Part shown: piece after piece, positions 1 through 64,000 of the stretch
How the letters are laid out: each line of letters begins with the position of its first letter
How positions within the stretch are numbered: position 1 is the first letter of the stretch
IMG/VR virus record: IMGVR_UViG_3300011242_000003
Location: 1 to 64,000 of that record
From: a virus
Taxonomy: Duplodnaviria; Caudoviricetes
Length of the DNA stretch: 64,000 nucleotides
Strand: one strand, 5' to 3'
Position numbers and translations under genes: made by a program
The notes under the pieces: model-generated
What the model saw: the letters and a program-made list of their open reading frames with translations, nothing else
Database searches by the model: none
Told to the model about the DNA's origin: nothing

Positions 1-1234
1 TCCCCGCCACAAATATACCAACAGATTGTTCATAGCTGTTACCTGCTTCAGATAATGCATTACCCATTTGCCTTAATCCATTTGCAACATCTTCTGAAGT
101 TGAACTATAATTATTACCGACCTCATTAGCTACATCCATAATTCTAGTCATATCTTCAAGGGTATTTAAATTAAAACCCTTCTGTATGGTAATCAATGAC
201 TTTGATGCGTCATCTATATTCATGTCCGCTACATTAGAAAATATAGTTGCATTTTTAGCTCTTTGTGTTGCTTCATCTATGGCATAGCCTAATTTAGAGT
301 AATATGTAGTTGCTTCTATTACAGACTTTGTACTAGCCCCTACTTCAATACCTATTTTATTGGCTACATCTGTAAACTTAGATAATTCTTCGGTTGTAGC
401 TGAACTTACCTTTCGTAAATCTCTCATCGCAGTATCTAATGAAACTATTGTTGAAATACCTTCTTTTACCTCATTTACTAGTCCATATATTAAACTTCCG
501 CCAATAGCATAACTAGCTATGTTTTTAAATGTACTTACCAATCCACTTGCACTTCTATTGGAAGATGTAATAGAATTTTCAAAAGTTGACATACTTCTTG
601 TAGCTTCATTTACTGCATTTGATATCTGAGCTGTACTCTTTGCATTTCCACCTTCAACACTTGCTTTTAAAGTTTTAAGTTGTGCTAATGAATTTTTTGC
701 TTCATTTAATTGTGATAATTCAGACTCTGTCATTAAGTCTATAGATTTTTTTGAGTTCAAATCTTTTAAATTTGATTCTAATTGATTTATAATCTTATCG
801 AGTCTTACTATTTGATTTTCTGATTTTCCCAAACTATTTATAGCTAATTGAAGTTCTTTAAATTCTGAAACTGGTGTGTCTACATTTAGATTATTTAAAC
901 TTTGTTGTAATTTTTGTAATTCACTTTCATTTATAAATCCCCCATCGAACGCAGATTTTAACTTACTCTGCATAGTTGTCACTCTATTTTCAAAATTACT
1001 AATCTTAGAATTAATTTTACTGTTATCAAAGTCAGGAGAAATCTTAATTTTACTTGAAATAGAATCTACTCTATTTTTTAATTCATTGATACTCTTGTCT
1101 ATGTTATTTAAATTAACCTTGTCAATGTTCAGTGATACTTTTTTAGAAACTTTATCCAATTCATTTTGAACTTCTTTTGTTAATCCACTTATTCTATCTA
1201 GCTTTATTCCTGCTAATATATTTAATCTTCCCAT
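1..1234 (-). CDS. Tape measure protein, N-terminal part (runs off the window start)
   Basis: Not in the ORF track because it is open-ended. ATG at 1234 follows an AAGGAGG RBS. My translation (MGRLNILAGIKLD...LDTAMRDLRKVSSAT...YSKLGY...NEVGNNYSSTSEDVANGL) resembles the TP901-type tape-measure core. It lies downstream of the tail genes. Confidence 0.9.
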   Translation of the reverse strand, partial: MGRLNILAGIKLDRISGLTKEVQNELDKVSKKVSLNIDKVNLNNIDKSINELKNRVDSISSKIKISPDFDNSKINSKISNFENRVTTMQSKLKSAFDGGFINESELQKLQQSLNNLNVDTPVSEFKELQLAINSLGKSENQIVRLDKIINQLESNLKDLNSKKSIDLMTESELSQLNEAKNSLAQLKTLKASVEGGNAKSTAQISNAVNEATRSMSTFENSITSSNRSASGLVSTFKNIASYAIGGSLIYGLVNEVKEGISTIVSLDTAMRDLRKVSSATTEELSKFTDVANKIGIEVGASTKSVIEATTYYSKLGYAIDEATQRAKNATIFSNVADMNIDDASKSLITIQKGFNLNTLEDMTRIMDVANEVGNNYSSTSEDVANGLRQMGNALSEAGNSYEQSVGIFVAG

Positions 1235-1289
1235 TTTAATATTCCTCCTTCCTCTATTAAAAAATTGCAATAAAAAAGATTACACTGAT

Positions 1290-1757
1290 TTACTCAATGT
1301 AATCTAATCTTGATTTCAAAATGTTTTCTATGATATTTCTTTCTTCAATTTCTTCTATTGTTGGTTGTATAAATGGTCTTGGCTCTCCATACGGGGTTTT
1401 TACACCAGTACCATATTCTATTATTTCATCAAGATACGTTCCCTGTGGCGAATCATACGAAAATTCACTAACTAACGTGTCATTTGTGACATTTAGCAAA
1501 ACTTCATTACCAATAATAGAAACTTCGCCTTTTATATTATCTCTATCTCCTAATCCACCGTTTTTATATCTTCTTTCATATTCACCCTCATATACATCAT
1601 ACACATTCTCTTGTATTTTTCTTTCTTCAATGTCTTTAATTTCTTCCACAGCATCTACTTTTAATACCGTAGCGACATCAGATAAAGCATACATTACTAA
1701 TCCCTCTATTGAATTAAAATCTCTGTTTTTTTTCATTTTTCTTTGCCTTCTTTTCAT
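1290..1757 (-). CDS. Putative HK97 gp10-like neck/tail completion protein
   Basis: C-terminal IIEYG...PRPFIQPTIEE motif; located in the tail module. The true start may be the second Met (MKKNRDF). Confidence 0.5.
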   Translation of the reverse strand: MKRRQRKMKKNRDFNSIEGLVMYALSDVATVLKVDAVEEIKDIEERKIQENVYDVYEGEYERRYKNGGLGDRDNIKGEVSIIGNEVLLNVTNDTLVSEFSYDSPQGTYLDEIIEYGTGVKTPYGEPRPFIQPTIEEIEERNIIENILKSRLDYIE

Positions 1758-2163
1758 ATTGGCGTTTAATTCTTTGTAGATTTTCTAATTCAAGAGCAGA
1801 TTCAAGAGTTAATATTTTCATTGTTTGTTTTCGTATAGATATTATAGAACCTTGTAAATAATTGATTACAATATCACTCAATAAAACACCTATAGTATTT
1901 GCTATAATTTCTATATTCTTATATTCATGTTGATTTTCAATAATTTGATTAAACTCTTCTATAGTGTATAAATTAAAATCATAATCTCTATTTGTTGGTA
2001 TTATTAACTTTTTAAATAAATAATACATTAATTCACTACTTCCGTTTAAAACATCCTCGTTACTTTCATTGACTTTGTCTTGTATTTCTTCACGTTCTTT
2101 TTTATTTGGATTTTTAATTTTTAAATTTTCATCCTCGTATAAATATTCTATTTTTTTTAACAT
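1714..2163 (-). CDS. Hypothetical protein, possible tail assembly chaperone
   Basis: GGAGG RBS; located upstream of the tape measure gene. Confidence 0.4.
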   Translation of the reverse strand: MLKKIEYLYEDENLKIKNPNKKEREEIQDKVNESNEDVLNGSSELMYYLFKKLIIPTNRDYDFNLYTIEEFNQIIENQHEYKNIEIIANTIGVLLSDIVINYLQGSIISIRKQTMKILTLESALELENLQRIKRQYEKKAKKNEKKQRF

Positions 2164-2272
2164 ATTTCTTTCCTCCTATTTTCAATATTTTATTTATTCA
2201 TTTGAATAAGGTTGAATAGTGTCAACCTTACCATTATAATAACGCCTAAAAGTGTAATTACCAATCTTAAAT

Positions 2273-2731
2273 TTACATAATTCTCATTATCCATTCTCCT
2301 ATATCTAATTCCTCATCATCTAACTCAACTACATTATCTATTTTTATATTTATACTATTTTCACTATCCCATATATGTATTTCTAACACATCATCATAAT
2401 TCCATTTCCATTTAATATCTCTATTAAATATTATCACATTATCTTCATTATTCTTGTCCACTAAAACTACGTTATAACCACTCTCTACAACATCAACCAA
2501 GAATAAATCAACGATTTCTACTATTTCATCTTTAGTGTACTGATATTCTATATGATTATTCATATAGTTAAAATAATTATCTTCACTTTCTATTAACCCA
2601 TTGTCTTTTAGATATTTGTTATAATTTGCTAATGTTTTTAATACAACTTCTATTCCTTGATTTATTTCTCTTTCCGTAAATTTACTAATTTCCATGATTA
2701 CTTCCCCCTTAATGAAATAAATACTTTTCAA
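2273..2731 (-). CDS. Hypothetical acidic protein
   Basis: ORF with AAGGGGAAG RBS before the second Met; divergent from the HTH gene, with its own TTGACA promoter. Confidence 0.6.
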   Translation of the reverse strand: MKSIYFIKGEVIMEISKFTEREINQGIEVVLKTLANYNKYLKDNGLIESEDNYFNYMNNHIEYQYTKDEIVEIVDLFLVDVVESGYNVVLVDKNNEDNVIIFNRDIKWKWNYDDVLEIHIWDSENSINIKIDNVVELDDEELDIGEWIMRIM

Positions 2732-2875
2732 CTTCCTATTTTACCACCGAATTGTTATTTTTACTTTATGTACCAAGTATAATACCATATTTATGTATTG
2801 TCAATACCGTTTAATAACATTTTTAAATATTTATTGATATTTTTAGATTAGATATGGTATAATTAATTCAAAGAG

Positions 2876-3427
2876 GTGATTATTGTGATTAAATGTAATT
2901 TAGCGTATATGCTAGACAAATTTAGAATTACACAAAAAGAACTAGCGGAAGCAACTGGTATCCCTAAAAATACAATTAATAGATATTATAATAATACATG
3001 GACAACTATTAACAAAGACCATATTGATGAATTATGTAATTTCTTCGCTTGTTCAGTAGGAGATTTAATTGAAGTTTATTCTAATACAATTCATCCCAAG
3101 CAAATGAAACTTGATTTAGAAAATATTCCAAGCACCATACACGAAGATACAATTGATTGCACTTCTAAAGATAAAGTTCAAAAACCCATGGATATGATTA
3201 AACAGTTTAATAAACAAAGACAATATAATAGTCTAAATCTTTTTTCTGGTGCAGGTGGACTTAACAATATTCAATTTAAAAAAGAAATTGTAGACTATGT
3301 TTCGTTGGAAGTTTTTCAAAAATTGGTTGAATATTTTAGTACACAAGATATGAATACAAACCCTGAAAATAGAACAATTGAATCTCTAATGGATAAAAAC
3401 AATCTTGACAATCAATATAAAAAATAA
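2876..3427 (+). CDS. XRE/Cro-C1 HTH transcriptional regulator with C-terminal extension
   Basis: ITQKELAEATGIPKNTINRYYNN...IDELCNFFACSVGDLI is a typical HTH_26/XRE domain. Confidence 0.85.
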   Translation: MIIVIKCNLAYMLDKFRITQKELAEATGIPKNTINRYYNNTWTTINKDHIDELCNFFACSVGDLIEVYSNTIHPKQMKLDLENIPSTIHEDTIDCTSKDKVQKPMDMIKQFNKQRQYNSLNLFSGAGGLNNIQFKKEIVDYVSLEVFQKLVEYFSTQDMNTNPENRTIESLMDKNNLDNQYKK

Positions 3428-3637
3428 TTCATTACATCATCCATATATACACTAAATATTAATATTGGAAAACTAGTTTTCTTTCTGTTAGATAATTATA
3501 TAACTGCATTACTTTTATAGTCAAATTCCTTCATTACTAATTACTAAACAAAATATCATCTACACTATTTATTCTTACAGAAACGATTTTATTTTAAACA
3601 AAAACTTTATAAAAATATTTTTATAAATAAAAGTACC

Positions 3638-4285
3638 CTAGTCATAATCAACTAAGGTACTTTTATTATTTGTATTATACAAACCTTCTATTGCATCAAT
3701 AAATTTAAAAGTTCTAATTGCTCTCTCCTTTAACATATTTGGATTTTCCCTATATACTTTATATGCAAATCCAAAATACTCATCATTACTTTTTTTATAA
3801 TATCTATGATTTTTACTTTCTTCTTCAGGAAATAATTTCTCTTTTTCAGATTCATATATATTTATAAATTCTTCACTGAATGAAATGTCATTATTAATAC
3901 AATCTATAAAATGACCATATTCATGATTGAACGCATATTTAAAATATTCTTCATCAATTATTATTGACTTAGTCTTATAATTATAAACTCCTGCGGGATT
4001 AAATCCCCATCCACCTCTATCTTCTATTTCATGAACTATTTCTATTTTATGGTCATTTTCTTTTAATTTTATTATTTGGTCATTAGATATTATAGAATAA
4101 TCATTTTTCTTAATATCTACATCTTCAATAATAATCATACTTGGTTTACATGATTGCATTATTTCATACTTTCTATCATGAAATAATGATTTATAATCAC
4201 TTTCAACTGCATTTGCAGTGTTTGAAAATATTATCATATACAATAAGCTTATTGCTATTATCTTTTTTAACATAACGTTTACCAC
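3638..4285 (-). CDS. Secreted zinc metallopeptidase (ATLF/PPEP-like), moron-type gene
   Basis: Signal peptide (KKIIAISLL...TANA), AGVY strand, HEYGH zinc motif and downstream DEYFG third ligand. Confidence 0.7.
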   Translation of the reverse strand: MVNVMLKKIIAISLLYMIIFSNTANAVESDYKSLFHDRKYEIMQSCKPSMIIIEDVDIKKNDYSIISNDQIIKLKENDHKIEIVHEIEDRGGWGFNPAGVYNYKTKSIIIDEEYFKYAFNHEYGHFIDCINNDISFSEEFINIYESEKEKLFPEEESKNHRYYKKSNDEYFGFAYKVYRENPNMLKERAIRTFKFIDAIEGLYNTNNKSTLVDYD

Positions 4286-4530
4286 CTTATTATTATAAAT
4301 ATTATTATACTAATAATAGCACTAATTGATATATATGTCAATTAGTATTTTAATATTTTATCTAGAACAAAAAGAGAAAAAATAAGGGAGATAACTAAGA
4401 AAGGATTTAACAATCGTCATTACCTTTTTAATTACCTCCCTTATTTAGTATTTTATTTTTTATACTTCCATAAAACACTAAATGATAGACACCGTTTTCA
4501 GATGTCTATTTTTAATATTTTAATTATGTA

Positions 4531-5262
4531 TTAAACTATAGGTTTTCTTTTAATAACTCCTAAATTACCTTTATTATCTTTTAATGCTTTTAATGTTATT
4601 GTATTGTCAGAACCAGATAACTCAGATTGAGAACCTAATGTAAATGATGAAGCAGGTTTTGCTCTTTCAATTATAACCTCAACATCTGCTATTGGTTTAT
4701 TATTTTTATCAACTTCTACAGTTTTTAATACCAACTTTCCTGCTTCTGAGAATTTATCAGCACTAATTGTGATAGTTTCCATTTCACCAGATACAGTATA
4801 TTCGTAAGGCATAACTTTAAACTCGCCTGTTTTAGAAGTGAATGTTACTTCTTTAGCTAATATACTATAATCAGATGATGTAACTAATTTATCTGTAGCT
4901 AAATCATAGATTTCTATTTTTGTTGAGTCTAATGGAGTTTCTGCTAATGTTATAGTTTTATCTTCAGCAGTAACTGTAGCAACTATAGGTGCACAATAAG
5001 CTGTACCTGTTCCTGTTGCTATGCTTGTACCTGATAATGTTGCTAATAATGGGAAGTCAAATACATTTGTTTGTAATTCAACCTCTAAAGTTTTAGATGA
5101 ACTAATTGTTGCCCATGTAGCATTTCCAATACCATTTTTAATTTCATTTTCTGTAGCCTCTCCTTTTATAGAGGAATTTGTTAAGTTTTCTGACATGAAT
5201 ACTAACTTATTATTAATATAGAAATAAGCATCAAAAACATTTAATAATGACTTGTTATTCAT
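4531..5262 (-). CDS. Putative major tail (tube) protein
   Basis: Thr/Ser-rich beta-type composition and position in an SPbeta-like tail module. Confidence 0.6.
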   Translation of the reverse strand: MNNKSLLNVFDAYFYINNKLVFMSENLTNSSIKGEATENEIKNGIGNATWATISSSKTLEVELQTNVFDFPLLATLSGTSIATGTGTAYCAPIVATVTAEDKTITLAETPLDSTKIEIYDLATDKLVTSSDYSILAKEVTFTSKTGEFKVMPYEYTVSGEMETITISADKFSEAGKLVLKTVEVDKNNKPIADVEVIIERAKPASSFTLGSQSELSGSDNTITLKALKDNKGNLGVIKRKPIV

Positions 5263-5320
5263 TTATATTCCACCTTTCATTTTTTAATATTTTATTTTAA
5301 CAACTAAAAAATAGCTGTTA

Positions 5321-6094
5321 TTAAAGTCTTGAAGTAATATTATTACTATTTATTCTTATATCTGCATCAGAGTCTTTGTATAACTCTTTTACAATTGGTT
5401 CAACATATTTTACATCTGGAAGTTTTTGTGCAACCGTTTTAAATAATGTGATTGCCTCGTAGTTTGCAACTTGTGTAAGTCTATAATAATCTGAATACAA
5501 TTGTAATATATTTTGATTCTTGATAACGTCATAAGATTTGCCCGTACCACAAGATACAATAGTCATAATTTCCCCTATATCTACGACATGAGAATCTTTC
5601 ATTTTAGCTATTTTAGCCTTTTCTATCCACTTTGCTTGATATGGGTCATCATAAATTTTAGGTTCTTGTAATAAATTTTGATTTAATATAATTTTTCTAA
5701 AGGTATCAAAATTATTTTTATCTATGACCGTTGTTATTTTATCATCTACGAATACTAATTCATCAATATCCTTTATTTTAATGTCTTTTCTAGTGACCAT
5801 ACTAAATAACATTTCTAACTCTGATATACACTTATAATATTCATCAGTTTGTTTGTTGCTTTCTATAGACATAATATTTAAAAGGAGCAATCCTTCTAAT
5901 AGGCTAATATCTGATTGTAAATCTAAATGTTTTTTTGTGAACACTATATATTTAATATATTTTGAAAACTTCATATAATCCTTAACTTTTATAGGATATA
6001 TATAACCTAGATTATCTAAATAGCAAGGCTCATCCATCATAACTTCATCTGTGGTATATTCCTCTTTAGTTATAGGATTTTTATAAATAATCAT
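5321..6094 (-). CDS. Phage tail-module protein, possible chaperone
   Basis: Position; translationally coupled to the upstream gene. Confidence 0.45.
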   Translation of the reverse strand: MIIYKNPITKEEYTTDEVMMDEPCYLDNLGYIYPIKVKDYMKFSKYIKYIVFTKKHLDLQSDISLLEGLLLLNIMSIESNKQTDEYYKCISELEMLFSMVTRKDIKIKDIDELVFVDDKITTVIDKNNFDTFRKIILNQNLLQEPKIYDDPYQAKWIEKAKIAKMKDSHVVDIGEIMTIVSCGTGKSYDVIKNQNILQLYSDYYRLTQVANYEAITLFKTVAQKLPDVKYVEPIVKELYKDSDADIRINSNNITSRL

Positions 6095-6712
6095 TTATCT
6101 ATACCTCATATTACACAATCTAGTAGTGATAAAAACAGGGTAGTATAAATACGCTGTGGTTTTACTAAGTCTTTCTAAAGTTGACCTACCACTAACTTTT
6201 AGTTCTATAAGTCCTAAATCTTTAACATATTCATCGTCAATCACCATTCCATCAAACATATCTACAATCTCATTAACAATTAAGAATAACCTCTCATCAC
6301 TATAAGGGTCAATTTCATTATATTCATATGGGACTATTATATCTATTGCAAATACATTTTCACCCACAATATCATCATAATTATTTCTAAAAGGATGCAC
6401 AAATAAATAACATTGTTTACCCTCCACAATATTATCTTCAAACATATAAGGTATTAAGATTTGTTCATGACTATTACCTTCTGTGCTTGGTTTTATTAAA
6501 CTATCAACTAACAATGGTTGTTGTATCAAATTACCATCATAATCAAGTGATTTTTTAGAAAGTGGATTTTTGGTTTGATATCTACAAAGCCTCTTAATAT
6601 TTTGGTTTTCATCTATCTTTTTTACTATATAATTTTTGATAGGTACTATCTTTTTCGATTTTGTTCCTACAGTACCATCGTTTTTATTATTCCAATTACT
6701 CAAATCCACCAC
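6095..6712 (-). CDS. Putative tail terminator/completion protein
   Basis: Position after the head-closure genes; DIIVP...RLFLIVNEIVDMF pattern. Confidence 0.45.
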   Translation of the reverse strand: MVDLSNWNNKNDGTVGTKSKKIVPIKNYIVKKIDENQNIKRLCRYQTKNPLSKKSLDYDGNLIQQPLLVDSLIKPSTEGNSHEQILIPYMFEDNIVEGKQCYLFVHPFRNNYDDIVGENVFAIDIIVPYEYNEIDPYSDERLFLIVNEIVDMFDGMVIDDEYVKDLGLIELKVSGRSTLERLSKTTAYLYYPVFITTRLCNMRYR

Positions 6713-7627
6713 CTACTTTCTTATTATATTTACATATTTAGTTGCTATAGTTTTACCATTTTGCATTGCTGTAATAATCAATAATTCATCTGTTGTTCCT
6801 ATACCTTCAATAATGCAGTTATTATTAGATTGAGATATGATTTTACCAATTTCTAAATCATCAATCTCCCATGCAATGTCAATTCCCACAGGTTCAATAA
6901 TATATGTTTGTTGAGTACCTATTTTAATATTTTCAGCACCTATAATATTGTATTCTTTTGGAATATCTTGCACTGAATCATTATAAGCTATATTATTTAT
7001 TAGGTCATCCTCAGACATTTTTTCTGTTTTCTCCATCATGAATATAATTATTCCCTTATCAATAACAGATGTTTTATCTATAACCCTATATACGTTGTCC
7101 TCTGAATTATCAAATATAAACCTAGTACCATTTTTAATCTTTTTAGTTATATTATTTTTTTGTACTTGTATTTTAACTTTAGCATCTCTAAAAGCAAAGA
7201 ATTCATTACTTTCATTTAGCTTAACTCCATAAGAGTCATTAGTTGCAACACATGGTATAGGTTTGTCCCAACCTTTAAGGTTAATTGTTTGTATACATTG
7301 AAATGCCTTTGCATACGGCACAACGGAATTATCTTCAAATTCCAATACTAAATATGTTTTATTGGGATATACTATATAATCTCCCATACTACATACATTA
7401 TCAGGTAATATTTGAATACGTTTTTCTATTACCGTTCTATCAACATTAATTATCCTAGTGTCAATAGGTATTTCTGTTAAATCACTTTTTCTTAAAATGC
7501 CCATTTTATAAGAAGGGTCATCTTTAAAGTTAAGCATATATTCTCTTTTAGAATAAGAAAGTTCTTTTTCTGATTGGTTTGCTCCACCTATCTTTAATCT
7601 ACTTCTCATATCATCTAAATAACTCAT
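6713..7627 (-). CDS. Putative head closure protein with C-terminal Ig-like domain
   Basis: Synteny; C-terminal beta-rich segment IIGAENIKIG...W...ITA. Confidence 0.5.
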   Translation of the reverse strand: MSYLDDMRSRLKIGGANQSEKELSYSKREYMLNFKDDPSYKMGILRKSDLTEIPIDTRIINVDRTVIEKRIQILPDNVCSMGDYIVYPNKTYLVLEFEDNSVVPYAKAFQCIQTINLKGWDKPIPCVATNDSYGVKLNESNEFFAFRDAKVKIQVQKNNITKKIKNGTRFIFDNSEDNVYRVIDKTSVIDKGIIIFMMEKTEKMSEDDLINNIAYNDSVQDIPKEYNIIGAENIKIGTQQTYIIEPVGIDIAWEIDDLEIGKIISQSNNNCIIEGIGTTDELLIITAMQNGKTIATKYVNIIRK

Positions 7628-7632
7628 ACCAC

Positions 7633-8061
7633 TTACCTCTTATTCATGGATTGCATAAGTTTTCTATTTCCATATTCAGCCATAATTTTATCAACTTCAT
7701 TAGATTTATCTTTCTTGGTATTTAATATTTTATCTAATAAATTTGCTTTAGAATGATTTTGAAAATCTTTTGATGATAACCTATCTTGAAATCTTTCAAT
7801 ATTATTAACTTCTCTTGCCATCCAAAATAACACCATAAGTTCACTAAGTATGTCAATTTCATCATATGATAAATCTTCAGTAAATTCCTGCAACCCCTTA
7901 TTATAACTTGCTAATTTGTCACAAGCATAAAATCTGCTCATGGCATTTTTTAATAGTCTACCAAATTCATTTTTTAATTCCTCATTTGTACATTCTAAGT
8001 ATCTATAATCAGATAATTTCGATGAAAACGTCTCAAATATGTCATCAAAAGCTGTACTCAT
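7633..8061 (-). CDS. Putative head-tail adaptor
   Basis: Synteny two genes after the capsid gene; MSTAFDDIFETF...ILSELM..W pattern seen in SPbeta-like phages. Confidence 0.55.
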   Translation of the reverse strand: MSTAFDDIFETFSSKLSDYRYLECTNEELKNEFGRLLKNAMSRFYACDKLASYNKGLQEFTEDLSYDEIDILSELMVLFWMAREVNNIERFQDRLSSKDFQNHSKANLLDKILNTKKDKSNEVDKIMAEYGNRKLMQSMNKR

Positions 8062-8080
8062 GCAATCACCACCTTTATAT

Positions 8081-8716
8081 TTATTGTTTAATTACATCAA
8101 TACCCAAAACTCTTTCGATTAGTAATGCTACATCTGCATCACGATATTCTTTTGAGTTCCACATATCACGCACTCTATTTCCAACCTCTGTTCTTATATA
8201 TTTAGGAGACTCATTTAATCTTTTAATTACTGTCTCTTCTGTGTTTGTTTCAAAAAATGATACTAAATCATCAATATATGATATTTCTTGATAAAATTCT
8301 TTCATACCACATATTTTAGATGCTTCTTCATCTTCTATAATAAACATAGGAAGTGTAAAATATCTCGGATTAGAGCTTTTTAAACTCTTTAACTCACCTA
8401 TAGAAACTTCTTGTACGTCTCCATATCCACTAAACCCATATTCTTCTAATTTAGTTTTTACAGTTAAACTTCCTGTCACAACACTTCTAACTTCTACCAA
8501 TCTATTTAAGTCTACGTTTTTTCTAACCTTAATTTCTTTTTCATTTTCTTTAATTTCATTCTTAATTTCTGCTTCAACTTCTTTTTTAAGTTGTTCTCTC
8601 ATTTCTTTTTTCATAGATTCCATCAATTCTAACTTTAATTTTTCAATATCTACTGTGGTATCGTTTTTTACATCCTTCTCCACTTTATCAATCTTCTTTG
8701 TCTTTTCTGTTGCCAT
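8081..8716 (-). CDS. Hypothetical head-module protein with coiled-coil N-terminus
   Basis: ORF with RBS, directly after the capsid gene. Confidence 0.6.
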   Translation of the reverse strand: MATEKTKKIDKVEKDVKNDTTVDIEKLKLELMESMKKEMREQLKKEVEAEIKNEIKENEKEIKVRKNVDLNRLVEVRSVVTGSLTVKTKLEEYGFSGYGDVQEVSIGELKSLKSSNPRYFTLPMFIIEDEEASKICGMKEFYQEISYIDDLVSFFETNTEETVIKRLNESPKYIRTEVGNRVRDMWNSKEYRDADVALLIERVLGIDVIKQ

Positions 8717-8753
8717 ACTCTATCTCTCCCTATTTAATTTAATTATTATAAAT

Positions 8754-8787
8754 TAAATACAAGAAGGTATTTCACTCCTTGTATTTA
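8754..8787 (-). terminator. Hairpin after the major capsid gene
   Basis: AAATACAAG...CTTGTATTT inverted repeat. Confidence 0.5.
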
Positions 8788-8795
8788 ATATTTTG

Positions 8796-9833
8796 TTATG
8801 CTAAAACTATAGTACCAAATAATTTGTTAAATGCTATACCAACACCTATGTTAGTTAATAAAGTATATTCAAGTGTTTGGTCTACGTTTTCAGTACCTTG
8901 TGTCTTTTCGTCAGTCATTTCACTACCTTCATAGTAAAATTTAACTGGCTTTTCATTACCTGTAACAACGAATAATTGGTTATCATCAAAAATAAAGTCA
9001 GGTACATCTTGTCCACTTACTTGTTTAACTAAAGAACCTGCCTTAAATCCTTGAGGTAATTCCATACAAATAGTACCATTCCACTCTCTTAAGAATCCGT
9101 TACTATTTATTTCTTCCTTCATTCTATCTGAAAGACCAGTACCTGCTAGTGTGGTAGCTTGAATCTTTTGTAACCCTTTTTTAGTTCCAATAAGATAAGC
9201 AACTTCACCATTTGAAGTTTCTACTGAAGCAATTACATTTGATATTTTATCTGCATCATATGCTCCATTATGTCTAAAGATAGTTGGTAATCCAGATAGT
9301 GTAGTAACAAAAGAATCGTAAGCTAATTGGTTTACAAATTTTTCAACTGCTTCTACTAGTTTTGCAATTAATGCAGGGAAATCAGTTCTTCCTGCCATAA
9401 ATGATACAAATTCTGTGTAAACTTTTATTCCGTATGTACTCATAGAAATTGTAACATCTTTTCCTTGGTCTATTCTTTGTCTTTCTAATGACCAAGAGCC
9501 TCTTGCCACTCTTGCAACTCTTAATTCAGAGTTATTAGGGATATAAAAACTATTAGTATCACCATTAAGTAAAGATTTCTCTTCAACAAATTGTCTAAAG
9601 AAAGCGTTCTTTCTTCCTTCTGAATCTACAATTGTTTGGTCTACAACTTCCTCGATTATCTCGAAAATATCTATAGCATGTTTTCTAAATATTTTCTTGT
9701 TAATTTTGTCTGTACCTATTATTTCTTTAAACATGTTTCTTATAACTGTATCTGCATCCTTTGCAGAAAAGTCTAATTTAGTTGGATTCATTCTATCTAA
9801 ACATAGTCCTATTAATTCTTGTGTATTAGCCAT
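8796..9833 (-). CDS. Major capsid protein (SPbeta YonB-like)
   Basis: 345 aa with IFEIIEEVVD, FVEEK and G.K.GLQKI motifs; follows the protease and decoration genes. Confidence 0.8.
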   Translation of the reverse strand: MANTQELIGLCLDRMNPTKLDFSAKDADTVIRNMFKEIIGTDKINKKIFRKHAIDIFEIIEEVVDQTIVDSEGRKNAFFRQFVEEKSLLNGDTNSFYIPNNSELRVARVARGSWSLERQRIDQGKDVTISMSTYGIKVYTEFVSFMAGRTDFPALIAKLVEAVEKFVNQLAYDSFVTTLSGLPTIFRHNGAYDADKISNVIASVETSNGEVAYLIGTKKGLQKIQATTLAGTGLSDRMKEEINSNGFLREWNGTICMELPQGFKAGSLVKQVSGQDVPDFIFDDNQLFVVTGNEKPVKFYYEGSEMTDEKTQGTENVDQTLEYTLLTNIGVGIAFNKLFGTIVLA

Positions 9834-9859
9834 CTTATATTCCTCCCTTTATCTTTCTA

Positions 9860-10417
9860 TTAAAGCACTTCGATAACATACATTTTATATACATTACCTA
9901 CTAATGCTCCATTTGAATCTACATATGTAGCTATACCTTCATTGTCAATTCTAACAATCTTTCCTATTGTTGCATCAGTTTTAGATGCTGAAGCAGTAAC
10001 TTTAAAAGTAGCATCTGTTAAATCAACATATTTTCCTACAGTTAAATCAGTCTCTAAAGTATTTGTAAACGCCTCTTTTGATAATCTAAGCTTTCTGATA
10101 TTTGATAATCTATAAGCTCTTACTGCTGTATTTTTTTCATTGTAGAAATTTTTAAGTTGATTATTTGCCATTCTTGATTCGTCATATATTAATTCTGGTG
10201 CATCAACTATTACTAAATTTTCCTTGGAGATTCCTGCTGTAATTAATGCTGTTGTTGGTTTAGTTAAAGATTTAATCTCTCTTTCCCCCGCAACATAATC
10301 CCCTAATATGCCTACTGAACCTTGGTCTAAATCTTCTGTTGATTGAACGTGTGCTAATATCATATTTTCTGCTAGTGCTATATCACATCTAGCGTGAGTT
10401 CCTGTTAATTTTATCAT
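9860..10417 (-). CDS. Putative capsid decoration/stabilising protein (YonC-like)
   Basis: Lies between protease and capsid; PELIYDE...FYN...RAY pattern. Confidence 0.6.
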   Translation of the reverse strand: MIKLTGTHARCDIALAENMILAHVQSTEDLDQGSVGILGDYVAGEREIKSLTKPTTALITAGISKENLVIVDAPELIYDESRMANNQLKNFYNEKNTAVRAYRLSNIRKLRLSKEAFTNTLETDLTVGKYVDLTDATFKVTASASKTDATIGKIVRIDNEGIATYVDSNGALVGNVYKMYVIEVL

Positions 10418-10434
10418 TGTAAATACACTCCTTT

Positions 10435-11595
10435 TTATAAATATTTATTTATTAATTTTTCATATTTGGACTTTGGTTTCTCTTCTTCATCTGGTTTTTC
10501 TACAAGACTAAACACTGTCTTTGTTTCAGTTTTTTTACTTGTGTCAGCAGAACTAAACTTAAATTTACCTAGTATTGCGAATAGTCTAATTTCTAGGTCT
10601 TCTAATGAATACTTGGAAGAATTTTCTTTTAAAGATATGTATTCCTCGTTATCAACTAGTTCTTCAAATTTAGAGAACAATTCTTCTTCACTTAATTTTC
10701 TAAGCTCTAACTCTTTTGTTTCTTTGTATTCTTTTAATATTTTTGTTTCATTTTCTAATTGTGAATAAGCAGATTTAAGTTCTGAAATTTCTTTTTCTAG
10801 TGATTCATAAGATACTAATATTTCGTTATACAACTTTTCAAAATCCTTTTCTTCTGTTACTTCCTCTGTTTTATCTGTTATATTTTCTTCCATTAAAGTT
10901 TCAGTTTCTTCAACTTTTTCTTCATGAATTACAACATCATCTTCGTTCATTGGATTACCTCCTTCTTCAAAATTTAAAAATTTATCTAAAGATGATAGCA
11001 TTTCTGCATATTCACCCTTAAAATCATCTTTTGAGAATTTGTCAGATGTCCTTATTTTAGCTAATTTAAAAGCAGGGTTCACATTCTCACCCAATATACA
11101 AATAGCACTAAAATTAAAGTCTGTAATTTCTAAGTAATTTTCTTTATACTCATAGCTTGTAGTTATTACTTCCATACTCTGATTACATGAATTTTCTTTT
11201 ACAACTTTTATAGCATCTTCATATCTACTCCAAAGATAGCAGTCCGCAACTAAATACTCTTCCTTTTCTCCATTTTCTTTGACAATTTGTTCAAATCTAG
11301 CTGAATCTTTAATCATTACACCAAAAGGGATGGTTTTAACTACAATATCCATACCTTCATCATTCCAAACCAACTCTTGCCCATGACCTTCAAAATCTTC
11401 CCCGTTGAAATATCCAATGCAAGGAGCATAATTTAAGGTTGGTAAAGCATTAATAATTGATTGTCTTGTAAATTTCGTACCATTTGCGATTTGGTCATAT
11501 GACATTATAGATACCGTACATTTTAAAAATTCTTCATTAACTTTTTCAAATTTATCAGAAAAAGAAGTATTTATGTATTTTTTCTCCACTTTCAT
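10435..11595 (-). CDS. Prohead protease/scaffold (YonD-like)
   Basis: NQSMEV and FSAICILGENVNPAF protease motifs followed by an acidic coiled-coil scaffold. Confidence 0.75.
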   Translation of the reverse strand: MKVEKKYINTSFSDKFEKVNEEFLKCTVSIMSYDQIANGTKFTRQSIINALPTLNYAPCIGYFNGEDFEGHGQELVWNDEGMDIVVKTIPFGVMIKDSARFEQIVKENGEKEEYLVADCYLWSRYEDAIKVVKENSCNQSMEVITTSYEYKENYLEITDFNFSAICILGENVNPAFKLAKIRTSDKFSKDDFKGEYAEMLSSLDKFLNFEEGGNPMNEDDVVIHEEKVEETETLMEENITDKTEEVTEEKDFEKLYNEILVSYESLEKEISELKSAYSQLENETKILKEYKETKELELRKLSEEELFSKFEELVDNEEYISLKENSSKYSLEDLEIRLFAILGKFKFSSADTSKKTETKTVFSLVEKPDEEEKPKSKYEKLINKYL

Positions 11596-11606
11596 AATCC
11601 TCCTTT

Positions 11607-11792
11607 CTAAAAAAACAACTTATTGGTTTTTTTAAATTTAATATTTTCTTTTTCAAAATTTAATTTATTATTATCTTCAAAAACGAATACATCTTTATTG
11701 CTAATTATATTTTTACAAATAAATCTATATCCATTTGACAACAATCTTTCTTTGTCTTCCTCATTAAATACCAATATAAACACATTATTCAC
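11607..11792 (-). CDS. Small hypothetical protein
   Basis: AGGTG RBS; the likely start is GTG at 11783. Confidence 0.6.
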   Translation of the reverse strand: MNNVFILVFNEEDKERLLSNGYRFICKNIISNKDVFVFEDNNKLNFEKENIKFKKTNKLFF

Positions 11793-13328
11793 CTACACTT
11801 TATTTTCATTAGAACTATCTCTTCTTGTTTGTTCCCCTGATTCTGTTAGTTCAGTATCATCTTTTTTTGGTCTTCCATTTTCAACTTGAGAACTGTCTTG
11901 TGTATGAGAACTTTGTAAAGGAATCATTCTTCCTATAAAATCATATAAATCTTCTAACATTAATGCACCTTCAACTTGGGATGGTGTAAGTCCAAATGTT
12001 GCAAATAATTCATTTAAAATAGGAATTCCATATTGAGCATTACTTAATAATCTTGATATATACTCATCTTTGTTAAAAGTATTAATTTTTGGAATCTTAA
12101 CCGCAAACACATTATCGAAAGTTCTTTTCATTTTGCTAGTCAGTATACATTCAATTTGATTATACAAACCATTAAGTTTGTTTTGGTCTACCACTGTTGA
12201 GAACTTCAAAGTTCCTGCATTTGTTGTACCATTACCAAACATGCTATCTGATACACCAGATGCGTTCCATGCAGATTTCTCAGCATTTGCCACTTGGTTT
12301 ATATCTGTTGCTTTACTAGAAAATTTAAGCTCTTGTACTGGTACTGGTGATATAAAAGGTGTAATTGTATTACCACAAACATTTGTTAAAAAATCATAAT
12401 ATTCTCCTACAAGGGCAGGGTCGACAGTAAATTTATTCATTCCATCATCTTTTGTGCTTGTTTGCATAATTAAAGCTATAAATCTATAGTTTTCCATTTC
12501 TGTCTTTACTTTGTTTAGAGATTTATAATCCATTATATCAATAAGGTCTGAAAACAAATTACAGTATGGTGGAAAATCAATACACGGTGAATTTAACTCA
12601 CTAAAATATCTTAAACACACTTGTTTTTCCATATCAATAACTTGCCACCTTAATTTTACATCTTTTTTATAGTTATTATATAATTTAGTAAACTCAGGAG
12701 GATAGGAATCTAGCAGAGTTTTATTGGTATCTTTGATTCTTTTCCCATTAAAAAAACTAAAGTCAAATTCATAAATCCAACAACCATCATTACTACCAAT
12801 AACTCTACAAAATTTTGGATTTAATTGCTTTATAGTATAAGAACTTTCATTCTCTATTTCATATCCATAAAAGACACCATCTCTTATTGTACTTGCTATA
12901 GCTTTCCTATATTCCATCTCTACGTTCATTTTCTCTAAGATATAAGCACATTCTGAATACTCTTCTTTCAATTTACTTTTTTTAGAATTTACTTTAGTAG
13001 GAAGTATATAAGGAGTTATCAATACCATATCACTAAAATATTTTACTAGGTTTTGATATTGAGGCACACTTATATACATAGCCAAAGATAAGTCTATTAA
13101 TTGCTTTACATATTTATCTGGGGACTCTAAATACATCTTTACAGTTTCAGTGTCTATATTCAATATTTTTGTTTTATCTTTTTCAACACCAAAATCATGT
13201 GCCATTTTATTTACACTTAAAGCATATCTATGAAAAACTTGTTCAAAATTTTGTTGTTGCAATGCTTTTTCAAGCTCTTGTTGAAGTTCTTCCTTGGTGT
13301 AAGTTTCTTTACTTTCATTATTTAGCAA
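11793..13328 (-). CDS. Portal protein (YonE-like)
   Basis: 511 aa directly after TerL; DGVFYGY and PLQSSHTQ...GRP motifs. Confidence 0.8.
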   Translation of the reverse strand: MLNNESKETYTKEELQQELEKALQQQNFEQVFHRYALSVNKMAHDFGVEKDKTKILNIDTETVKMYLESPDKYVKQLIDLSLAMYISVPQYQNLVKYFSDMVLITPYILPTKVNSKKSKLKEEYSECAYILEKMNVEMEYRKAIASTIRDGVFYGYEIENESSYTIKQLNPKFCRVIGSNDGCWIYEFDFSFFNGKRIKDTNKTLLDSYPPEFTKLYNNYKKDVKLRWQVIDMEKQVCLRYFSELNSPCIDFPPYCNLFSDLIDIMDYKSLNKVKTEMENYRFIALIMQTSTKDDGMNKFTVDPALVGEYYDFLTNVCGNTITPFISPVPVQELKFSSKATDINQVANAEKSAWNASGVSDSMFGNGTTNAGTLKFSTVVDQNKLNGLYNQIECILTSKMKRTFDNVFAVKIPKINTFNKDEYISRLLSNAQYGIPILNELFATFGLTPSQVEGALMLEDLYDFIGRMIPLQSSHTQDSSQVENGRPKKDDTELTESGEQTRRDSSNENKV

Positions 13329-13352
13329 ATTACCACCTCCTCATTTAATATT

Positions 13353-15089
13353 TTATCTTATTTTCTGTGGCTTAAATTTAAACAAACATGATAAATCTAT
13401 TTTTGTATCTTTTTTAGATTTGTTTTCAAAAGACATTATATAATAACACATATAACTTGTTGCACTATATCTATCCTTATCTAGTGTCTTTGAATTTCTT
13501 TCTACTGTAAGTTTCCCACCATTCAAAGTTTTTAACTGCAAATTAGCAACTTCCTCAATAAAAAAGTCTGTTTGGACTGCCGATAAATGCCCATTTGTCA
13601 TTATATCATTATTCCCTATCTCCATTTCATTTTGGTCTACCTTGTCTAATAGTTGGAGTTTTTTACTTTCCACTATATTGATAAAGTTAACAATAATATC
13701 TGTATTTATTCCCTGAGCATTTACAACAAATAAACATTTGTCAGTTTCTACTTCATCACTTTCATGGTCTGTATTCATAGTATCATAAGCTATTAATTCT
13801 TCTCCTGTTAACGGGTCGATGTGTGATTTTAATAATTCATCAACAAGTCCTACTCCTAACCCATTTCCGTCTAAGACTACAACCCTTGCTTTAAATATTA
13901 ACTTTAATCTTTTTATTATGATTGCTTGACCTGTAAAATTCATACCGTTCGGTAAATTAATCATATTTACTATTTGGATAAATTTAACTTTATTATTTTT
14001 ATCCCTTTTTACTTTTCCTATAACTATAGATGTTTGGTTGTTTGAAGTTTTTGTAGAACGTGCAACGTCAACACCTATATAATATTCTGATTTACCATCG
14101 CCTTTAATCTCTGCTTTCGGCAACACTCTCAAATTCATTAATAAGTTTACATCCACTAAACAATTGTCCGTACTACCTATCCACCTTGATTCATAGTTAG
14201 TTGCAAAGAAAATGGGAGATAATCTTTCTTTTTTAGCCAAAATTTGACTTCTAGTTTCTCCTCTTCCGTATTCACAAGCTAGTTGCCAATCAGAACCTAG
14301 AACGATTTTACCTTTTAAATCAGCCATTTCATCTAAAATTTTTAAATTTCTTTCATACTCTGTATTTTTAAAGTATGCCGTTGTCAAGAAATGCATCTGT
14401 CCATTTAATTCTTCTGGATTTATACAAGAATTCTTACCTATTGTTCTTCTTGGAATATTTGGTATAGGTTCTAATGCATCTTGGAACACCTCATCATTTA
14501 TTAATGCTGATTCTTCCATATTTAATCTATGTCTTCTTAAGCCTTTTGAAGATTGAGTATTTGCTAAGTTAGTTATAACTGCACCACTTGTAAATGTTAT
14601 TTCTATGGTATCTTTTGACATTATAGGTTTTTTAGCTATTTCATTTCCTATCATTGGATAGAATTTAATTATTTCTCTATGTTTTTCATGAAAGAATTTT
14701 GCACTCGCTTCTCTTGTCTGAGCAGACATTGATAAGGTTATATCAGGATATAGAATTGCTGTTATATACATACAAAGTATTTCAACCATTGTTTTACCAT
14801 ATCCTCTAGGGAAAACACCATAAACGGTTATAAACCTTCCCATAGCCCTCATAAAAACCCTTTGGTCTAAATCTAGTCGAATACCCCCTTCTTCAGGAGT
14901 TATTAAATCTAAAAACAAATCGTAATTCCATCTAGCCCATGCTAGAAAATCAACCCATTTATCCAAGTTACCAGAAAACCCATCTTCTTGCTTTTTACTC
15001 TTAGCTGAAACATTGCTACTGAATTCAGGATTATATATATCATAATTGTGTTCTGAACTTCTATCATTTATTTTGAAATTAACAGCCAC
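13353..15089 (-). CDS. terL: Terminase large subunit
   Basis: PRGYGKT Walker A, GLRR, MEES Walker B; nuclease motifs GVDVAR, LDGNGLG and KDRYSA. Confidence 0.92.
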   Translation of the reverse strand: MAVNFKINDRSSEHNYDIYNPEFSSNVSAKSKKQEDGFSGNLDKWVDFLAWARWNYDLFLDLITPEEGGIRLDLDQRVFMRAMGRFITVYGVFPRGYGKTMVEILCMYITAILYPDITLSMSAQTREASAKFFHEKHREIIKFYPMIGNEIAKKPIMSKDTIEITFTSGAVITNLANTQSSKGLRRHRLNMEESALINDEVFQDALEPIPNIPRRTIGKNSCINPEELNGQMHFLTTAYFKNTEYERNLKILDEMADLKGKIVLGSDWQLACEYGRGETRSQILAKKERLSPIFFATNYESRWIGSTDNCLVDVNLLMNLRVLPKAEIKGDGKSEYYIGVDVARSTKTSNNQTSIVIGKVKRDKNNKVKFIQIVNMINLPNGMNFTGQAIIIKRLKLIFKARVVVLDGNGLGVGLVDELLKSHIDPLTGEELIAYDTMNTDHESDEVETDKCLFVVNAQGINTDIIVNFINIVESKKLQLLDKVDQNEMEIGNNDIMTNGHLSAVQTDFFIEEVANLQLKTLNGGKLTVERNSKTLDKDRYSATSYMCYYIMSFENKSKKDTKIDLSCLFKFKPQKIR

Positions 15090-16030
15090 TATTCCTCATC
15101 CTCAAATTCAAAGTCTCTATTAGGAGTTCTTTTATACTCTTCTTTTCTTTCTTCATAAAAATTATATATATCCTTATATTCAGCATCAGGTAAATTCTTC
15201 ATTCTTCTAACATAGTTGATATAACACCATAAAGTAAAATCCACTTTATCTTGTGGTTTTTCTTTGAATTTAGGTAATATTTCAATAATGTCTTTTACTC
15301 TTTCAACAGCTCTACTTAGTTCTCCAAATCCATTTAGTCCTCCACTTAAATCAGCCTTACTTAATTGAGAAGGATTTATTTTTGCTCTTTCAGAGGCTTT
15401 GTCTGCAAGTTGTCCCCATTTTTGTGCCTCAGAAACATCTCCTTTTGCAGTTGACATTTCTTCTTTTACTCTATATCTTATGTAAGTTAATAATGCTTCT
15501 GTGTGCATAGCAGTTTTTTGAGGATAATTCTCTTTTAATAAATCAAATTTCCTTTCAAAGCTATATAATTCTTCATCACTATATCCAAAACCCCACTTAT
15601 CAATAAGAGAATTTCTATAATCATCATCTCTAAGTAATTGTGTATTTAAAGTGCTACTAACTTCATTCTTTTCAAATACGCTATCTTTGTACTTGAGTTT
15701 TCTATTTTGTACCATACCCAAGTCTTTAAAGTAAAATCCTATTGCAGAATCTACTTTTTCATATTTATTTATATTTGTAATAAATAATCCATGTATATAT
15801 GGTCTATCAACTTGAGCTAACATACTTTTAAAGTTTTGTATATTTATCTTACTATTGTCAAAGTTGTCTAAACTTTTCTCTATACAACATTTTTTACAAA
15901 GTGGTAATATACCACTAGCAGTAGAGCCGAAACTTTTATAAAACTCTGATTTTTTTCTATCCTTATCACAGCCATTACAATGAAAAACTTCATCTACTTT
16001 TTCTGTGGTATTCTTAGCCATCCTTATCAT
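15089..16030 (-). CDS. Putative terminase small subunit (YonG-like) with N-terminal Zn finger
   Basis: CNGC...CKKC; KWGFGY motif; overlaps the terL start. Confidence 0.65.
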   Translation of the reverse strand: MIRMAKNTTEKVDEVFHCNGCDKDRKKSEFYKSFGSTASGILPLCKKCCIEKSLDNFDNSKINIQNFKSMLAQVDRPYIHGLFITNINKYEKVDSAIGFYFKDLGMVQNRKLKYKDSVFEKNEVSSTLNTQLLRDDDYRNSLIDKWGFGYSDEELYSFERKFDLLKENYPQKTAMHTEALLTYIRYRVKEEMSTAKGDVSEAQKWGQLADKASERAKINPSQLSKADLSGGLNGFGELSRAVERVKDIIEILPKFKEKPQDKVDFTLWCYINYVRRMKNLPDAEYKDIYNFYEERKEEYKRTPNRDFEFEDEE

Positions 16031-16091
16031 TCCTTTCTATTTTTTCATATAACAAAAGACTAGGAACACCTAGCCTTTTAAAATGACAATT

Positions 16092-16868
16092 TTATTTATT
16101 TAATATTTTACCCAATTTTGCAATTGGCGTAGGTTCAACTGCATATCCCCTACTTTTCAATATGTCTACTAATGAAAAACCAAAGGCTAATTTATCGCCA
16201 TATATTTTAACATCATAGTCACATTTATTTATAATAGGAATCATATAATTTACAATTTCATTTGTGTTATTACCAAATATATAAGTGATAACCCCATCAA
16301 AACATATCTTACATCTGACACCATTATCTATTAATTCAACATCAAAGTATAAATCTTTAGTTTCTCTTTTATCGTTCATATTTTCTAATGTTTGTTGAAT
16401 TTTATATCTATTATTGCTTATAGTCATAGACAAATTAGTTATAGTATCAATTAAATTGTCTTGTTTTCTTCTATTTAATATTTCATTTATTTCTTTCTTT
16501 ATATATCCTGATTTAACATCATTATCAGTATAAACATATACAAATTCACTTGGGTAATTATGATTAGACATATGGCATGAATAAGCGAATTTCAAATCAT
16601 AATATGTATCAGTTTTTATTCCATCTGAACCATCTTTATAATACTTAACATGGTTTTGAATTTCTATTTCATCAATATAATCTAAGTTTTTCATAAATCC
16701 GTCTTCCATTTGACAAAATATTAATATCATATTAGACTTCTTACCGTTATAAGAACTTAGAAATTTTTCTGCATGTACTTCATTAACATAATCTAAAATA
16801 TACTCTTTATTTTTACGATGAGTTATTTTTACATTACACCCTTTAACTCCATATAATTTATCATTCAT
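16092..16868 (-). CDS. Hypothetical protein
   Basis: 258-aa ORF with AAGGAG RBS. Confidence 0.6.
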   Translation of the reverse strand: MNDKLYGVKGCNVKITHRKNKEYILDYVNEVHAEKFLSSYNGKKSNMILIFCQMEDGFMKNLDYIDEIEIQNHVKYYKDGSDGIKTDTYYDLKFAYSCHMSNHNYPSEFVYVYTDNDVKSGYIKKEINEILNRRKQDNLIDTITNLSMTISNNRYKIQQTLENMNDKRETKDLYFDVELIDNGVRCKICFDGVITYIFGNNTNEIVNYMIPIINKCDYDVKIYGDKLAFGFSLVDILKSRGYAVEPTPIAKLGKILNK

Positions 16869-16991
16869 TTTTATTCTCCTTCAGTGCTTGGTCACCACCC
16901 TTAACTTAAGAGATAAACTCTTATTTAGTCATACCGTTTTTCAGATATGACCTATAAAAGTTTAATATTTTATTCCTTTAAAACAATTCTT

Positions 16992-17441
16992 TTAACCATC
17001 TATGTCTTCTATAATCTCATTTAACATATCTAGTCTACCTGTTTCATACATATCTACTAAATATCTTTTTAATATGTCATGTGAACATTCTCCATCTCTA
17101 GGATTTCCTATTTCATATAGTAAATCTTCCATAACATCATCTATAAACTCCAAATCATTTTCCTCTGATTCTTCTGCGTATAATATTGATATGCTGTCAC
17201 TTAACACGTATTCTTCTATTTCCCAAGGTTCTATTATTCCTTCTTCAATATATACATTTGCATCTTCTACATACTTTAAATGTCGGTTGCCATAAGCAAC
17301 TTCAAAGAAATACATTTCACAATCTGGAAACGTTGATTTTGTTACCATAAGTACATTTGACTCATATAATTCTTGTGCCTCTTTTATGGTCATTGGACAT
17401 TCTGAATTGAATTGATAGCCTTCCATTTCAAGTAATTCCAC
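16992..17441 (-). CDS. Hypothetical acidic protein
   Basis: Co-oriented ORF; the frame stays open upstream, so the start is uncertain. Confidence 0.55.
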   Translation of the reverse strand: MELLEMEGYQFNSECPMTIKEAQELYESNVLMVTKSTFPDCEMYFFEVAYGNRHLKYVEDANVYIEEGIIEPWEIEEYVLSDSISILYAEESEENDLEFIDDVMEDLLYEIGNPRDGECSHDILKRYLVDMYETGRLDMLNEIIEDIDG

Positions 17442-17533
17442 TAGGTCAAAACCTAATTCATTGCCAACTATAAAACATATATCATTACTATCTTTAAATA
17501 ACTTTATTAATTTTAAATTCCTTCTCTCAATCT

Positions 17534-17896
17534 TTATATTTGATTCATTTCAGTTTGAACAGTTTGTTGTTTTGAATTTATTTTACCTAATTCTAAGTTG
17601 CCTCTTGAGGTTGACTCATTTAAGATGATATTATATGCAAATTCCTCTCCTAAGCCTACACTTCTTAAAGCTGAGTATTGTCCTGCCATGAAACTAGCAT
17701 CTTTAATCCCTCTTTTAAATTCATCAATATCTAATTCTAAATCATTTAGCAATTCTGTATTTAGTTCTACTTTGGGCATAATTTCTTCTACAATAGATAC
17801 TACTTCCTCAGATGTATAAACTCTATCTTCTAAACATGGTTCTAAAACATCTTCCTCAATTTGATTTTCTAGTTCTTTATCTAATATTTCACTCAT
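17534..17896 (-). CDS. Hypothetical acidic protein
   Basis: ORF with AGGTG RBS. Confidence 0.6.
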   Translation of the reverse strand: MSEILDKELENQIEEDVLEPCLEDRVYTSEEVVSIVEEIMPKVELNTELLNDLELDIDEFKRGIKDASFMAGQYSALRSVGLGEEFAYNIILNESTSRGNLELGKINSKQQTVQTEMNQI

Positions 17897-17914
17897 TATA
17901 TCACCTATAATCCT

Positions 17915-18508
17915 TTACAATATTTCATCTACAATGCCTAATTCTAAAGCCTCTGATGGATTTATATACCAATCTTGCTTACACTTGTCCACTTCATCAA
18001 GTCTTTCTTTAGTTATATTGGTTTTTTCTAATATTAACTCTCTTGCAATATTATTTAATCTTTCAGTTTCATGAATATCTTCTTTTAATTTTTGTACTTT
18101 ACCCCATACACCACTTGAAACAGAGTGACTCATAAAAGTTGAATATTCATAACAATATCTCTTATCACCTATTAATGAAAGCAAAAACCCACAAGACATT
18201 GCTTTACCTGTAGTTAGTGTATAAATTTTATATCCACATTTTTGTAAATATCTTATCTTTCCCAAAATAGACATTAATTCATAGCATTCTCCACCATAAC
18301 TATTAATACATATCCAAATAGGTTCACGTTTACTCATAGGGATTTCTTTTTCATCATCTATCTTTTTAATTTTATCCATCCAATAAGATAATTTAAAAAT
18401 TGACTGCTCATCAAATCCTTCATTTAAATGAATTTTTCTATCCATAACTTGTCTAAATATCATTTCTTGAAGTATAGCATCTACTGGTTGCATTATCATC
18501 TCACTCAT
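17915..18508 (-). CDS. clpP: ClpP-family protease subunit
   Basis: INSYGG, GKAMSCG (Ser), FMSH (His), DWY..P.EALELGIVDEI. Confidence 0.85.
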   Translation of the reverse strand: MSEMIMQPVDAILQEMIFRQVMDRKIHLNEGFDEQSIFKLSYWMDKIKKIDDEKEIPMSKREPIWICINSYGGECYELMSILGKIRYLQKCGYKIYTLTTGKAMSCGFLLSLIGDKRYCYEYSTFMSHSVSSGVWGKVQKLKEDIHETERLNNIARELILEKTNITKERLDEVDKCKQDWYINPSEALELGIVDEIL

Positions 18509-18542
18509 ATAAGTTTCCTCATATCTTTCTTAATTTAATATT

Positions 18543-19757
18543 TTAGTTTAATACCATAGTATAATTCTCTGTTATGCCTAAACCTTTTTCAATTTTATAT
18601 AGTTTTGCCATTGCTTTACTTCCTAACTTCAACCTGTCTGAATAAGGGTCACTTCCTACAAAAGAAGGTACAACTACAATTTCTGTGTTTCCATTCTCAC
18701 TTTCGCTAACACTCATTTGCTGTCCTGCATGGAAATGAGCTGTAAAACAAATATCATAAAATTTTCTATGCAACATAGAATAATCCTTTATTGCATTTTT
18801 AATTCCTTTGAGTTGATGCCCATGTAAAGACAATATATTCTGTCCTAATATTTCCATTGAATGATATTCCTTGTCTGTTAGTACAACTTCTATTCTAGGA
18901 TTATTTGAAACCAAATCTTTAATATAATTACCTATTACAAATTCTAAATCTTCTCTTGGTAAATCTGGTTTTCCCGTAATAGGTCTTGTTTGAGAGTGAT
19001 TTGAATACATAGTATGATAATAGGTTACATTCACTTTTTTAGATAATTCATTTAAAACAGTTGCTATTAATCTGCTAACTTCTACAACACTTTCTACTAC
19101 AGGTATATCATTTAATTTAACATCAGAAATCCTAAGAAGTCCTTGAATATCATCACCAAGACTAAAAATATTTAATGTATTTATATTGTTTTTATCTATC
19201 AATGCATCAACCTTTGATATCATTTTCTCAAATCTTCTCTTACATTCTTCTCTTGAATATGTATTGTTTTCTGACACAAAATCAGCACCATAATGTAAAT
19301 CTGCCCAAGCTAAAATATATTCGCCATCACTTTCCATATAACTTAATTCTTCAAATTTAGGTAGTGGTAATCTATCTTTTGCATCTTTTATATTTTCATA
19401 AAATAATTCTTGTCTACCATCTAATCTTAAATTTCTATTTAACTCTATCTTAGTAGTTTGTAATTTTTTACGTTCTTTTTCAATTTCTAATCTTTTTAAT
19501 TCTAATTCATTTAAAACTTCATCGTCTTTTATGTTGGTGATTTGCTCCTTGTCTATTAACTCAAATAAGTATCTCAAGCCATAGAATCTCTTTCTAACCT
19601 CACTAGAATTAAATTTATTACCTTCACCAAATACCAATTCACTTAATTCACAAAAGTCTTCATCTATAGTCTTATCAATCAATTTACCATACACAATTCT
19701 TTTGATAAATTGAAACTGACTTTCATTTTCCTTCTTCTTTAAATCATTCATAATCAT
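18543..19757 (-). CDS. Calcineurin-like metallophosphoesterase (YonJ-like)
   Basis: DLHYG, LGDD, SNH, HGH and HFH motifs. Confidence 0.8.
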   Translation of the reverse strand: MIMNDLKKKENESQFQFIKRIVYGKLIDKTIDEDFCELSELVFGEGNKFNSSEVRKRFYGLRYLFELIDKEQITNIKDDEVLNELELKRLEIEKERKKLQTTKIELNRNLRLDGRQELFYENIKDAKDRLPLPKFEELSYMESDGEYILAWADLHYGADFVSENNTYSREECKRRFEKMISKVDALIDKNNINTLNIFSLGDDIQGLLRISDVKLNDIPVVESVVEVSRLIATVLNELSKKVNVTYYHTMYSNHSQTRPITGKPDLPREDLEFVIGNYIKDLVSNNPRIEVVLTDKEYHSMEILGQNILSLHGHQLKGIKNAIKDYSMLHRKFYDICFTAHFHAGQQMSVSESENGNTEIVVVPSFVGSDPYSDRLKLGSKAMAKLYKIEKGLGITENYTMVLN

Positions 19758-19781
19758 CTCTCCAAATTATTCTAATTTAAT

Positions 19782-19940
19782 TTATTCTTTTATCTCTCTT
19801 AAAGTATCCTCCGTTTGGCATTTTGGACACTCAAATATTACAACATTTTTTATATCATAAATATATTGTAGTTCTCTTAATTCTTCTTCATTTCCCTTGT
19901 ATTTACAATATCTACAATGTACATCAATCTTCTTTTTCAC
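19782..19940 (-). CDS. 52-aa Zn-ribbon protein (below the ORF track cutoff)
   Basis: GGAGAG RBS plus GTG; MKKKIDVHCRYC...FECPKCQTEDTLREIKE. Confidence 0.65.
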   Translation of the reverse strand: MKKKIDVHCRYCKYKGNEEELRELQYIYDIKNVVIFECPKCQTEDTLREIKE

Positions 19941-20049
19941 TTTTATCTCTCCATTTACTCAAGTTTAATTTAATATTTCTTGACTTTTAATTAATTATGT
20001 ATTATGATTATGTTGAAAAAATATAATCATTTTTAAGTTTAAAAAATAA

Positions 20050-20510
20050 ATAATAAATGAGTAGACTTCACGTATCCACTCATGATAATCACGTCTTAGT
20101 TATATGTATGCATCCAAAACTAAGAAACATATGTTTCACCTTTAAACTAACGATTTATGAGTTGATACAGTTAGCATAATCTATTAAATCATAGGCTCTA
20201 TCACTACTACGTTAGATGAAACTAAATATTTGCCCACCACGTTTGAGGATACACATGCAAGGTGCATAGCCTTTGATGGTTCTTTAATATATTTTAAGCC
20301 ACCTAACAGCACTCCTAGAGAATTACCTCGTGGGCTGTTGTCCATATTATAGACTCATGGTTACTGGTTTGTGGCTCGACTACTATTAACCATTTTTCAT
20401 CTTTTAAATTCCAGAGGCACATCCTCCACCACATACCCCTAACCCTTTGTGGTTTCCTAGGATTTATATTTTTTTAGGTATCTGCCTTTTCAGGTCAAAT
20501 CCTATTATAT
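20050..20510 (-). ncRNA. Candidate large structured ncRNA (ROOL/GOLLD-like context, family unassigned)
   Basis: ORF-free and GC-enriched relative to its flanks. Shows many helices and possible pseudoknots on the minus strand and ends in a hairpin with a U-rich tail. Confidence 0.6.
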
Positions 20511-20516
20511 ATTATT

Positions 20517-20596
20517 GAAAACATAGGTGGGTTGGTAACCCCACATTTGCATGTTTAAAAGACTGCCGTAGCTACCTGTTCTACTTCTATATTCTC
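20517..20596 (-). tRNA. Degenerate tRNA-Lys(UUU)-like cloverleaf
   Basis: Acceptor GAGAAUAUAG/CUAUGUUUUC, D stem GUAG/CUAC, anticodon loop CU-UUU-AA, T stem GUGGG/CCCAC. It has a bulged anticodon stem, a non-canonical T loop and no CCA. Confidence 0.45.
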
Positions 20597-20620
20597 AATT
20601 ATGTCAATGTTAATTATGTA

Positions 20621-20773
20621 TTATTCTGCTTCCTTGAAATTAATACATTTATCTATAGTAATATCAATTCCTAACTGTTTCTTTGCTTCCTCATCAAATA
20701 TTGATATCTTTTTACTATAATTCTCACACACTAGCATGTGGTCACAATTTTTACAAATGTTATTATTTATCAT
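20621..20773 (-). CDS. 50-aa Cys-containing hypothetical protein (below the ORF track cutoff)
   Basis: AAGGAG RBS; MINNNICKNCDHMLVC...KCINFKEAE. Confidence 0.6.
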   Translation of the reverse strand: MINNNICKNCDHMLVCENYSKKISIFDEEAKKQLGIDITIDKCINFKEAE

Positions 20774-20788
20774 TTTAAAATTCTCCTT

Positions 20789-21643
20789 TTAATTTAATAT
20801 TTTATTTTTAATAAATTTATCATAATATTTCTTTATGGTTTTCTCATTTGCTTTCTCAATTAAATTATTATCTAGCAAATATTGAGTTATGTGTTTCCAA
20901 CTATTTCCTTTATCTCTTAATTCAACTATTATGTTTATACATTTATCATATCCTCTATTAAGCCTTCCATTGAACACATCTTTTTCATATGTATTATCTC
21001 TAATTGCTATAACCTTTTTAATATATTTATTATTATAATCACTTTCCGTTATGTATATATTATATAATTCTATAATATCTTTTATTGGCTCTGATACCTT
21101 GTCGTACCCCAATAATATACATGATTTTAAATATATATTTCTTGCTTCTTGTTCAGTTTTATACCTTCCTATATTGATATGTTTACCGTTTATACTTATC
21201 CTTGTTAAATAGCTATTTGTTTTCTCTTCAAACCGATAGCCTTTATTCATTTTATACGTTATATCTTGGTTTAATCTATTTGTTTTTGCATCAACTATTC
21301 TAAGATTTGATTTTCTATTGTCAAACCTATCTCTATTAATATGGTCTACTATTAAATTTTTATTTTTAGTATTTAATATAAATTGATATATATCATAATT
21401 TATAACATTACCATTTACAATTTTCGACCATGTTACACTATAAATATCTTTAAATTTTGATTTTTTACGTCTATTATGTACAAACCATTGCCCTCGATAT
21501 ACTTTCTCAAAGTCATCTTTATCAATAAAAACATCATAACTTTCTTTTGTTTCAGGTTTAGATATTTTTAAAATTATATAATCTTCATTATCAAAGTATT
21601 CATTAATCCATTTTAATCCATTCTTTTGTCCTAATTTCTTCAC
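20789..21643 (-). CDS. HNH homing endonuclease with AP2-like domain
   Basis: VDHINRDRFDNRKSNLR; ISINGKHINIGRYKTEQEA. Confidence 0.85.
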   Translation of the reverse strand: MKKLGQKNGLKWINEYFDNEDYIILKISKPETKESYDVFIDKDDFEKVYRGQWFVHNRRKKSKFKDIYSVTWSKIVNGNVINYDIYQFILNTKNKNLIVDHINRDRFDNRKSNLRIVDAKTNRLNQDITYKMNKGYRFEEKTNSYLTRISINGKHINIGRYKTEQEARNIYLKSCILLGYDKVSEPIKDIIELYNIYITESDYNNKYIKKVIAIRDNTYEKDVFNGRLNRGYDKCINIIVELRDKGNSWKHITQYLLDNNLIEKANEKTIKKYYDKFIKNKILN

Positions 21644-21717
21644 TAAACTCCTCCTTACTTTTTAAAGCAAGGACTTACTGCTGTCTCACGACATGTGCCT
21701 AATTTAATATTTTATTT

Positions 21718-23202
21718 TTATAAAACTATTTGACTACATCCCTTATTAGTTGGAATAATTGGTGTGGTAACACCATTTGATAATAAATATTCTTTTGCCT
21801 CTTCACAGAAATCATATTTACTATCCTCACTAGAGTGATGTACTAAAATTTTATCACATTTTATATCTTTAAATATGTTTAATAATTCATAGTATCCTAT
21901 ATGAGATGACCAAGTTTTAAGTTGATTAACCTCTGCTCTTTTACCAATGACTTGTTTGTCTATAGTTACAGTTTTCTGACTAGGGTTCAACATCTTCCAA
22001 GGAATACTTCCTTCTCCTCCTGCATATCCAGTTAGAATTATACAATCCTTTTTAGATGATAAAAACTGTGGCAAATATGTCATTATTCTTCCTGCTTGAC
22101 AAAATCCACTAGATGCCAAATATATACCAGAAGTTCTTTTAGATAAACAAGCTATAGTACCATCATAACCTTTGTTTAATTTAATATTTTTCATAGTTAA
22201 TACTTTAGTAAAATACTCTTTATCTTCCTCGTCTAAAATATCCATGTATGTTCTATTAATATTTGACATTAATAATCCATCTACTACTACAGGGGTTTCT
22301 TGAAACCATTCTTCATCTTTAAATTCATCATATAAAAATGACAATATTTCTTGACTTCTTGCAAATGAAAATGTAGCAAAAAGTATTCTTTTATCTTCCT
22401 TTATTTGTGATTTTATATATTCTCTTAGCCATTTTCTTTCTTCTATAGCATCTTTTTTAGTAAAACTTCTTTCTTTATTGTTATAAGTTGCTTCTGTTAT
22501 AAACAAGTTACATTTTTTAGGTAAATCATTATTTTTTAAAAATGGTTTTAAATCTTGAGTTAAACCATTACCCATATCACTAGAATATAATATATGTACA
22601 AGTTTATTATTAGGTTTACGTATATATAGACTTATACTTGTAGCACCAACAACATGATTGTTATTGTGTAACATTATAGTCACATATTCATTTAACTGAA
22701 CCTTTTCACCAACTTTTATGCCCTCCATATGATTAAACATTTGATGCATTTGTGGTTCTGTATATAAATGTTTAGATTTTTTTCCTAATGAGTTTAAATA
22801 TTCAATATTTTTATTATGTATATGAACGCTATCTTTTATCAATTCTTTGGCTATTTCAATACAAGGTCTACTACCTAATATCTTACCATTAAATCCGTTA
22901 TCATCATTAAAATAACTCAAATTCCCAACATGGTCTACTCAGACATGTGAATGACCTAAAATTAGATATTCACAATTATTGACCACATCCTTCCCTATGC
23001 TCTCAAGCATTTTTTTATTAGAATTATATTGCTTTTCAATAGTAGGTTCGGACTGGTCTAAACCACATTCTAAAACAATTAAACCTCTTTTATTATTTTG
23101 TTTAGGATATGATATTGTCCAACATGAGCCTGTGACTTTGTTTAATGATGTACCAACACACGATACTATTATGTCATTATCCTTATTTCTTTTTTTACTC
23201 AT
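21718..23202 (-). CDS. Metallo-beta-lactamase/beta-CASP ribonuclease, one gene interrupted by an in-frame TGA (track ORFs 22939-23202 and 21718-22920)
   Basis: Both ORFs share a frame and the junction reads GHSHV*VDHVGNL. Other motifs present: VTGSC, LECG, NHVVGA, SSDMG, EATY, RSQE, SSG....GR, WSSH, LVH. Confidence 0.85.
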
Positions 23203-23435
23203 AGTATTTTATCCCACTTTCCCACCAACAGACACACTGTTATGATTATTTTTTATTTAATATTTTATTTTCAATTCTCTCCTATAGGGTGGACTAAGCC
23301 ACCCTCTGTATTTCAAGGAGAGATTGATTTGAATTTGATAGAGATATAATGTCGCTTATTCCCTATCACTATAGAAAACGTAGGTCAATCCTTGTAACCT
23401 AGCTATATCAATAGTTATAGAGATTTTACGTTTTC

Positions 23436-24197
23436 CTAACTCCTATAGTATGTTTTATTTTGTTCGTTTTTTATATTCTTCGCACATTCTTTGCAATATT
23501 TTTGATTACTATTTGAGGTTTTTAATTTAAATCTCTTATTACAACATTCACATTTTTTAATACTTTCATCACCTTTGTATTGCATCCATTGCAACCCTAA
23601 CTCTCTAAAATCATCAATAATCCATATAATACTACTATCTTCATCTATGTAATTATCAACACTTATACTATTATTAGCAATGTCTTTAGATAATTTCAAT
23701 ATATTACATTTACTCATATTATGTATTGTTTTTAATTGGTCTTTTCCCAATTCTTTAACGTGTGCATCTTTAAATATTTCATTTCTATATTTGCCACCAA
23801 TCCAATTGCTATTTAGTGAATTCATTTGATTTAATATTTTTGCGTAAACTAAATATGTAAAAGCCAATTTTTGAAATTTATCATTACCTAAGGATTTAAT
23901 GTAATTAATTTCAGTCTCAGTTATATTCACATCATTAACTTGCATTAAGCATTTATTATTTTTTATTGCATTTTTTACAGTTCCTTCAATCATGTCTTCC
24001 CATGTTACTGAGTTGTATTTATGTGAATAATTTTTTAACATAAAAGCGTCAATAATTTTAATAATCTGCCCTATATCCATACCTTGCTGATGATAATATC
24101 TCGCCAATAATCTAATTGTAGCACTAGGTTTGTCATCAACCAAACCTTCCTTTATAATAGTATTAACCTTATTTATTTCATTTAGTTCTAATTTCAT
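23436..24197 (-). CDS. RNAP-linked hypothetical protein with C-terminal Zn finger
   Basis: Overlaps the polymerase stop codon; CECC...YCKEC. Confidence 0.65.
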   Translation of the reverse strand: MKLELNEINKVNTIIKEGLVDDKPSATIRLLARYYHQQGMDIGQIIKIIDAFMLKNYSHKYNSVTWEDMIEGTVKNAIKNNKCLMQVNDVNITETEINYIKSLGNDKFQKLAFTYLVYAKILNQMNSLNSNWIGGKYRNEIFKDAHVKELGKDQLKTIHNMSKCNILKLSKDIANNSISVDNYIDEDSSIIWIIDDFRELGLQWMQYKGDESIKKCECCNKRFKLKTSNSNQKYCKECAKNIKNEQNKTYYRS

Positions 24198-26980
24198 TAC
24201 ATTATCTCCTTTCTCACTTGTTTAGTTTCCAATGAAAATTTATTTCCACCAAATTCTATTTCTCCATCATTGTTTGCAACTGGATAATTTATAATGTAGT
24301 TATTCTTTTTTAATAGATTTTTTATTATCTGTTCGCCACATATATCCCATGCAAATTGTTTAGATTTATTTGTTTTATAACATATGTCAATTATTATATT
24401 GCACAATTCTTCCTCGTTAAGACAAATGTTTTCGCATGTTTCTTTAAAGTTTTCTTTCAATATTAACATACTAGAATATTTATCATCTTTACTTATTTTG
24501 TGTTTTTTTGATATAATTTTATATTGTGCTAATTCTTCATTGTATGAGTTATATATTTTTTTTACTTTATTATATGTATTTTTATTATATTCCTTTGTTG
24601 TTTTTAAGATATTATAATCAAAATCCGTATTTTTCATTTTATTTTTTATGCCTTTGAACTCAAATTCTATAGCCCTACATATTTTATTCATAACACAGTC
24701 ATTATTACTTACAGGATTTTTGAAGTTATAATATTTTATAAAATTAATTTCATCTTCTGACTTGTCTTCTTTTTCAAATAATTCCCTTGTAGTTATCCCA
24801 AACTGAGATATGCACTTATTGTTAGTTTCTTTTATAAACTTATCATATGTATTTTTTAATTCAGGATATATATAGATAAAGAAATATGGTTTTTTATTAG
24901 CAACTATTCTAGTGTTAAATTGTTTTATCTTTATAGTTTTATCATCATCTAATATTTCACCAGTTTCTTTATCTATACTAATTCTATTTGATTTTAAGTC
25001 ATACCATTCTTTCGGCATTGGATTAGATTTAATACCTTTTATTTTATCTATAGCACATTGTTGATAATGTTGACCACACATAATCCTATACATTAATTCT
25101 TTGTATTCCTCAGAATCCTTATTAAATTTAGCAAGTACATCAAACATCTCGGTAATTCTATTAGTTGTAGTTCCTATTTCATCACCAAATCCATCTTTGT
25201 TACATTGAATTAAATCCTTTTCTTTGACTTGTACTTTTTTAGCAGATTTTTGAACACAGAATATTGCAAGTAATTCCTTGTAATTCCTAAGAAGAACTTC
25301 ATTATCTGTTGTTATAAATGCATCACTATCTTTATCAGCTCCATTCTCAGCATGAGTTGTGGTATCCCATGAATTCAATATTAAACATGTATACATATAC
25401 TTATACCATTTTTTAGTCATATCATTTGATGTAATATTTATCTTTCTAATGTTGTTGTGACAGGTCATTGGTGCTCTAAATGCTAATATTTCCCTACTCC
25501 CTTTGTCTAACCAATACTTAGAATAGCACTCTTTAGCTTTTAATATTCCAGTTACTTTCAAACCAAATATATGTTGACAAAGAGAATAGGGGTCTCCACT
25601 TATAATTGCATAATTACCTGTTATATTTAATACTCCTACTTTTGCATCCTGAATACGTTTTTTTCTCATGTTGTATATTCTGTCTTGCACATATGGGTCA
25701 TTTATAAGTCTTTTGTCTATCATTAAAGCTTTGACATAATCATTTTCTCCAACAAAAGCATTTTTATCGTTTATTTTTATACCCCTTAAAAATAACAACG
25801 ATTTTGCATAATCTAACCCCAAACTATCTTTTATACTATCTACTGTTGGCTTAATTAATTCTTGAATATCTTCATCTCCTAATTCAAATGATTGTAAAAA
25901 TTGATAATTTAACGTTCTCTCATTCTCCAATTCTTTGGGACACATTTTAGTAACACTAAAAGTCCATCCATTGTTTTTGCAACAACTTAAATAATGTTCC
26001 AAGGATTTATAGCTATCCCACAATTTTAACATAGATGTAGTTAGTATTAAATCTACCTTTCTTATATCTCTTTCTTGTCCCCATACATCTTTTACTATAT
26101 AATTATGTGCCACCTGTTTTGCAAACTTTTTAAAGTTAAATGTAAAAACCATACCTTTTGTAAAAGCATTTCTTATACAAAATCCGCTTGGGACAAATCT
26201 ATCTGTCAATTCACACTCTTTAATATCTACCCCCCACAACTTACTTAATTGTGGTGATATTAAACCATATCCATCACTATCATTCAATTCAACATCAAAA
26301 TCTTCGATAATTTTCATTTCGGGTCTATTTCCTTGAGAATCATCTATTTGAATTATATTATCTTTAAAATTAGTTATGCAATCATCTACAACTAATATAC
26401 CTTTTGGATTTCTTACTGGGACACTCATACTGCATGATAAAGCCTTGTATGCTTCTAGCTTTGCGGGTACTAATGGTTTGTCAACATCCCTACCATTCTC
26501 TATTTTTTTCTTCAATTGTTCATAAACATTTTTGCTTACATAAACTATTGTTTCATTTTTTATTCCACCAGTAGTTCCTAATAATCTTATATATTGTTTA
26601 CCATTTACAAAGAAACTACATTTCCTATTGCATTTATCAAAATCACTTTTTCTATCAATCACAATACATAAATAATCTTGGTTATACTTTAATTCATTTT
26701 TCTTTTTATTAAGCTCTTTAATTAGTTTTTTGTTTTCATATGTATTTTCTTGTTTTTTTAATTCCTTAATTTTATCCTTGATATTATTTATTTCTTCATC
26801 TTTATTTTCTATACCTAAAATAGAATCAATAAATCTAAGAGTTTGACTATCACCTAATTGTATTACTTCTTTATTTTTCTTTGCTTCATCTAATGATAAG
26901 TCCAAACTCCAATTATTTTTACGTAATCTTTTAGTATGTATCTTTAATATATTCTTTTGATTGCTCATAGATTTAGCCAC
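24197..26980 (-). CDS. yonO: YonO-like single-subunit RNA polymerase (eukaryotic RdRP-like fold)
   Basis: 927 aa; SDGYGLISP, FCIR..F.KG, FRAP, catalytic GADKDSD and IDKIKG motifs; upstream of the late operon as in SPbeta. Confidence 0.85.
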   Translation of the reverse strand: MAKSMSNQKNILKIHTKRLRKNNWSLDLSLDEAKKNKEVIQLGDSQTLRFIDSILGIENKDEEINNIKDKIKELKKQENTYENKKLIKELNKKKNELKYNQDYLCIVIDRKSDFDKCNRKCSFFVNGKQYIRLLGTTGGIKNETIVYVSKNVYEQLKKKIENGRDVDKPLVPAKLEAYKALSCSMSVPVRNPKGILVVDDCITNFKDNIIQIDDSQGNRPEMKIIEDFDVELNDSDGYGLISPQLSKLWGVDIKECELTDRFVPSGFCIRNAFTKGMVFTFNFKKFAKQVAHNYIVKDVWGQERDIRKVDLILTTSMLKLWDSYKSLEHYLSCCKNNGWTFSVTKMCPKELENERTLNYQFLQSFELGDEDIQELIKPTVDSIKDSLGLDYAKSLLFLRGIKINDKNAFVGENDYVKALMIDKRLINDPYVQDRIYNMRKKRIQDAKVGVLNITGNYAIISGDPYSLCQHIFGLKVTGILKAKECYSKYWLDKGSREILAFRAPMTCHNNIRKINITSNDMTKKWYKYMYTCLILNSWDTTTHAENGADKDSDAFITTDNEVLLRNYKELLAIFCVQKSAKKVQVKEKDLIQCNKDGFGDEIGTTTNRITEMFDVLAKFNKDSEEYKELMYRIMCGQHYQQCAIDKIKGIKSNPMPKEWYDLKSNRISIDKETGEILDDDKTIKIKQFNTRIVANKKPYFFIYIYPELKNTYDKFIKETNNKCISQFGITTRELFEKEDKSEDEINFIKYYNFKNPVSNNDCVMNKICRAIEFEFKGIKNKMKNTDFDYNILKTTKEYNKNTYNKVKKIYNSYNEELAQYKIISKKHKISKDDKYSSMLILKENFKETCENICLNEEELCNIIIDICYKTNKSKQFAWDICGEQIIKNLLKKNNYIINYPVANNDGEIEFGGNKFSLETKQVRKEIM

Positions 26981-27024
26981 AAACTCACCTCTCTAGCTTT
27001 TAATTTAATATATTATTTTATCCC

Positions 27025-27255
27025 CTACAACTCAAAATCATAATACATGTCTCTTAATGTAGCCTTATCTATGTCTTTTAAACCTTCTCTATCTTTATTT
27101 TTCCAATATGTATGTATTCTTTTCTTAAACTCCTCATTGAACCTATTATTGCTATTTGATTCATATACATTCCTACATCTTACTCCTACATCTCCTTTCA
27201 TGTGTTCATCAACTATTTCCATTAAATTTTTGTGTCCTCTGCTCTCATTTTGCAT
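27025..27255 (-). CDS. Small hypothetical protein
   Basis: ORF with RBS upstream of the polymerase. Confidence 0.55.
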   Translation of the reverse strand: MQNESRGHKNLMEIVDEHMKGDVGVRCRNVYESNSNNRFNEEFKKRIHTYWKNKDREGLKDIDKATLRDMYYDFEL

Positions 27256-27435
27256 CTTATTATCCCTTCTCTTTCTTTTAATATTTTATTTTTACACATA
27301 TTACCGAACCCCTTTCAATATTTTTAATATTGTTTTATTATTACCTATGTACTTATCATATCACATTCCTATATGATTTACAAGTAAATTTAATATATCA
27401 TTTTACTTAATTCACTTAAAATTCAACTTTTATGA

Positions 27436-28014
27436 CTATTTCAAGCTATTAATAAACTTCTCAAAGTCTAACCAATCTCTAATCCTTATAATCTTATGAT
27501 AATTCTCATGTCTTTTAATATCTTCATTATTATAATATTCATCTTGATAACCATAGTCACCAAATAGCAATCTAAACTTCCTATTCCCTTCTATGAGACA
27601 CTCTATCTTATCATCTAGTATAATACTATTACCTCCCACTAAACTCTTGTCAAAGCTATCCTGACGTAAATAAACCACACTATCTATAAAAGGCAAGTTG
27701 TTTCTAATCCATTGGTCGTTCATACTAACTCCGTCAGGGTGCTTTTTCGTGCATATAACTAATTCATGTTTCTTAGATAATCTCTCTAAAACTTCCTTCG
27801 CATTGTCCATAAAATCTAAATTATCATAAAATTCCTGTTCTTGGAACATATTTAACGCCCATGGTAAATGCATCTTGGGAATATATGGACTGAAATCCCA
27901 TTTTATCTTTTCTCTATGTATTGGTTCATATTTGAATACTTTCTTCTGATATAATCTTATTATTGTTTCTGCACTATTTACTATCGTATTATCAAAGTCT
28001 AATATAATTCTCAT
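27436..28014 (-). CDS. 5'(3')-deoxyribonucleotidase, HAD/NT5C family
   Basis: LDFDNTIV, W...NLPF and DKS...ILDD motifs. Confidence 0.8.
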   Translation of the reverse strand: MRIILDFDNTIVNSAETIIRLYQKKVFKYEPIHREKIKWDFSPYIPKMHLPWALNMFQEQEFYDNLDFMDNAKEVLERLSKKHELVICTKKHPDGVSMNDQWIRNNLPFIDSVVYLRQDSFDKSLVGGNSIILDDKIECLIEGNRKFRLLFGDYGYQDEYYNNEDIKRHENYHKIIRIRDWLDFEKFINSLK

Positions 28015-28383
28015 ATTTACACCTCTATTAATTTAATATTTTACTTTATTTATCTAAAACTAATTACACTTCTCCACACCTCCTAGAACTCTCCAATATC
28101 AATTCTAAGCCACTTTATGATTTTATAGACTACTTATTCCTTTTTCTATTTAAAATCATCCTGTGGCTAAATTACCTCAAAATAATCATATCATACTACT
28201 TATATTCACAAGCTAGTACAAATATTATTGTTTGTCTTGTGCTATATCCTAATGATACTATAAATTTCATTCACTGTCAATATAATTTAATATAATATTT
28301 TACATAAGTTTAAAGTGTAGTAATTGTCGGTAAAATAAAAGACATTCACCACATCTAATTTAGAATGTAGTAAATGTCGTATA

Positions 28384-29487
28384 CTATTTATATAAATCAT
28401 TCATATCATCACAAACTTCCCAACCCAATAAACCATTCTCTAATTTATCCATGTCATATTGTCGTTGGTTATAATTATTAAACTTGTTTTTAGTATTACC
28501 TTTTTTAATCTTATTATTTTCAACCGACGTTTTCTTCATTTTAGATTTTGTCCAATCATTTTTTAATGCTGTGATTAAAATTGCCACAAATGAACCTTCG
28601 CATTTTGCAGTATTGTAATAATACTTCTTAACAATATTATAATTCTTAATAAAATACTCATTTATGTTTTTGAATTTATCTTTGTTATATTCAATTTCTT
28701 TGCATATCTTAATAAGATTATTAACGTCTTCATTTGTTATATCTTCCATTACAACATTTTTTATAAATGCGTTATCTATTTGTGAATCTATGTCTAAAGC
28801 TAATTCCTCTATTGCTAGAATATCTGATTTCTTTTTAATCTTAAAGTTTATAAACATTGGTGTACGACCGACCTTTTCTACATCATAGTCAAATAATATA
28901 TCACTACCACTATTTATTTCTTCTTTGGCAACCTTTAAAACGTATTTTTCTAAATTTCTTAATACTGAATATGATGGCGGACATTCTAATTTCCTTGTTA
29001 ATTCACTTATACTATCTCTTCTCCATCCAGTATTTTCATAAAATTTAAGATAATGATACATTCTTTTAGAATATGTTGACCCAAAATTCAAAGTGTAGTA
29101 AATGTCGTAGTAAATTTTCTGTTTTGCTTCATACATTTGTTTTTTTAAGTCGCTATGAATATCTAATAAAATCTTACCTTCTTTGTTTTTGTATTTAATT
29201 TTACTAAACCAAGGGTAATATGTTTCCTCATTGTTAGCTTTATCAATTAAATAAAAGCCTTTTCCCTCAAATGATTTAATAGCCTTCTTTAAATCCCTAT
29301 ATATATTAGATGTATCAGTCTTATACATAGGTTTATATTTATCTACAGATATTTCATATGTTAATTTTTCATCATTATCTATTTCTGCAAACAGCATATC
29401 CAAAATATCATTTTGCTTTGCAGTCAAAGAAAATCTAGCCTCTATAATATTTGCCGACCTAATTGCCATAGATTTTTTATTAATCAT
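28384..29487 (-). CDS. Rep_3/RepB-family plasmid replication initiator
   Basis: SANIIEARFSLT, YPWFSKIKY, STYSKRMY and KYVLKVAKEEIN motifs; flanked by iterons. Confidence 0.88.
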   Translation of the reverse strand: MINKKSMAIRSANIIEARFSLTAKQNDILDMLFAEIDNDEKLTYEISVDKYKPMYKTDTSNIYRDLKKAIKSFEGKGFYLIDKANNEETYYPWFSKIKYKNKEGKILLDIHSDLKKQMYEAKQKIYYDIYYTLNFGSTYSKRMYHYLKFYENTGWRRDSISELTRKLECPPSYSVLRNLEKYVLKVAKEEINSGSDILFDYDVEKVGRTPMFINFKIKKKSDILAIEELALDIDSQIDNAFIKNVVMEDITNEDVNNLIKICKEIEYNKDKFKNINEYFIKNYNIVKKYYYNTAKCEGSFVAILITALKNDWTKSKMKKTSVENNKIKKGNTKNKFNNYNQRQYDMDKLENGLLGWEVCDDMNDLYK

Positions 29488-29538
29488 ACTTTCACCCCGA
29501 TAAGAATATTATATATTATATCTAAAATAAACTCCATA

Positions 29539-29805
29539 CGACATTTACTACATTTTAAATTAGATGTTGATAGTTTGTGCATAACTTTAAAGTTGTAGAT
29601 ATTGTCGGTTCAAAAGTGTAGATTTAGTCGGTTATATGACCGACATTTACTACACGACATTTACTACATCGAGCCGACTTTTACTACATTTTGAACTCCG
29701 AAACATGAGTTGTATCAAGGTTTTTGGACATCCTATCATAGTTAGTTTATTTATCATAGTTATTAAAGTTAGTAGTATACGTAGTTTAAAATGTATAAAT
29801 TGTCG
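29539..29805. repeat. Iteron cluster, probable plasmid-mode origin (consensus CGACATTTACTACA)
   Basis: Direct copies at 29539, 29641, 29655 and 29675; inverted variants at 29594, 29617 and 29792. Confidence 0.8.
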
Positions 29806-30164
29806 GTATTGGTCTAAATTGAATTAAAATTGTAATAATAGCTTATTGATATTTCACATAGCTACCAAATATCAATTCTAAGCCACTTTAAATTTCACTA
29901 AACACTAATTACCTAAATCTATTTAAAATCGTTTCTAGGGCATATTTGAGCCGTATAATGCCATTGCAATAACAATACTCCTAACTTAATATCATATTCA
30001 ACTATTATTGATAATATTCCTAAAATTACACATACCTTCAAAACTCTCTAATTTGACTTCTAAGGCATTTTAACTTTTAGTATAGTAAATACTCATTAAT
30101 CTAATTTAAATTGATTTAGAGCCATATTTGAGAGGATTAATGATATTCATAACACGTTAGATAC

Positions 30165-30833
30165 TTATTTATTAAAAATACGACTCCAAATACCCTTTTT
30201 AGAGTTATCTACTTCATTTTTCTTCTTAGTATCTTCCATATGAGTTTTAAGCATACTTATTCTTTCCTCATCCTGCTTTTTATACTCTAATTCTCGTTGG
30301 TCTATGAATATCTGCATCTCGCTTTTAAACTCGTTTAATTTATCTTCCAAATGTTCATCAACTGAAACTGCAACTTCATTTTTTAATTCTTCTTTCAATT
30401 CCTTTTTAAAGTTTTCCTGATATTCCATAAACCTCATTAAAAACTCTTTTAGTTGCTCCCCATTCTTTATTGCTAATTGACTTGCTAGTGCTTCAAATCC
30501 TAAAGGGTCATCTAAGTTAATCAATCCCCCGTCATATTTACTATATTCAAAACCACGCTTTGATAATTGTTCATATACTTGTTCATGTTTAAATTTCTTA
30601 TCTCTAATTAACATTTGTATAAATTTAAACTCATTAACACTTTTCTGAGTGTATACCATTCTTCCATTTATTCTTTTTACACATAGGAACTTTTCATACA
30701 TATCAGCCCACAGTCTAACGGTAGAAGCAGGTTCTCCCACCATCTTTGATATTTGTACAGCATTTAATACACATTCATCATCATTGGGTACGGATGAATA
30801 GCTTACGTCATTGTATTTTTCGTAATCCTTCAT
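30165..30833 (-). CDS. tubY: TubY-like partition regulator
   Basis: MerR-like HTH, coiled coil and C-terminal amphipathic helix KKGIWSRIFNK; divergent from tubRZ. Confidence 0.75.
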   Translation of the reverse strand: MKDYEKYNDVSYSSVPNDDECVLNAVQISKMVGEPASTVRLWADMYEKFLCVKRINGRMVYTQKSVNEFKFIQMLIRDKKFKHEQVYEQLSKRGFEYSKYDGGLINLDDPLGFEALASQLAIKNGEQLKEFLMRFMEYQENFKKELKEELKNEVAVSVDEHLEDKLNEFKSEMQIFIDQRELEYKKQDEERISMLKTHMEDTKKKNEVDNSKKGIWSRIFNK

Positions 30834-30849
30834 ATAAAATCACCTCATA

Positions 30850-31010
30850 ATTAATTGAATTAAAGTTAATATACCATATTTTACAAGTAGAGTAAAGCAT
30901 TATTATAATTTAATTATTTACAACTTTAATTTTATTATACTATAATTAATTTATTGTATAATATTAATTTACTGTAACTATATAATGATTTAATTTTACT
31001 TTACTTTAAT
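30850..31010. repeat. Putative tubC centromere-like region
   Basis: Degenerate tandem TTAATTT/TAATTTA units between tubY and tubR. Confidence 0.4.
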
Positions 31011-31247
31011 ATACCCATATTATACCCTAATAATATCCATATATTATTCTTAATAATTCATAAATATATCTTAAGTAGTCATAAATTATTCACACCTTAG
31101 TCAAAAAATGAATAATATTAGAATATTTTATGATAAAGATATGGTATATATATGGAATTATTTAAATAAAAATTGATAAAATATGGTTGCAATTTAAATA
31201 CAATTAGCATAAGATAGAAATATAATCTGAATAGGAGGTAGTGAATT

Positions 31248-31532
31248 TTGCAAATTCTTAATACTAATGATTTTTTAATATTATCTTGCATGAGAGATAA
31301 AGATAAGAATTTAGGCTTATGCGAAGCCAGAGGAATGACAAGAAAAACAATATCTGAAAAAAGTGAGTTGAGTATGAGTACAGTAATTCGCTCAACTAAT
31401 AAATTAATCAATGCGGGTTTAATTAAGCATGGAATTAAAAAAGTAAACACTATGACTTATTATGTTACAGAAGAAGGTATTGTAAGATTAAAAGAAATAT
31501 ATGGAGGGGTAAAAATAAATGGAAAAAAGTAG
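31248..31532 (+). CDS. tubR: TubR-like winged-helix adaptor
   Basis: wHTH sequence; AGGAGG RBS; overlaps tubZ. Confidence 0.75.
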   Translation: MQILNTNDFLILSCMRDKDKNLGLCEARGMTRKTISEKSELSMSTVIRSTNKLINAGLIKHGIKKVNTMTYYVTEEGIVRLKEIYGGVKINGKK

Positions 31533-32604
31533 AGTTTTAATATCAGGTTTGGGTCAAGCAGGTGGAATATTAGCAAATGCCATGAAGATATTTAACCAAA
31601 GATATTCTAATATATTTGTAAATAGCTCATTAGGGGATAGTTTTGGATTAAAAACAGCCAATGATGATAACAGATTTACTTATAGTGGAGCAGATGGTTC
31701 TGGAAGTGATAGAAATAAAGGCGAAAGTTATATAGAAAGAGATAGAGTTAGACTAGCATCATTTCTTAAAAAATATTCTGACTTTGATTATTTATTAGTA
31801 TATTGGGGAATGGGCGGTGGAACTGGTTCAGGAACAGTTAAAGAATTTATATCTACTTTCAAAAAATTATTTCCAAAAATTAAAATTAATCTTATTGGGA
31901 TATTACCAAGCCTAAAAGAAGATAGTTTAAGATTAAGAAATGCTTTAGATTGTTGTGAGGATATAAGTAAAATATCCCATTTGGTAAATGATATCAAGTT
32001 CATAAACAACGATAAGGGTAGAAATTACGAGGATATAAACTTAAGAGCTATTAGAGATATAGATTTAGAATATGGTATGCTTGGACATAGTTTGATAGGT
32101 TCTATTGATGCTAATAACTTAGAAAACGTAGTTACATCTAATGGGTATGGAGTTATTTTAAATTTGCCTGATGGATATAATAGTATTGACGATGCTATAT
32201 CTCATGCTGAAGAAAATAGTGTTTTTGCAATACCAAACAATCTTGATTGTACTTATGGTGCTATTAATTTCAAAGAAAATGGATATGATGTTGATGATGT
32301 AACAGAGTTAATAACTTCTGATGAAACCATATATAAAACTTATAACAAAGATAAATATAATCTAATAGCATTGGGTGGATGCGAAATGCCATATAATGAA
32401 ATAGAGGATATAGAGGCTGAATTAAAAGAAAGAGAATTAAGAAAACCTAGAAATAGAAGAAATACAACATTCAATTTTAAATCAAGAAATCATAATCAGA
32501 AAAATAATGATAACAAAGAGCCCAAAGAAGAAGTTAACACTTCATTTATTGATGATGATGATATTGATGCGTTATTTAATCCTGATAATTTTAGATTTAA
32601 ATAG
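31519..32604 (+). CDS. tubZ: TubZ tubulin/FtsZ-like partition GTPase
   Basis: GLGQAGG, GSG and the GGGTGSG tubulin signature; tubR/tubY context. Confidence 0.9.
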   Translation: MEKSRVLISGLGQAGGILANAMKIFNQRYSNIFVNSSLGDSFGLKTANDDNRFTYSGADGSGSDRNKGESYIERDRVRLASFLKKYSDFDYLLVYWGMGGGTGSGTVKEFISTFKKLFPKIKINLIGILPSLKEDSLRLRNALDCCEDISKISHLVNDIKFINNDKGRNYEDINLRAIRDIDLEYGMLGHSLIGSIDANNLENVVTSNGYGVILNLPDGYNSIDDAISHAEENSVFAIPNNLDCTYGAINFKENGYDVDDVTELITSDETIYKTYNKDKYNLIALGGCEMPYNEIEDIEAELKERELRKPRNRRNTTFNFKSRNHNQKNNDNKEPKEEVNTSFIDDDDIDALFNPDNFRFK

Positions 32605-32607
32605 CTT

Positions 32608-32632
32608 TAAGGGTAGTTAATGCTACCCTTAT
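32608..32632. terminator. Hairpin between convergent tubZ and mrr
   Basis: AAGGGTAG-ttaatg-CTACCCTT. Confidence 0.6.
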
Positions 32633-32649
32633 TTTTATATATTTATATC

Positions 32650-33270
32650 TCACATATCATATCCTAAATATCCCAACACTTTATCCTTATCAACTCCTAA
32701 ACACATTCCAAGTATATCATCCATGTACCAATGTGATATATCTATATCTCTCTCATTTGCCCTCTGTAGCACTTTAAGAGCATCCTTAGTGTAATTGGAT
32801 GTAGTGATGAATAAAGCTTGTTTAACCCCACTTGACAAACATGCTCCTAGCAATTTATTAATTTGTTCAGAAGATATATTATTTCCCTTAGAATACCTTT
32901 TACATTCTACATAACACAATCCTTCACTAGTCCTTAATATAATATCTTTTCCAAAATCTCTAGTTGCAGGTGTCTTTGTTGCTTTAAACCCGTTAAATCT
33001 AAAAATATTAACCATAAATTCCTCAAATTCTTGTCCACTCATATTATATATAGCATATTCTACTATTGACTTATATTTATCATCATCTATTTTCTTTCTT
33101 TCTTTTTCAGGATATTCTTTTCTATATCTTATTCCATCAAAAATCATATAAATACTAGTAAAAACTAATATTCCTATTGCAATAGCAAATAGAATATTTA
33201 TATCCATATTGTATGCACCTCCTGTAAACCCAATAATACAAATTGATATACTATAATTTAGTATTAACAA
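32650..33270 (-). CDS. Membrane-anchored Mrr-like restriction endonuclease
   Basis: N-terminal TM helix; GQEFEEF, DFGKDII, VECKRY and ITTSNYT motifs. Confidence 0.85.
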   Translation of the reverse strand: MLILNYSISICIIGFTGGAYNMDINILFAIAIGILVFTSIYMIFDGIRYRKEYPEKERKKIDDDKYKSIVEYAIYNMSGQEFEEFMVNIFRFNGFKATKTPATRDFGKDIILRTSEGLCYVECKRYSKGNNISSEQINKLLGACLSSGVKQALFITTSNYTKDALKVLQRANERDIDISHWYMDDILGMCLGVDKDKVLGYLGYDM

Positions 33271-33368
33271 TAAAATTATTTTTATTCTTTTGAAATTTTA
33301 GTCACAAATATGTACATATCACATATACATATAGTATAAAGATTAACAAAAGAAAGGACGATGCACAA

Positions 33369-33905
33369 ATGATATGGGCGATTTTAGTTCCAATAGTAGT
33401 ATGTATTCTAATATCTTATTTTACCACATCAATACTCTATAAAATAGTATTTCTTGGGTTAGGTATATTTATAGCTATTACAGTAGGTTTAACTTATATA
33501 AATAATTTACTTAAAGATAGTATAAATAAATCCAAAGAAATAAATAGTAATGAAGGAGGGAATAATAGTAACAAAAAGAACATCAAGAATAATATCAAGA
33601 AAGTCCAACAATTTAAACCAAAGGTAATTAAAAATAAAGATTATGACAACTTAGTTAATACATTAAAATTTTGTATGAAAAATAAGATATTGAATAGGGA
33701 ACAAATATTGAATTTTAAATCAGAAGTAAACAATCACTTAGGCAAAAACAAAAATCACTACACTTTTAAATTTGATAATGATTTACATGAGATTTACTGC
33801 AAAATAAAGCATAAATCATTAAAGAGTAAAGATTATCAAGAATTATTACAAGTTTTAAATACTTACAATAACAAAGGAGAAACACCATATGATAAATGTA
33901 GATGA
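33369..33905 (+). CDS. Membrane protein with two N-terminal TM helices
   Basis: Hydrophobic N-terminus; AAGGA RBS. Confidence 0.65.
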   Translation: MIWAILVPIVVCILISYFTTSILYKIVFLGLGIFIAITVGLTYINNLLKDSINKSKEINSNEGGNNSNKKNIKNNIKKVQQFKPKVIKNKDYDNLVNTLKFCMKNKILNREQILNFKSEVNNHLGKNKNHYTFKFDNDLHEIYCKIKHKSLKSKDYQELLQVLNTYNNKGETPYDKCR

Positions 33906-34266
33906 TTACCAAAAATCATTATGCTCAGAAATATTTAATTCAAAGTTTATTCAAAAATATATATCTAAGTACTGCAAAAATTGCGTATATGGGTACTTGG
34001 GTCATGAAAGTAGAACACACGAAACTGATTTAATTTTGAATAATATATATTATTCATTGATATTAGATTCAAAACAATTTAAATTTAAAAAACGTCATTT
34101 TATAAAATGGATATGTTCAAAATATGCTCGAAAGTTTATGAATATATGCGACTATTGCGAGGATTTTGAATGTAGTATTATAAGTGAAATTAATCTATTT
34201 GCCCATTATGAGAACAAAATAAAAATTAATTTAACTAAACTAAGGAGGAATTCAAAATGGAATTAA
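33889..34266 (+). CDS. Hypothetical protein
   Basis: Coupled ORF with AAGGAG RBS. Confidence 0.6.
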   Translation: MINVDDYQKSLCSEIFNSKFIQKYISKYCKNCVYGYLGHESRTHETDLILNNIYYSLILDSKQFKFKKRHFIKWICSKYARKFMNICDYCEDFECSIISEINLFAHYENKIKINLTKLRRNSKWN

Positions 34267-34469
34267 CAACAGGAAGTATATTAACAAACAGAAAGGTGCT
34301 AATCAATCATAAGGAATTTAGAAAAACCTTCATGAATAGATTAGCACATTCTCAAGAGTGTATAATTGAAACTATGGATACTCTAAGAGAAACTGTTGCA
34401 AGGTTAGTTTGTAATGCTTTATACTACATATTATTTTTTATGATAGTGTTAATGGCATATGGATATTAA
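34257..34469 (+). CDS. Small protein with C-terminal TM helix
   Basis: AAGGAGG RBS; hydrophobic tail. Confidence 0.6.
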   Translation: MELTTGSILTNRKVLINHKEFRKTFMNRLAHSQECIIETMDTLRETVARLVCNALYYILFFMIVLMAYGY

Positions 34470-34755
34470 CTTTGTATAATAGTTGATAAACAGAAGATTA
34501 AATATAAAGTATAAAGTACCTCCAACATAAGCGAAATTTTCTTTATATCAATTTAAAGGCGAAATGTCCATTGGACTTTACCTAGTAGCCCGTAGTGGTT
34601 GCATTTTGGTACGCCTGAATAGGAGATAACTCATTTTTATAAATTAAACCACCATATTTAATTTTTGAGTCTTATCTCCATCCCTCTACATATATCTTAA
34701 CCAAGTAATATTTAAATTATACAGTTGAGATAATTATTTTTATGGAGGATTTTTA

Positions 34756-36126
34756 ATGATAACAGAATTTTTATTGGCAGGAGCATTACAATTTGGATAT
34801 GTAAAAATAAACAAGATGATAAAGGAATTAAAATATAAAGAAGATTATAAGGCGTTTAATAGCTTATGTACAAAATATGATTTACCATACAAAATCATAG
34901 AAGCATCCCAAGAAGATTATGGAACAAAATTAGTTGTAAGCCTAAAAGGTGGTACTTTTACAAGCTTAGAAAAACATAGTGATGAATTACAAATAAATAC
35001 AGAATCTAAGATTGAGATTATACAAAATGAAAATATAAAAACTGCAACCATTTATATTCTTAAAAATAAACTCAATGATATAGATAATAAGTTTGAACCT
35101 GTGCTAGTTAAACCTAGTGAGGTTTATATAGGATTAGATAATAAATTTAATCACATGATAATTGATTTAAATGATTTTCCTCATTTGATTTGTAGTGGTT
35201 CAACAGGAGTAGGAAAGTCTGAAGAATTAAAACTTATATTGGCAAACTCTATAAAATCTAACAAAGACAATAATTTAAATATACACATATGCAATGTTGG
35301 ACACACTGGCGACTTTGATGATTTTATAAATTGTAAACAAGTTAAAAGTTTTTCACAAGAATATAAAGAAATACAGAAACAATTTGAATATATAATACAC
35401 ACTTATGATAATAGAATAGAAACTTTTAGAAGATATGGTGTGAAGAATATAAAACAATTTAATAAAAAATTTAAAAATAGTCCAAAGAAAATGCCAATAG
35501 TATTTTTAGTAATTGATGAAATAGCATCTTTATATCCAAACGGAGAATTTGACAAAGAGGTAGCTATAAAATCCGAATTATTCAATAATTTATGTGATAT
35601 GGGAAGACGTGTCCGTAAGGCAGGAATTTTCCTATTAGTTGGAATACAAAGACCGAGCAGACAAGTATTTAACCCTGAACTTAAACAAAATCTTAATATT
35701 AAATTAGGATTTAATCAAAATAACACAGCATCAAGTTTGGTTGCCATGGATAATGAAAAAGTTGCTAAAATAGGAAGACGTAATTTCTTAGTTGAATATG
35801 GATGTGAAGAACATTGGGCAAGAAGTTTATATATTGATGACAATATAATAAAAGAAACTATAAAAGATAGTGTAGTTAAGAATAGACAAACTTTAGATGA
35901 TTTCAATAGTTTCTTAAAAAATGAGAAATCTGAAAAACCAAAGAATAATAAATCAAAAAATAAAGCAATTCCAAGCAAGAAAACCAAAATAATAAATCTA
36001 TCAGATGAGGTTGCAACAAGTAAAATTAGTAAAGTTAAAAATGTAGAAACTATCAACAATGTTACTTATGAAGTTGATAATGGTAAAATATGTTTAAGAA
36101 TTAAAGAAAAAGTAAAGGAGGCTTAA
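34756..36126 (+). CDS. FtsK/SpoIIIE-family ATPase
   Basis: PHLICSGSTGVGKS Walker A, LVIDE Walker B, RKAGIFLLVGIQRP. Confidence 0.9.
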   Translation: MITEFLLAGALQFGYVKINKMIKELKYKEDYKAFNSLCTKYDLPYKIIEASQEDYGTKLVVSLKGGTFTSLEKHSDELQINTESKIEIIQNENIKTATIYILKNKLNDIDNKFEPVLVKPSEVYIGLDNKFNHMIIDLNDFPHLICSGSTGVGKSEELKLILANSIKSNKDNNLNIHICNVGHTGDFDDFINCKQVKSFSQEYKEIQKQFEYIIHTYDNRIETFRRYGVKNIKQFNKKFKNSPKKMPIVFLVIDEIASLYPNGEFDKEVAIKSELFNNLCDMGRRVRKAGIFLLVGIQRPSRQVFNPELKQNLNIKLGFNQNNTASSLVAMDNEKVAKIGRRNFLVEYGCEEHWARSLYIDDNIIKETIKDSVVKNRQTLDDFNSFLKNEKSEKPKNNKSKNKAIPSKKTKIINLSDEVATSKISKVKNVETINNVTYEVDNGKICLRIKEKVKEA

Positions 36127-36130
36127 TATT

Positions 36131-36313
36131 ATGTTTAATTTAGATTTAGCTATATTATCTGCTATAAATAATACGATAACTTATTGGTCTAGTATGTCAG
36201 GAATATTTAGTTTTATAAAATCTATAGCAATCATATCAATTGCCTCTGAAGGACTTCATCAAATGATAAAAATTAAGCGTGGTGATAAAAATGTATCTAA
36301 TGCAAAGAGATAA
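36131..36313 (+). CDS. Small hydrophobic protein
   Basis: AAGGAGG RBS; lies between FtsK and the relaxase-like gene. Confidence 0.5.
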   Translation: MFNLDLAILSAINNTITYWSSMSGIFSFIKSIAIISIASEGLHQMIKIKRGDKNVSNAKR

Positions 36314-36896
36314 AGATATATTAAAATTTATAGAAAAGTATGGCAGTATAAACAAAATTATATGTGGTAATTTATATTTCAGTAAAAATAAAGATAGATA
36401 TTATTCAGCAAGTAGAAGATTAAAAATACTTTATAGAAATAAATTTCTCAAGAAGTATAAAAAAGATATGTATGAAGATATAATATATTATAGAGATAAG
36501 AAACCTTTAAAAGCTCATGATATTAAATTATTAGAAGTATACAGTTATCTTCATACATTGGGTAATATAAAACTATTTGAAAGAGAAAATGTAGTACAGT
36601 GTGGCAATAAGAAACGTAAAAACGATGGTTTAATTGAAATAGCAATACGAAAGGGGAGATATGAGTATACTTACCCTTTAATAATTGAAATTGATATGAC
36701 ACATGATACTAATTTTGATAAAATAAATGATATTTATAATAGCGGTCAATATCAAGATAAATATGATATTATGCCTATGATGTTAATTGTAAAAAGAGAT
36801 GATTTTCAAAAAAAGATATATCATGATAATGTTAATATAAAATACCTGCCTTGGAAGTTAAATGGGATAGAAGATATATTTATTGATGACGAATAA
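36279..36896 (+). CDS. Replication-relaxation family protein (wHTH plus PD-(D/E)XK)
   Basis: RDKDILKFI, RRLKIL, AHD, DGLI and IIEID motifs; usual partner of FtsK. Confidence 0.7.
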   Translation: MVIKMYLMQRDKDILKFIEKYGSINKIICGNLYFSKNKDRYYSASRRLKILYRNKFLKKYKKDMYEDIIYYRDKKPLKAHDIKLLEVYSYLHTLGNIKLFERENVVQCGNKKRKNDGLIEIAIRKGRYEYTYPLIIEIDMTHDTNFDKINDIYNSGQYQDKYDIMPMMLIVKRDDFQKKIYHDNVNIKYLPWKLNGIEDIFIDDE

Positions 36897-37173
36897 TGAA
36901 AACTTAATATTATCCTAATAGAGTAAGTTGTTTATAGCAATTTACTCTATTTTTTTATATTTTAAATTTGTACATCTCATTTGTACAAACATTATTGTAC
37001 AAATTAAGGCTTGAACATATTGAGGATAGGTCATTAATTTAAAGCGATTAGTAATGGAAAGGTGGGCGAGAGTGGGAGCAATAGAATAATTAGTTGAAAA
37101 TCACTTAGGCAAAAACAGCCTGTACAATGTTTATTGTTTATCAATATGTTCAACTTCAACGTCAAATGTAAGA

Positions 37174-37327
37174 AAACCATACCTAGAATTATTAAAAATC
37201 AAAACTGTAGGTATGAAAACCTTACATTTGACATTTACCTAGTGATACAAAACCATACCTAAAATGGTGCTAAACAATAAAGAATAATATAACAATAAAG
37301 AATCTATTAATAATAAAGAATCTTTCT
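37174..37327. repeat. Short repeats downstream of the HTH replication-like gene
   Basis: AAAACCATACCTA twice plus an inverted partial copy; AA(C/T)AATAAAGAAT three times at 18-bp spacing. Confidence 0.55.
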
Positions 37328-37350
37328 ATGCCTATAAATAGTCATAGAAT

Positions 37351-38211
37351 TTATAGCTTATCATACTCTTGTTTTAGTTGTCTTAGTTCCTCTCTTTCTT
37401 TATCAGTTATTTTATTTTCTTCTTCTTTCTTTTTTAATATATTTATTTTCTGCTTTAGTGATATTTTCTTTTTTACCTTATCTCTTGCTATAGGAGTTGA
37501 TTCTGTTATATTTTTCTCTTTTCTAATTTTTATCAATCTTCCTTCTAGTAGTTTTCTATCTTTGTATCTTGAAAAATATGTTGTTTCATTTTTTACTTTA
37601 TTGTCATTATATCCATATCCTGCATAGTCATGTTTTATTATTTCTATTTCATCTAACACTTTTAAGTATTTTAGGATTGTTGTTTCTGATAGCTGTAATT
37701 CTCTTGTCAATGTCTTTATTGCCATATAGCATAATTTATAATTTTCATCTTTTTCATTATTGTTAATACTTGCCATTATATATGCATATAGATTTATCAT
37801 TCCATATGTATCTACTTTATTATTGTTACAATATGTCATAATGGCTCTAATATCATCATCATAGACTATTGCGTACTCTGTAGGTACTAAATCATCTGTA
37901 GTATATATCAAATCATTTCTGCCTATATCTGTGGCTTGTACTCTATTAGAATCTTCTTCAACAGTATCATTATAATATTTTAATATATTATCTTGTTCAA
38001 GGTATATTAAAATATCTTTTATATTATTTATCTTTCTTGTGGAATTATTTGTTTGTCCTAATTTATTAGCTATCCATTGCAGAGTAAATATACATTGGTT
38101 CTTAACTGTTTTGTTCTGTGATAGCAATATCCATATTGTTAATTCCTTAGAAGTTAATTGTAAATCTCCTTTTATATATTCATTATTTATTATAGTAAAT
38201 TGTTGCTCCAT
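37351..38211 (-). CDS. Putative phage replication/HTH protein
   Basis: QFTIINN start, two wHTH-like segments (CYMAIKTLTRELQLSETTILKYLKVL); adjacent short repeats. Confidence 0.5.
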   Translation of the reverse strand: MEQQFTIINNEYIKGDLQLTSKELTIWILLSQNKTVKNQCIFTLQWIANKLGQTNNSTRKINNIKDILIYLEQDNILKYYNDTVEEDSNRVQATDIGRNDLIYTTDDLVPTEYAIVYDDDIRAIMTYCNNNKVDTYGMINLYAYIMASINNNEKDENYKLCYMAIKTLTRELQLSETTILKYLKVLDEIEIIKHDYAGYGYNDNKVKNETTYFSRYKDRKLLEGRLIKIRKEKNITESTPIARDKVKKKISLKQKINILKKKEEENKITDKEREELRQLKQEYDKL

Positions 38212-38747
38212 GAATTTATTCCTTTCTGAATTGTTATATTTTAATTATATTTTTAATATTTTATTTTACTTAATTTAAGTTTATATGTTTTGTGAATATT
38301 TGTCAATGGATATTTAAATTTTATTTGCTATTGGTTTGTTTTAGATTATTTTGGAGTGTGAGTATAATATATAATGTTATATGGCTCAAATATCAATTCT
38401 AAGAGGTTTTATGAATTTGCAATACAATTTATCCTTGTGTAGATTTAAATTAGTTATGGATTGAATTAGAGTAGTTTTATATAGGGTATATGGTTATATA
38501 TAATAATAAATAAAAAAGAGTAGAACATTAAATTAATTCTACTCTTTTAATATGTTTAAATTTTATATTATTAACACCATTTATTGTACCATGCTGAGTT
38601 AAATTTACGTGCTTTTTCAAATTGATATTGCCTAATATCATAATCTTTATTCTGCTTTCTTTTTTGTAACATTTTATATGTGTATTCTGCTTTTTGTTTA
38701 TTGGTAAGTATTTGAGGTTTATATGTATTTACATCATCAGATGACTT

Positions 38748-39254
38748 TCAATTATTATGTTTTAAATCTGCTCTTTTTCTTAATTTTTCATGATTAGGAT
38801 ACCATGAATCTATGCCTTTCATTGCTACGTCATAATTTCTTTTTCTAGTTGTTGATATTTTTGCACCCATACCATATCCATTTTTAAGAAATTTATATAA
38901 ATCTAATATGTATACTCTAAAATACTTATTTACAGACTCCTCATCGTAGTCTAATATATGAGATACTCTATTTTTACAAGCCTGATTGAGTTGTTGTCTT
39001 TGTTCGTCTGTAATTTCTTCATTAAGTTCTAAATTGTCAAGTCTTCCAGAAATACTTGATACAGTGCCGTCTAGTCCACTGAGTTGTTTAGCTAGTCCAC
39101 CTATTAAACTACCTTGTTGATTTATTTTAGCCATCATAACCTCTATGTTTTGGGCGTTGCTATTAGCAATTTGAATAGCATTATTAGAAAGTTGAATACC
39201 GCTCCCTATAACTTGTTGTATTTGTTCCATTGTCATTATTTGTTGATTTTCCAT
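38748..39254 (-). CDS. Coiled-coil protein with ORF6C-like C-terminus
   Basis: IT.EQ.QQL...RV...LYKFLK....G......RKRNYD.A...I..W.P pattern. Confidence 0.5.
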   Translation of the reverse strand: MENQQIMTMEQIQQVIGSGIQLSNNAIQIANSNAQNIEVMMAKINQQGSLIGGLAKQLSGLDGTVSSISGRLDNLELNEEITDEQRQQLNQACKNRVSHILDYDEESVNKYFRVYILDLYKFLKNGYGMGAKISTTRKRNYDVAMKGIDSWYPNHEKLRKRADLKHNN

Positions 39255-39287
39255 TTTTATTCTCTCCTTTAATTTTAATATTTTATT

Positions 39288-40439
39288 TTATATATATTTT
39301 TTCATATTCATTTTTACGGCTGTTGCCCAATCTTCAATCAATTGTACTGCTTTTATATATGAATCTTTTTCATATTTTGGTAATTCATTTATATGCTCTG
39401 ACAACCAAGCCAATCCTGCTACGCTTTCAAAAAAAGTTTCTACTTTTGCACAAAACATTAAAGCGTTATCTTGTAATTTTTTTGCATATTTTTCTGTTTC
39501 TGATGTGTTTTTAATAGATTTAAGTTCTTCTTCAAGTGATTGTAATTTATTTAGTTTAATGTCATAATCTCTTTTTAAATTGTTGTAATATGTATCTTTG
39601 TTTTTGATTTCATTTTTTAAATTATTATAATCATTAGGTATAATTTCTTTTTCAACTTCTATAATAGGTCTATTTTCAAGTTCTCTTTTAAGATTATTTA
39701 TTTCATCTTGTAGTTTAGTTTGTTTGCTAATTTCATTTACTAATTTAATATTTTTATCTTCTAATTGTTTCTTCTCATTAATCAACTCTTCTGTAGCCTT
39801 TTGTGTAAGGGTTTTAATCTTATCACGACCTATTTCATTAAAGAACTTTTCTTGTTCTTCTTGTGGCATTTTAGCCCATATTTTATATCCCACAGTTGCT
39901 TTCATAGAGCCTGATTCAATTAGTGATTGAAGTTCAGGGATAAGGTCATTAAGTTTTTTGTAGTTTAAATATGTACTTCTATCCATTTCCATATCACTCG
40001 CTATAGTTGTTTGAGTTTTTCCAATTGTAGAATTATTCAACAATTGGGGATTTCCTCTCTGAATTCCATAAATTCTCTCCAATTCATTTATACATTTTGC
40101 CATTTTCATAGGATTTACATTGCCAACACCTCTTTGCATAATGTTTGTACATATTAAGTCTTCTAGTATCATGTCATCTTTTGGTGTACCTGTGTTGTCA
40201 TCAAAATCTTTATAGTGTGTTACTCTACAAGGTACTTCTAATATACCAAGTTCTTTACAAGCTCTAACTCTTTGATGTCCACTTACTATTATTAAATCTT
40301 GTGTAACAACTACACCTTCCACTACTCCTCTCCTTATTATTGATTTTTTAAAATCTTCCCATTTATCTCCAACTATATTGTCAAAGAACTCATTATTTCT
40401 TGGATGATTTTTTAATGTTGAAATTTCAATCATTTGCAT
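39288..40439 (-). CDS. ParB/Srx N-terminal domain protein with HTH and coiled coil
   Basis: LKNHPRN, IIVSGHQRVRACKELG and TNIMQR motifs. Confidence 0.85.
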   Translation of the reverse strand: MQMIEISTLKNHPRNNEFFDNIVGDKWEDFKKSIIRRGVVEGVVVTQDLIIVSGHQRVRACKELGILEVPCRVTHYKDFDDNTGTPKDDMILEDLICTNIMQRGVGNVNPMKMAKCINELERIYGIQRGNPQLLNNSTIGKTQTTIASDMEMDRSTYLNYKKLNDLIPELQSLIESGSMKATVGYKIWAKMPQEEQEKFFNEIGRDKIKTLTQKATEELINEKKQLEDKNIKLVNEISKQTKLQDEINNLKRELENRPIIEVEKEIIPNDYNNLKNEIKNKDTYYNNLKRDYDIKLNKLQSLEEELKSIKNTSETEKYAKKLQDNALMFCAKVETFFESVAGLAWLSEHINELPKYEKDSYIKAVQLIEDWATAVKMNMKKYI

Positions 40440-42760
40440 TTTCTAAATTCCTTCTTTCTTTTTATTTATTTAATATTTTGTTTTACTAACTCTATATACT
40501 AATAATAACTTGTGCAAAATTAAATGTCAATAGTTATTTTAATATTTAATATTTTATTTTGCTTAAACTTAGATTACATTAATTATAATGTTATGTCAAT
40601 ATATTTTTAGAATTATTTTAAATTTTTATTCTACCATTTATATAGGGTATGGTTATATTAGGTACTTAATTATTTTATATTGTAAAATATACCCCCCGTA
40701 TATGGGTTATTTATTTTTTATGTTGTTTTAATAATATGTGGTATGTAATGGTAAATTATAGTAATTTATTATTAAAAGTTATAAATATTATAAAATTCAA
40801 TTTAGAGTCATACGATGGTCAGTAGTCGGTGACTCTATTTTTATTTGTATTATTAGGATGGTTTTACATGGTGTAAAGCTAGTGTTTTCAATAGGTTGAG
40901 TGTGTTTTGAATAGTGGTATTTTAGTGTTTACTGATTTCGAGTGATTGATGTTGTAATAGTATCATCGGGTAAAGTGTAGTAATATCAATGGTTTGAGAG
41001 GATTTAGAAGTTGTTTTTAAGGAATTTAAGGGTATTTTGAGATATTTGAAATTGTTAGGAATGGCATGAATAGGGGATTTATACGAAGTGATTTACGAAT
41101 GAAAATAGGGTAAAATAGAGGTGTTTTGTGAATTTTAGGAGTTTTTGTGGGAGATTTTTGAAAATTTTATGGTGTGTAATTTTTTATAAATTTGAATTAA
41201 TGTTTGTGTTTTTATGGTAAATATTGGGTTATTTAATGGAAATTTTTAACGTTCGTGGTTTGATTGGGAATTATGCATGATATAAAGTGTTAGCGAACAT
41301 TCATTCCCACAAACATCCGTTCAATATGTAAACTAACCCCCGTACCCTAGTGATAGAGCCATTCTCTTAACTCTGTATAATACTATATTATACGTACTTA
41401 AGCAGTAAATATCTACCATTTATACAAACTTTGTAACATATGTTACCATTATATCAGTTCTGCTCTCAGAATATACACATAATCAATAACTATTATTACT
41501 TAAAAATATGTATCATGAATGGCTACAAATGGCTTGAATACGTACATTGCGAGGGGTTGGAGGTCTGAAAGTTCGGATTTAAGGATGGAAGTTTATGGTA
41601 ACACTTAACTACTATGTATAACAAGGTATATCATTATATGATATAGTTAATGTAATACTGTTACTCTTAACTACTACGATAGATGGAGTAATTAACTACA
41701 TAGAGTAATACAACTTACTACTATACATAGTATTAAATACTACATGATACACTATAATACACCACTTAACTATATCACATTATTACGATATAAAAAAATA
41801 TATGTAATACACTAAACCATATAACATAATACCAATTAATACATTACGTAGTTATCAATACTACATACACGCTATAACATAATACATCTGTTTAGTATGC
41901 ATATACTATACCTAAAGTTTACACATACTAAACAATAATAAGTATACTATTACTAAACTATTAGTTTATATATATTAAACATACTAACAACTATATACAC
42001 TTACTTACTATATCATATACAACACTATCTAATAACTATTACTAACTATTACTATCATTAATCAATACAACATATAACAACTACATAACATTATACATTA
42101 ATAGATATCAACTATCAATAAACAAACAATAACATATCCATATCAAACACATCCAACTAACAATAATAAACAAACACAAACAATATTATCTGCTCTCAGC
42201 CATCCAAACAAACTCCACAGATATTACAACAGTACGATTACCTATCCATCCAATAATCCAATTGAGAACATACTCATACAAACGATGTATACAACCTAGT
42301 AATACACTCATTCTCATAACATTATCAATTACAATTACTCTCAACTAATAATTCTAAATGAGAATAGCACTAAAAACACTATAAAAAGTACAATATTTAA
42401 TATATTATTCATTATAATGACTACACTTATCACTACTCAATCATCTAATATTAATACACGAACTATATTACAATATGACTTACTAATGTACGTATAATAA
42501 TATTATTCCTATTATTAATAAATCAAATACTATCTATTAGGAATTATAATAAACAAAATATTAAATTAGTGGAATATATTATAATAATATGATACAATAA
42601 TGTATATGGGTATTTTTATATTCTAACACACAATTATAGGAGGTGGAAACATTGCAGTAAATTAATACTAAGCAGAGTAATATATTAAATAATATGGGGA
42701 ATTGAGTTCCTTATATATAATATATTATAGTTGGAAGTGATTTCCCCATATTAAAAAGGA
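40440..42760. other. 2.3-kb non-coding region with inverted strand skew at the divergence of transcription
   Basis: No ORF in the track. The plus strand is G/T-rich at about 40.7-41.3 kb and A/C-rich at about 41.65-42.45 kb. Confidence 0.7.
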
Positions 42761-42761
42761 G

Positions 42762-43490
42762 GTGATTATTATAAAATTAAATAAAGAAGAATTGTCTAGT
42801 ATATTAGGTATAACAAAGGAGAGTTTAAAAAAGATAGAAACTAAAGGACAACTTGAACAGAGATTAAATGCTAAAGGTTACATATTAAAAAATAGACTTA
42901 AAGAAGGTAGAAATATATATTACATAATTGAATTAGAAAATGAGAACAAAGAGGTGTATTCTAATATGTGTGAATATGTGTATAATGTTAAAAAAGAAAC
43001 GGAATTTACAAAATATTTTACTGTAAGAACTTCCACAAATGGCAATGAACTATTTCCTTTAAATTGTGCAGACATTGGAGAAGTTGCAAATGTAAGTTCT
43101 AAAACAGTTAAAAAATGGGATAATACATTGGAAATCAAAGACATAATAAGGAAAGATGGATTCTATTATTTTTCTATGGAATTAGAAACTAAAGAAATTA
43201 AAATGTGTTCTAAACAAGAGTATTTGAATTTTTGGAAGAATAAAGCGTTATTAAGTGCTTTAAATTCTTTGCAAATAAGATACATAAAGGGAGAAATTAC
43301 ATTAACGGAATTACAATTGTCTTCTATTGATATAGGTAATATTACTATGGCAGTAAAAGGAAAGTATTATTATAGAACTAAAAAATATGCAACGAACAAA
43401 GACAACAAATTATACATAGATACACTTGAATTAATTAAGGCGTTATATGGGAATAAAGATATAACAATTGAATATGAACTGATAGAGTAA
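42762..43490 (+). CDS. Hypothetical DNA-binding protein
   Basis: Two HTH-like segments; AAGGAGGTG RBS. Confidence 0.6.
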   Translation: MIIIKLNKEELSSILGITKESLKKIETKGQLEQRLNAKGYILKNRLKEGRNIYYIIELENENKEVYSNMCEYVYNVKKETEFTKYFTVRTSTNGNELFPLNCADIGEVANVSSKTVKKWDNTLEIKDIIRKDGFYYFSMELETKEIKMCSKQEYLNFWKNKALLSALNSLQIRYIKGEITLTELQLSSIDIGNITMAVKGKYYYRTKKYATNKDNKLYIDTLELIKALYGNKDITIEYELIE

Positions 43491-43521
43491 AATATTAAAT
43501 AGAGAGAAGGAATATAAAACA

Positions 43522-44190
43522 ATGAGAGGTATTTATAAAATTATAAATAAAACTACAAATAAGATTTACATAGGTGAGAGTTTAGATATATTGAGAAGAT
43601 GGGAAGAACATAGAAATAATTTAAATAACAATAAACATCATTCATATAAGCTACAACAAGATTGGAATACATATGGACAAGATAATTTTGATTTTAAAAT
43701 TGTATCTGTATTAGATGAATCAATTACTAATTATATAGGCAAATATATATGTGTCATATTTGAATACGTATATATAAATAAATATAACACTATAGAAAAT
43801 GGTTATAATGTAGAAAACACTTTACAATGTGTAGTAAATAAAACTAAGTCAATTACAAACAATATTGAAAAGGATTATGGTATTTGTAAAAGATATTGTA
43901 ATATGTATAAGAATGGAGAGATTATTAACAAGGATGGCATTATATTTATTAATAAATATTCTTTTAAAGATATCAACAAGGAATTAAATATAAGTAATGA
44001 AAAGGGAAAAGAATATTTTACATATAGTAGTTTTTATAGTGGCATCACTAAAAAGGTATTAAAAGAAGAAAAGTGTATAAATGGCATAATAACAAATAGC
44101 AATTATACCTATACAAAATTTACATATGAATTATACAAAAACATATTAAAAGAGATTAGAGAAGTTTTAAAAAATAAAAGTAATAAATGA
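43522..44190 (+). CDS. GIY-YIG endonuclease
   Basis: GIYKI...YIGES..I.RRW.EH...LQQDWN.YG...E...GYN. Confidence 0.88.
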   Translation: MRGIYKIINKTTNKIYIGESLDILRRWEEHRNNLNNNKHHSYKLQQDWNTYGQDNFDFKIVSVLDESITNYIGKYICVIFEYVYINKYNTIENGYNVENTLQCVVNKTKSITNNIEKDYGICKRYCNMYKNGEIINKDGIIFINKYSFKDINKELNISNEKGKEYFTYSSFYSGITKKVLKEEKCINGIITNSNYTYTKFTYELYKNILKEIREVLKNKSNK

Positions 44191-44755
44191 TAATTATATA
44201 ATATTATTATCAACTTAAAGAGTATGGAATTATATCACATACTCTTTATTTCACATTCCTTCACTTTTTAAAAACTTTAAACGTACAAATACATATCTTT
44301 ATAAAAATCCAATTGATAACACTCTCTTAGAATCCATCCTCTATAATGCAGTAATATCAACATTTACAAGGATTTTACACAATTCAATTATCAATTAGAA
44401 TTATTATCACTTGATAAAATCATGTATTTTCTAATATTTTGACTCTGAAAAGCTATAAAATTGACTATAATTACACTCATATAAACTAATATATTAAATT
44501 ACCTTAAATTATGCAAGATTCAATAATCTACTTGCAAATGAAGGAATTATATTTTCTCTTGCATATGAAATATTATATTGAATAACTTGCAATTGTTTGT
44601 AATGGCAACAGTATTAGTACTATTGATAAATACAATAGTTAGTATTACAAACTATAATAAATAATATATTAAATTATATATACATTATTAATAATTTATA
44701 GTATTATATTAGTAGGATATAAATTATTAATAATGATTTTTGGAGGATTAAGAAA

Positions 44756-45304
44756 ATGAATATATTAAAAACAATAACAACTATAACACTATCTTTAAGC
44801 ATATTAAATCCATTCAACAATACAAATAATACAGAATCTAATTACAACATAACCATACCAACTCCACAAAATGAGATAGTACAAACAATAGAAAACTACT
44901 CCAATTGTTACACACAAGACCTAAAAACTAATGAAGACTTACAAGAATATGCAACTCAATTCCTAGAAGATAATTATAATATAGAATTAAACATTCCAGT
45001 AACATTTAAATCTATAGATAGTAATATACTAGGGGCGTTCTATTATAATAAAGACACTAATAAACCGATTAAAATAGTTATAAATAACTTAATGTTAGCA
45101 GACAATAATTATTGTAGCCACGATATAGAAAGAACTCTAATTCATGAATGTACACATCTAGCATTAAATATATTGAATCAAGATTTCAAAGATGGTCAAG
45201 AAAGTTTTGAAAATGAAAATTATAAATTAGGTGGCAGAAGCAACGATATAAATACAAAAGCTAACTATCTAAATAGTAAAATAATGGTTAAATGTTGTAA
45301 TTAA
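44756..45304 (+). CDS. Secreted SprT-like zinc metallopeptidase
   Basis: Hydrophobic N-terminus; LGAF, TLIHECTH and DG..FE.E motifs; followed by its own terminator. Confidence 0.7.
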   Translation: MNILKTITTITLSLSILNPFNNTNNTESNYNITIPTPQNEIVQTIENYSNCYTQDLKTNEDLQEYATQFLEDNYNIELNIPVTFKSIDSNILGAFYYNKDTNKPIKIVINNLMLADNNYCSHDIERTLIHECTHLALNILNQDFKDGQESFENENYKLGGRSNDINTKANYLNSKIMVKCCN

Positions 45305-45791
45305 AGAATAGTATAACTTACTATTCTTTTTTCTTTTGCTCCAGTATCAACAAACAATATAAAATTCACATTTTAACTGTGTATTATTGTAGATATAACG
45401 TTATTTGCTCCATATACGCTCATAGTTACATTTTAAAGTTATAAAGGTATAAACAAGATAATAACAGATAAAACACGTTATAATTGATTTTGTGACTATG
45501 TTATTTTAGATTACAATATATTATCTACATAAAACTTACTAAAACAAGCCTACAATAACTCTATACACTCCATATTGCCATTTTAACGCCACTTAGCACG
45601 ATTAAGGGTTAATTACATTACCAACTCGATTAAAACGTGTTAGATGTCATTTTACGAACACAATAAATATTAACAACTATACATATTTTGTTTACAATTT
45701 ATTAACTTTACAATATATATAACATAGTTTATAATTATAAGTGTAGAGGAGATATAAAACTTCTACATTACTACATAAAACTTACTAAAAC

Positions 45792-45836
45792 AAAATATTA
45801 AAAAGTTGTTGACATTAGTTAAGTATAGTAGTAAAA
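45792..45836 (+). promoter_or_regulatory. SigA-type early promoter with upstream AAAATATTAAA box
   Basis: AAAATATTAAA, then TTGACA at 45809, a 17-bp spacer and TAAAAT. Confidence 0.7.
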
Positions 45837-46357
45837 TAAAGATAGTTAAACAAGTCATTACATAAAATCAAAAGAATTTATCAAAAATATTATATTAAAT
45901 TAGGTATCAAATTCGATACTACTGCATATAATATAATATAATATATAGATAAATAAGAAGTTCTTAGAAAAGTAAATAGTGTAGATACACACGAGACAAG
46001 TACACCGTAACATTTTATGTTATGCTAGTTTAGAAAAGTAAGAAAGTAGAAAAAATAGTAAAACCAAACTAAAGTAAAATAAATCTTAAAAGAGTGTATT
46101 CAAATTTAAATAGTAAATCAATGAATTGAAATATTAAGAGTATAAAACCTAACCGACATTTAATTAGAGCAGTAAATTATACTAATCTTACAAACTGCAT
46201 AAGCGACTAGTAATATTAATATATAGCCAGTTAGTGCGACTTGCTAAGTTATTTATAACTTATATGTTTTATACTCTTATCTTAACTAGTGTAAATATGT
46301 TACAATGTTTATAGTAATTAAGATTTAAAATTTAATTATGAAAAGGGGTTATGAGTT

Positions 46358-46675
46358 ATGAAATTTTATTATAAAAATAACGGAGAATTAAAAGGGGAAC
46401 TTAAGAGTGTATTCTGTAGTGATTATAGTATAGAAATTAGACTACTACATTGTCAAAATAGAAAAGCAATAAGCACAGATTTAGAAATTAATGTTTTAAA
46501 TAAAGATGGAGATTATGTAGATACGTTTATCCATAGTACTATTAAATCCGAGGGAGATTATGATAGTGTTATAGATTATAACACAAACGAATTTGAAAGT
46601 GTTAAAAAGAAACTTTACAAATATTTAGATACACATTTTCATAACGTTAAAATCATTGAAGATTGTGAAGGATAA
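46358..46675 (+). CDS. Early hypothetical protein
   Basis: AAGGGG RBS plus ORF. Confidence 0.6.
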   Translation: MKFYYKNNGELKGELKSVFCSDYSIEIRLLHCQNRKAISTDLEINVLNKDGDYVDTFIHSTIKSEGDYDSVIDYNTNEFESVKKKLYKYLDTHFHNVKIIEDCEG

Positions 46676-47070
46676 GGAGGAGTAAAATCCTTCCAAAGTA
46701 CATAAAATAAGACTTTTAAGTTAAAAATTGTTAGGATTTATAAGTAGAAAAAATTTATAAATCCTATAGAGTTTTTAAATAAACAAATATATTAAAAATA
46801 AAACTGATATTTTAAAGGCTATTTATAGCCTTGTACATATTAAACTAGTTGGATAAATTAGTTTAAACGTAGTTTCTATAGGTTAATCTAAAAAATCTAT
46901 AATACAGATGAATAAAAAATACTAAAAGGTTATACTATTAATGTGAAGAACTAAAGAAAAATTAAGTAAAATAAAATATTAAAAAGACTAGACAAAAATA
47001 TAAAAAGTATGCTATAATGAATTATAAGATAAATCAAGAAAAAATATTAAATGTAAAGGGGTAATACAAA

Positions 47071-47361
47071 ATGTTAGAAAAAATATTTAAAATGTTTATA
47101 AATGGAGAAAGAGAAAAAAGAGAAAATTCAACTTTATACTATGGTATGGCATCTAGCAGTGATTTATTTTATCACAAGTGTAAAGAGTATGGTTTTGCTG
47201 ACGTAGAATATAACTACTATCAAGTAGCACTGTGTAATGATGAAATGTTAGCAACTATAAGCTATACTGAAGGCGATGTATACCTAGAGGTGTTCAATAG
47301 TAAAGAATCTTACTTAGAAGGCAAAGAAAAATTCATTAACTGGTATAAAGAAAATTGTTAG
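47071..47361 (+). CDS. Early hypothetical protein
   Basis: RBS plus ORF; promoter at 46973-47018. Confidence 0.6.
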   Translation: MLEKIFKMFINGEREKRENSTLYYGMASSSDLFYHKCKEYGFADVEYNYYQVALCNDEMLATISYTEGDVYLEVFNSKESYLEGKEKFINWYKENC

Positions 47362-47449
47362 AAATAATATATTAAATAGTCGTTAATAGCAAACGGAGAT
47401 TTGCAACGGCAATACATAATAAAATAATAAATATAAAGGGGTAGTTAAA

Positions 47450-48019
47450 ATGAAAAATAAATATATAATTGAACAAATGGCAGAGTCAAGATGGTTTTAC
47501 ACATTTACAGAAGCAAATAAAAAAGGTGAAAAATTAATAATTGAATTATCAAAATGTGAAGATAACACTTCAAAAAATTCATTACCTAAACTTTGGAAAC
47601 AACATGGTTGCATTGACAGAGTTTTGGAAAATTATTGGAGTATTAACACCTATGTTAAAGATACTGAAGGAAATAGTTATGGTATGTATAATCCACAACA
47701 TAAACTAACAGAAGATAGAAAAAGGGAAGTTATAAATTTTGAATGGATGTTTGAAGCAACAGAAGAAAATAAGGAGAAATTAATAAATGAAGTGTATAGG
47801 TTATTTTCCTCAGCTAAGGGAGAAACTGCTACAGAAGAGAAAAAGAGAAATATAAAAGAATATGCAATAAAAAATAATATAGATATATATAAAACAATAC
47901 CTCGAGGATGGAGCAAGTCAAATTATTGTCTAACTGCTCCAATAGGGACAATTTGGATAAATAATAATAAATCATTTAAAAGCGGATGCAGAAAACAAAG
48001 TATATTGCTTGTAGGTTAG
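47450..48019 (+). CDS. Early hypothetical protein
   Basis: RBS plus 189-aa ORF. Confidence 0.65.
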   Translation: MKNKYIIEQMAESRWFYTFTEANKKGEKLIIELSKCEDNTSKNSLPKLWKQHGCIDRVLENYWSINTYVKDTEGNSYGMYNPQHKLTEDRKREVINFEWMFEATEENKEKLINEVYRLFSSAKGETATEEKKRNIKEYAIKNNIDIYKTIPRGWSKSNYCLTAPIGTIWINNNKSFKSGCRKQSILLVG

Positions 48020-48123
48020 TTTTAAATATAGTTATATAAAATATTAAAAGCCTTTAAGTATTACAGAGATAATACAAGGCTAGTACATAATTAATAAGAA
48101 AAAATTTAAGGAGTTGTTTATAA

Positions 48124-48363
48124 ATGAAAGATATAAAAGTTATAAAAACAAATGGAGATTATTTCTTTACTAAAATCAACGGAACTGAAGAGGATATTAT
48201 AAATCATTATAATGATAATAACTTTTTAAGTTCAAATGATGACCAAATTAAAGAGGTCACTATAATATTAAAGGGTAAAGAAACTGGATTTCCAGGATGT
48301 AAACAAAGAGATATAATATATCAATTCACATATAATGATAAGGCACAATGTTATTTATATTAA
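48124..48363 (+). CDS. Early hypothetical protein
   Basis: AAGGAG RBS plus ORF. Confidence 0.55.
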   Translation: MKDIKVIKTNGDYFFTKINGTEEDIINHYNDNNFLSSNDDQIKEVTIILKGKETGFPGCKQRDIIYQFTYNDKAQCYLY

Positions 48364-48395
48364 GAAAAAATAAAGTATGTAGGAGTGAATGAGAT

Positions 48396-48683
48396 ATGAA
48401 TAAATTTAGAATACCAATAGTAAAATCAAGGGTAGATATAAATGATGTTTTTATAGATAATGGCTATATTAGAAAGCCTTTTGAAGATGTTTTTAAAAAT
48501 TATGATAAAGCAATTGATTTTTTAAAAAACAATAATGTAAAAGCATCTTTTCACAATGTATTTATAAAAGACAATCATATAGCATTATTTAGTAATTGGG
48601 AGGGCAACGAATATAATCAAATGGTTAAAAATCCACACTATATAGAAGCGTATGACATTACACAAATACAAATATATTTATAA
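48396..48683 (+). CDS. Early hypothetical protein
   Basis: AGGAG RBS plus ORF. Confidence 0.55.
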   Translation: MNKFRIPIVKSRVDINDVFIDNGYIRKPFEDVFKNYDKAIDFLKNNNVKASFHNVFIKDNHIALFSNWEGNEYNQMVKNPHYIEAYDITQIQIYL

Positions 48684-49265
48684 TCAAACAAATTAAAAGG
48701 CTGATTTTAAGTGAAATAAAATATTAAAAATGTATTGACAATGTGATTAATATAGTATAAAATTAAGGTAGTTAATAAAATATTAAATTAATATAAAGCG
48801 AGGTAATAATAATATTATATTGTGTAGATATTAGAGAAAAGAAAACAGGAAATACAATTAAAACAATTTTAGAAACAGAAATTCACGAAGAAGCGTGGAA
48901 TGTTGTAAATGAATATAGTGAAGAATACGGAATATATTTAACAATTGCAAAAGAATATCCAAAGGAAAAATATTTTCTTGATGTTTATAATAAAGAAAAC
49001 TAATAAAATATTAAAGGAGCATGAGAAAAAATGTTAATTAGTCAAGAAGGAAATTTATTCATTATATCCAGTAATGGAGTCATAACAACTAGCAACAAAA
49101 ATAAAGATATGGCTATCAAGTGCCATAAACGTAAATTACAAGTGTTGAAATGGTTGCATGTAATATAACATACATAGAGAAAAAATGCTTTAGAAGGCAT
49201 ATGAGAGAGTTTAAATGGGTATTGGAAAAATAGTATATAAGAAAAAAATAAGGAGTGAATAAGGT

Positions 49266-49829
49266 ATGAAAAAGGGATGGGGCTATGGTAAACAATCCAT
49301 GTCATTAAATGATAAAATCAAAAATGGTAAGGTATTAAAATTTGAAAATAATAATATGAAAGTATATGAATATATTTTAAATGCTTCAGCTCATACTTAT
49401 TTTAAGGATATTACAATAAAATATATTAACAATTTAAACACTAAGAAAAAAACAATAGTATTAAATGGATTATATAAATCAATAAATTATGATTGTAGTA
49501 AATGTAAAAATCAAAATGAATTATTTGAATATGTGGCTAATACATTAATTGATTTATATATCAGAGAAAATTCTAAATTAGAAGATGATTATTTTCAAGG
49601 CAAAGAAAATTATATGTATTGCATAAAAAACATGAATTATATTGATTCTTTAAATAATAATGAATTTACAAAGTTTATAAATAAATTTTTTAATACAATA
49701 TCAGAATTTAAAATGGAAACTAGGAGAAAAATTTGGAATGATATTTACAAAGATATTTTTAATAGAAGTGAATATCAAGATGAAGATATAGTAAATTTAC
49801 ATTGTAAATATATTGAATTATCACAATAA
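49266..49829 (+). CDS. Early hypothetical protein
   Basis: AAGGAG RBS plus ORF. Confidence 0.6.
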   Translation: MKKGWGYGKQSMSLNDKIKNGKVLKFENNNMKVYEYILNASAHTYFKDITIKYINNLNTKKKTIVLNGLYKSINYDCSKCKNQNELFEYVANTLIDLYIRENSKLEDDYFQGKENYMYCIKNMNYIDSLNNNEFTKFINKFFNTISEFKMETRRKIWNDIYKDIFNRSEYQDEDIVNLHCKYIELSQ

Positions 49830-49866
49830 AATGTATGTTTTATTTAATTAAAAAGGAGTGTTTTGA

Positions 49867-50076
49867 ATGGAAATAATAACAGAGAATAAAGGGTATAAAT
49901 TTAGTGAATTAAGCACAGAAGCAAAAGAGAGAGCAAAGCAAGACTATTATGACGGGATAGATAATGGTGACAGTTGTGAACAATTTGAAGTAATGTTTAG
50001 TGATAAAGAATATTCTGAGTTGTCAGATGGAAATGATTATAAATACTATGAAGACGGAGAATTGAAAAACAGTTAA
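49867..50076 (+). CDS. Early hypothetical protein
   Basis: RBS; YKFSELSTEAKERA motif. Confidence 0.55.
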   Translation: MEIITENKGYKFSELSTEAKERAKQDYYDGIDNGDSCEQFEVMFSDKEYSELSDGNDYKYYEDGELKNS

Positions 50077-50109
50077 AAGAAAAAAATAAGTAGTATGGAG
50101 GAATAGGAA

Positions 50110-50331
50110 ATGGAAAAATATTTAAAACAATTAAAGGAATATATGAAATATAATAAATTAGAAAATAGTTTAATACATGAGAATTTTAAAAAAGCTTTTA
50201 TAAGTGAGGATTTTCATAATATGTATTTAGATTCTAAGACTTATCCAGCATTAAAACAACAAGTATGGAAATTAATGTGTCAATATCAAAATGAATTTTC
50301 TAATAAATATATAAAACCTTGGATATGGTAA
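50110..50331 (+). CDS. Early hypothetical protein
   Basis: GGAGG RBS plus ORF. Confidence 0.55.
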   Translation: MEKYLKQLKEYMKYNKLENSLIHENFKKAFISEDFHNMYLDSKTYPALKQQVWKLMCQYQNEFSNKYIKPWIW

Positions 50332-50371
50332 TAAAATAAAAGAATAAATTTATAAGTATAAGGAGGAAAAA

Positions 50372-50584
50372 ATGAAAAGAGGTTTTCAAAAGGGAACTGT
50401 GTGTTTCTTTGTAAATGAAAATAAAGAATTAACAAATTGCCAAATATCTTTAGACAAACATAGGCAACTAGAAATAGGAGATATATTTATGTTTAATGAG
50501 GATTTCAAAAACTTCAATCATATACCTATGGTTGTCGTTGGCTTTGCAGATATATTTCCATTAATAGTTGAAGTAAATATATAA
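50372..50584 (+). CDS. Early hypothetical protein
   Basis: AAGGAGG RBS plus ORF. Confidence 0.55.
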   Translation: MKRGFQKGTVCFFVNENKELTNCQISLDKHRQLEIGDIFMFNEDFKNFNHIPMVVVGFADIFPLIVEVNI

Positions 50585-50618
50585 AACAAGTGATTTAAAT
50601 GATATATAAGAAAAATTA

Positions 50619-50690
50619 AGCCGAAACTACTCTTCAATAGAGTAGTCAATATAAGATGATAACTTATATTCTGATGATTGGTAAATCAAA
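50619..50690 (+). ncRNA. Type II hammerhead ribozyme
   Basis: GCC-GAAA, stem III CTACTCT/AGAGTAG, GUC cleavage triplet (after 50647), stem I AATATAAG/CTTATATT, CUGAUGA core at 50671-50677, and a short stem II. Confidence 0.8.
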
Positions 50691-50706
50691 ATATTAAATA
50701 AAGGAT

Positions 50707-50901
50707 GTGCAAATTATGAAACCTAAATATATATGTCAGCTAAATCAAGCCATACAAGAAAAAACTAAGTCAAAGGTAATAAACTACCTTGAAGGAATTG
50801 AGAAGGGGTTAGCGTTCAAATTAGACGATTTTGGAGTACCTAACATAGACAATATAATGAATGATAGTATAAGTAATTTAGAAAATATGATTTATGAATA
50901 G
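50707..50901 (+). CDS. Early hypothetical protein
   Basis: ORF immediately after the hammerhead. Confidence 0.5.
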   Translation: MQIMKPKYICQLNQAIQEKTKSKVINYLEGIEKGLAFKLDDFGVPNIDNIMNDSISNLENMIYE

Positions 50902-50922
50902 AGAAAAAATTTTAAGGATGGT

Positions 50923-51327
50923 GTGTTAATAATGACAAATGAATGTTTGAAAATTATAGAAAAATTAAAAGTTTTGGATAAAATAAAAATAATAAAAACA
51001 GATTTTTACAGTATTAAGAATAACGATAATATGTTTGAAGAAATAGTTGATAATAGGGCGAAATTTTTGGAATTTAACGGAGAGCAAATTCTTTATGAAA
51101 TAGGATTAACTAAGGCAGTAAATGAATTAATCGAAATGTTTGAAGGTTGTAACTCATATGAGGAAGCGAGAGATAAAATTATTGAATTTGGTGGAAAAGA
51201 TTTGTTTTCAGAAGAGAATGGATACTGTATAACAAAAGGCACAACAGGACACCTATATACTGGATGGTGTGTTATATATGGTAATAACGAGGATAAGGCT
51301 ATTTATTGGGATGTAAGATGGTATTAA
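50923..51327 (+). CDS. Early hypothetical protein
   Basis: RBS plus ORF. Confidence 0.55.
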   Translation: MLIMTNECLKIIEKLKVLDKIKIIKTDFYSIKNNDNMFEEIVDNRAKFLEFNGEQILYEIGLTKAVNELIEMFEGCNSYEEARDKIIEFGGKDLFSEENGYCITKGTTGHLYTGWCVIYGNNEDKAIYWDVRWY

Positions 51328-51590
51328 AATCATGGATTTATTTGGTAAGAAAAATATTAACTAGAGGTGAAACAATGAGCAATAAGAAAAAATTTTTATT
51401 AACTTATGAAGAACTATATAAAATATTTCAGCGTGGATACTGCACACAAGAGGAGTTTAATCTATTAAGTAACTCTTATATAGTAAAGGAGATAAGATTT
51501 GTTATAGAGGACTTAGAGAGCATTAAATGGTATATTATCAAAGATGAACTAGAAAATGAGTATAGTATCTATGTAAAGGATGATATATAA
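51306..51590 (+). CDS. Early hypothetical protein (probable start MSNKKK after GAGGTG)
   Basis: RBS before the internal Met. Confidence 0.5.
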   Translation: MGCKMVLKSWIYLVRKILTRGETMSNKKKFLLTYEELYKIFQRGYCTQEEFNLLSNSYIVKEIRFVIEDLESIKWYIIKDELENEYSIYVKDDI

Positions 51591-51710
51591 GAAAAAATTA
51601 GTTACGTAGAATAAAATATTAAATTAAGTGTTGACATAATATAGAAAAGTATGATAGAATTAATTATAAGGTTGGTAGAGAAAAAATAAGTATAAAGGGG
51701 ATATGTAAAG

Positions 51711-51917
51711 ATGATGTATGTTAATAAAAATACTGGTAAGAAATTAACAGAAAAACAATACAATGAATTACTTCATAGAGAAAATTTAGACGCTTGGGAA
51801 AATAATTTAAATGTAATAGTAGAGGAATTTAAAGAAGAGGGGAAAAGTTTTGAAGACTATGAAAAATATATGACTGATACTTATTGTGACTTAGATTTTG
51901 AAATAGTAGAAGAATAG
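51711..51917 (+). CDS. Early hypothetical protein
   Basis: RBS; promoter at 51613-51660. Confidence 0.55.
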   Translation: MMYVNKNTGKKLTEKQYNELLHRENLDAWENNLNVIVEEFKEEGKSFEDYEKYMTDTYCDLDFEIVEE

Positions 51918-51952
51918 TATATAAAGAAAAATAATTATAGGGGTGTATTAAG

Positions 51953-52216
51953 ATGAACGAATATACATTAGACCATATAACTAAAGAAAATGATAAATGG
52001 TTTGCAGAAATAAAAGATGAGAACAACAATGCTGAACACACTGGTGATATATATGGATGGGAAGGAATGAGCTATTCTTCATTAAAATGTATATTAAGTG
52101 AATATTATAATATAGACATACCTAAAATAAAGGAATTAAAGATTTTAAAGAAAACTTCAAATAGGGTTATATATGTTTTAAATCATAAAGGAGGATATAT
52201 AGAATGTTTAAAGTAG
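51953..52216 (+). CDS. Early hypothetical protein
   Basis: RBS plus ORF. Confidence 0.55.
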   Translation: MNEYTLDHITKENDKWFAEIKDENNNAEHTGDIYGWEGMSYSSLKCILSEYYNIDIPKIKELKILKKTSNRVIYVLNHKGGYIECLK

Positions 52217-52381
52217 TAATAATGTCTTATGAAGATAGTAAAATAATAAAAGAATTTGAATCCTGTCAAAGTGAAAGAACTGCCGAAACAATAGAAAGAG
52301 GAATTAATATAAATTTAAATCATGATGAATATTATACTGAGATAGTACCAGTTGATTAGAGAAAATTAGTTATAAGAGGAG

Positions 52382-53068
52382 TTGTGTAAAATGGAATGGA
52401 AAATAGAAGAATTAAAACTATATAATCAAAAGAGTGGATTGTTTTTGGGTAAAGAAAAAATTTTTGATTATGAGTCCAAAGCAACAAGAGAAGAAAAAAT
52501 TGCTTTTATAGACAATTTGACAGATGGCAAACTTAGTTACCTATTAGATTTAATTGATAAATTTAATACAGATAAAGAGGATTTACCTAAAAATAATTGG
52601 GGTTATGTAAAAACAGTATCATTAAAGGCATGGATTAATAGAAATGATACAAAATATGAACGTAAAGTAATAGATGATAAATATACTATTGGAGAGTATA
52701 ACTTGTTAGGCACAAAGAGAAATATTGATTCTAATTACAAGGGAACTTATGATACTTATGAAGATTTAGTGGATGAATTATTCCATAGACAATTAAAGAA
52801 GTGTGAATTAGCCGAGAAAGAGTGGTTTTTAGAACATGATGAGTATAGTGTATTAAGAAAAAAATTCAAAGGTAAAATGGAAAAATACAGTACAACATTT
52901 GGTATTCATATCGGTTGGAGTAGTGAAGGGAATATATATGTATATGATAAGGATAGTAAGAATAAAAGAGATATAACTATAGATGAATTGAAAGAATTAT
53001 TAGCCAAATATGAAAAGCTAGACAGATTAGTTGAGAAATTAACAGCAGAAACAAATATAAAGTATTAG
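52382..53068 (+). CDS. Early hypothetical protein
   Basis: GAGGAG RBS plus 228-aa ORF. Confidence 0.65.
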   Translation: MCKMEWKIEELKLYNQKSGLFLGKEKIFDYESKATREEKIAFIDNLTDGKLSYLLDLIDKFNTDKEDLPKNNWGYVKTVSLKAWINRNDTKYERKVIDDKYTIGEYNLLGTKRNIDSNYKGTYDTYEDLVDELFHRQLKKCELAEKEWFLEHDEYSVLRKKFKGKMEKYSTTFGIHIGWSSEGNIYVYDKDSKNKRDITIDELKELLAKYEKLDRLVEKLTAETNIKY

Positions 53069-53105
53069 TTAAAATAAAATGAAAGATTTAAAAGGGGTGT
53101 AGTAA

Positions 53106-53300
53106 ATGTTAAATAATGATAAAATAACCTGTAAATACTGCAATAGTAAAATGCATTTTGAAGGAGATGAACTACAAGATGATGATTCCTTAGTTTATCA
53201 CTTTTATTGTGAAAATTGTGAAACGGAACATGATATAACTCATTGTACAGATGGAAGTATATTATATGAGTGGGATAAAGGGAAGAGTTTGTATAAGTAA
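53106..53300 (+). CDS. Small Zn-ribbon protein
   Basis: CKYC...CENC. Confidence 0.6.
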   Translation: MLNNDKITCKYCNSKMHFEGDELQDDDSLVYHFYCENCETEHDITHCTDGSILYEWDKGKSLYK

Positions 53301-53565
53301 AAATTTTCATGAAAGATTTAAGGGGGATTTAGTAATGAATAGAGGAGATTTAACTTGTGAATTAAAAAGGATTAAAAGCAAATTAAAAGAATCAAGAAGA
53401 ATTGAATTAGATAAAGAGTATGAGGGTTTTTTGGAATCATTAGAAGAGTTGATAGATGAAGGTGTATTAAATAAAGAACAATATGATATAATTTCAGAAA
53501 AGATAAAAGATAGTTTGATGTATGGAATCCATACAGTGGTAGGAAATTATAATGATTTGATATAA
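53251..53565 (+). CDS. Early hypothetical protein (probable start MNRGDL)
   Basis: AAGGGGG RBS before the internal Met. Confidence 0.5.
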   Translation: MEVYYMSGIKGRVCISKNFHERFKGDLVMNRGDLTCELKRIKSKLKESRRIELDKEYEGFLESLEELIDEGVLNKEQYDIISEKIKDSLMYGIHTVVGNYNDLI

Positions 53566-53632
53566 GAAAAAAATATCTGATAACGTCTAACTAGATTTTG
53601 TACATATTATAAATATACAACAAAGAAAAAAT

Positions 53633-53905
53633 ATGTACTATTGGAGGGATATAGTGAAAGTAGATTTAATCAAGGATAAACAAGTTAAAGGAATGTTTCT
53701 CTTGGCAGTAACCGAGGGTACAGATATATTAGCAAAAACAGATATTGAATTTAATGTTAATGGTAAAGAAGTAAGTTTTGAGAATCTTATAAATGCAATA
53801 AATAAAAACCTCAATGGAATCTTAGATGAAAAAGTAAATCAACTAGTTAATAAAAAGATAGATAATTTCATGGATAAAGTATGCAAAATCAGGGAAGAAA
53901 TATGA
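53633..53905 (+). CDS. Early hypothetical protein
   Basis: ORF; GGAGG RBS before an internal GTG. Confidence 0.5.
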   Translation: MYYWRDIVKVDLIKDKQVKGMFLLAVTEGTDILAKTDIEFNVNGKEVSFENLINAINKNLNGILDEKVNQLVNKKIDNFMDKVCKIREEI

Positions 53906-53929
53906 TATAAATAATTAGGAGGAATAAAA

Positions 53930-54187
53930 ATGGTTGAATTTGAAGAATTTGTTAAAAATGATTGGGTCACAGATTTAAAGAAAAGAGCAAACTTGACATT
54001 AAAAAATAATATAAGATTAGAAGAATATCAATACTATAACACTAGAACTGATAAGATAATGTTTGTGACCATATGTGAAGGGAAGGTAATATATGATATG
54101 TCTGATGAATTAATGAATAATGTATTTGAACTATTTCTTGCCAATTTAAGAGATATTGGAATTAATTTAAAAAAGAATAAGGAATAA
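53930..54187 (+). CDS. Early hypothetical protein
   Basis: AGGAGG RBS plus ORF. Confidence 0.55.
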   Translation: MVEFEEFVKNDWVTDLKKRANLTLKNNIRLEEYQYYNTRTDKIMFVTICEGKVIYDMSDELMNNVFELFLANLRDIGINLKKNKE

Positions 54188-54468
54188 ATACATTATTTTA
54201 ACAGTGGTTAAATGGCTTCAGAGAGAGCGTACCACGGTACATAATATAAATACCTATTAGGAAAAAATAAGTTGTTACAAGTCAAATAAGATGTATATAG
54301 GGGGTGTTAAGCATGAGAAAAGTATCTGAAATAATTAGAAGCCAAGCAACCACAGAGTTCAAACATAAACGTCAAGATGTTATAAGAAAAACCTTAGATA
54401 AACATAAAGGCAAAGAAAACTTTCAAGAAATATTAAATCTATATATGTAAAGTAAAATATTAAATAAA

Positions 54469-54654
54469 ATGGAGGATATAACAATGGATATAGCATGGGG
54501 AGATATATTACAAATGTTAAAGATTTGGAGTGCTTATATAGGCTTATATGGAGTTCTAGGAGTATCTGTGATAGCAATAGGATTATTAATACATACTAGG
54601 TTGACTAAGGATACAAGTTGTAATATTAAGTTATTAAGAAAAATTTTATCGTAA
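54469..54654 (+). CDS. Small membrane protein
   Basis: One TM helix; GGAGG RBS before MDIAW. Confidence 0.5.
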   Translation: MEDITMDIAWGDILQMLKIWSAYIGLYGVLGVSVIAIGLLIHTRLTKDTSCNIKLLRKILS

Positions 54655-54688
54655 GTAAAGTAAAATATTAAAAATAGGGGGAATAAAA

Positions 54689-55441
54689 ATGAGGGAGAAG
54701 AAATTCACAGAATATATTATTCAAACTACATCTGTTGTAGGAGAAGTAGAAACAATTGAAGTAACTGGCATTAACAAAAGTAATTATAAAGAAATGCTAG
54801 AAGTATACAGAGATGTAAAAGAAGATTACAAAGACATATCTTGTAAAATAGACTTCATAGGAAAAAATGATGATGGGCAAGTAAAAGTATTATGGAGCAA
54901 AAACAATATAAATAATGAGCCTAAGGAATATAAGGAGAAAAGTTTTCAAGATATTGTAAGTGAGTTTTTAAATGCCACTGAAGAAAAAATAAATCAATGT
55001 AACTACGAAATATCAAAACTAGACAAAGAAACTTCAAATACTTTACACAAAATAGAATTGGTTGAGTTTGGAGATTGGGATACACAAGATGAACTTAATC
55101 AAGAAAAAATTAAGTTGGTAGATGAATTAATACCAATACTAAGCGAAAGAAGAGAATTTAAAGAAGAATTAAAATCAATAAACCAATCAAATATAATAAA
55201 TATGTCAAAGTCAATTTGTCAATCAATAAAAGATAAACAAAAGGTTAAAAATAAAAAATATACATATGAGAAAATAGTGAATGAAAAATCAAATAAAATT
55301 ATAGAAGTATCTTATAAGAATGATAAAGACAGAATAAGAATAACTTCCGCATTAAAAAGAAAATATGGAACTGTTAATATAGATGAAAGCAGAAAAATAA
55401 TTTGTGCTTATGTGAAGCGAACAGGAAAGAAAGCAATATAG
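54689..55441 (+). CDS. Hypothetical coiled-coil protein
   Basis: LHKIE...ERR..KEE pattern; RBS. Confidence 0.6.
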   Translation: MREKKFTEYIIQTTSVVGEVETIEVTGINKSNYKEMLEVYRDVKEDYKDISCKIDFIGKNDDGQVKVLWSKNNINNEPKEYKEKSFQDIVSEFLNATEEKINQCNYEISKLDKETSNTLHKIELVEFGDWDTQDELNQEKIKLVDELIPILSERREFKEELKSINQSNIINMSKSICQSIKDKQKVKNKKYTYEKIVNEKSNKIIEVSYKNDKDRIRITSALKRKYGTVNIDESRKIICAYVKRTGKKAI

Positions 55442-55456
55442 TGAGGTGAAATTAAT

Positions 55457-55732
55457 ATGGAGAAAAAGTATCAATGTAGACAATGTAATCAGATGCTAGA
55501 CCAAAAATTTTATTATAAAGATGATAGAACAGCAACAGGGTTAAAAGGAATCTGCAAACATTGTCTAAGGGAAAATTATTTAGCTAATAGAGAAAAAAGA
55601 ATAAAATATCAAACGCAATGGAATTATGAAAACGCAGACAAAGTAAGAGAGTATCAAGATAGATATAGAGATAGACAAGGTTATCAAGTAAAAATCAACT
55701 ACTACCAAGAAAAAATTAGTGTAAACGCATAA
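55457..55732 (+). CDS. Zn-finger protein
   Basis: CRQC...FY.D....GL...CKHC. Confidence 0.6.
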   Translation: MEKKYQCRQCNQMLDQKFYYKDDRTATGLKGICKHCLRENYLANREKRIKYQTQWNYENADKVREYQDRYRDRQGYQVKINYYQEKISVNA

Positions 55733-55821
55733 ATTAATTAAAACAAAATATTAAATACCTATTGTAATTATTATGTAAATATAGTACAATGTATATATAA
55801 AGGAAATGAGGCGGAGATACT

Positions 55822-56778
55822 ATGAAAGAAATATTAAATAAATATGAGAATTATTTGAGAACACAAGGAAGAAGCGAGAATACAATAAAAAACTATTGTT
55901 GTGATTTAAATAAATTTATCAAATATTTTGAAGAAGTAAAAGGTCAAGGAGATGTATTTTACTCAATTTCTGTTATAGATTTAATGGAGTATGTTAATTA
56001 TATTAAATTTCATTGTGGGAAAAACAATACAGAAGCAAACCCCAAAACAATTAATCGAAATATATCCACTCTTAAAAAATTTTATGAGTGGATGAAAAAA
56101 TGTAATATTATACATTATAATGATATGAAAGAGATAGAATTTGTGTCTACTCCAAAAAATCAAAGTGTAATTTATATGGATTTAGATGAATCTAAATGTT
56201 TTATGAGAAGTGTTATTACTGGTCAAGAAAAGAAAGAAAGATGTTCAGATTTTGCAGGAGCAAGAGATGAATTAATGTTTAAAATATATCTTGATAGTGG
56301 ATTAAGATGTGAAGAACTTTTAGATGTTAAATTAAATGACATATACTTGAAAAAGAAAATGATAAAAATTAGAAGTGGTAAGGGTGACAAAGAAAGATAT
56401 GTTCCTATAACAGATAAAACTATAGAACTATATTATAAGTATATGAAAGTTAGAGAAAAAAGAAATAAAAATAATTCTGATTATTTAATATTAAATAATA
56501 GAGGTGGACAAATGTCTAAAAGCGGTGTGTTGAAGTTAACTAAGTATTATGCTAAAAATTCACAATTAAATTCAGAATTAGCAGAAAAGATTACTCCTCA
56601 TAAACTTAGACATAGCTTTGCAACAATACAAAGTGATTTAGGTACGCCAATATCAACGATAAGCAAAACGTTAGGACATTCAAAAATTGCAACAACTCAA
56701 AATATATATATACATTTAGACACTGAAAAAATGTTAAACGCCACTAGAGAAAATTCAAAAGCTCTGGATAACTATTGA
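55822..56778 (+). CDS. Tyrosine recombinase, XerC/XerD-like
   Basis: Complete catalytic set: GLRCEE, GKGDKER, HKLRH, LGH, TTQNIY. Confidence 0.93.
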   Translation: MKEILNKYENYLRTQGRSENTIKNYCCDLNKFIKYFEEVKGQGDVFYSISVIDLMEYVNYIKFHCGKNNTEANPKTINRNISTLKKFYEWMKKCNIIHYNDMKEIEFVSTPKNQSVIYMDLDESKCFMRSVITGQEKKERCSDFAGARDELMFKIYLDSGLRCEELLDVKLNDIYLKKKMIKIRSGKGDKERYVPITDKTIELYYKYMKVREKRNKNNSDYLILNNRGGQMSKSGVLKLTKYYAKNSQLNSELAEKITPHKLRHSFATIQSDLGTPISTISKTLGHSKIATTQNIYIHLDTEKMLNATRENSKALDNY

Positions 56779-56800
56779 CGAGTAGGTATTAGGGTACTAA

Positions 56801-57058
56801 CTAGTACCCTTTTTCAATACTATTTTGTTTGTACTTACAGTTATCACAAAATTCAAAGATTTCATATGGACTTACTTCTAGGGCGTTCATTATTTTCAAG
56901 AAGGTATGTAAGGTAATAGAGCTATTATCTGTATTATTTTCGATTTTTGATACGTAACTTCTATCTACGCCAACTTTACGAGCAAGTTCAACTTGTGAAA
57001 TACCTTTATATTTTCTAATTTCTTTTATCTTAAATTTTATCATACGTTTACACCTCAA
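56801..57058 (-). CDS. XRE-family HTH regulator
   Basis: ISQVELARKVGVDRSYVSKIEN. Confidence 0.85.
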   Translation of the reverse strand: MRCKRMIKFKIKEIRKYKGISQVELARKVGVDRSYVSKIENNTDNSSITLHTFLKIMNALEVSPYEIFEFCDNCKYKQNSIEKGY

Positions 57059-57376
57059 GAAAAATATATATTTATTATTCTACATTTTCAAGTGGTAATT
57101 ATATACAATTAAAAATATTATAAAAAGTAATGCAATTCAATATAAATAAAATGTAGTAATATGGTGGTAAAATGATTAACTATATAAAATATTGAAAATA
57201 GTCATAAAATGTTTAAATGTTCCTGTCAGTCACGCTTTTACATGGTATGATTAGTATAACAAGTATTTTAAATATTTTTTAACAATCTCTTGATTTTATA
57301 AATCCATGGGTATATAATGGAAATACAGGAACGAATGTTCTTATATTATTAAATAAAATAAAAAGGAGTTGTCAAG

Positions 57377-57691
57377 ATGGGGGAAGAGAAGTTTATAACA
57401 ACAGAAGAAGAAAATTTATTGGAATTAGAATTATTTCTGATTGAATGTTATGAGAATGGAGGGTTAAGTATTAGAGGGGAATGTGTTAATGCTGAAAACA
57501 ATATAGACTACATATTTGACATGGAATACAATATATATAATAGGAATAATAAAGATATAATATTAAAAATATATAATGACACACAAGTTTTTTATGTTGA
57601 GATAAAGAATTATATTAAAAATATAAAAAATACAGAAAATGGCTTGATAATTAACAGTGTTATTGGTAAAATAGAACTTGAGAGTATATAA
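57377..57691 (+). CDS. Hypothetical protein
   Basis: AAGGAG RBS, TTGATT-17-TATAAT promoter and downstream terminator. Confidence 0.6.
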   Translation: MGEEKFITTEEENLLELELFLIECYENGGLSIRGECVNAENNIDYIFDMEYNIYNRNNKDIILKIYNDTQVFYVEIKNYIKNIKNTENGLIINSVIGKIELESI

Positions 57692-57747
57692 ATAGTTTAA
57701 AGATAGTCATTTTTGACTGTCTTTTTTGATTATTTTTAATATTTTAC

Positions 57748-59214
57748 TTGACATATGGGTATACTATGAGTATAATATATAATATAAGAAGAAATTATAT
57801 TAAAAATAAAGGGGAAAATATTATGGAAAAGTTTGAAACGCCAAAGAAGTTAATAATTGAATATAAAAAAATATTAGAAGATGAAAAATACTTCAATGAC
57901 ATAAATTTAATAAATCATTTAAGTAGTGCCTTTGCGACAAAGGGATTGCCAAGAGATATTCCTAATAAATTATTCATGGAGTTAACCACGTTAGACCAAC
58001 TAACAGAAATTGAACTAATATGGCTTACTAAAAGTTTGTATGAGTACGAAAAGAAAGTATTTGAAAGCTTTGAACCGATTAGACATTTTAGTGATTTAAA
58101 AATAATAGATGCAGAACAATATGTTGCAAAAGAAGTATATACTGACAAAATAGTATTTGAAAATATTACTAAAGTTAATGATTTTTGTTATATTAGTGGA
58201 TTTACAAAAGCTACAGATATTGCAATTTATAAAAAATCAGAGTTATTTTCTTATGAATTTGACACACAAAGAGAAGGTAAAATAAAAGAAATTGGCACAA
58301 AAGGAGCATTTGTAAAAGAAGTATCTTTAAATGCAGAGTCGGTAGTTAAAATTGGTGAAATGATTTATGATAATAAATATATTCCTGATACTTTAACGAT
58401 GAACGTGCCTTTACTCGGAGATGGCAATAGACCTCTTATAGATTATGATGAAGATAAAAGAACTTTAACAATTACACCGAATTATAATACATCTTCCAAA
58501 AGAGTGACTATATGTAATACAACTGATGGTTGGCATAGAACAAACGGAAGTGAATACGCTTATGATAAGAAAATAAAAGAGGGTAAAGACCCTAATACAA
58601 TTAAAGGTGGATTTGCAGTAATTATCACTTTAATGACTCCGAAACAAGCAAGAGAACATTTTGAAAGAATTAACACCTATAATCCTATTAGTGAAAATTA
58701 TTTAAAAACATTTAAAACAAGCAATGAGTCTAAATTTATTGAGGCTTTAGTAGATTATAATGATAGCAAAAATATATTCAATAATAATGTTTTGAGAACT
58801 TATGAGGAAACAAAGGCATTTAATAAATTAACCTATTATACTTTATTGCAAGATGCCATAAAACAAACAGACATTGATGTTACTGAGTTTCTTTCGGAAG
58901 CAGAAGAACTTCCTAAAATAGTGAAATTCATTACTAAATTTATTGATTATATAGGAGAAACTGAGTTTAAAGATAGTAATAATAAGTATAAAGATATTAA
59001 AGAAAACACTAATTTGTTAGATATGAATATATTTATTGGATATTTTGTTATTGCAGATATGATAAAATCAGAAAATGAAATAAATAAATATGTAATAGCA
59101 TTAGCAAATAAACTAAATAATGATGTAGTAAAAGAAGATTTAAGACAAATGGGATTAAACAATAAGCACTATTCAGCTAAAAAAATAGCAGATTACTTTA
59201 AAGATTTATTTTAG
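57748..59214 (+). CDS. DndB/DGQHR-like protein resembling SPbeta YopQ (SroE); probable start MEKFET at 57823
   Basis: Y.FDTQR, PDTLTMN and TDGWHR (DGQHR-like) motifs; directly upstream of a YopR-like gene. Confidence 0.65.
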   Translation: MTYGYTMSIIYNIRRNYIKNKGENIMEKFETPKKLIIEYKKILEDEKYFNDINLINHLSSAFATKGLPRDIPNKLFMELTTLDQLTEIELIWLTKSLYEYEKKVFESFEPIRHFSDLKIIDAEQYVAKEVYTDKIVFENITKVNDFCYISGFTKATDIAIYKKSELFSYEFDTQREGKIKEIGTKGAFVKEVSLNAESVVKIGEMIYDNKYIPDTLTMNVPLLGDGNRPLIDYDEDKRTLTITPNYNTSSKRVTICNTTDGWHRTNGSEYAYDKKIKEGKDPNTIKGGFAVIITLMTPKQAREHFERINTYNPISENYLKTFKTSNESKFIEALVDYNDSKNIFNNNVLRTYEETKAFNKLTYYTLLQDAIKQTDIDVTEFLSEAEELPKIVKFITKFIDYIGETEFKDSNNKYKDIKENTNLLDMNIFIGYFVIADMIKSENEINKYVIALANKLNNDVVKEDLRQMGLNNKHYSAKKIADYFKDLF

Positions 59215-59230
59215 AAAGGAGTAGGTAAAC

Positions 59231-60316
59231 ATGGAAAGACGTTTTGAAGTTCATAGTTTAGAGGATGAAGGTAGATTAAATAAAGAAGAATTAAGTAAAT
59301 TAGAAAATAGTTTCAAATCAGAAAGCATTTATATTGAAAATGAAGAATTTCTTAAATCTAAGGTTAAATACTTGTTTGATAACTACGACCATGAAAATAC
59401 GTTAGGTGTATATTGGAGAACATTTAAAAATTATATATTAACACCAGAGATTGACCTTGGTAAAAATATATATGAATTTACAAGCAATGAAGTAGAACAA
59501 ATGATGTTATCTATTCCTGCACCACGTAATGTAAAAAATACTATTTATAGATTAGCAAATTTATATATTGATTGGGCATTAAAAATAGAAAAACTAGCTA
59601 TGAGAACAAATCCGTTTGACCCATTTACGGCAGATGATTTATTAATAGTAAATAAAAAAGTTATTCAAAATGAATATATGAGTATGGATGATGTTTTCGA
59701 TATGGCTATTATTTCAGATAAAGAAGGAGTGCCATATCAGAAAATCATAGTATTTATACTAGGAAGATTGGGACTTTATGGCAAAGAAGGTTCATATTTA
59801 GCTGACCTAAGAAAAACTCATATAAATAGAGAAACTAACACTATATCAATAGTTGATGATATGACAGGTGAAATATTATCTCAAATTCCTGTTACAGATG
59901 AAAGAGTATATTATTGGTTAGAGTGTGCTGAGAATGAGACACAATACGATTATAGACCTTATATAACAGAAAATAATGTAGCAAGACGTGGAGCAGAGTT
60001 AGTATTCATAGAGTCTGATGGTAGAGTTTTAAAAAGCTATAATAAAAAATATGATAGAGTTCTCAAAGGTAATTTATATAATGCACTAAAAGAAATTTTT
60101 AGAATCAATGATAGAAAACTAATGGGATTTAAAAAACTTGTAAGATGTGCTAAGTTTGACCAATTAGATAAAAGGCTAAAAGACAACGGTAAATTGACCG
60201 TTACAGACGTTCAAGAAGTTCAGAGGATGTATGAGCCTACCTCAACCTATTCAAGCTATTACACGCTAAAACAGGACTATGAGAGTTATAACCCTAATAT
60301 TAAGATAGAGAAATAA
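59231..60316 (+). CDS. Catalytically degenerate tyrosine-recombinase-fold repressor resembling SPbeta YopR/MrpR (SroF)
   Basis: E..LGKNIYEFT..E and YIDWA...NPF motifs; GLYGKE replaces GxRxxE and there is no HxxR; paired with the YopQ-like gene. Confidence 0.65.
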   Translation: MERRFEVHSLEDEGRLNKEELSKLENSFKSESIYIENEEFLKSKVKYLFDNYDHENTLGVYWRTFKNYILTPEIDLGKNIYEFTSNEVEQMMLSIPAPRNVKNTIYRLANLYIDWALKIEKLAMRTNPFDPFTADDLLIVNKKVIQNEYMSMDDVFDMAIISDKEGVPYQKIIVFILGRLGLYGKEGSYLADLRKTHINRETNTISIVDDMTGEILSQIPVTDERVYYWLECAENETQYDYRPYITENNVARRGAELVFIESDGRVLKSYNKKYDRVLKGNLYNALKEIFRINDRKLMGFKKLVRCAKFDQLDKRLKDNGKLTVTDVQEVQRMYEPTSTYSSYYTLKQDYESYNPNIKIEK

Positions 60317-60362
60317 TCTCTATCTTTTTTATTTATTAAAAAAATATAAAATTAAGTGAATA

Positions 60363-60508
60363 AAAATATTAAATTGTGTTGACAATAGTAATAAGATACT
60401 ATATACTAATATTTGTGAGGCAGATATATCAAATATTCACAGTCAAACAAAATTAATTAAAATAAAATATTAAAAAGTATTGACTTAGCTGAATATATGG
60501 TATATACT
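60363..60508 (+). promoter_or_regulatory. Two tandem SigA promoters, each with an AAAATATTAAA box, upstream of the MazF-TPR-peptide operon
   Basis: TTGACA(60379)-17-TATACT and TTGACT(60480)-17-TATACT. Confidence 0.7.
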
Positions 60509-60546
60509 TGTAAATATAGTAAATAAATATTAAGGGGTTTTAGAAA

Positions 60547-61224
60547 ATGGTAAGAATGGATTTAGAAGAATTAAAGAAGTTAAAAAGGGGTATGGAAGAA
60601 GAAAGAAATAAACTTAGGGTAATAAGAACAATTAGAAGAGGAGATATTTATTGGTGTGATTTGGGAGATGCAAAATCTAAAGATGATAATGGAATAAAAG
60701 AAGAAGGAGAACAGGCAGGTAAAAGACCTTGTTTAATAGTACAAAACGATATCGGAAATAAATATAGTCCTACAGTAATTGTTATACCAATAAGTTCGAA
60801 AATAGAAAAATGTAAACAACCAACACATACACTAATTACTAAAGAGGATTGCCAAAGTCTTTATAAAGATAGTTATTTGGTGGGAGAACAAATTAATACT
60901 ATAACTAAAAACAAATTAGGCGACTACATAGGTCACGTAATGAATGATAAAATAATTAAAGCAATGAAGATAAGTTTAGGTTTACAAAGGATTACTACTG
61001 AAAAAGAAGATGTTTTAATAAATAAAGTTAAACATTTAAAAGAGCTTGAAATAATGATTTCAATGATGTTAGATAAATCAAATAATATTATAACTGATTT
61101 TATTAAACAGTTTGTAGATGATAGACATAATTTACTACTTGATATTAAAGAATATTGTAATAGAAACAATATGAATTTACATTACTATTATAAAAAAGAA
61201 GAATACATTAAGATAGCAATATAA
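60547..61224 (+). CDS. MazF/PemK-family endoribonuclease with N- and C-terminal helical extensions
   Basis: RRGDIYWCDL...EQAGKRPCLIVQNDIGNKYSPTVIVIPISS...EQINTITK.KL..YIG; no MazE gene is adjacent. Confidence 0.88.
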   Translation: MVRMDLEELKKLKRGMEEERNKLRVIRTIRRGDIYWCDLGDAKSKDDNGIKEEGEQAGKRPCLIVQNDIGNKYSPTVIVIPISSKIEKCKQPTHTLITKEDCQSLYKDSYLVGEQINTITKNKLGDYIGHVMNDKIIKAMKISLGLQRITTEKEDVLINKVKHLKELEIMISMMLDKSNNIITDFIKQFVDDRHNLLLDIKEYCNRNNMNLHYYYKKEEYIKIAI

Positions 61225-61254
61225 TATTTAAGAGTGTAGATGGGGGAGTAAAAA

Positions 61255-61851
61255 ATGTTAAACATTGATAATGATAGAATAAGTGTATGCACTTGCTTTG
61301 GGGACGGTGAATATGAAAAAGGACGAAAGAAATTATTTGTAATGTATAATACAAAGCTAAAAAAAATAAATAATATTGAAGATATAAGATTTATAATTCA
61401 CAATCTTGCATGGGTTGAATATTATTTAAAAAATATAGAAAGTGCTAGAAAATATTCAACTCAAATAAAAAATATATTTGAAGAAAATGATGCTTATATT
61501 AAAAATTATCCTAGTGAATATTGTAAAATATTAGATTTATACAATATTTCGCATACAGGTATAATTTCTATGGATGAAAAAATAAATCTATATAAGGAAA
61601 CATATGCCATTTACTGTAAAACGGGTTCACCAGACAGATATATGGCACTACATAATATTTATGACTTAAAAAAAGAATATTACAAAATACCTAATCTTTT
61701 AAAGGAAATGCTTTCAAATATAGGAGAACATCAAAATTTTGTATCAGAGTTTTTAAAAGATTTAGAAGAAAATGACAAGCAATCTTACGAAGAATCCCTA
61801 TTAATAATAGAGGAGTTTAAATTGAGCAATGCTTCTATAACTAGTTTATAG
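61255..61851 (+). CDS. TPR-like all-helical protein, putative peptide receptor (no HTH)
   Basis: HNLAWVEYYLKNIESARKY TPR-like repeat and a second ALHNIY helix; lies directly upstream of the pre-peptide. Confidence 0.55.
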   Translation: MLNIDNDRISVCTCFGDGEYEKGRKKLFVMYNTKLKKINNIEDIRFIIHNLAWVEYYLKNIESARKYSTQIKNIFEENDAYIKNYPSEYCKILDLYNISHTGIISMDEKINLYKETYAIYCKTGSPDRYMALHNIYDLKKEYYKIPNLLKEMLSNIGEHQNFVSEFLKDLEENDKQSYEESLLIIEEFKLSNASITSL

Positions 61852-61888
61852 AAGATTGACTATAGATATACTAAAGGAGGAAATTAAC

Positions 61889-62077
61889 ATGAAAAAAACA
61901 ACAAAGAAAACAATTTTAATTTTAGGAGGTATGGCATTAGTATTATCATTAATCATTATGCCAATGGCAAAAGGTGAAGGACAAGGTAGTTGGGGTATGG
62001 AGGATTATAGACCATTTGGCACAGGAGAAGGTCAGGGAAGTTGGGGTATGGAATTGCCAACATATTTTAACCGTTAA
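61889..62077 (+). CDS. Secreted signalling pre-peptide, 62 aa, with two copies of GEGQGSWGME
   Basis: AAGGAGG RBS; basic n-region plus hydrophobic h-region; repeats at 61973-62002 and 62024-62053. Confidence 0.8.
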   Translation: MKKTTKKTILILGGMALVLSLIIMPMAKGEGQGSWGMEDYRPFGTGEGQGSWGMELPTYFNR

Positions 62078-62105
62078 GTAAAAGAACATAGACATAATAT
62101 TTACT

Positions 62106-62133
62106 AGAGTAGGAGTCAAAGCCTACTCTTTTT
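62106..62133 (+). terminator. Rho-independent terminator closing the MazF-TPR-peptide operon
   Basis: AGAGTAGG...CCTACTCT followed by a T tract. Confidence 0.7.
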
Positions 62134-62163
62134 AGAATAATATATTAAATGAGGAGAGGTTGA

Positions 62164-62769
62164 ATGGGAAGAATAAAAGATAATATAATTATTATATATG
62201 ATAATTATGCGGAGATGGTAGTAGAAAGCAAAGGAAACATATATAAAGCGTTAATAGACAAAGAAGACATAAAAAGAGTAGATAAATATAAGTGGTGGTT
62301 GTCATGCAATGGTTATTTAATGACGGATACATATGATGGTGACTATAAAAACAGATATACCATTCACAGATACATATTAAACGTTGATGATAGAGAGATT
62401 CTAGTAGACCATATTAATAGAAATAGATTAGATAATAGAAAATGCAACTTAAGAAAAACAACACCTACTGGAAATAGCATCAATAGGTCAGTACAGAGTA
62501 ATAATAAATCAGGAATAATAGGTGTATCATGGAGTAGAAAACTTAATAAATGGGAGGTTAGAATTAAACTTCATGGAAAGAAGAAATTTATAGGATACAC
62601 TAAAGATTTAGAAGAAGCAACAAGAATGAGATTACAAGCTGAACTAGATATATTTGGAGAAGAGTATGCACCACAAAGACATTTATTTGATAAATATAAT
62701 ATACATACAAGAAATTCAGAAAAATATGATTTAAAATACGAAGATGAATTTAATGAACAAATCAAGTAA
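62164..62769 (+). CDS. HNH homing endonuclease with AP2-like domain
   Basis: VDHINRNRLDNRKCNLR; NKSGIIGVSW...KW...IG....EEA...RL.AE. Confidence 0.88.
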   Translation: MGRIKDNIIIIYDNYAEMVVESKGNIYKALIDKEDIKRVDKYKWWLSCNGYLMTDTYDGDYKNRYTIHRYILNVDDREILVDHINRNRLDNRKCNLRKTTPTGNSINRSVQSNNKSGIIGVSWSRKLNKWEVRIKLHGKKKFIGYTKDLEEATRMRLQAELDIFGEEYAPQRHLFDKYNIHTRNSEKYDLKYEDEFNEQIK

Positions 62770-62862
62770 AATAATATATTAAATATACTTTATAATAATA
62801 TGATGATATGTTATTATTAATACATAAGAACAGCACTATTAAAACTAAGAGTTTAAGAGGAG

Positions 62863-64000
62863 GTGATTAAAATAAAAATATCAAGAGTAGAAAGACATAA
62901 TATTTTAAGAGCAAATCCCTTGTGGAATGAATTAGATAGTCTATGTTTTAAATCCAAAAATCTATATAATTATGCTAATTATATAATGCGACAAAGCTTT
63001 ATAAATAAACAGGGTATTATTAAGTATGGTGATTTAACATATCAATTAAAACATAGTGAACCTTTTAAAGACTTAGGAAGTAATTCCTCACAACATGTTT
63101 TAAAAATGTTATGCAGAGATTGGAAATCGTTTATGGAATTGCTAAAGATGTATAATAAGAATCCAAATAGCTTATTAGGAAGACCTAAACTACCACATTA
63201 TAAAAATAAAAATGGTAGACATATATGTATCTTGACTAATTGGCAATCACAAATTAAAGATGGATATTTATTCTTTGCATTTAAACCTTTGAAGCCTTTT
63301 AATAATAAAATTAAAACTAAAACAAAAGGAAAACATATGCAAACTAGAATTATACCTAAAGGTGTTTGTTATATATTAGAGATAGTATATGAAATTGAAG
63401 TACCTGATATAAAAGAAGAATCTAAAAATATTTCTAGTATTGATTTAGGGATAAACAACTTTGTAACTTTATCAAATAATATTGGTGCAAAATCAATTAT
63501 TATTAATGGCAAGGGGATTAAATCTTATAATAAATACTGGAATAAGCAAGTTGCAAAATATAGAGCATTAGCAAAAATTAACAATGCTTTAGATTGGAGT
63601 AAAACTTTAGAAAGGTTATATAATCAAAGATACAATAAAATGGAATATTGGATGCATAAGATAAGTAAAGAAGTTATTAATTATTGCATAGCATTAAATA
63701 TTGATACTTTAGTTGTAGGATTGAATAAAGAGTGGAAACAAGAAAGTAAAATGAATAATATAGTAAATCAAACTTTTATTCAAATTCCATATGATAATTT
63801 AATTAATAAACTAAAGTACAAATGTGAAAATGTAGGGATTAAATTTATAATCACAGAAGAAAGTTATACGAGTGGTACATCATTTTTAGATAATGAATTA
63901 CCAATAAAAGAGAACTATAATAAATCAAGACGAGTTAAAAGAGGTTTATTTAAATCCAATAATGGTATGTTGATAAATGCTGATTTAAATGGCAGTTATC
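62863..64000 (+). mobile_element. tnpB: IS200/IS605-family TnpB gene (truncated by the window end; no tnpA seen)
   Basis: Not in the ORF track because it is open-ended. My translation gives SKNLYNYANY, RuvC-I SIDLGINN, IPY..LI.KL.YKCE, EESYTSGTSFLD, RVKRGLF and INADLNGS. Confidence 0.88.

Follow-up and report, generated by a model that had tools for sequence, protein, structure and literature searches.

A candidate peptide-gated MazF cassette beside the repressor genes of a large SPbeta-like phage

The stretch of viral DNA analysed here (the window, 64,000 nucleotides) comes from a large phage of the SPbeta-like kind, whose hosts are AT-rich (Clostridium-type) Firmicutes. Directly behind its repressor genes it carries three genes, which encode a long MazF-type protein (MazF-long), a stand-alone TPR-like protein and a putative secreted peptide precursor. 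The reading put forward, at a probability of roughly 0.45, is that this phage MazF is gated by the peptide and pushes infection toward lysogeny, so that the three genes would act as a mobile input cassette for the lysis-lysogeny decision. More tentatively, the cassette might be a second, mechanistically distinct form of phage communication, in which a TPR-only receptor serves as the peptide-switchable antitoxin of a phage MazF. Lysogeny would then be set post-translationally by site-sparing mRNA decay, no transcription factor would do the sensing, and the module would be portable between unrelated repressors.

To our knowledge, arbitrium, known from Bacillus phages, is the sole well-understood phage-to-phage peptide signalling system, and the present cassette suggests that large clostridial-type phages met the same signalling problem with different parts. 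If the proposal is true, these genes would form a compact, peptide-controlled RNase switch, whose receptor family is excluded by the length and HMM criteria of current detectors and would be wired directly to a phage-borne RNase. The peptides would offer new pherotype families through which to read phage social behaviour in anaerobic communities. A literature search found no paper on a cassette of MazF, TPR protein and secreted peptide.

The initial annotation had described one transcription unit of three protein genes directly 3' of YopQ/YopR-like genes, and this organisation is borne out (Table 1). The ORFs, promoters and hairpin were found as described, in a unit spanning 60379-62129, and the genes upstream of mazF match phrog_5732 and PF22822. 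A separate terminator ends the mrpR-like gene, which makes the MazF-TPR-peptide module a unit of its own. Each of the three ORFs has a good ribosome-binding site (AAGGGG, GGGGGAG and AAGGAGG), and the tandem promoters are predicted from consensus matches. The T tail of the hairpin that closes the unit is shorter than the rule of the terminator scanner demands.

Table 1. Features of the cassette and of the neighbouring repressor genes, in window positions.
Feature	Position	Strand	Evidence or remark
yopQ/sroE-like gene, 488 aa	57748..59214	+	phrog_5732, E=4e-32; member of the repressor pair
mrpR/yopR/sroF-like repressor gene, 361 aa	59231..60316	+	PF22822 MrpR_N_CB, E=2.6e-8; phrog_5830
Terminator of the mrpR-like gene	60302-60326	+	Terminator scan
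Recurrent AAAATATTAAA box, two copies	60363-60373, 60464-60474	+	Each just 5' of a -35 hexamer
Predicted sigma-70-type promoter 1, TTGACA-17-TATACT	60379-60407	+	11/12 consensus match
Predicted sigma-70-type promoter 2, TTGACT-17-TATACT	60480-60508	+	10/12 consensus match
MazF-long (225 aa), made up of an N-terminal helix, the PemK/MazF domain at nt 60634-60957 and a C-terminal tail	60547..61224	+	Pfam PemK_toxin (PF02452)
C-terminal tail of MazF-long, 80 aa, residues 146-225	60982..61221	+	Helical hairpin and disordered, conserved C-terminus
TPR-like protein of 198 aa, stand-alone; candidate receptor for the peptide and regulator of MazF	61255..61851	+	AF2 model, fold matches
Pre-peptide of 62 aa with a signal-peptide-like N-terminus and GEGQGSWGME in duplicate	61889..62077	+	ORF reading; homologous small ORFs in relatives
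GEGQGSWGME copies	61973-62002, 62024-62053	+	Sequence reading
Terminator hairpin after the pre-peptide gene, 8-bp stem then U run	62106-62129	+	dG -11.3 kcal/mol, z -2.6

The three products also conform to what had been claimed of them: a PemK/MazF protein with an extra helical C-terminal tail of about 80 aa and no MazE, a TPR fold free of any DNA-binding domain, and a signal-peptide ORF with a duplicated mature-like motif. In MazF-long, residues 30-137 match Pfam PemK_toxin (E=7e-24), and a match to phrog_35650 spans the whole protein. Foldseek matches to the solved S. aureus and B. subtilis MazF proteins show 40-44% identity. Alignment to S. aureus MazF reveals that the Arg of the GxRP motif is kept, that Ser stands at the Thr position, and that the beta1-beta2 loop carries a 9-aa insertion. 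With its catalytic Arg and Ser/Thr positions retained, the toxin looks active, as far as an alignment can tell; in the L019 group of relatives, the Arg of GxRP is lost. Between the promoters and mazF there is no ORF, and the 146.8-kb phage record (79% complete) has no match to the MazE family PF04014.

The AF2 model folds the tail into a hairpin of two helices (H152-177 and H184-206, pLDDT 85-93), and residues C204, N207, Y214 and Y215 are invariant across eight systems. A homologue search finds the tail on PemK proteins only, and against solved structures it gives only weak, chance-level HipA matches and no MazE. The core and, apparently, the catalytic positions are those of type II MazEF systems (B. 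subtilis EndoA/EndoAI, S. aureus MazEF). Unlike those systems, the cassette has no upstream co-transcribed MazE, places the toxin gene first, adds the tail, and offers the TPR protein as the candidate inhibitor.

The 198-aa protein has no match in Pfam, PHROG, NCBIfam or PADLOC, including no Pfam TPR HMM at E<0.1 and no HTH family, and its TPR fold is recognised at the level of structure. Its AF2 model is all-helical (pLDDT 91.8), with Foldseek matches to kinesin-light-chain (KLC) TPR and RapI at TMq 0.70 and VIA matches at Z 14.1 for KLC2, 13.6 for PlcR-PapR, and 12.0 for RapH and phi105 Rap. About five TPR-like repeats fill the whole protein and leave no separate effector domain; the model resembles the peptide-binding TPR domains of Rap and PlcR. 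A profile search gathers about 60 family clusters, nearly all of 160-230 aa. The N-terminal third is conserved and the C-terminal part variable, with no stretch conserved enough for a family-wide pattern search. The family profile has no PDB match among solved structures, receptors included. The phage record contains no other TPR_12 protein, and an atlas search with MazF-long found no fused MazF-TPR proteins. Close TPR relatives are absent from INPHARED phages, PLSDB plasmids, GTDB species genomes and, except for L027, from IMG/VR; a scan of JGI metagenomes returned L001 and L002 again and nothing further.

These properties fit neither an AimR-type antiterminator, a dimeric DNA-binding protein of HTH and TPR domains, nor a standard RRNPP receptor. 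The RRNPP_detector signature comprises a receptor of 250-500 aa (validated at 285-473 aa), TPR HMM matches and a propeptide of 10-100 aa (PMC10075063). A propeptide ORF of 62 aa does lie beside the receptor candidate, as in relatives; the candidate itself falls below the length range, as does its family, escapes the TPR HMMs, and has neither an HTH nor a Rap N-terminal bundle as effector part. The mode proposed here resembles Rap-Phr (phi105, phi3T and pLS20 Rap), where TPR receptors lacking an HTH work through contact with other proteins and an imported peptide, whose gene lies just downstream, switches them. Rap proteins differ in having about 350-380 aa, a target-binding N-terminal 3-helix bundle that is missing here, and Spo0F or ComA as targets, whereas for the cassette a toxin RNase is the candidate; they also have no sequence homology to the 198-aa protein.

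The pre-peptide begins at an ATG 37 nt past the TPR stop codon; a start at TTG 61856 was considered and rejected. By eye, the N-terminus of the precursor is rich in K, and a hydrophobic core and a PMA-K site can be made out. The two GEGQGSWGME copies differ by five synonymous and no non-synonymous changes. Two mature-like copies per precursor recall RRNPP systems with duplicated propeptides (PMC11343458), and the leaderless, hydrophobic peptides of 18-20 aa in relatives recall Rgg-SHP. Homologous small ORFs sit 3' of the TPR gene in relatives, 35-80 nt downstream and of signal-peptide or SHP-like shape. Of 12 informative systems, 11 have a peptide ORF behind the TPR gene; one lineage (L017 and L018) lacks it.

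The initial annotation had made receptor-peptide co-variation a check on its proposal, and the peptide types do match the TPR clades. TPR proteins at least 71% identical have GEGQGSWGM in common. More distant clades carry GEGKP(S/G)WGT, EDGKPGWGME, GDGLPEWGMT, two copies of GKQSWG, KDAWGY, or the endings SPRG or SIGRG. The core is thus xWG here and xRG, without Trp, in a sister clade. Three independent precursors terminate precisely in WG, two of them SHP-like (18 and 20 aa); the L013 and L016 peptides are of the SHP-like kind.

This peptide record bears on two other explanations. The cassette could be a plain toxin-antitoxin pair in reverse order, made of MazF-long and a new TPR antitoxin and serving prophage or phage-plasmid maintenance or anti-phage defence, with the small ORF an unrelated membrane or exported peptide. 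An apparently active MazF without MazE would suit such a pair, as would the lineage lacking the peptide ORF and the helical ORF of about 180-200 aa that directly follows MazF-long in all three other IMG/VR phages with a long MazF. This explanation is nonetheless judged quite unlikely: an unrelated ORF would hardly recur so regularly with a conserved, clade-specific core, finish exactly at WG in independent precursors, or maintain a duplicated copy through synonymous change only. In addition, the TPR fold is of the peptide-binding type, and no PADLOC defence model matches.

Alternatively, the Trp peptide could act directly on MazF-long, as claimed for the extracellular death factor (EDF) peptide NNWNN on E. 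coli MazF, and the TPR protein would have another role, for instance that of a chaperone or processing factor. EDF peptides are reported to bind and enhance MazF, with an essential central Trp (PMC3668371, PMC4742708), and most peptides here have a conserved Trp. The sister-clade peptides ending in RG have none, peptide type follows the TPR clade while the MazF core is mosaic, and in Firmicutes it is usually a TPR groove that receives a peptide, all of which makes direct action highly improbable.

Conservation of the three-gene order, the second check set by the initial annotation, gives a divided answer: the arrangement recurs down to 25% identity, and it is not obligate. The trio always lies 3' of yopQ/mrpR-like repressor genes, in phage contigs of roughly 100-270 kb. 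In 12 of the 13 informative clusters (25-84% identity), a gap of 20-35 nt separates MazF-long from the TPR gene downstream of it, and retention of the trio in every informative relative but one is more than chance would give. In the comparison of L019 with L021, the TPR protein and the peptide are 100% identical and MazF-long 93%, whereas identity is down to 26% for the MrpR-like proteins and to 27% for the downstream genes. This contrast shows that the trio travels as a single cassette, whichever repressor allele it lies beside. The tail and the TPR protein both drop to 21-36% identity where the MazF core holds 40-57%; the two thus appear, from these alignments, to diverge in step, while the core is mosaic. 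The relative L005, whose tail is 85% and TPR protein 62% identical to those of the window, indicates that tail and TPR protein are not strictly co-inherited.

Against an obligate trio stand the peptide-less lineage of L017 and L018, the L016 pair of TPR protein and peptide with no MazF upstream, and four phages (Clostridium phage c-st and the IMG/VR phages L066, L067 and L072) in which MazF-long adjoins yopQ/mrpR(yopR)-like genes with no detected member of this TPR family. The helical ORFs that follow MazF-long in the three IMG/VR phages appear to come from other families. Comparison by hhalign rejected c-st CST028 (0.7%) and the L066 partner protein (0.2%) as members of the TPR family; the L072 partner reached 23.8%. 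The c-st protein CST027 (phrog_35650), a MazF-like growth inhibitor, resembles MazF-long in being a 220-aa long MazF whose gene, in a large phage of clostridia, adjoins homologues of yopQ/yopR, and differs in its unrelated tail, in a next gene from outside the TPR family and in having no peptide ORF.

Such incomplete sets raise the possibility that TPR protein and peptide do form a signal-receptor pair, with a target other than MazF-long. The target would be the MrpR/YopQ-like repressors, in an antirepressor role like that of AimX on AimC, or a host factor, and MazF-long would regulate itself, for example through inhibition by its tail. L016 and the four phages with MazF-long and no such TPR protein would fit this arrangement, as would the place of the module next to mrpR and the use of small antirepressors by most arbitrium systems (bioRxiv 10.1101/2025.11.23.689978). 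It is considered unlikely, given that identical TPR proteins and peptides accompany widely divergent MrpR-like proteins and a nearly unchanged MazF-long, that the MazF-TPR spacing holds down to the lowest identities, and that the tail appears to diverge together with the TPR protein.

UACAUA is the strict cut site of Bacillota MazF. In seven divergent systems, the yopQ- and mrpR-like genes contain no UACAUA in 16.9 kb, against a mean of 7.3 in synonymous shuffles of the same genes (P=0.002); genome density predicts about 17. The shorter UACAU occurs 7 times, compared with 19.2 in shuffles (P<0.001), and shows stronger depletion than any other of its 30 permutations. The hexamer is common elsewhere, with 16 copies in 9.9 kb of cassette and 17 in 13.4 kb of downstream genes. 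In the window, the yopQ-like gene has no UACAUA and one UACAU, and the mrpR-like gene has neither; the corresponding genes of L020, L021 and c-st are likewise free of UACAUA. Within the window's genome alone, the repressor block is not the only one poor in sites (rank 11, p=0.04).

UACAUA is also missing from the 3.4 kb of yopP/Q/R homologues in phi3T. The 5-mer was rejected as a phi3T positive control, the sro operon not being depleted of it (8 in 3963 nt); only the strict 6-mer fits avoidance in that phage. Bacillota MazFs share a conserved U^ACAUA specificity (bioRxiv 10.64898/2026.08.06.743204), and MazF-long is assumed, from its relatives at 40-44% identity, to cleave at UACAUA-type sites. 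The avoidance in repressor genes could equally reflect the host's own MazF. The UACAUA-free genes suggest that MazF degrades all but the repressor message, which ties them to the question of the means by which MazF favours lysogeny in phi3T. In that phage, arbitrium works through the host MazF, whose active form promotes lysogeny (PMC10769878; bioRxiv 10.1101/2023.04.27.537455), and the sro repressor operon is spared by MazF cleavage (bioRxiv 10.1101/2025.11.27.690993).

In the peptide-gated scheme, the operon would be transcribed early in infection from strong phage promoters. The pro-peptide would be secreted, cut (here yielding two copies per precursor) and re-imported, in amounts that rise with the number of infections. 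The apo TPR protein would restrain MazF-long through direct contact, with the tail as the most likely site, and would thereby take the parts played by AimR and AimX in phi3T. Peptide in the TPR groove would free MazF-long, which would cleave mRNAs of both phage and host at sites of the UACAUA type; the site-free yopQ/mrpR-like messages would survive, and infection would turn to lysogeny. Both the binding of the TPR protein to MazF and its binding to the peptide are inferred, the latter from the match of peptide types to receptor clades, and the direction of the switch, with the peptide as activator or as inhibitor, is the point of least confidence. One may speculate that the peptide competes with the conserved C-terminus of MazF-long for the TPR groove; no sequence similarity was found between the two. 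A confident fold of the peptide-receptor type, synteny, cassette mobility, clade-tracking peptides, the co-divergence of tail and TPR protein, an apparently active toxin without MazE, and site avoidance favour a peptide-gated MazF. The 9-aa insertion, the possible effect of a host MazF, rank 11 within the genome, the undepleted 5-mer in the phi3T sro operon, the loss of Arg in L019, the L005 mosaic and the incomplete trios weigh against it.

Measured against arbitrium in SPbeta and phi3T, the cassette shares an SPbeta-type temperate phage with yopQ/yopR-type (sroE/sroF) repressor genes beside the module, a candidate intracellular TPR-type receptor followed by a putative Sec-type pro-peptide, sister-clade peptides ending in xRG that recall AimP, UACAUA-free repressor genes, and, as proposed here and reported for phi3T (PMC10769878), a MazF RNase as the lysogeny-favouring downstream effector. 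Several features set it apart: the receptor has 198 aa instead of about 380, with no HTH and no sequence similarity to solved receptors; a terminator directly follows the peptide gene, with neither aimX nor an antitermination target; the phage encodes its own, tailed MazF, whereas phi3T uses host MazEF; the module flanks the repressor operon at its opposite end, after yopR, whereas arbitrium precedes it; and the proposed control is post-translational.

Beyond the cassette terminator lie an HNH endonuclease gene and then an IS605-type TnpB gene. The AAAATATTAAA box found at both cassette promoters recurs across the 64-kb window, with 41 copies against 2.4 expected, and its orientation follows transcription; it may serve as an operator or an UP element.

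ORF, promoter and hairpin scans recovered the transcription unit that the initial annotation had placed at 60363-62133, with its promoters, three genes and terminator (see the table), and good ribosome-binding sites precede all three tightly spaced genes. The claimed lack of a MazE also holds, as no ORF precedes mazF and no MazE-family match occurs in the 146.8-kb virus record containing the window (27% G+C, CheckV completeness 79%). The third gene agrees with the secreted-type, two-copy peptide originally suggested: its predicted 62-aa precursor has a signal-peptide-like N-terminus and two GEGQGSWGME copies, which show five synonymous differences and no amino-acid difference. A AAAATATTAAA box precedes each promoter, and this 11-mer occurs in 41 copies in the window against 2.4 expected. 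Its sites (for example 4349, 45792, 60363 and 60464) always share the orientation of local transcription and often lie just 5' of a -35 hexamer. The box may be a UP element or a counterpart of SPBRE, the operator to which MrpR binds in SPbeta.

Features of the MazF-TPR-peptide cassette, peptides of its relatives, and other long-tailed MazF loci
Locus	Feature	Coordinates	Detail
Window	Terminator of upstream mrpR-like gene	60302-60326	
Window	Promoter 1	60379-60407	near-consensus
Window	Promoter 2	60480-60508	near-consensus
Window	Gene 1, MazF-long, 225 aa	60547-61224	PemK/MazF Pfam E=7e-24
Window	Gene 2, predicted TPR protein, 198 aa	61255-61851	AF2 model and fold matches
Window	Gene 3, pre-peptide, 62 aa	start ATG 61889	
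Window	Hairpin terminator downstream of gene 3	62106-62129	dG -11.3, z -2.6
Window, L001, L009	Peptide core		GEGQGSWGM, two copies
L008, L006	Peptide core		GEGKP(S/G)WGT
L005	Peptide core		EDGKPGWGME
L004	Peptide core		GDGLPEWGMT
L014	Peptide		GKQSWG twice, second copy is the C-terminus
L019	Peptide core		KDAWGY
L022	Peptide end		TSPRG
L027	Peptide end		SIGRG
L013	Leaderless hydrophobic peptide, 18 aa	L013:789-845	ends GGWG, SHP-like
L016	Leaderless hydrophobic peptide, 20 aa	L016:1960-2022	ends EMWG, SHP-like
L066	Long-tailed MazF locus	L066:4992-6166	
L067	Long-tailed MazF locus	L067:4992-6161	
L072	Long-tailed MazF locus	L072:4932-6240	

MazF-long carries its PemK/MazF domain at residues 30-137 and shares 40-44% identity with the solved MazF structures of S. 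aureus and B. subtilis. The Arg of GxRP is retained, and Ser stands in place of the catalytic Thr; in the AF2 model the 80-aa tail of the protein forms a helical hairpin (pLDDT 85-93) followed by a disordered C-terminus. The gene 2 product has no match in Pfam, PHROGs, NCBIfam or PADLOC. Its AF2 model, built from only eight sequences, has ten to eleven helices at pLDDT 91.8, and Foldseek against the PDB returned TPR domains only, namely kinesin light chain, LGN, MamA, RapI (TMq 0.70) and pLS20 Rap. An aligner independent of Foldseek gave Z 14.1 to the KLC2 TPR in complex with a Trp-acidic peptide, 13.6 to PlcR-PapR, and 12.0 to both RapH-Spo0F and phage phi105 Rap with peptide, values that between helical-repeat proteins indicate fold, not kinship. 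The ESM Atlas supports the same fold, and the TPR-family profile found no sequence match among solved receptors. By these models gene 2 encodes a TPR protein that has no space left for either an HTH or a Rap-type N-terminal bundle, as foreseen in the proposal of a TPR fold lacking a DNA-binding domain. The 2103-aa protein P0009 matches residues 103-140 of the TPR profile in 34 repeated stretches (E=1.7e-27) and is probably a large protein whose repeats are built from a similar helix pair.

Close TPR relatives form only seven clusters (60-84% identity) in a collection of 5.8 billion proteins, and searching 1.84 billion representatives with a profile extends the family to about 60 clusters, almost all of them free-standing proteins 160-230 aa long. 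No relatives were found in GenBank phages, PLSDB or GTDB species genomes. The co-occurrence expected of the three genes is borne out: MazF-long (199-258 aa among relatives) lies immediately upstream of the TPR gene in 12 of 13 informative clusters, and the cassette order is kept down to 25% TPR identity. L016 is the exception, where a divergent HTH gene takes the place of MazF upstream of the TPR gene. All contigs that reach far enough carry, in this order, a divergent XRE gene, a small gene, yopQ-like, mrpR-like, MazF-long, the TPR gene and a short ORF, with 20-35 nt between MazF-long and the TPR gene and 35-80 nt between the latter and the short ORF. Cassette contigs span about 100-270 kb and also hold YopX and Bro/ANT genes. 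Downstream genes differ in each relative, which indicates a recombination hot spot at the cassette's 3' side. In the window, an HNH homing-type endonuclease (phrog_99, 62164-62769) lies directly 3' of the cassette, and an IS605-family OrfB/TnpB gene (62863-64086) is also downstream.

Comparison of loci L019 and L021 shows that their TPR proteins and peptides are 100% and their MazF-long proteins 93% identical, but their MrpR-like proteins are 26% and their downstream genes 27% identical, so the three genes recombine between phages as a block. At the sequence level, this argues that the TPR protein has its partner within the cassette (MazF-long or the peptide) and not in the repressor. Between systems, identity remains at 40-57% in the MazF core and drops to 21-36% in both the tail and the TPR protein. 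In the close subfamily, conservation is 80% over the N-terminal 57 residues of the TPR protein and 51% over the last 58, as would fit a protein with one constant and one specificity face. Between L005 and the window the tail is 85% and the TPR protein 62% identical, so the two are not strictly co-inherited. We consider it rather unlikely that the TPR-peptide pair acts on a target other than MazF-long. In the L019 clade (L019:4336-4965, also L020 and L021), DLTP plus a 6-aa insertion replaces GxRP, and the catalytic Arg appears to be lost; the cassette is nonetheless conserved and widespread there (27 contigs).

Peptide types match TPR clades, including a clade with RG-ending peptides (L022, L027), and three independent precursors have their stop directly behind WG, an outcome that chance would rarely produce in 27% G+C DNA. 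Common ancestry contributes to this match; read from sequence, the pattern is the behavior of a putative receptor-pheromone pair with pherotypes. L013 and L016 are distant family members. One lineage, with TPR protein P0014 (L017:5597-5752, L018:2479-2601), has MazF-long and the TPR gene and no convincing peptide ORF; it may have an orphan receptor or a peptide encoded elsewhere. We regard a plain reverse-order toxin-antitoxin pair beside an unrelated small ORF as unlikely, and an EDF-like action of the peptide directly on MazF as highly improbable.

B. subtilis MazF cleaves UACAU (Park 2011, as cited in PMC10769878), and the narrower site U^ACAUA is conserved for Listeria and S. aureus MazF (bioRxiv 10.64898/2026.08.06.743204). 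With the motif chosen beforehand and synonymous-codon shuffles as control, the yopQ-like and mrpR-like repressor genes of seven divergent systems contain no UACAUA in 16.9 kb, against about 17 from genome density and a shuffle mean of 7.3 (P=0.002). UACAU occurs 7 times there versus 19.2 in shuffles (P<0.001), a depletion that is the strongest of 30 same-composition permutations and second among 338 frequent pentamers. In the cassette genes (16 UACAUA in 9.9 kb) and in the downstream genes (17 in 13.4 kb), the site is more frequent than in their respective shuffles. Three further repressor pairs, from L020, L021 and Clostridium phage c-st, lack UACAUA, as do the phi3T yopP/Q/R homologues (0 in 3.4 kb versus 1.0 per kb locally), with the 5-mer UACAU not depleted in phi3T. 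These site-free phi3T genes fit the published finding that MazF degrades most phage mRNAs yet spares the sro operon (bioRxiv 10.1101/2025.11.27.690993). Within the window's genome alone, the repressor block is not unique in site poverty. UACAUA as the cut site of MazF-long is assumed by analogy with related MazFs, and selection against these sites could come from the MazF of the host itself. Two other multi-kb blocks of minus-strand genes of the window (G000 11607-15089 and 5321-8061) also lack sense-strand UACAU and may be further MazF-protected transcripts, or chance. The 104-aa ORF between the XRE and yopQ-like genes (57377-57691) has UACAUA at 57509, unlike the repressor genes after it.

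We propose, at a probability of roughly 45%, that the cassette encodes a peptide-gated phage MazF. MazF-long would be a phage-encoded counterpart of the host MazF on which arbitrium phages draw as their effector. The TPR protein would restrain it by contact, probably via the tail, and the matured, re-imported peptide would free it; cuts at UACAUA-type sites would then clear lytic messages and spare the repressor genes, so that infections would end in lysogeny when phage density is high. The proposed function is like arbitrium plus Rap-Phr, but the cassette is a member of neither: unlike arbitrium, it lacks aimX and an HTH on the receptor, and unlike Rap-Phr, its TPR protein lacks the Rap bundle. 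Nor is it a canonical MazEF pair. The RRNPP signature has receptor length and TPR HMM criteria (PMC10075063), and the cassette receptor falls outside both. No paper describing a MazF-TPR-peptide cassette was found in the literature. We rate the cassette as phage peptide communication of a variant not described before; that it represents a new mechanism, a quorum-gated toxin, is a possibility we hold tentatively.

Long MazFs also occur without the TPR-peptide pair. In c-st (L026, NC_007581 22935-27129), CST027 is a 220-aa long MazF that adjoins the yopQ/yopR homologues CST029 and CST030 and has a tail unrelated to that of the window's MazF-long. A strong hairpin and the unrelated 218-aa CST028 follow it, and the locus has no TPR-family member or peptide ORF. 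Among the best 80 MazF loci of an IMG/VR survey, only L066, L067 and L072 have a C-terminal extension of at least 85 aa, and exactly these three adjoin yopQ/mrpR-like genes; immediately after each comes a helical ORF, roughly 180-200 aa long, that belongs to another family. Together with c-st, these loci show as the general theme a long MazF that lies beside an SPbeta-type repressor and has a partner protein next to it; the TPR-plus-peptide pair is one exchangeable partner type. In L066 and L067, a 53-aa membrane-like ORF precedes mazF.

Follow-up and report, generated by a model that had tools for sequence, protein, structure and literature searches.

Why would a temperate phage encode a small protein that carries the same ten residues twice? 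The question is raised by a gene in the window, that is, the whole stretch of 64,000 nucleotides that was analysed, which forms the first part of a 146.8-kb virus record with a completeness of 79% (CheckV). The gene encodes a 62-aa product (61889–62077, plus strand, stop codon included) and is recognised from the list of open reading frames, from its orthologues and from its substitution pattern. A ribosome-binding site, AAGGAGG, can be read from the sequence 8 nt 5' of the ATG at 61889 (61874–61880, plus strand). Copy 1 of the repeat, GEGQGSWGME, covers residues 29–38 (61973–62002, plus strand), and copy 2, with the same ten residues, covers residues 46–55 (62024–62053, plus strand). The first-pass annotation had described two copies of these ten residues that are separated by a DYRPFGT spacer and differ at five synonymous sites, and this description proved exact when the coordinates and the translation were rechecked. 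The five DNA differences lie at repeat positions 3, 9, 12, 15 and 30, all of them synonymous third positions. A synonymous change is possible in eight of the ten repeat codons, and five of these eight have changed. If five differences were placed at random among the 30 positions, all of them would fall at third positions with P = 0.0018.

Comparison of the two units indicates that the duplication comprised the entire 51-nt (17-aa) pro-region. The spacer DYRPFGT (62003–62023, plus strand) corresponds to the diverged second half of unit 1, and the C-terminal tail LPTYFNR (62054–62074, plus strand) to the diverged second half of unit 2. The first 30 nt of the two units are identical at 25 of 30 positions and the last 21 nt at 6 of 21. 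Because the unit is conserved in its first part and diverged after it, the whole pro-region appears to have been duplicated, with only the first part kept constant afterwards. Gene conversion was considered as a cause of the identity of the two copies and was ruled out because they have diverged at silent sites, in five of the eight silently variable codons.

A search of 5.8 billion proteins recovered two orthologues of the precursor, with 77% and 72% identity, and the orthologues are found on 19 metagenome contigs with the same gene order as in the window. GEGQGSWGM is unchanged in both copies of both orthologues, and the signal sequence, the spacer and the tail vary. Nei-Gojobori counts over the three pairs among the three orthologous genes gave a pN of 0.00 and a pS of 0.40–1.00 for both motif copies. 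In the same three pairs, pN was 0.10–0.42 for the spacer and 0.14–0.19 for the signal sequence. Judged from these substitutions, strong purifying selection acts on each copy of the nine-residue motif independently. The earlier proposal of purifying selection on the peptide is thereby borne out, since pN is 0.00 in each copy against a pS of 0.40–1.00 and the flanks are variable. Conservation of the repeat in homologues had been set beforehand as the point on which that proposal should fail if it was wrong, and both orthologues keep both copies. The limits of the motif have to be redrawn, however. Both copies in the window do read GEGQGSWGME, but one orthologue, in which the spacer is also two residues shorter, has N in place of E after copy 1, so that the strict core comprises nine residues, GEGQGSWGM, rather than a decapeptide. 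Because the motif changes among the orthologues at synonymous sites only, the open reading frame is translated in the predicted frame. Pfam, PHROG and NCBIfam contain no family for the 62-aa peptide.

The N-terminal part of the precursor resembles a Sec-type signal sequence (residues 1–29; 61889–61975, plus strand), as judged from hydropathy, from a charge count and from the alignment of relatives. The n-region has a net charge of +4, the h-region spans residues 9–23 and the c-region consists of small residues. The hydrophobic core is 15 residues long, with a mean Kyte-Doolittle value of 2.89, and is interrupted by GG and P. An uncleaved signal anchor was considered and is unlikely, the core comprising only about 15 residues with these GG and P breaks. 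By inspection, signal peptidase is predicted to cut at A-K-G|E after residue 29. An x-x-G|E site immediately precedes the motif both in the window and throughout the relatives of its clade, the predicted sites of the relatives being V-S-G|E, S-S-G|E, V-T-G|E and S-T-G|E. This conserved position just before the motif suggests that signal peptidase would place copy 1 at the new N-terminus. The first-pass annotation had regarded the mature peptide as internal. This holds in that the motif is not C-terminal, copy 2 ending seven residues before the C-terminus of the precursor, but copy 1 begins at the predicted signal-peptidase site.

The precursor gene is the last of a three-gene unit in which it follows a PemK/MazF-fold gene and a gene for a 198-aa protein that consists of TPR-like repeats only. 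Two sigma-70-like promoter matches, TTGACA-17-TATACT (60379–60407, plus strand) and TTGACT-17-TATACT (60480–60508, plus strand), were found by consensus scan and are pattern matches only. They are located 3' of the terminator of an MrpR-like gene (60302–60326) and 5' of the three-gene unit. The TPR gene ends 37 nt before the ATG of the peptide gene on the same strand. The end of the unit is marked by a terminator-like hairpin (62106–62134, plus strand) with an 8-bp stem, an 8-nt loop and a following UUUUU (RNA folding energy −12.4 kcal/mol, z = −2.4), which is absent from the list produced by the consensus terminator scan. Directly upstream of the unit are genes for a 488-aa protein (PHROG 5732) and for a 361-aa MrpR/YopR-type repressor with a recombinase fold (PF22822). 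The MrpR/YopR repressor of SPbeta-group phages has been described previously (PMC10516654), and by their family matches these upstream genes are a lysogeny block of the SPbeta type. The order of MrpR-like gene, PemK fusion gene, TPR gene and peptide gene is kept in every contig that is long enough to show it. Immediately 3' of the terminator of the peptide gene is a gene for an HNH endonuclease with an AP2-like domain (62164–62769), and downstream of this lies an IS605-type TnpB gene (62863–64000; OrfB_IS605 and Cas12f-like TNB domain). Relatives carry Bro-N/ANT, pRha or ORF6N antirepressor-type genes at this position instead. A blastn search with the three-gene unit against 50,697 phage records gave no match.

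The first gene of the unit (60547–61224, plus strand) encodes a 225-aa protein that matches PemK_toxin in Pfam with an E value of 7e-24 and PHROG 1936 and 35650, "MazF-like growth inhibitor". It matches 103 phage records, over the N-terminal domain only. The protein has an additional helical C-terminal extension of about 85 aa, which is kept in eight loci. This extension (residues 140–225) contains an invariant Cys and an invariant Tyr and a hydrophobic tail that ends in A plus one hydrophobic residue. The AF2 model of the protein (pLDDT 68) contains two long helices at residues 152–206 and a low-confidence tail, so the extension is modelled as a helical hairpin followed by that tail. The extension could be the part that is gripped by the TPR protein. 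A reading of the same model in terms of autoinhibition or docking was set aside, as a pLDDT of 68 is too weak for it. No MazE/AbrB-type antitoxin gene is found beside the PemK-fold gene, which is flanked by the MrpR-like gene and the TPR gene, so that the toxin is not paired here with a MazE-type antitoxin as in type II MazEF systems. TACAT is the cut site of the MazF proteins of Bacillus, Staphylococcus and C. difficile. It occurs 1.9 times per kb on the sense strands of the 173 open reading frames of the whole genome, a count that refers to the site of other MazF proteins, which may not be the cut site of the 225-aa protein itself. Avoidance of TACAT in the repressor genes was considered and rejected, the counts being 0 against 2.1 expected in the MrpR-like gene and 1 against 2.8 in the YopQ-like gene, neither of which is significant.

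The 198-aa protein (61255–61851, plus strand) is all-helical and, on the basis of AF2, Foldseek and VIA-align, is a candidate intracellular peptide receptor with a TPR fold. Its AF2 model, built with 33 homologues, has a pLDDT of 94.9 and contains eleven helices, arranged as five TPR-like pairs plus a cap, from residue 5 onwards. Structural alignment by VIA-align gave Z scores of 13.6–14.9 with the TPR domains of KLC1/2, including a complex with a tryptophan-acidic peptide, 13.3 with PlcR-PapR (rmsd 2.9 Å over 166 aligned residues), 12.1 with RapH and 11.5 with the phi105 Rap protein in complex with its peptide; RapH, RapI and the Rap proteins of phi3T and phi105 together range from 11.4 to 12.1. 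Such scores are generic for TPR superhelices and indicate the fold, not membership of a family. The model thus assigns to the 198-aa protein a TPR fold of the peptide-binding kind. Neither an HTH domain nor the three-helix bundle of Rap and NprR is present, the TPR helices beginning at residue 5. At the sequence level, no Pfam TPR family matches the protein at E ≤ 0.1, and no NCBIfam or PHROG family does so. A profile of the family gave no significant match to any sequence in the PDB. The TPR_12 HMM has no match over the whole phage record, and the 198-aa protein is the only member of its family there. Identity with Pfam DUF6707 was suggested only by a lead from protein-atlas features and was dropped, as no DUF6707 appears in the Pfam scan at E ≤ 0.1. 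A tblastn search with the protein against the 50,697 phage records, SPbeta group included, gave no match.

The family to which this protein belongs is rare. Its members were found in 6 of the 389 Clostridiaceae genomes searched. The TPR homologues are 196–208 aa long, and no fused or longer form of at least 402 aa was found, which is weak evidence. An alignment of the close family detected no loci in viral and genome contigs and only two already known loci in metagenome contigs; the search of viral contigs with P0016 gave no match. The wide TPR alignments contain no stretch that is conserved enough for a search for related loci. A scan of 1.8 billion representatives revealed about 30 proteins of about 200 aa with approximately 25–37% identity. 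A separate observation concerns a 466-aa HTH-TPR regulator from Clostridiaceae (L037, 658–2058), the C-terminal half of which matches the profile of the TPR-only family (hhalign 95.5%, E 1.5e-8). Given this match, the small TPR proteins resemble the sensing half of classical HTH-TPR regulators, and a regulator of this kind is a possible full-length ancestor type.

A comparison of relatives connects the precursor with the TPR protein. A TPR gene and a peptide gene are adjacent in all loci examined except L024 and L025. Five more TPR homologues with 60–65% identity occur in the same gene context, and each of their genes is followed by a Sec-type precursor of 44–48 aa in which a related motif occurs once (GEGKPGWGT, GEGKPSWGT, GEGQPSWGT, EDGKPGWGM or GDGLPEWGM). 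Among the distant homologues, six with about 26–37% identity have a readable flank (L021, L022, L023, L027, L028 and L034). In all six, a hydrophobic, leaderless open reading frame of 17–20 aa that had escaped gene calling, with its own Shine-Dalgarno sequence, begins at the TPR stop codon or shortly downstream of it (L023, 744–806; L027, 5584–5637; L028, 5584–5637; L034, 2073–2135; L022, 1960–2022; L021, 789–845). All six of these peptides end in WG, mostly as D/E-M/K-W-G, and by their sequences they look like an undescribed pheromone family of the SHP-like kind. Three of the six cassettes are paralogues in Clostridium cibarium Sa3CVN1. The distant WG cassettes have no MazF and are surrounded by chromosomal genes of unrelated kinds or carried by a mobilisable element, and the C. 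cibarium cassettes that lack a MazF neighbour indicate that the link with MazF is not universal.

Doubled motifs are also found outside the clade of the window. Two Clostridiaceae prophage loci that contain PemK fusion and TPR genes encode Sec-type precursors with repeats of other sequences. In L035 (1277–1438, minus strand), IDPPIA is present twice with identical DNA, the second copy being at the very C-terminus, and in L036 (2164–2331), ILNPW is present twice with one silent difference. In a maximum-likelihood tree of 17 TPR proteins, the window clade, which has Sec-type peptides of the form G-[ED]-G..WG, is supported at 97/99 and the clade with leaderless WG peptides at 93/92. The WGT peptides cluster inside the window clade (96/96), and L035 and L036 lie on long separate branches. 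The motif would thus have been doubled at least three times independently in one receptor family, as far as can be read from these sequences. A motif that is the sole conserved part of the precursor, that changes with the TPR lineage and that is doubled repeatedly is the signature of receptor-pheromone pairs. The signalling role put forward in the first-pass annotation gains support in this way, namely from the position of the gene after that of a TPR-fold protein, from a motif that follows the TPR phylogeny and from the two distant loci that have doubled other motifs.

The order of PemK fusion gene and TPR gene recurs at 30% TPR identity in L024/L025, L035 and L036. Neither the L024 nor the L025 contig contains a convincing peptide open reading frame, and these loci may represent a receptor without a signal of its own. 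A 503-aa TnpB-like gene (L024, 5743–7263) directly follows the TPR gene at the position where a peptide gene is expected. In one Clostridiaceae genome, a 332-aa protein (L038, 901–1899) contains PemK_toxin at residues 14–117 (E 7e-11) followed by TPR repeats, and its gene is followed by a 45-aa Sec-type open reading frame (L038, 1916–2053). The match of its TPR part to the family is weak (HMMER E 9e-6; hhalign 68% over 72 columns). This protein looks like a natural fusion of the first two genes of the unit in the window, which is suggestive but not proof of a functional connection.

The arrangement can be compared with several known signalling systems. Propeptides with several copies frequently accompany AimR, NprR, Rap and PlcR and have not been found with the leaderless peptides of Rgg and ComR (PMC9765709). 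Among phage Rap-Phr systems, the Phr of phi105 contains two identical pheromones and that of phi3T two different ones; in both cases specific extracellular proteases produce the two peptides, both of which are active, and propeptides with as many as eight copies have been reported (PMC11343458). The locus in the window resembles these systems in that a phage-encoded propeptide, predicted here to be exported by Sec, is located directly 3' of the gene for a TPR protein, and in that the precursor would contain two putative mature peptides, one internal and one nearer the C-terminus, with identical copies as in phi105. Like Rap, the candidate receptor would act on proteins and not on DNA. On the other hand, the 198-aa protein has neither the N-terminal three-helix bundle of Rap nor any sequence similarity to it, the motif has nine residues as opposed to five or six in Phr, the host lineage is clostridial and not Bacillus, and the likely target is a MazF-fold protein, whereas Rap targets Spo0F or ComA.

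The resemblance to arbitrium lies in a large temperate phage with a block of YopQ-like and MrpR/YopR-like repressor genes, in a predicted secreted-peptide gene that follows a TPR-type gene and in the presence of a MazF-type RNase. In phi3T, arbitrium ultimately frees the host MazF, which favours lysogeny (PMC10769878). In contrast to arbitrium, the locus described here has no AimR homologue and no HTH, its motif comprises nine residues instead of a C-terminal hexapeptide, and its MazF-fold gene belongs to the phage and shares a transcript with the sensor gene, whereas arbitrium reaches, through AimX, a MazF that is encoded by the host. An aimX-like element was not identified. The distant members of the family are reminiscent of Rgg/SHP and ComR/XIP in their hydrophobic open reading frames of 17–20 aa, which have a conserved C-terminus (WG) and no Sec signal. 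Duplications occur here only in the Sec-type precursors, which is the same split as that with the leaderless Rgg and ComR peptides (PMC9765709). The precursor in the window differs from the latter in being of the Sec type, and the receptors differ in having no HTH. Export by PptAB and processing by Eep may be suggested for the leaderless WG peptides by analogy with streptococcal systems only. The TPR domain of KLC (PDB 3zfw), one of the closest structural neighbours of the modelled 198-aa protein (Z 13.9 over 182 aligned residues), binds a short motif of W and acidic residues, and the phage peptides have W flanked by E or D; KLC is eukaryotic, and this is a structural analogy that implies no evolutionary link.

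The largest survey of RRNPP systems defines its receptors as proteins of 250–500 aa with a TPR HMM match and their propeptides as 10–100 aa long and of the Sec or SHP type (RRNPP_detector; PMC10075063). The precursor falls within this definition with its 62 aa (44–62 or 17–20 aa in relatives), its gene being adjacent to that of the TPR protein and its Sec signal being judged by inspection and a hydropathy count. It also has the layout of a multi-pheromone propeptide, with two putative mature peptides that are conserved among relatives, as do the precursors of L035 and L036. The candidate receptor has 198 aa (196–208 in relatives), fewer than any accepted RRNPP receptor, and no N-terminal effector domain, and it gives no Pfam TPR match at E ≤ 0.1, its AF2 model being a five-repeat TPR superhelix. 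Because it is too short for this definition, gives no TPR HMM match at that threshold and is without an effector domain, the 198-aa protein is not classed as a member of RRNPP, and it probably works like an RRNPP receptor.

On this evidence, the 62-aa product is probably an exported precursor, and duplication of its pro-region would give two copies of a signal for the adjacent TPR protein. The ancestral precursor would have consisted of a signal sequence and one pro-region of 17–18 aa. A tandem duplication of the whole pro-region would have come next, and under selection the first nine residues of each unit (GEGQGSWGM, with the core WG) would have stayed identical while the remainder drifted. 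Export by Sec and a signal-peptidase cut immediately before E30 would expose copy 1 as the N-terminus, and extracellular proteases would trim both units, so that each precursor would yield two identical peptides of about 7–9 residues. After re-import, the peptide would bind to the concave face of the TPR protein and alter its hold on a partner protein. The likeliest partner in this phage would be the co-transcribed MazF-fold RNase, which is encoded beside the MrpR/YopR-type repressor. Phage density would thereby feed into the lysis-lysogeny decision, with an effect that may go in either direction. The duplication would double the dose of signal per translation event, and it could add a protease-dependent step of maturation, by analogy with phage Rap-Phr.

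The precursor may have only one functional signal, the second copy being a redundant by-product of duplication or a step towards a new specificity; alternatively, the pro-region of about 33 residues may be active as a whole, with the repeat as a bivalent ligand of a TPR dimer. The relatives with a single copy evidently function with one motif, and the model in which duplication opens the way to diversification is accepted (cited in PMC11343458). However, both copies are invariant in three lineages although five of the eight codons that can change synonymously have diverged, and this invariance despite silent divergence points to long-term selection on each copy and not to a transient state. 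Furthermore, two other lineages independently retain two copies. Taken together, these points make a single signal rather unlikely. A somewhat smaller chance is given to a secreted or membrane effector, such as a factor for superinfection exclusion or a cell-surface factor, whose repeat binds outside the cell, the TPR protein being an antitoxin or chaperone of the MazF-fold protein. Small exported moron proteins are frequent in temperate phages, and because no MazE-type antitoxin gene lies beside the PemK-fold gene, the TPR protein could take the part of an antitoxin. Nevertheless, TPR and peptide genes are paired without MazF in the chromosomal cassettes, the leaderless peptides of 17–20 aa are too short for structural proteins, and conservation or repetition is confined in each lineage to a motif of 5–9 residues that differs between TPR clades.

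That the motif is the core of a modified peptide, either a pheromone with a modified tryptophan, as in ComX, or another RiPP, with two cores per precursor, is improbable. The invariant W followed by G is the one feature common to the window clade and the leaderless relatives, and multi-core precursors are known in some RiPP classes. Against this, no modification enzyme is conserved beside the cassette, where the neighbours are MazF-fold, HNH and Bro/ANT genes or unrelated chromosomal genes, and the repeats of L035 and L036 are without WG. Hardly any weight falls on the view that the open reading frame is not a real gene and that the repeat is a feature of the DNA. It is small and has no family annotation, but the two copies differ, and the motifs of the orthologues change, at synonymous sites only, and both the ribosome-binding site and the position of the gene are conserved.

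The reading as an exported precursor with two signal copies leads to a more specific proposal, which is put forward tentatively and is more doubtful than the pairing on which it builds. The doubled WG peptide may be bound by receptors of a new, minimal class, which have about 200 aa, consist of TPRs only and, in large clostridial phages of the SPbeta-like kind, would control a phage-borne MazF-fold RNase directly. The same family would run leaderless WG circuits in Clostridium chromosomes, and copy number would be a dose setting that has been selected recurrently. With the MazF-fold RNase being phage-borne and encoded next to the sensor, the logic that leads from arbitrium to MazF could run in fewer steps.

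To our knowledge, communication by peptides between phages is established experimentally almost only for Bacillus phages, through arbitrium and Rap-Phr. A doubled repeat is not new in itself, as propeptides with two identical pheromones have been published for Rap-Phr of phi105 and for the families of AimR, NprR and PlcR (PMC11343458, PMC9765709). The greater novelty would lie in the setting, a family of candidate TPR-only sensors that have WG peptides and are in some cases linked or fused to a MazF fold, and the full-text literature that was searched contains no description of peptide signalling with MazF and a TPR protein in phages or Clostridium. The analysis makes a sequence-level case that a jumbo temperate phage of the clostridial type encodes a predicted secreted peptide under strong selection, and it narrows the likely active part to 7–9 residues, which are open to direct synthesis. 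If the pairing of peptide and TPR protein is real, small peptide sensors have been missed systematically by the length and HMM limits of the largest RRNPP survey, and one branch of these sensors is joined to, or neighbours, an RNase toxin fold near the master repressor of the phage. If the reading as a minimal receptor is also true, this branch would be a one-step counterpart of the pathway from arbitrium to MazF.
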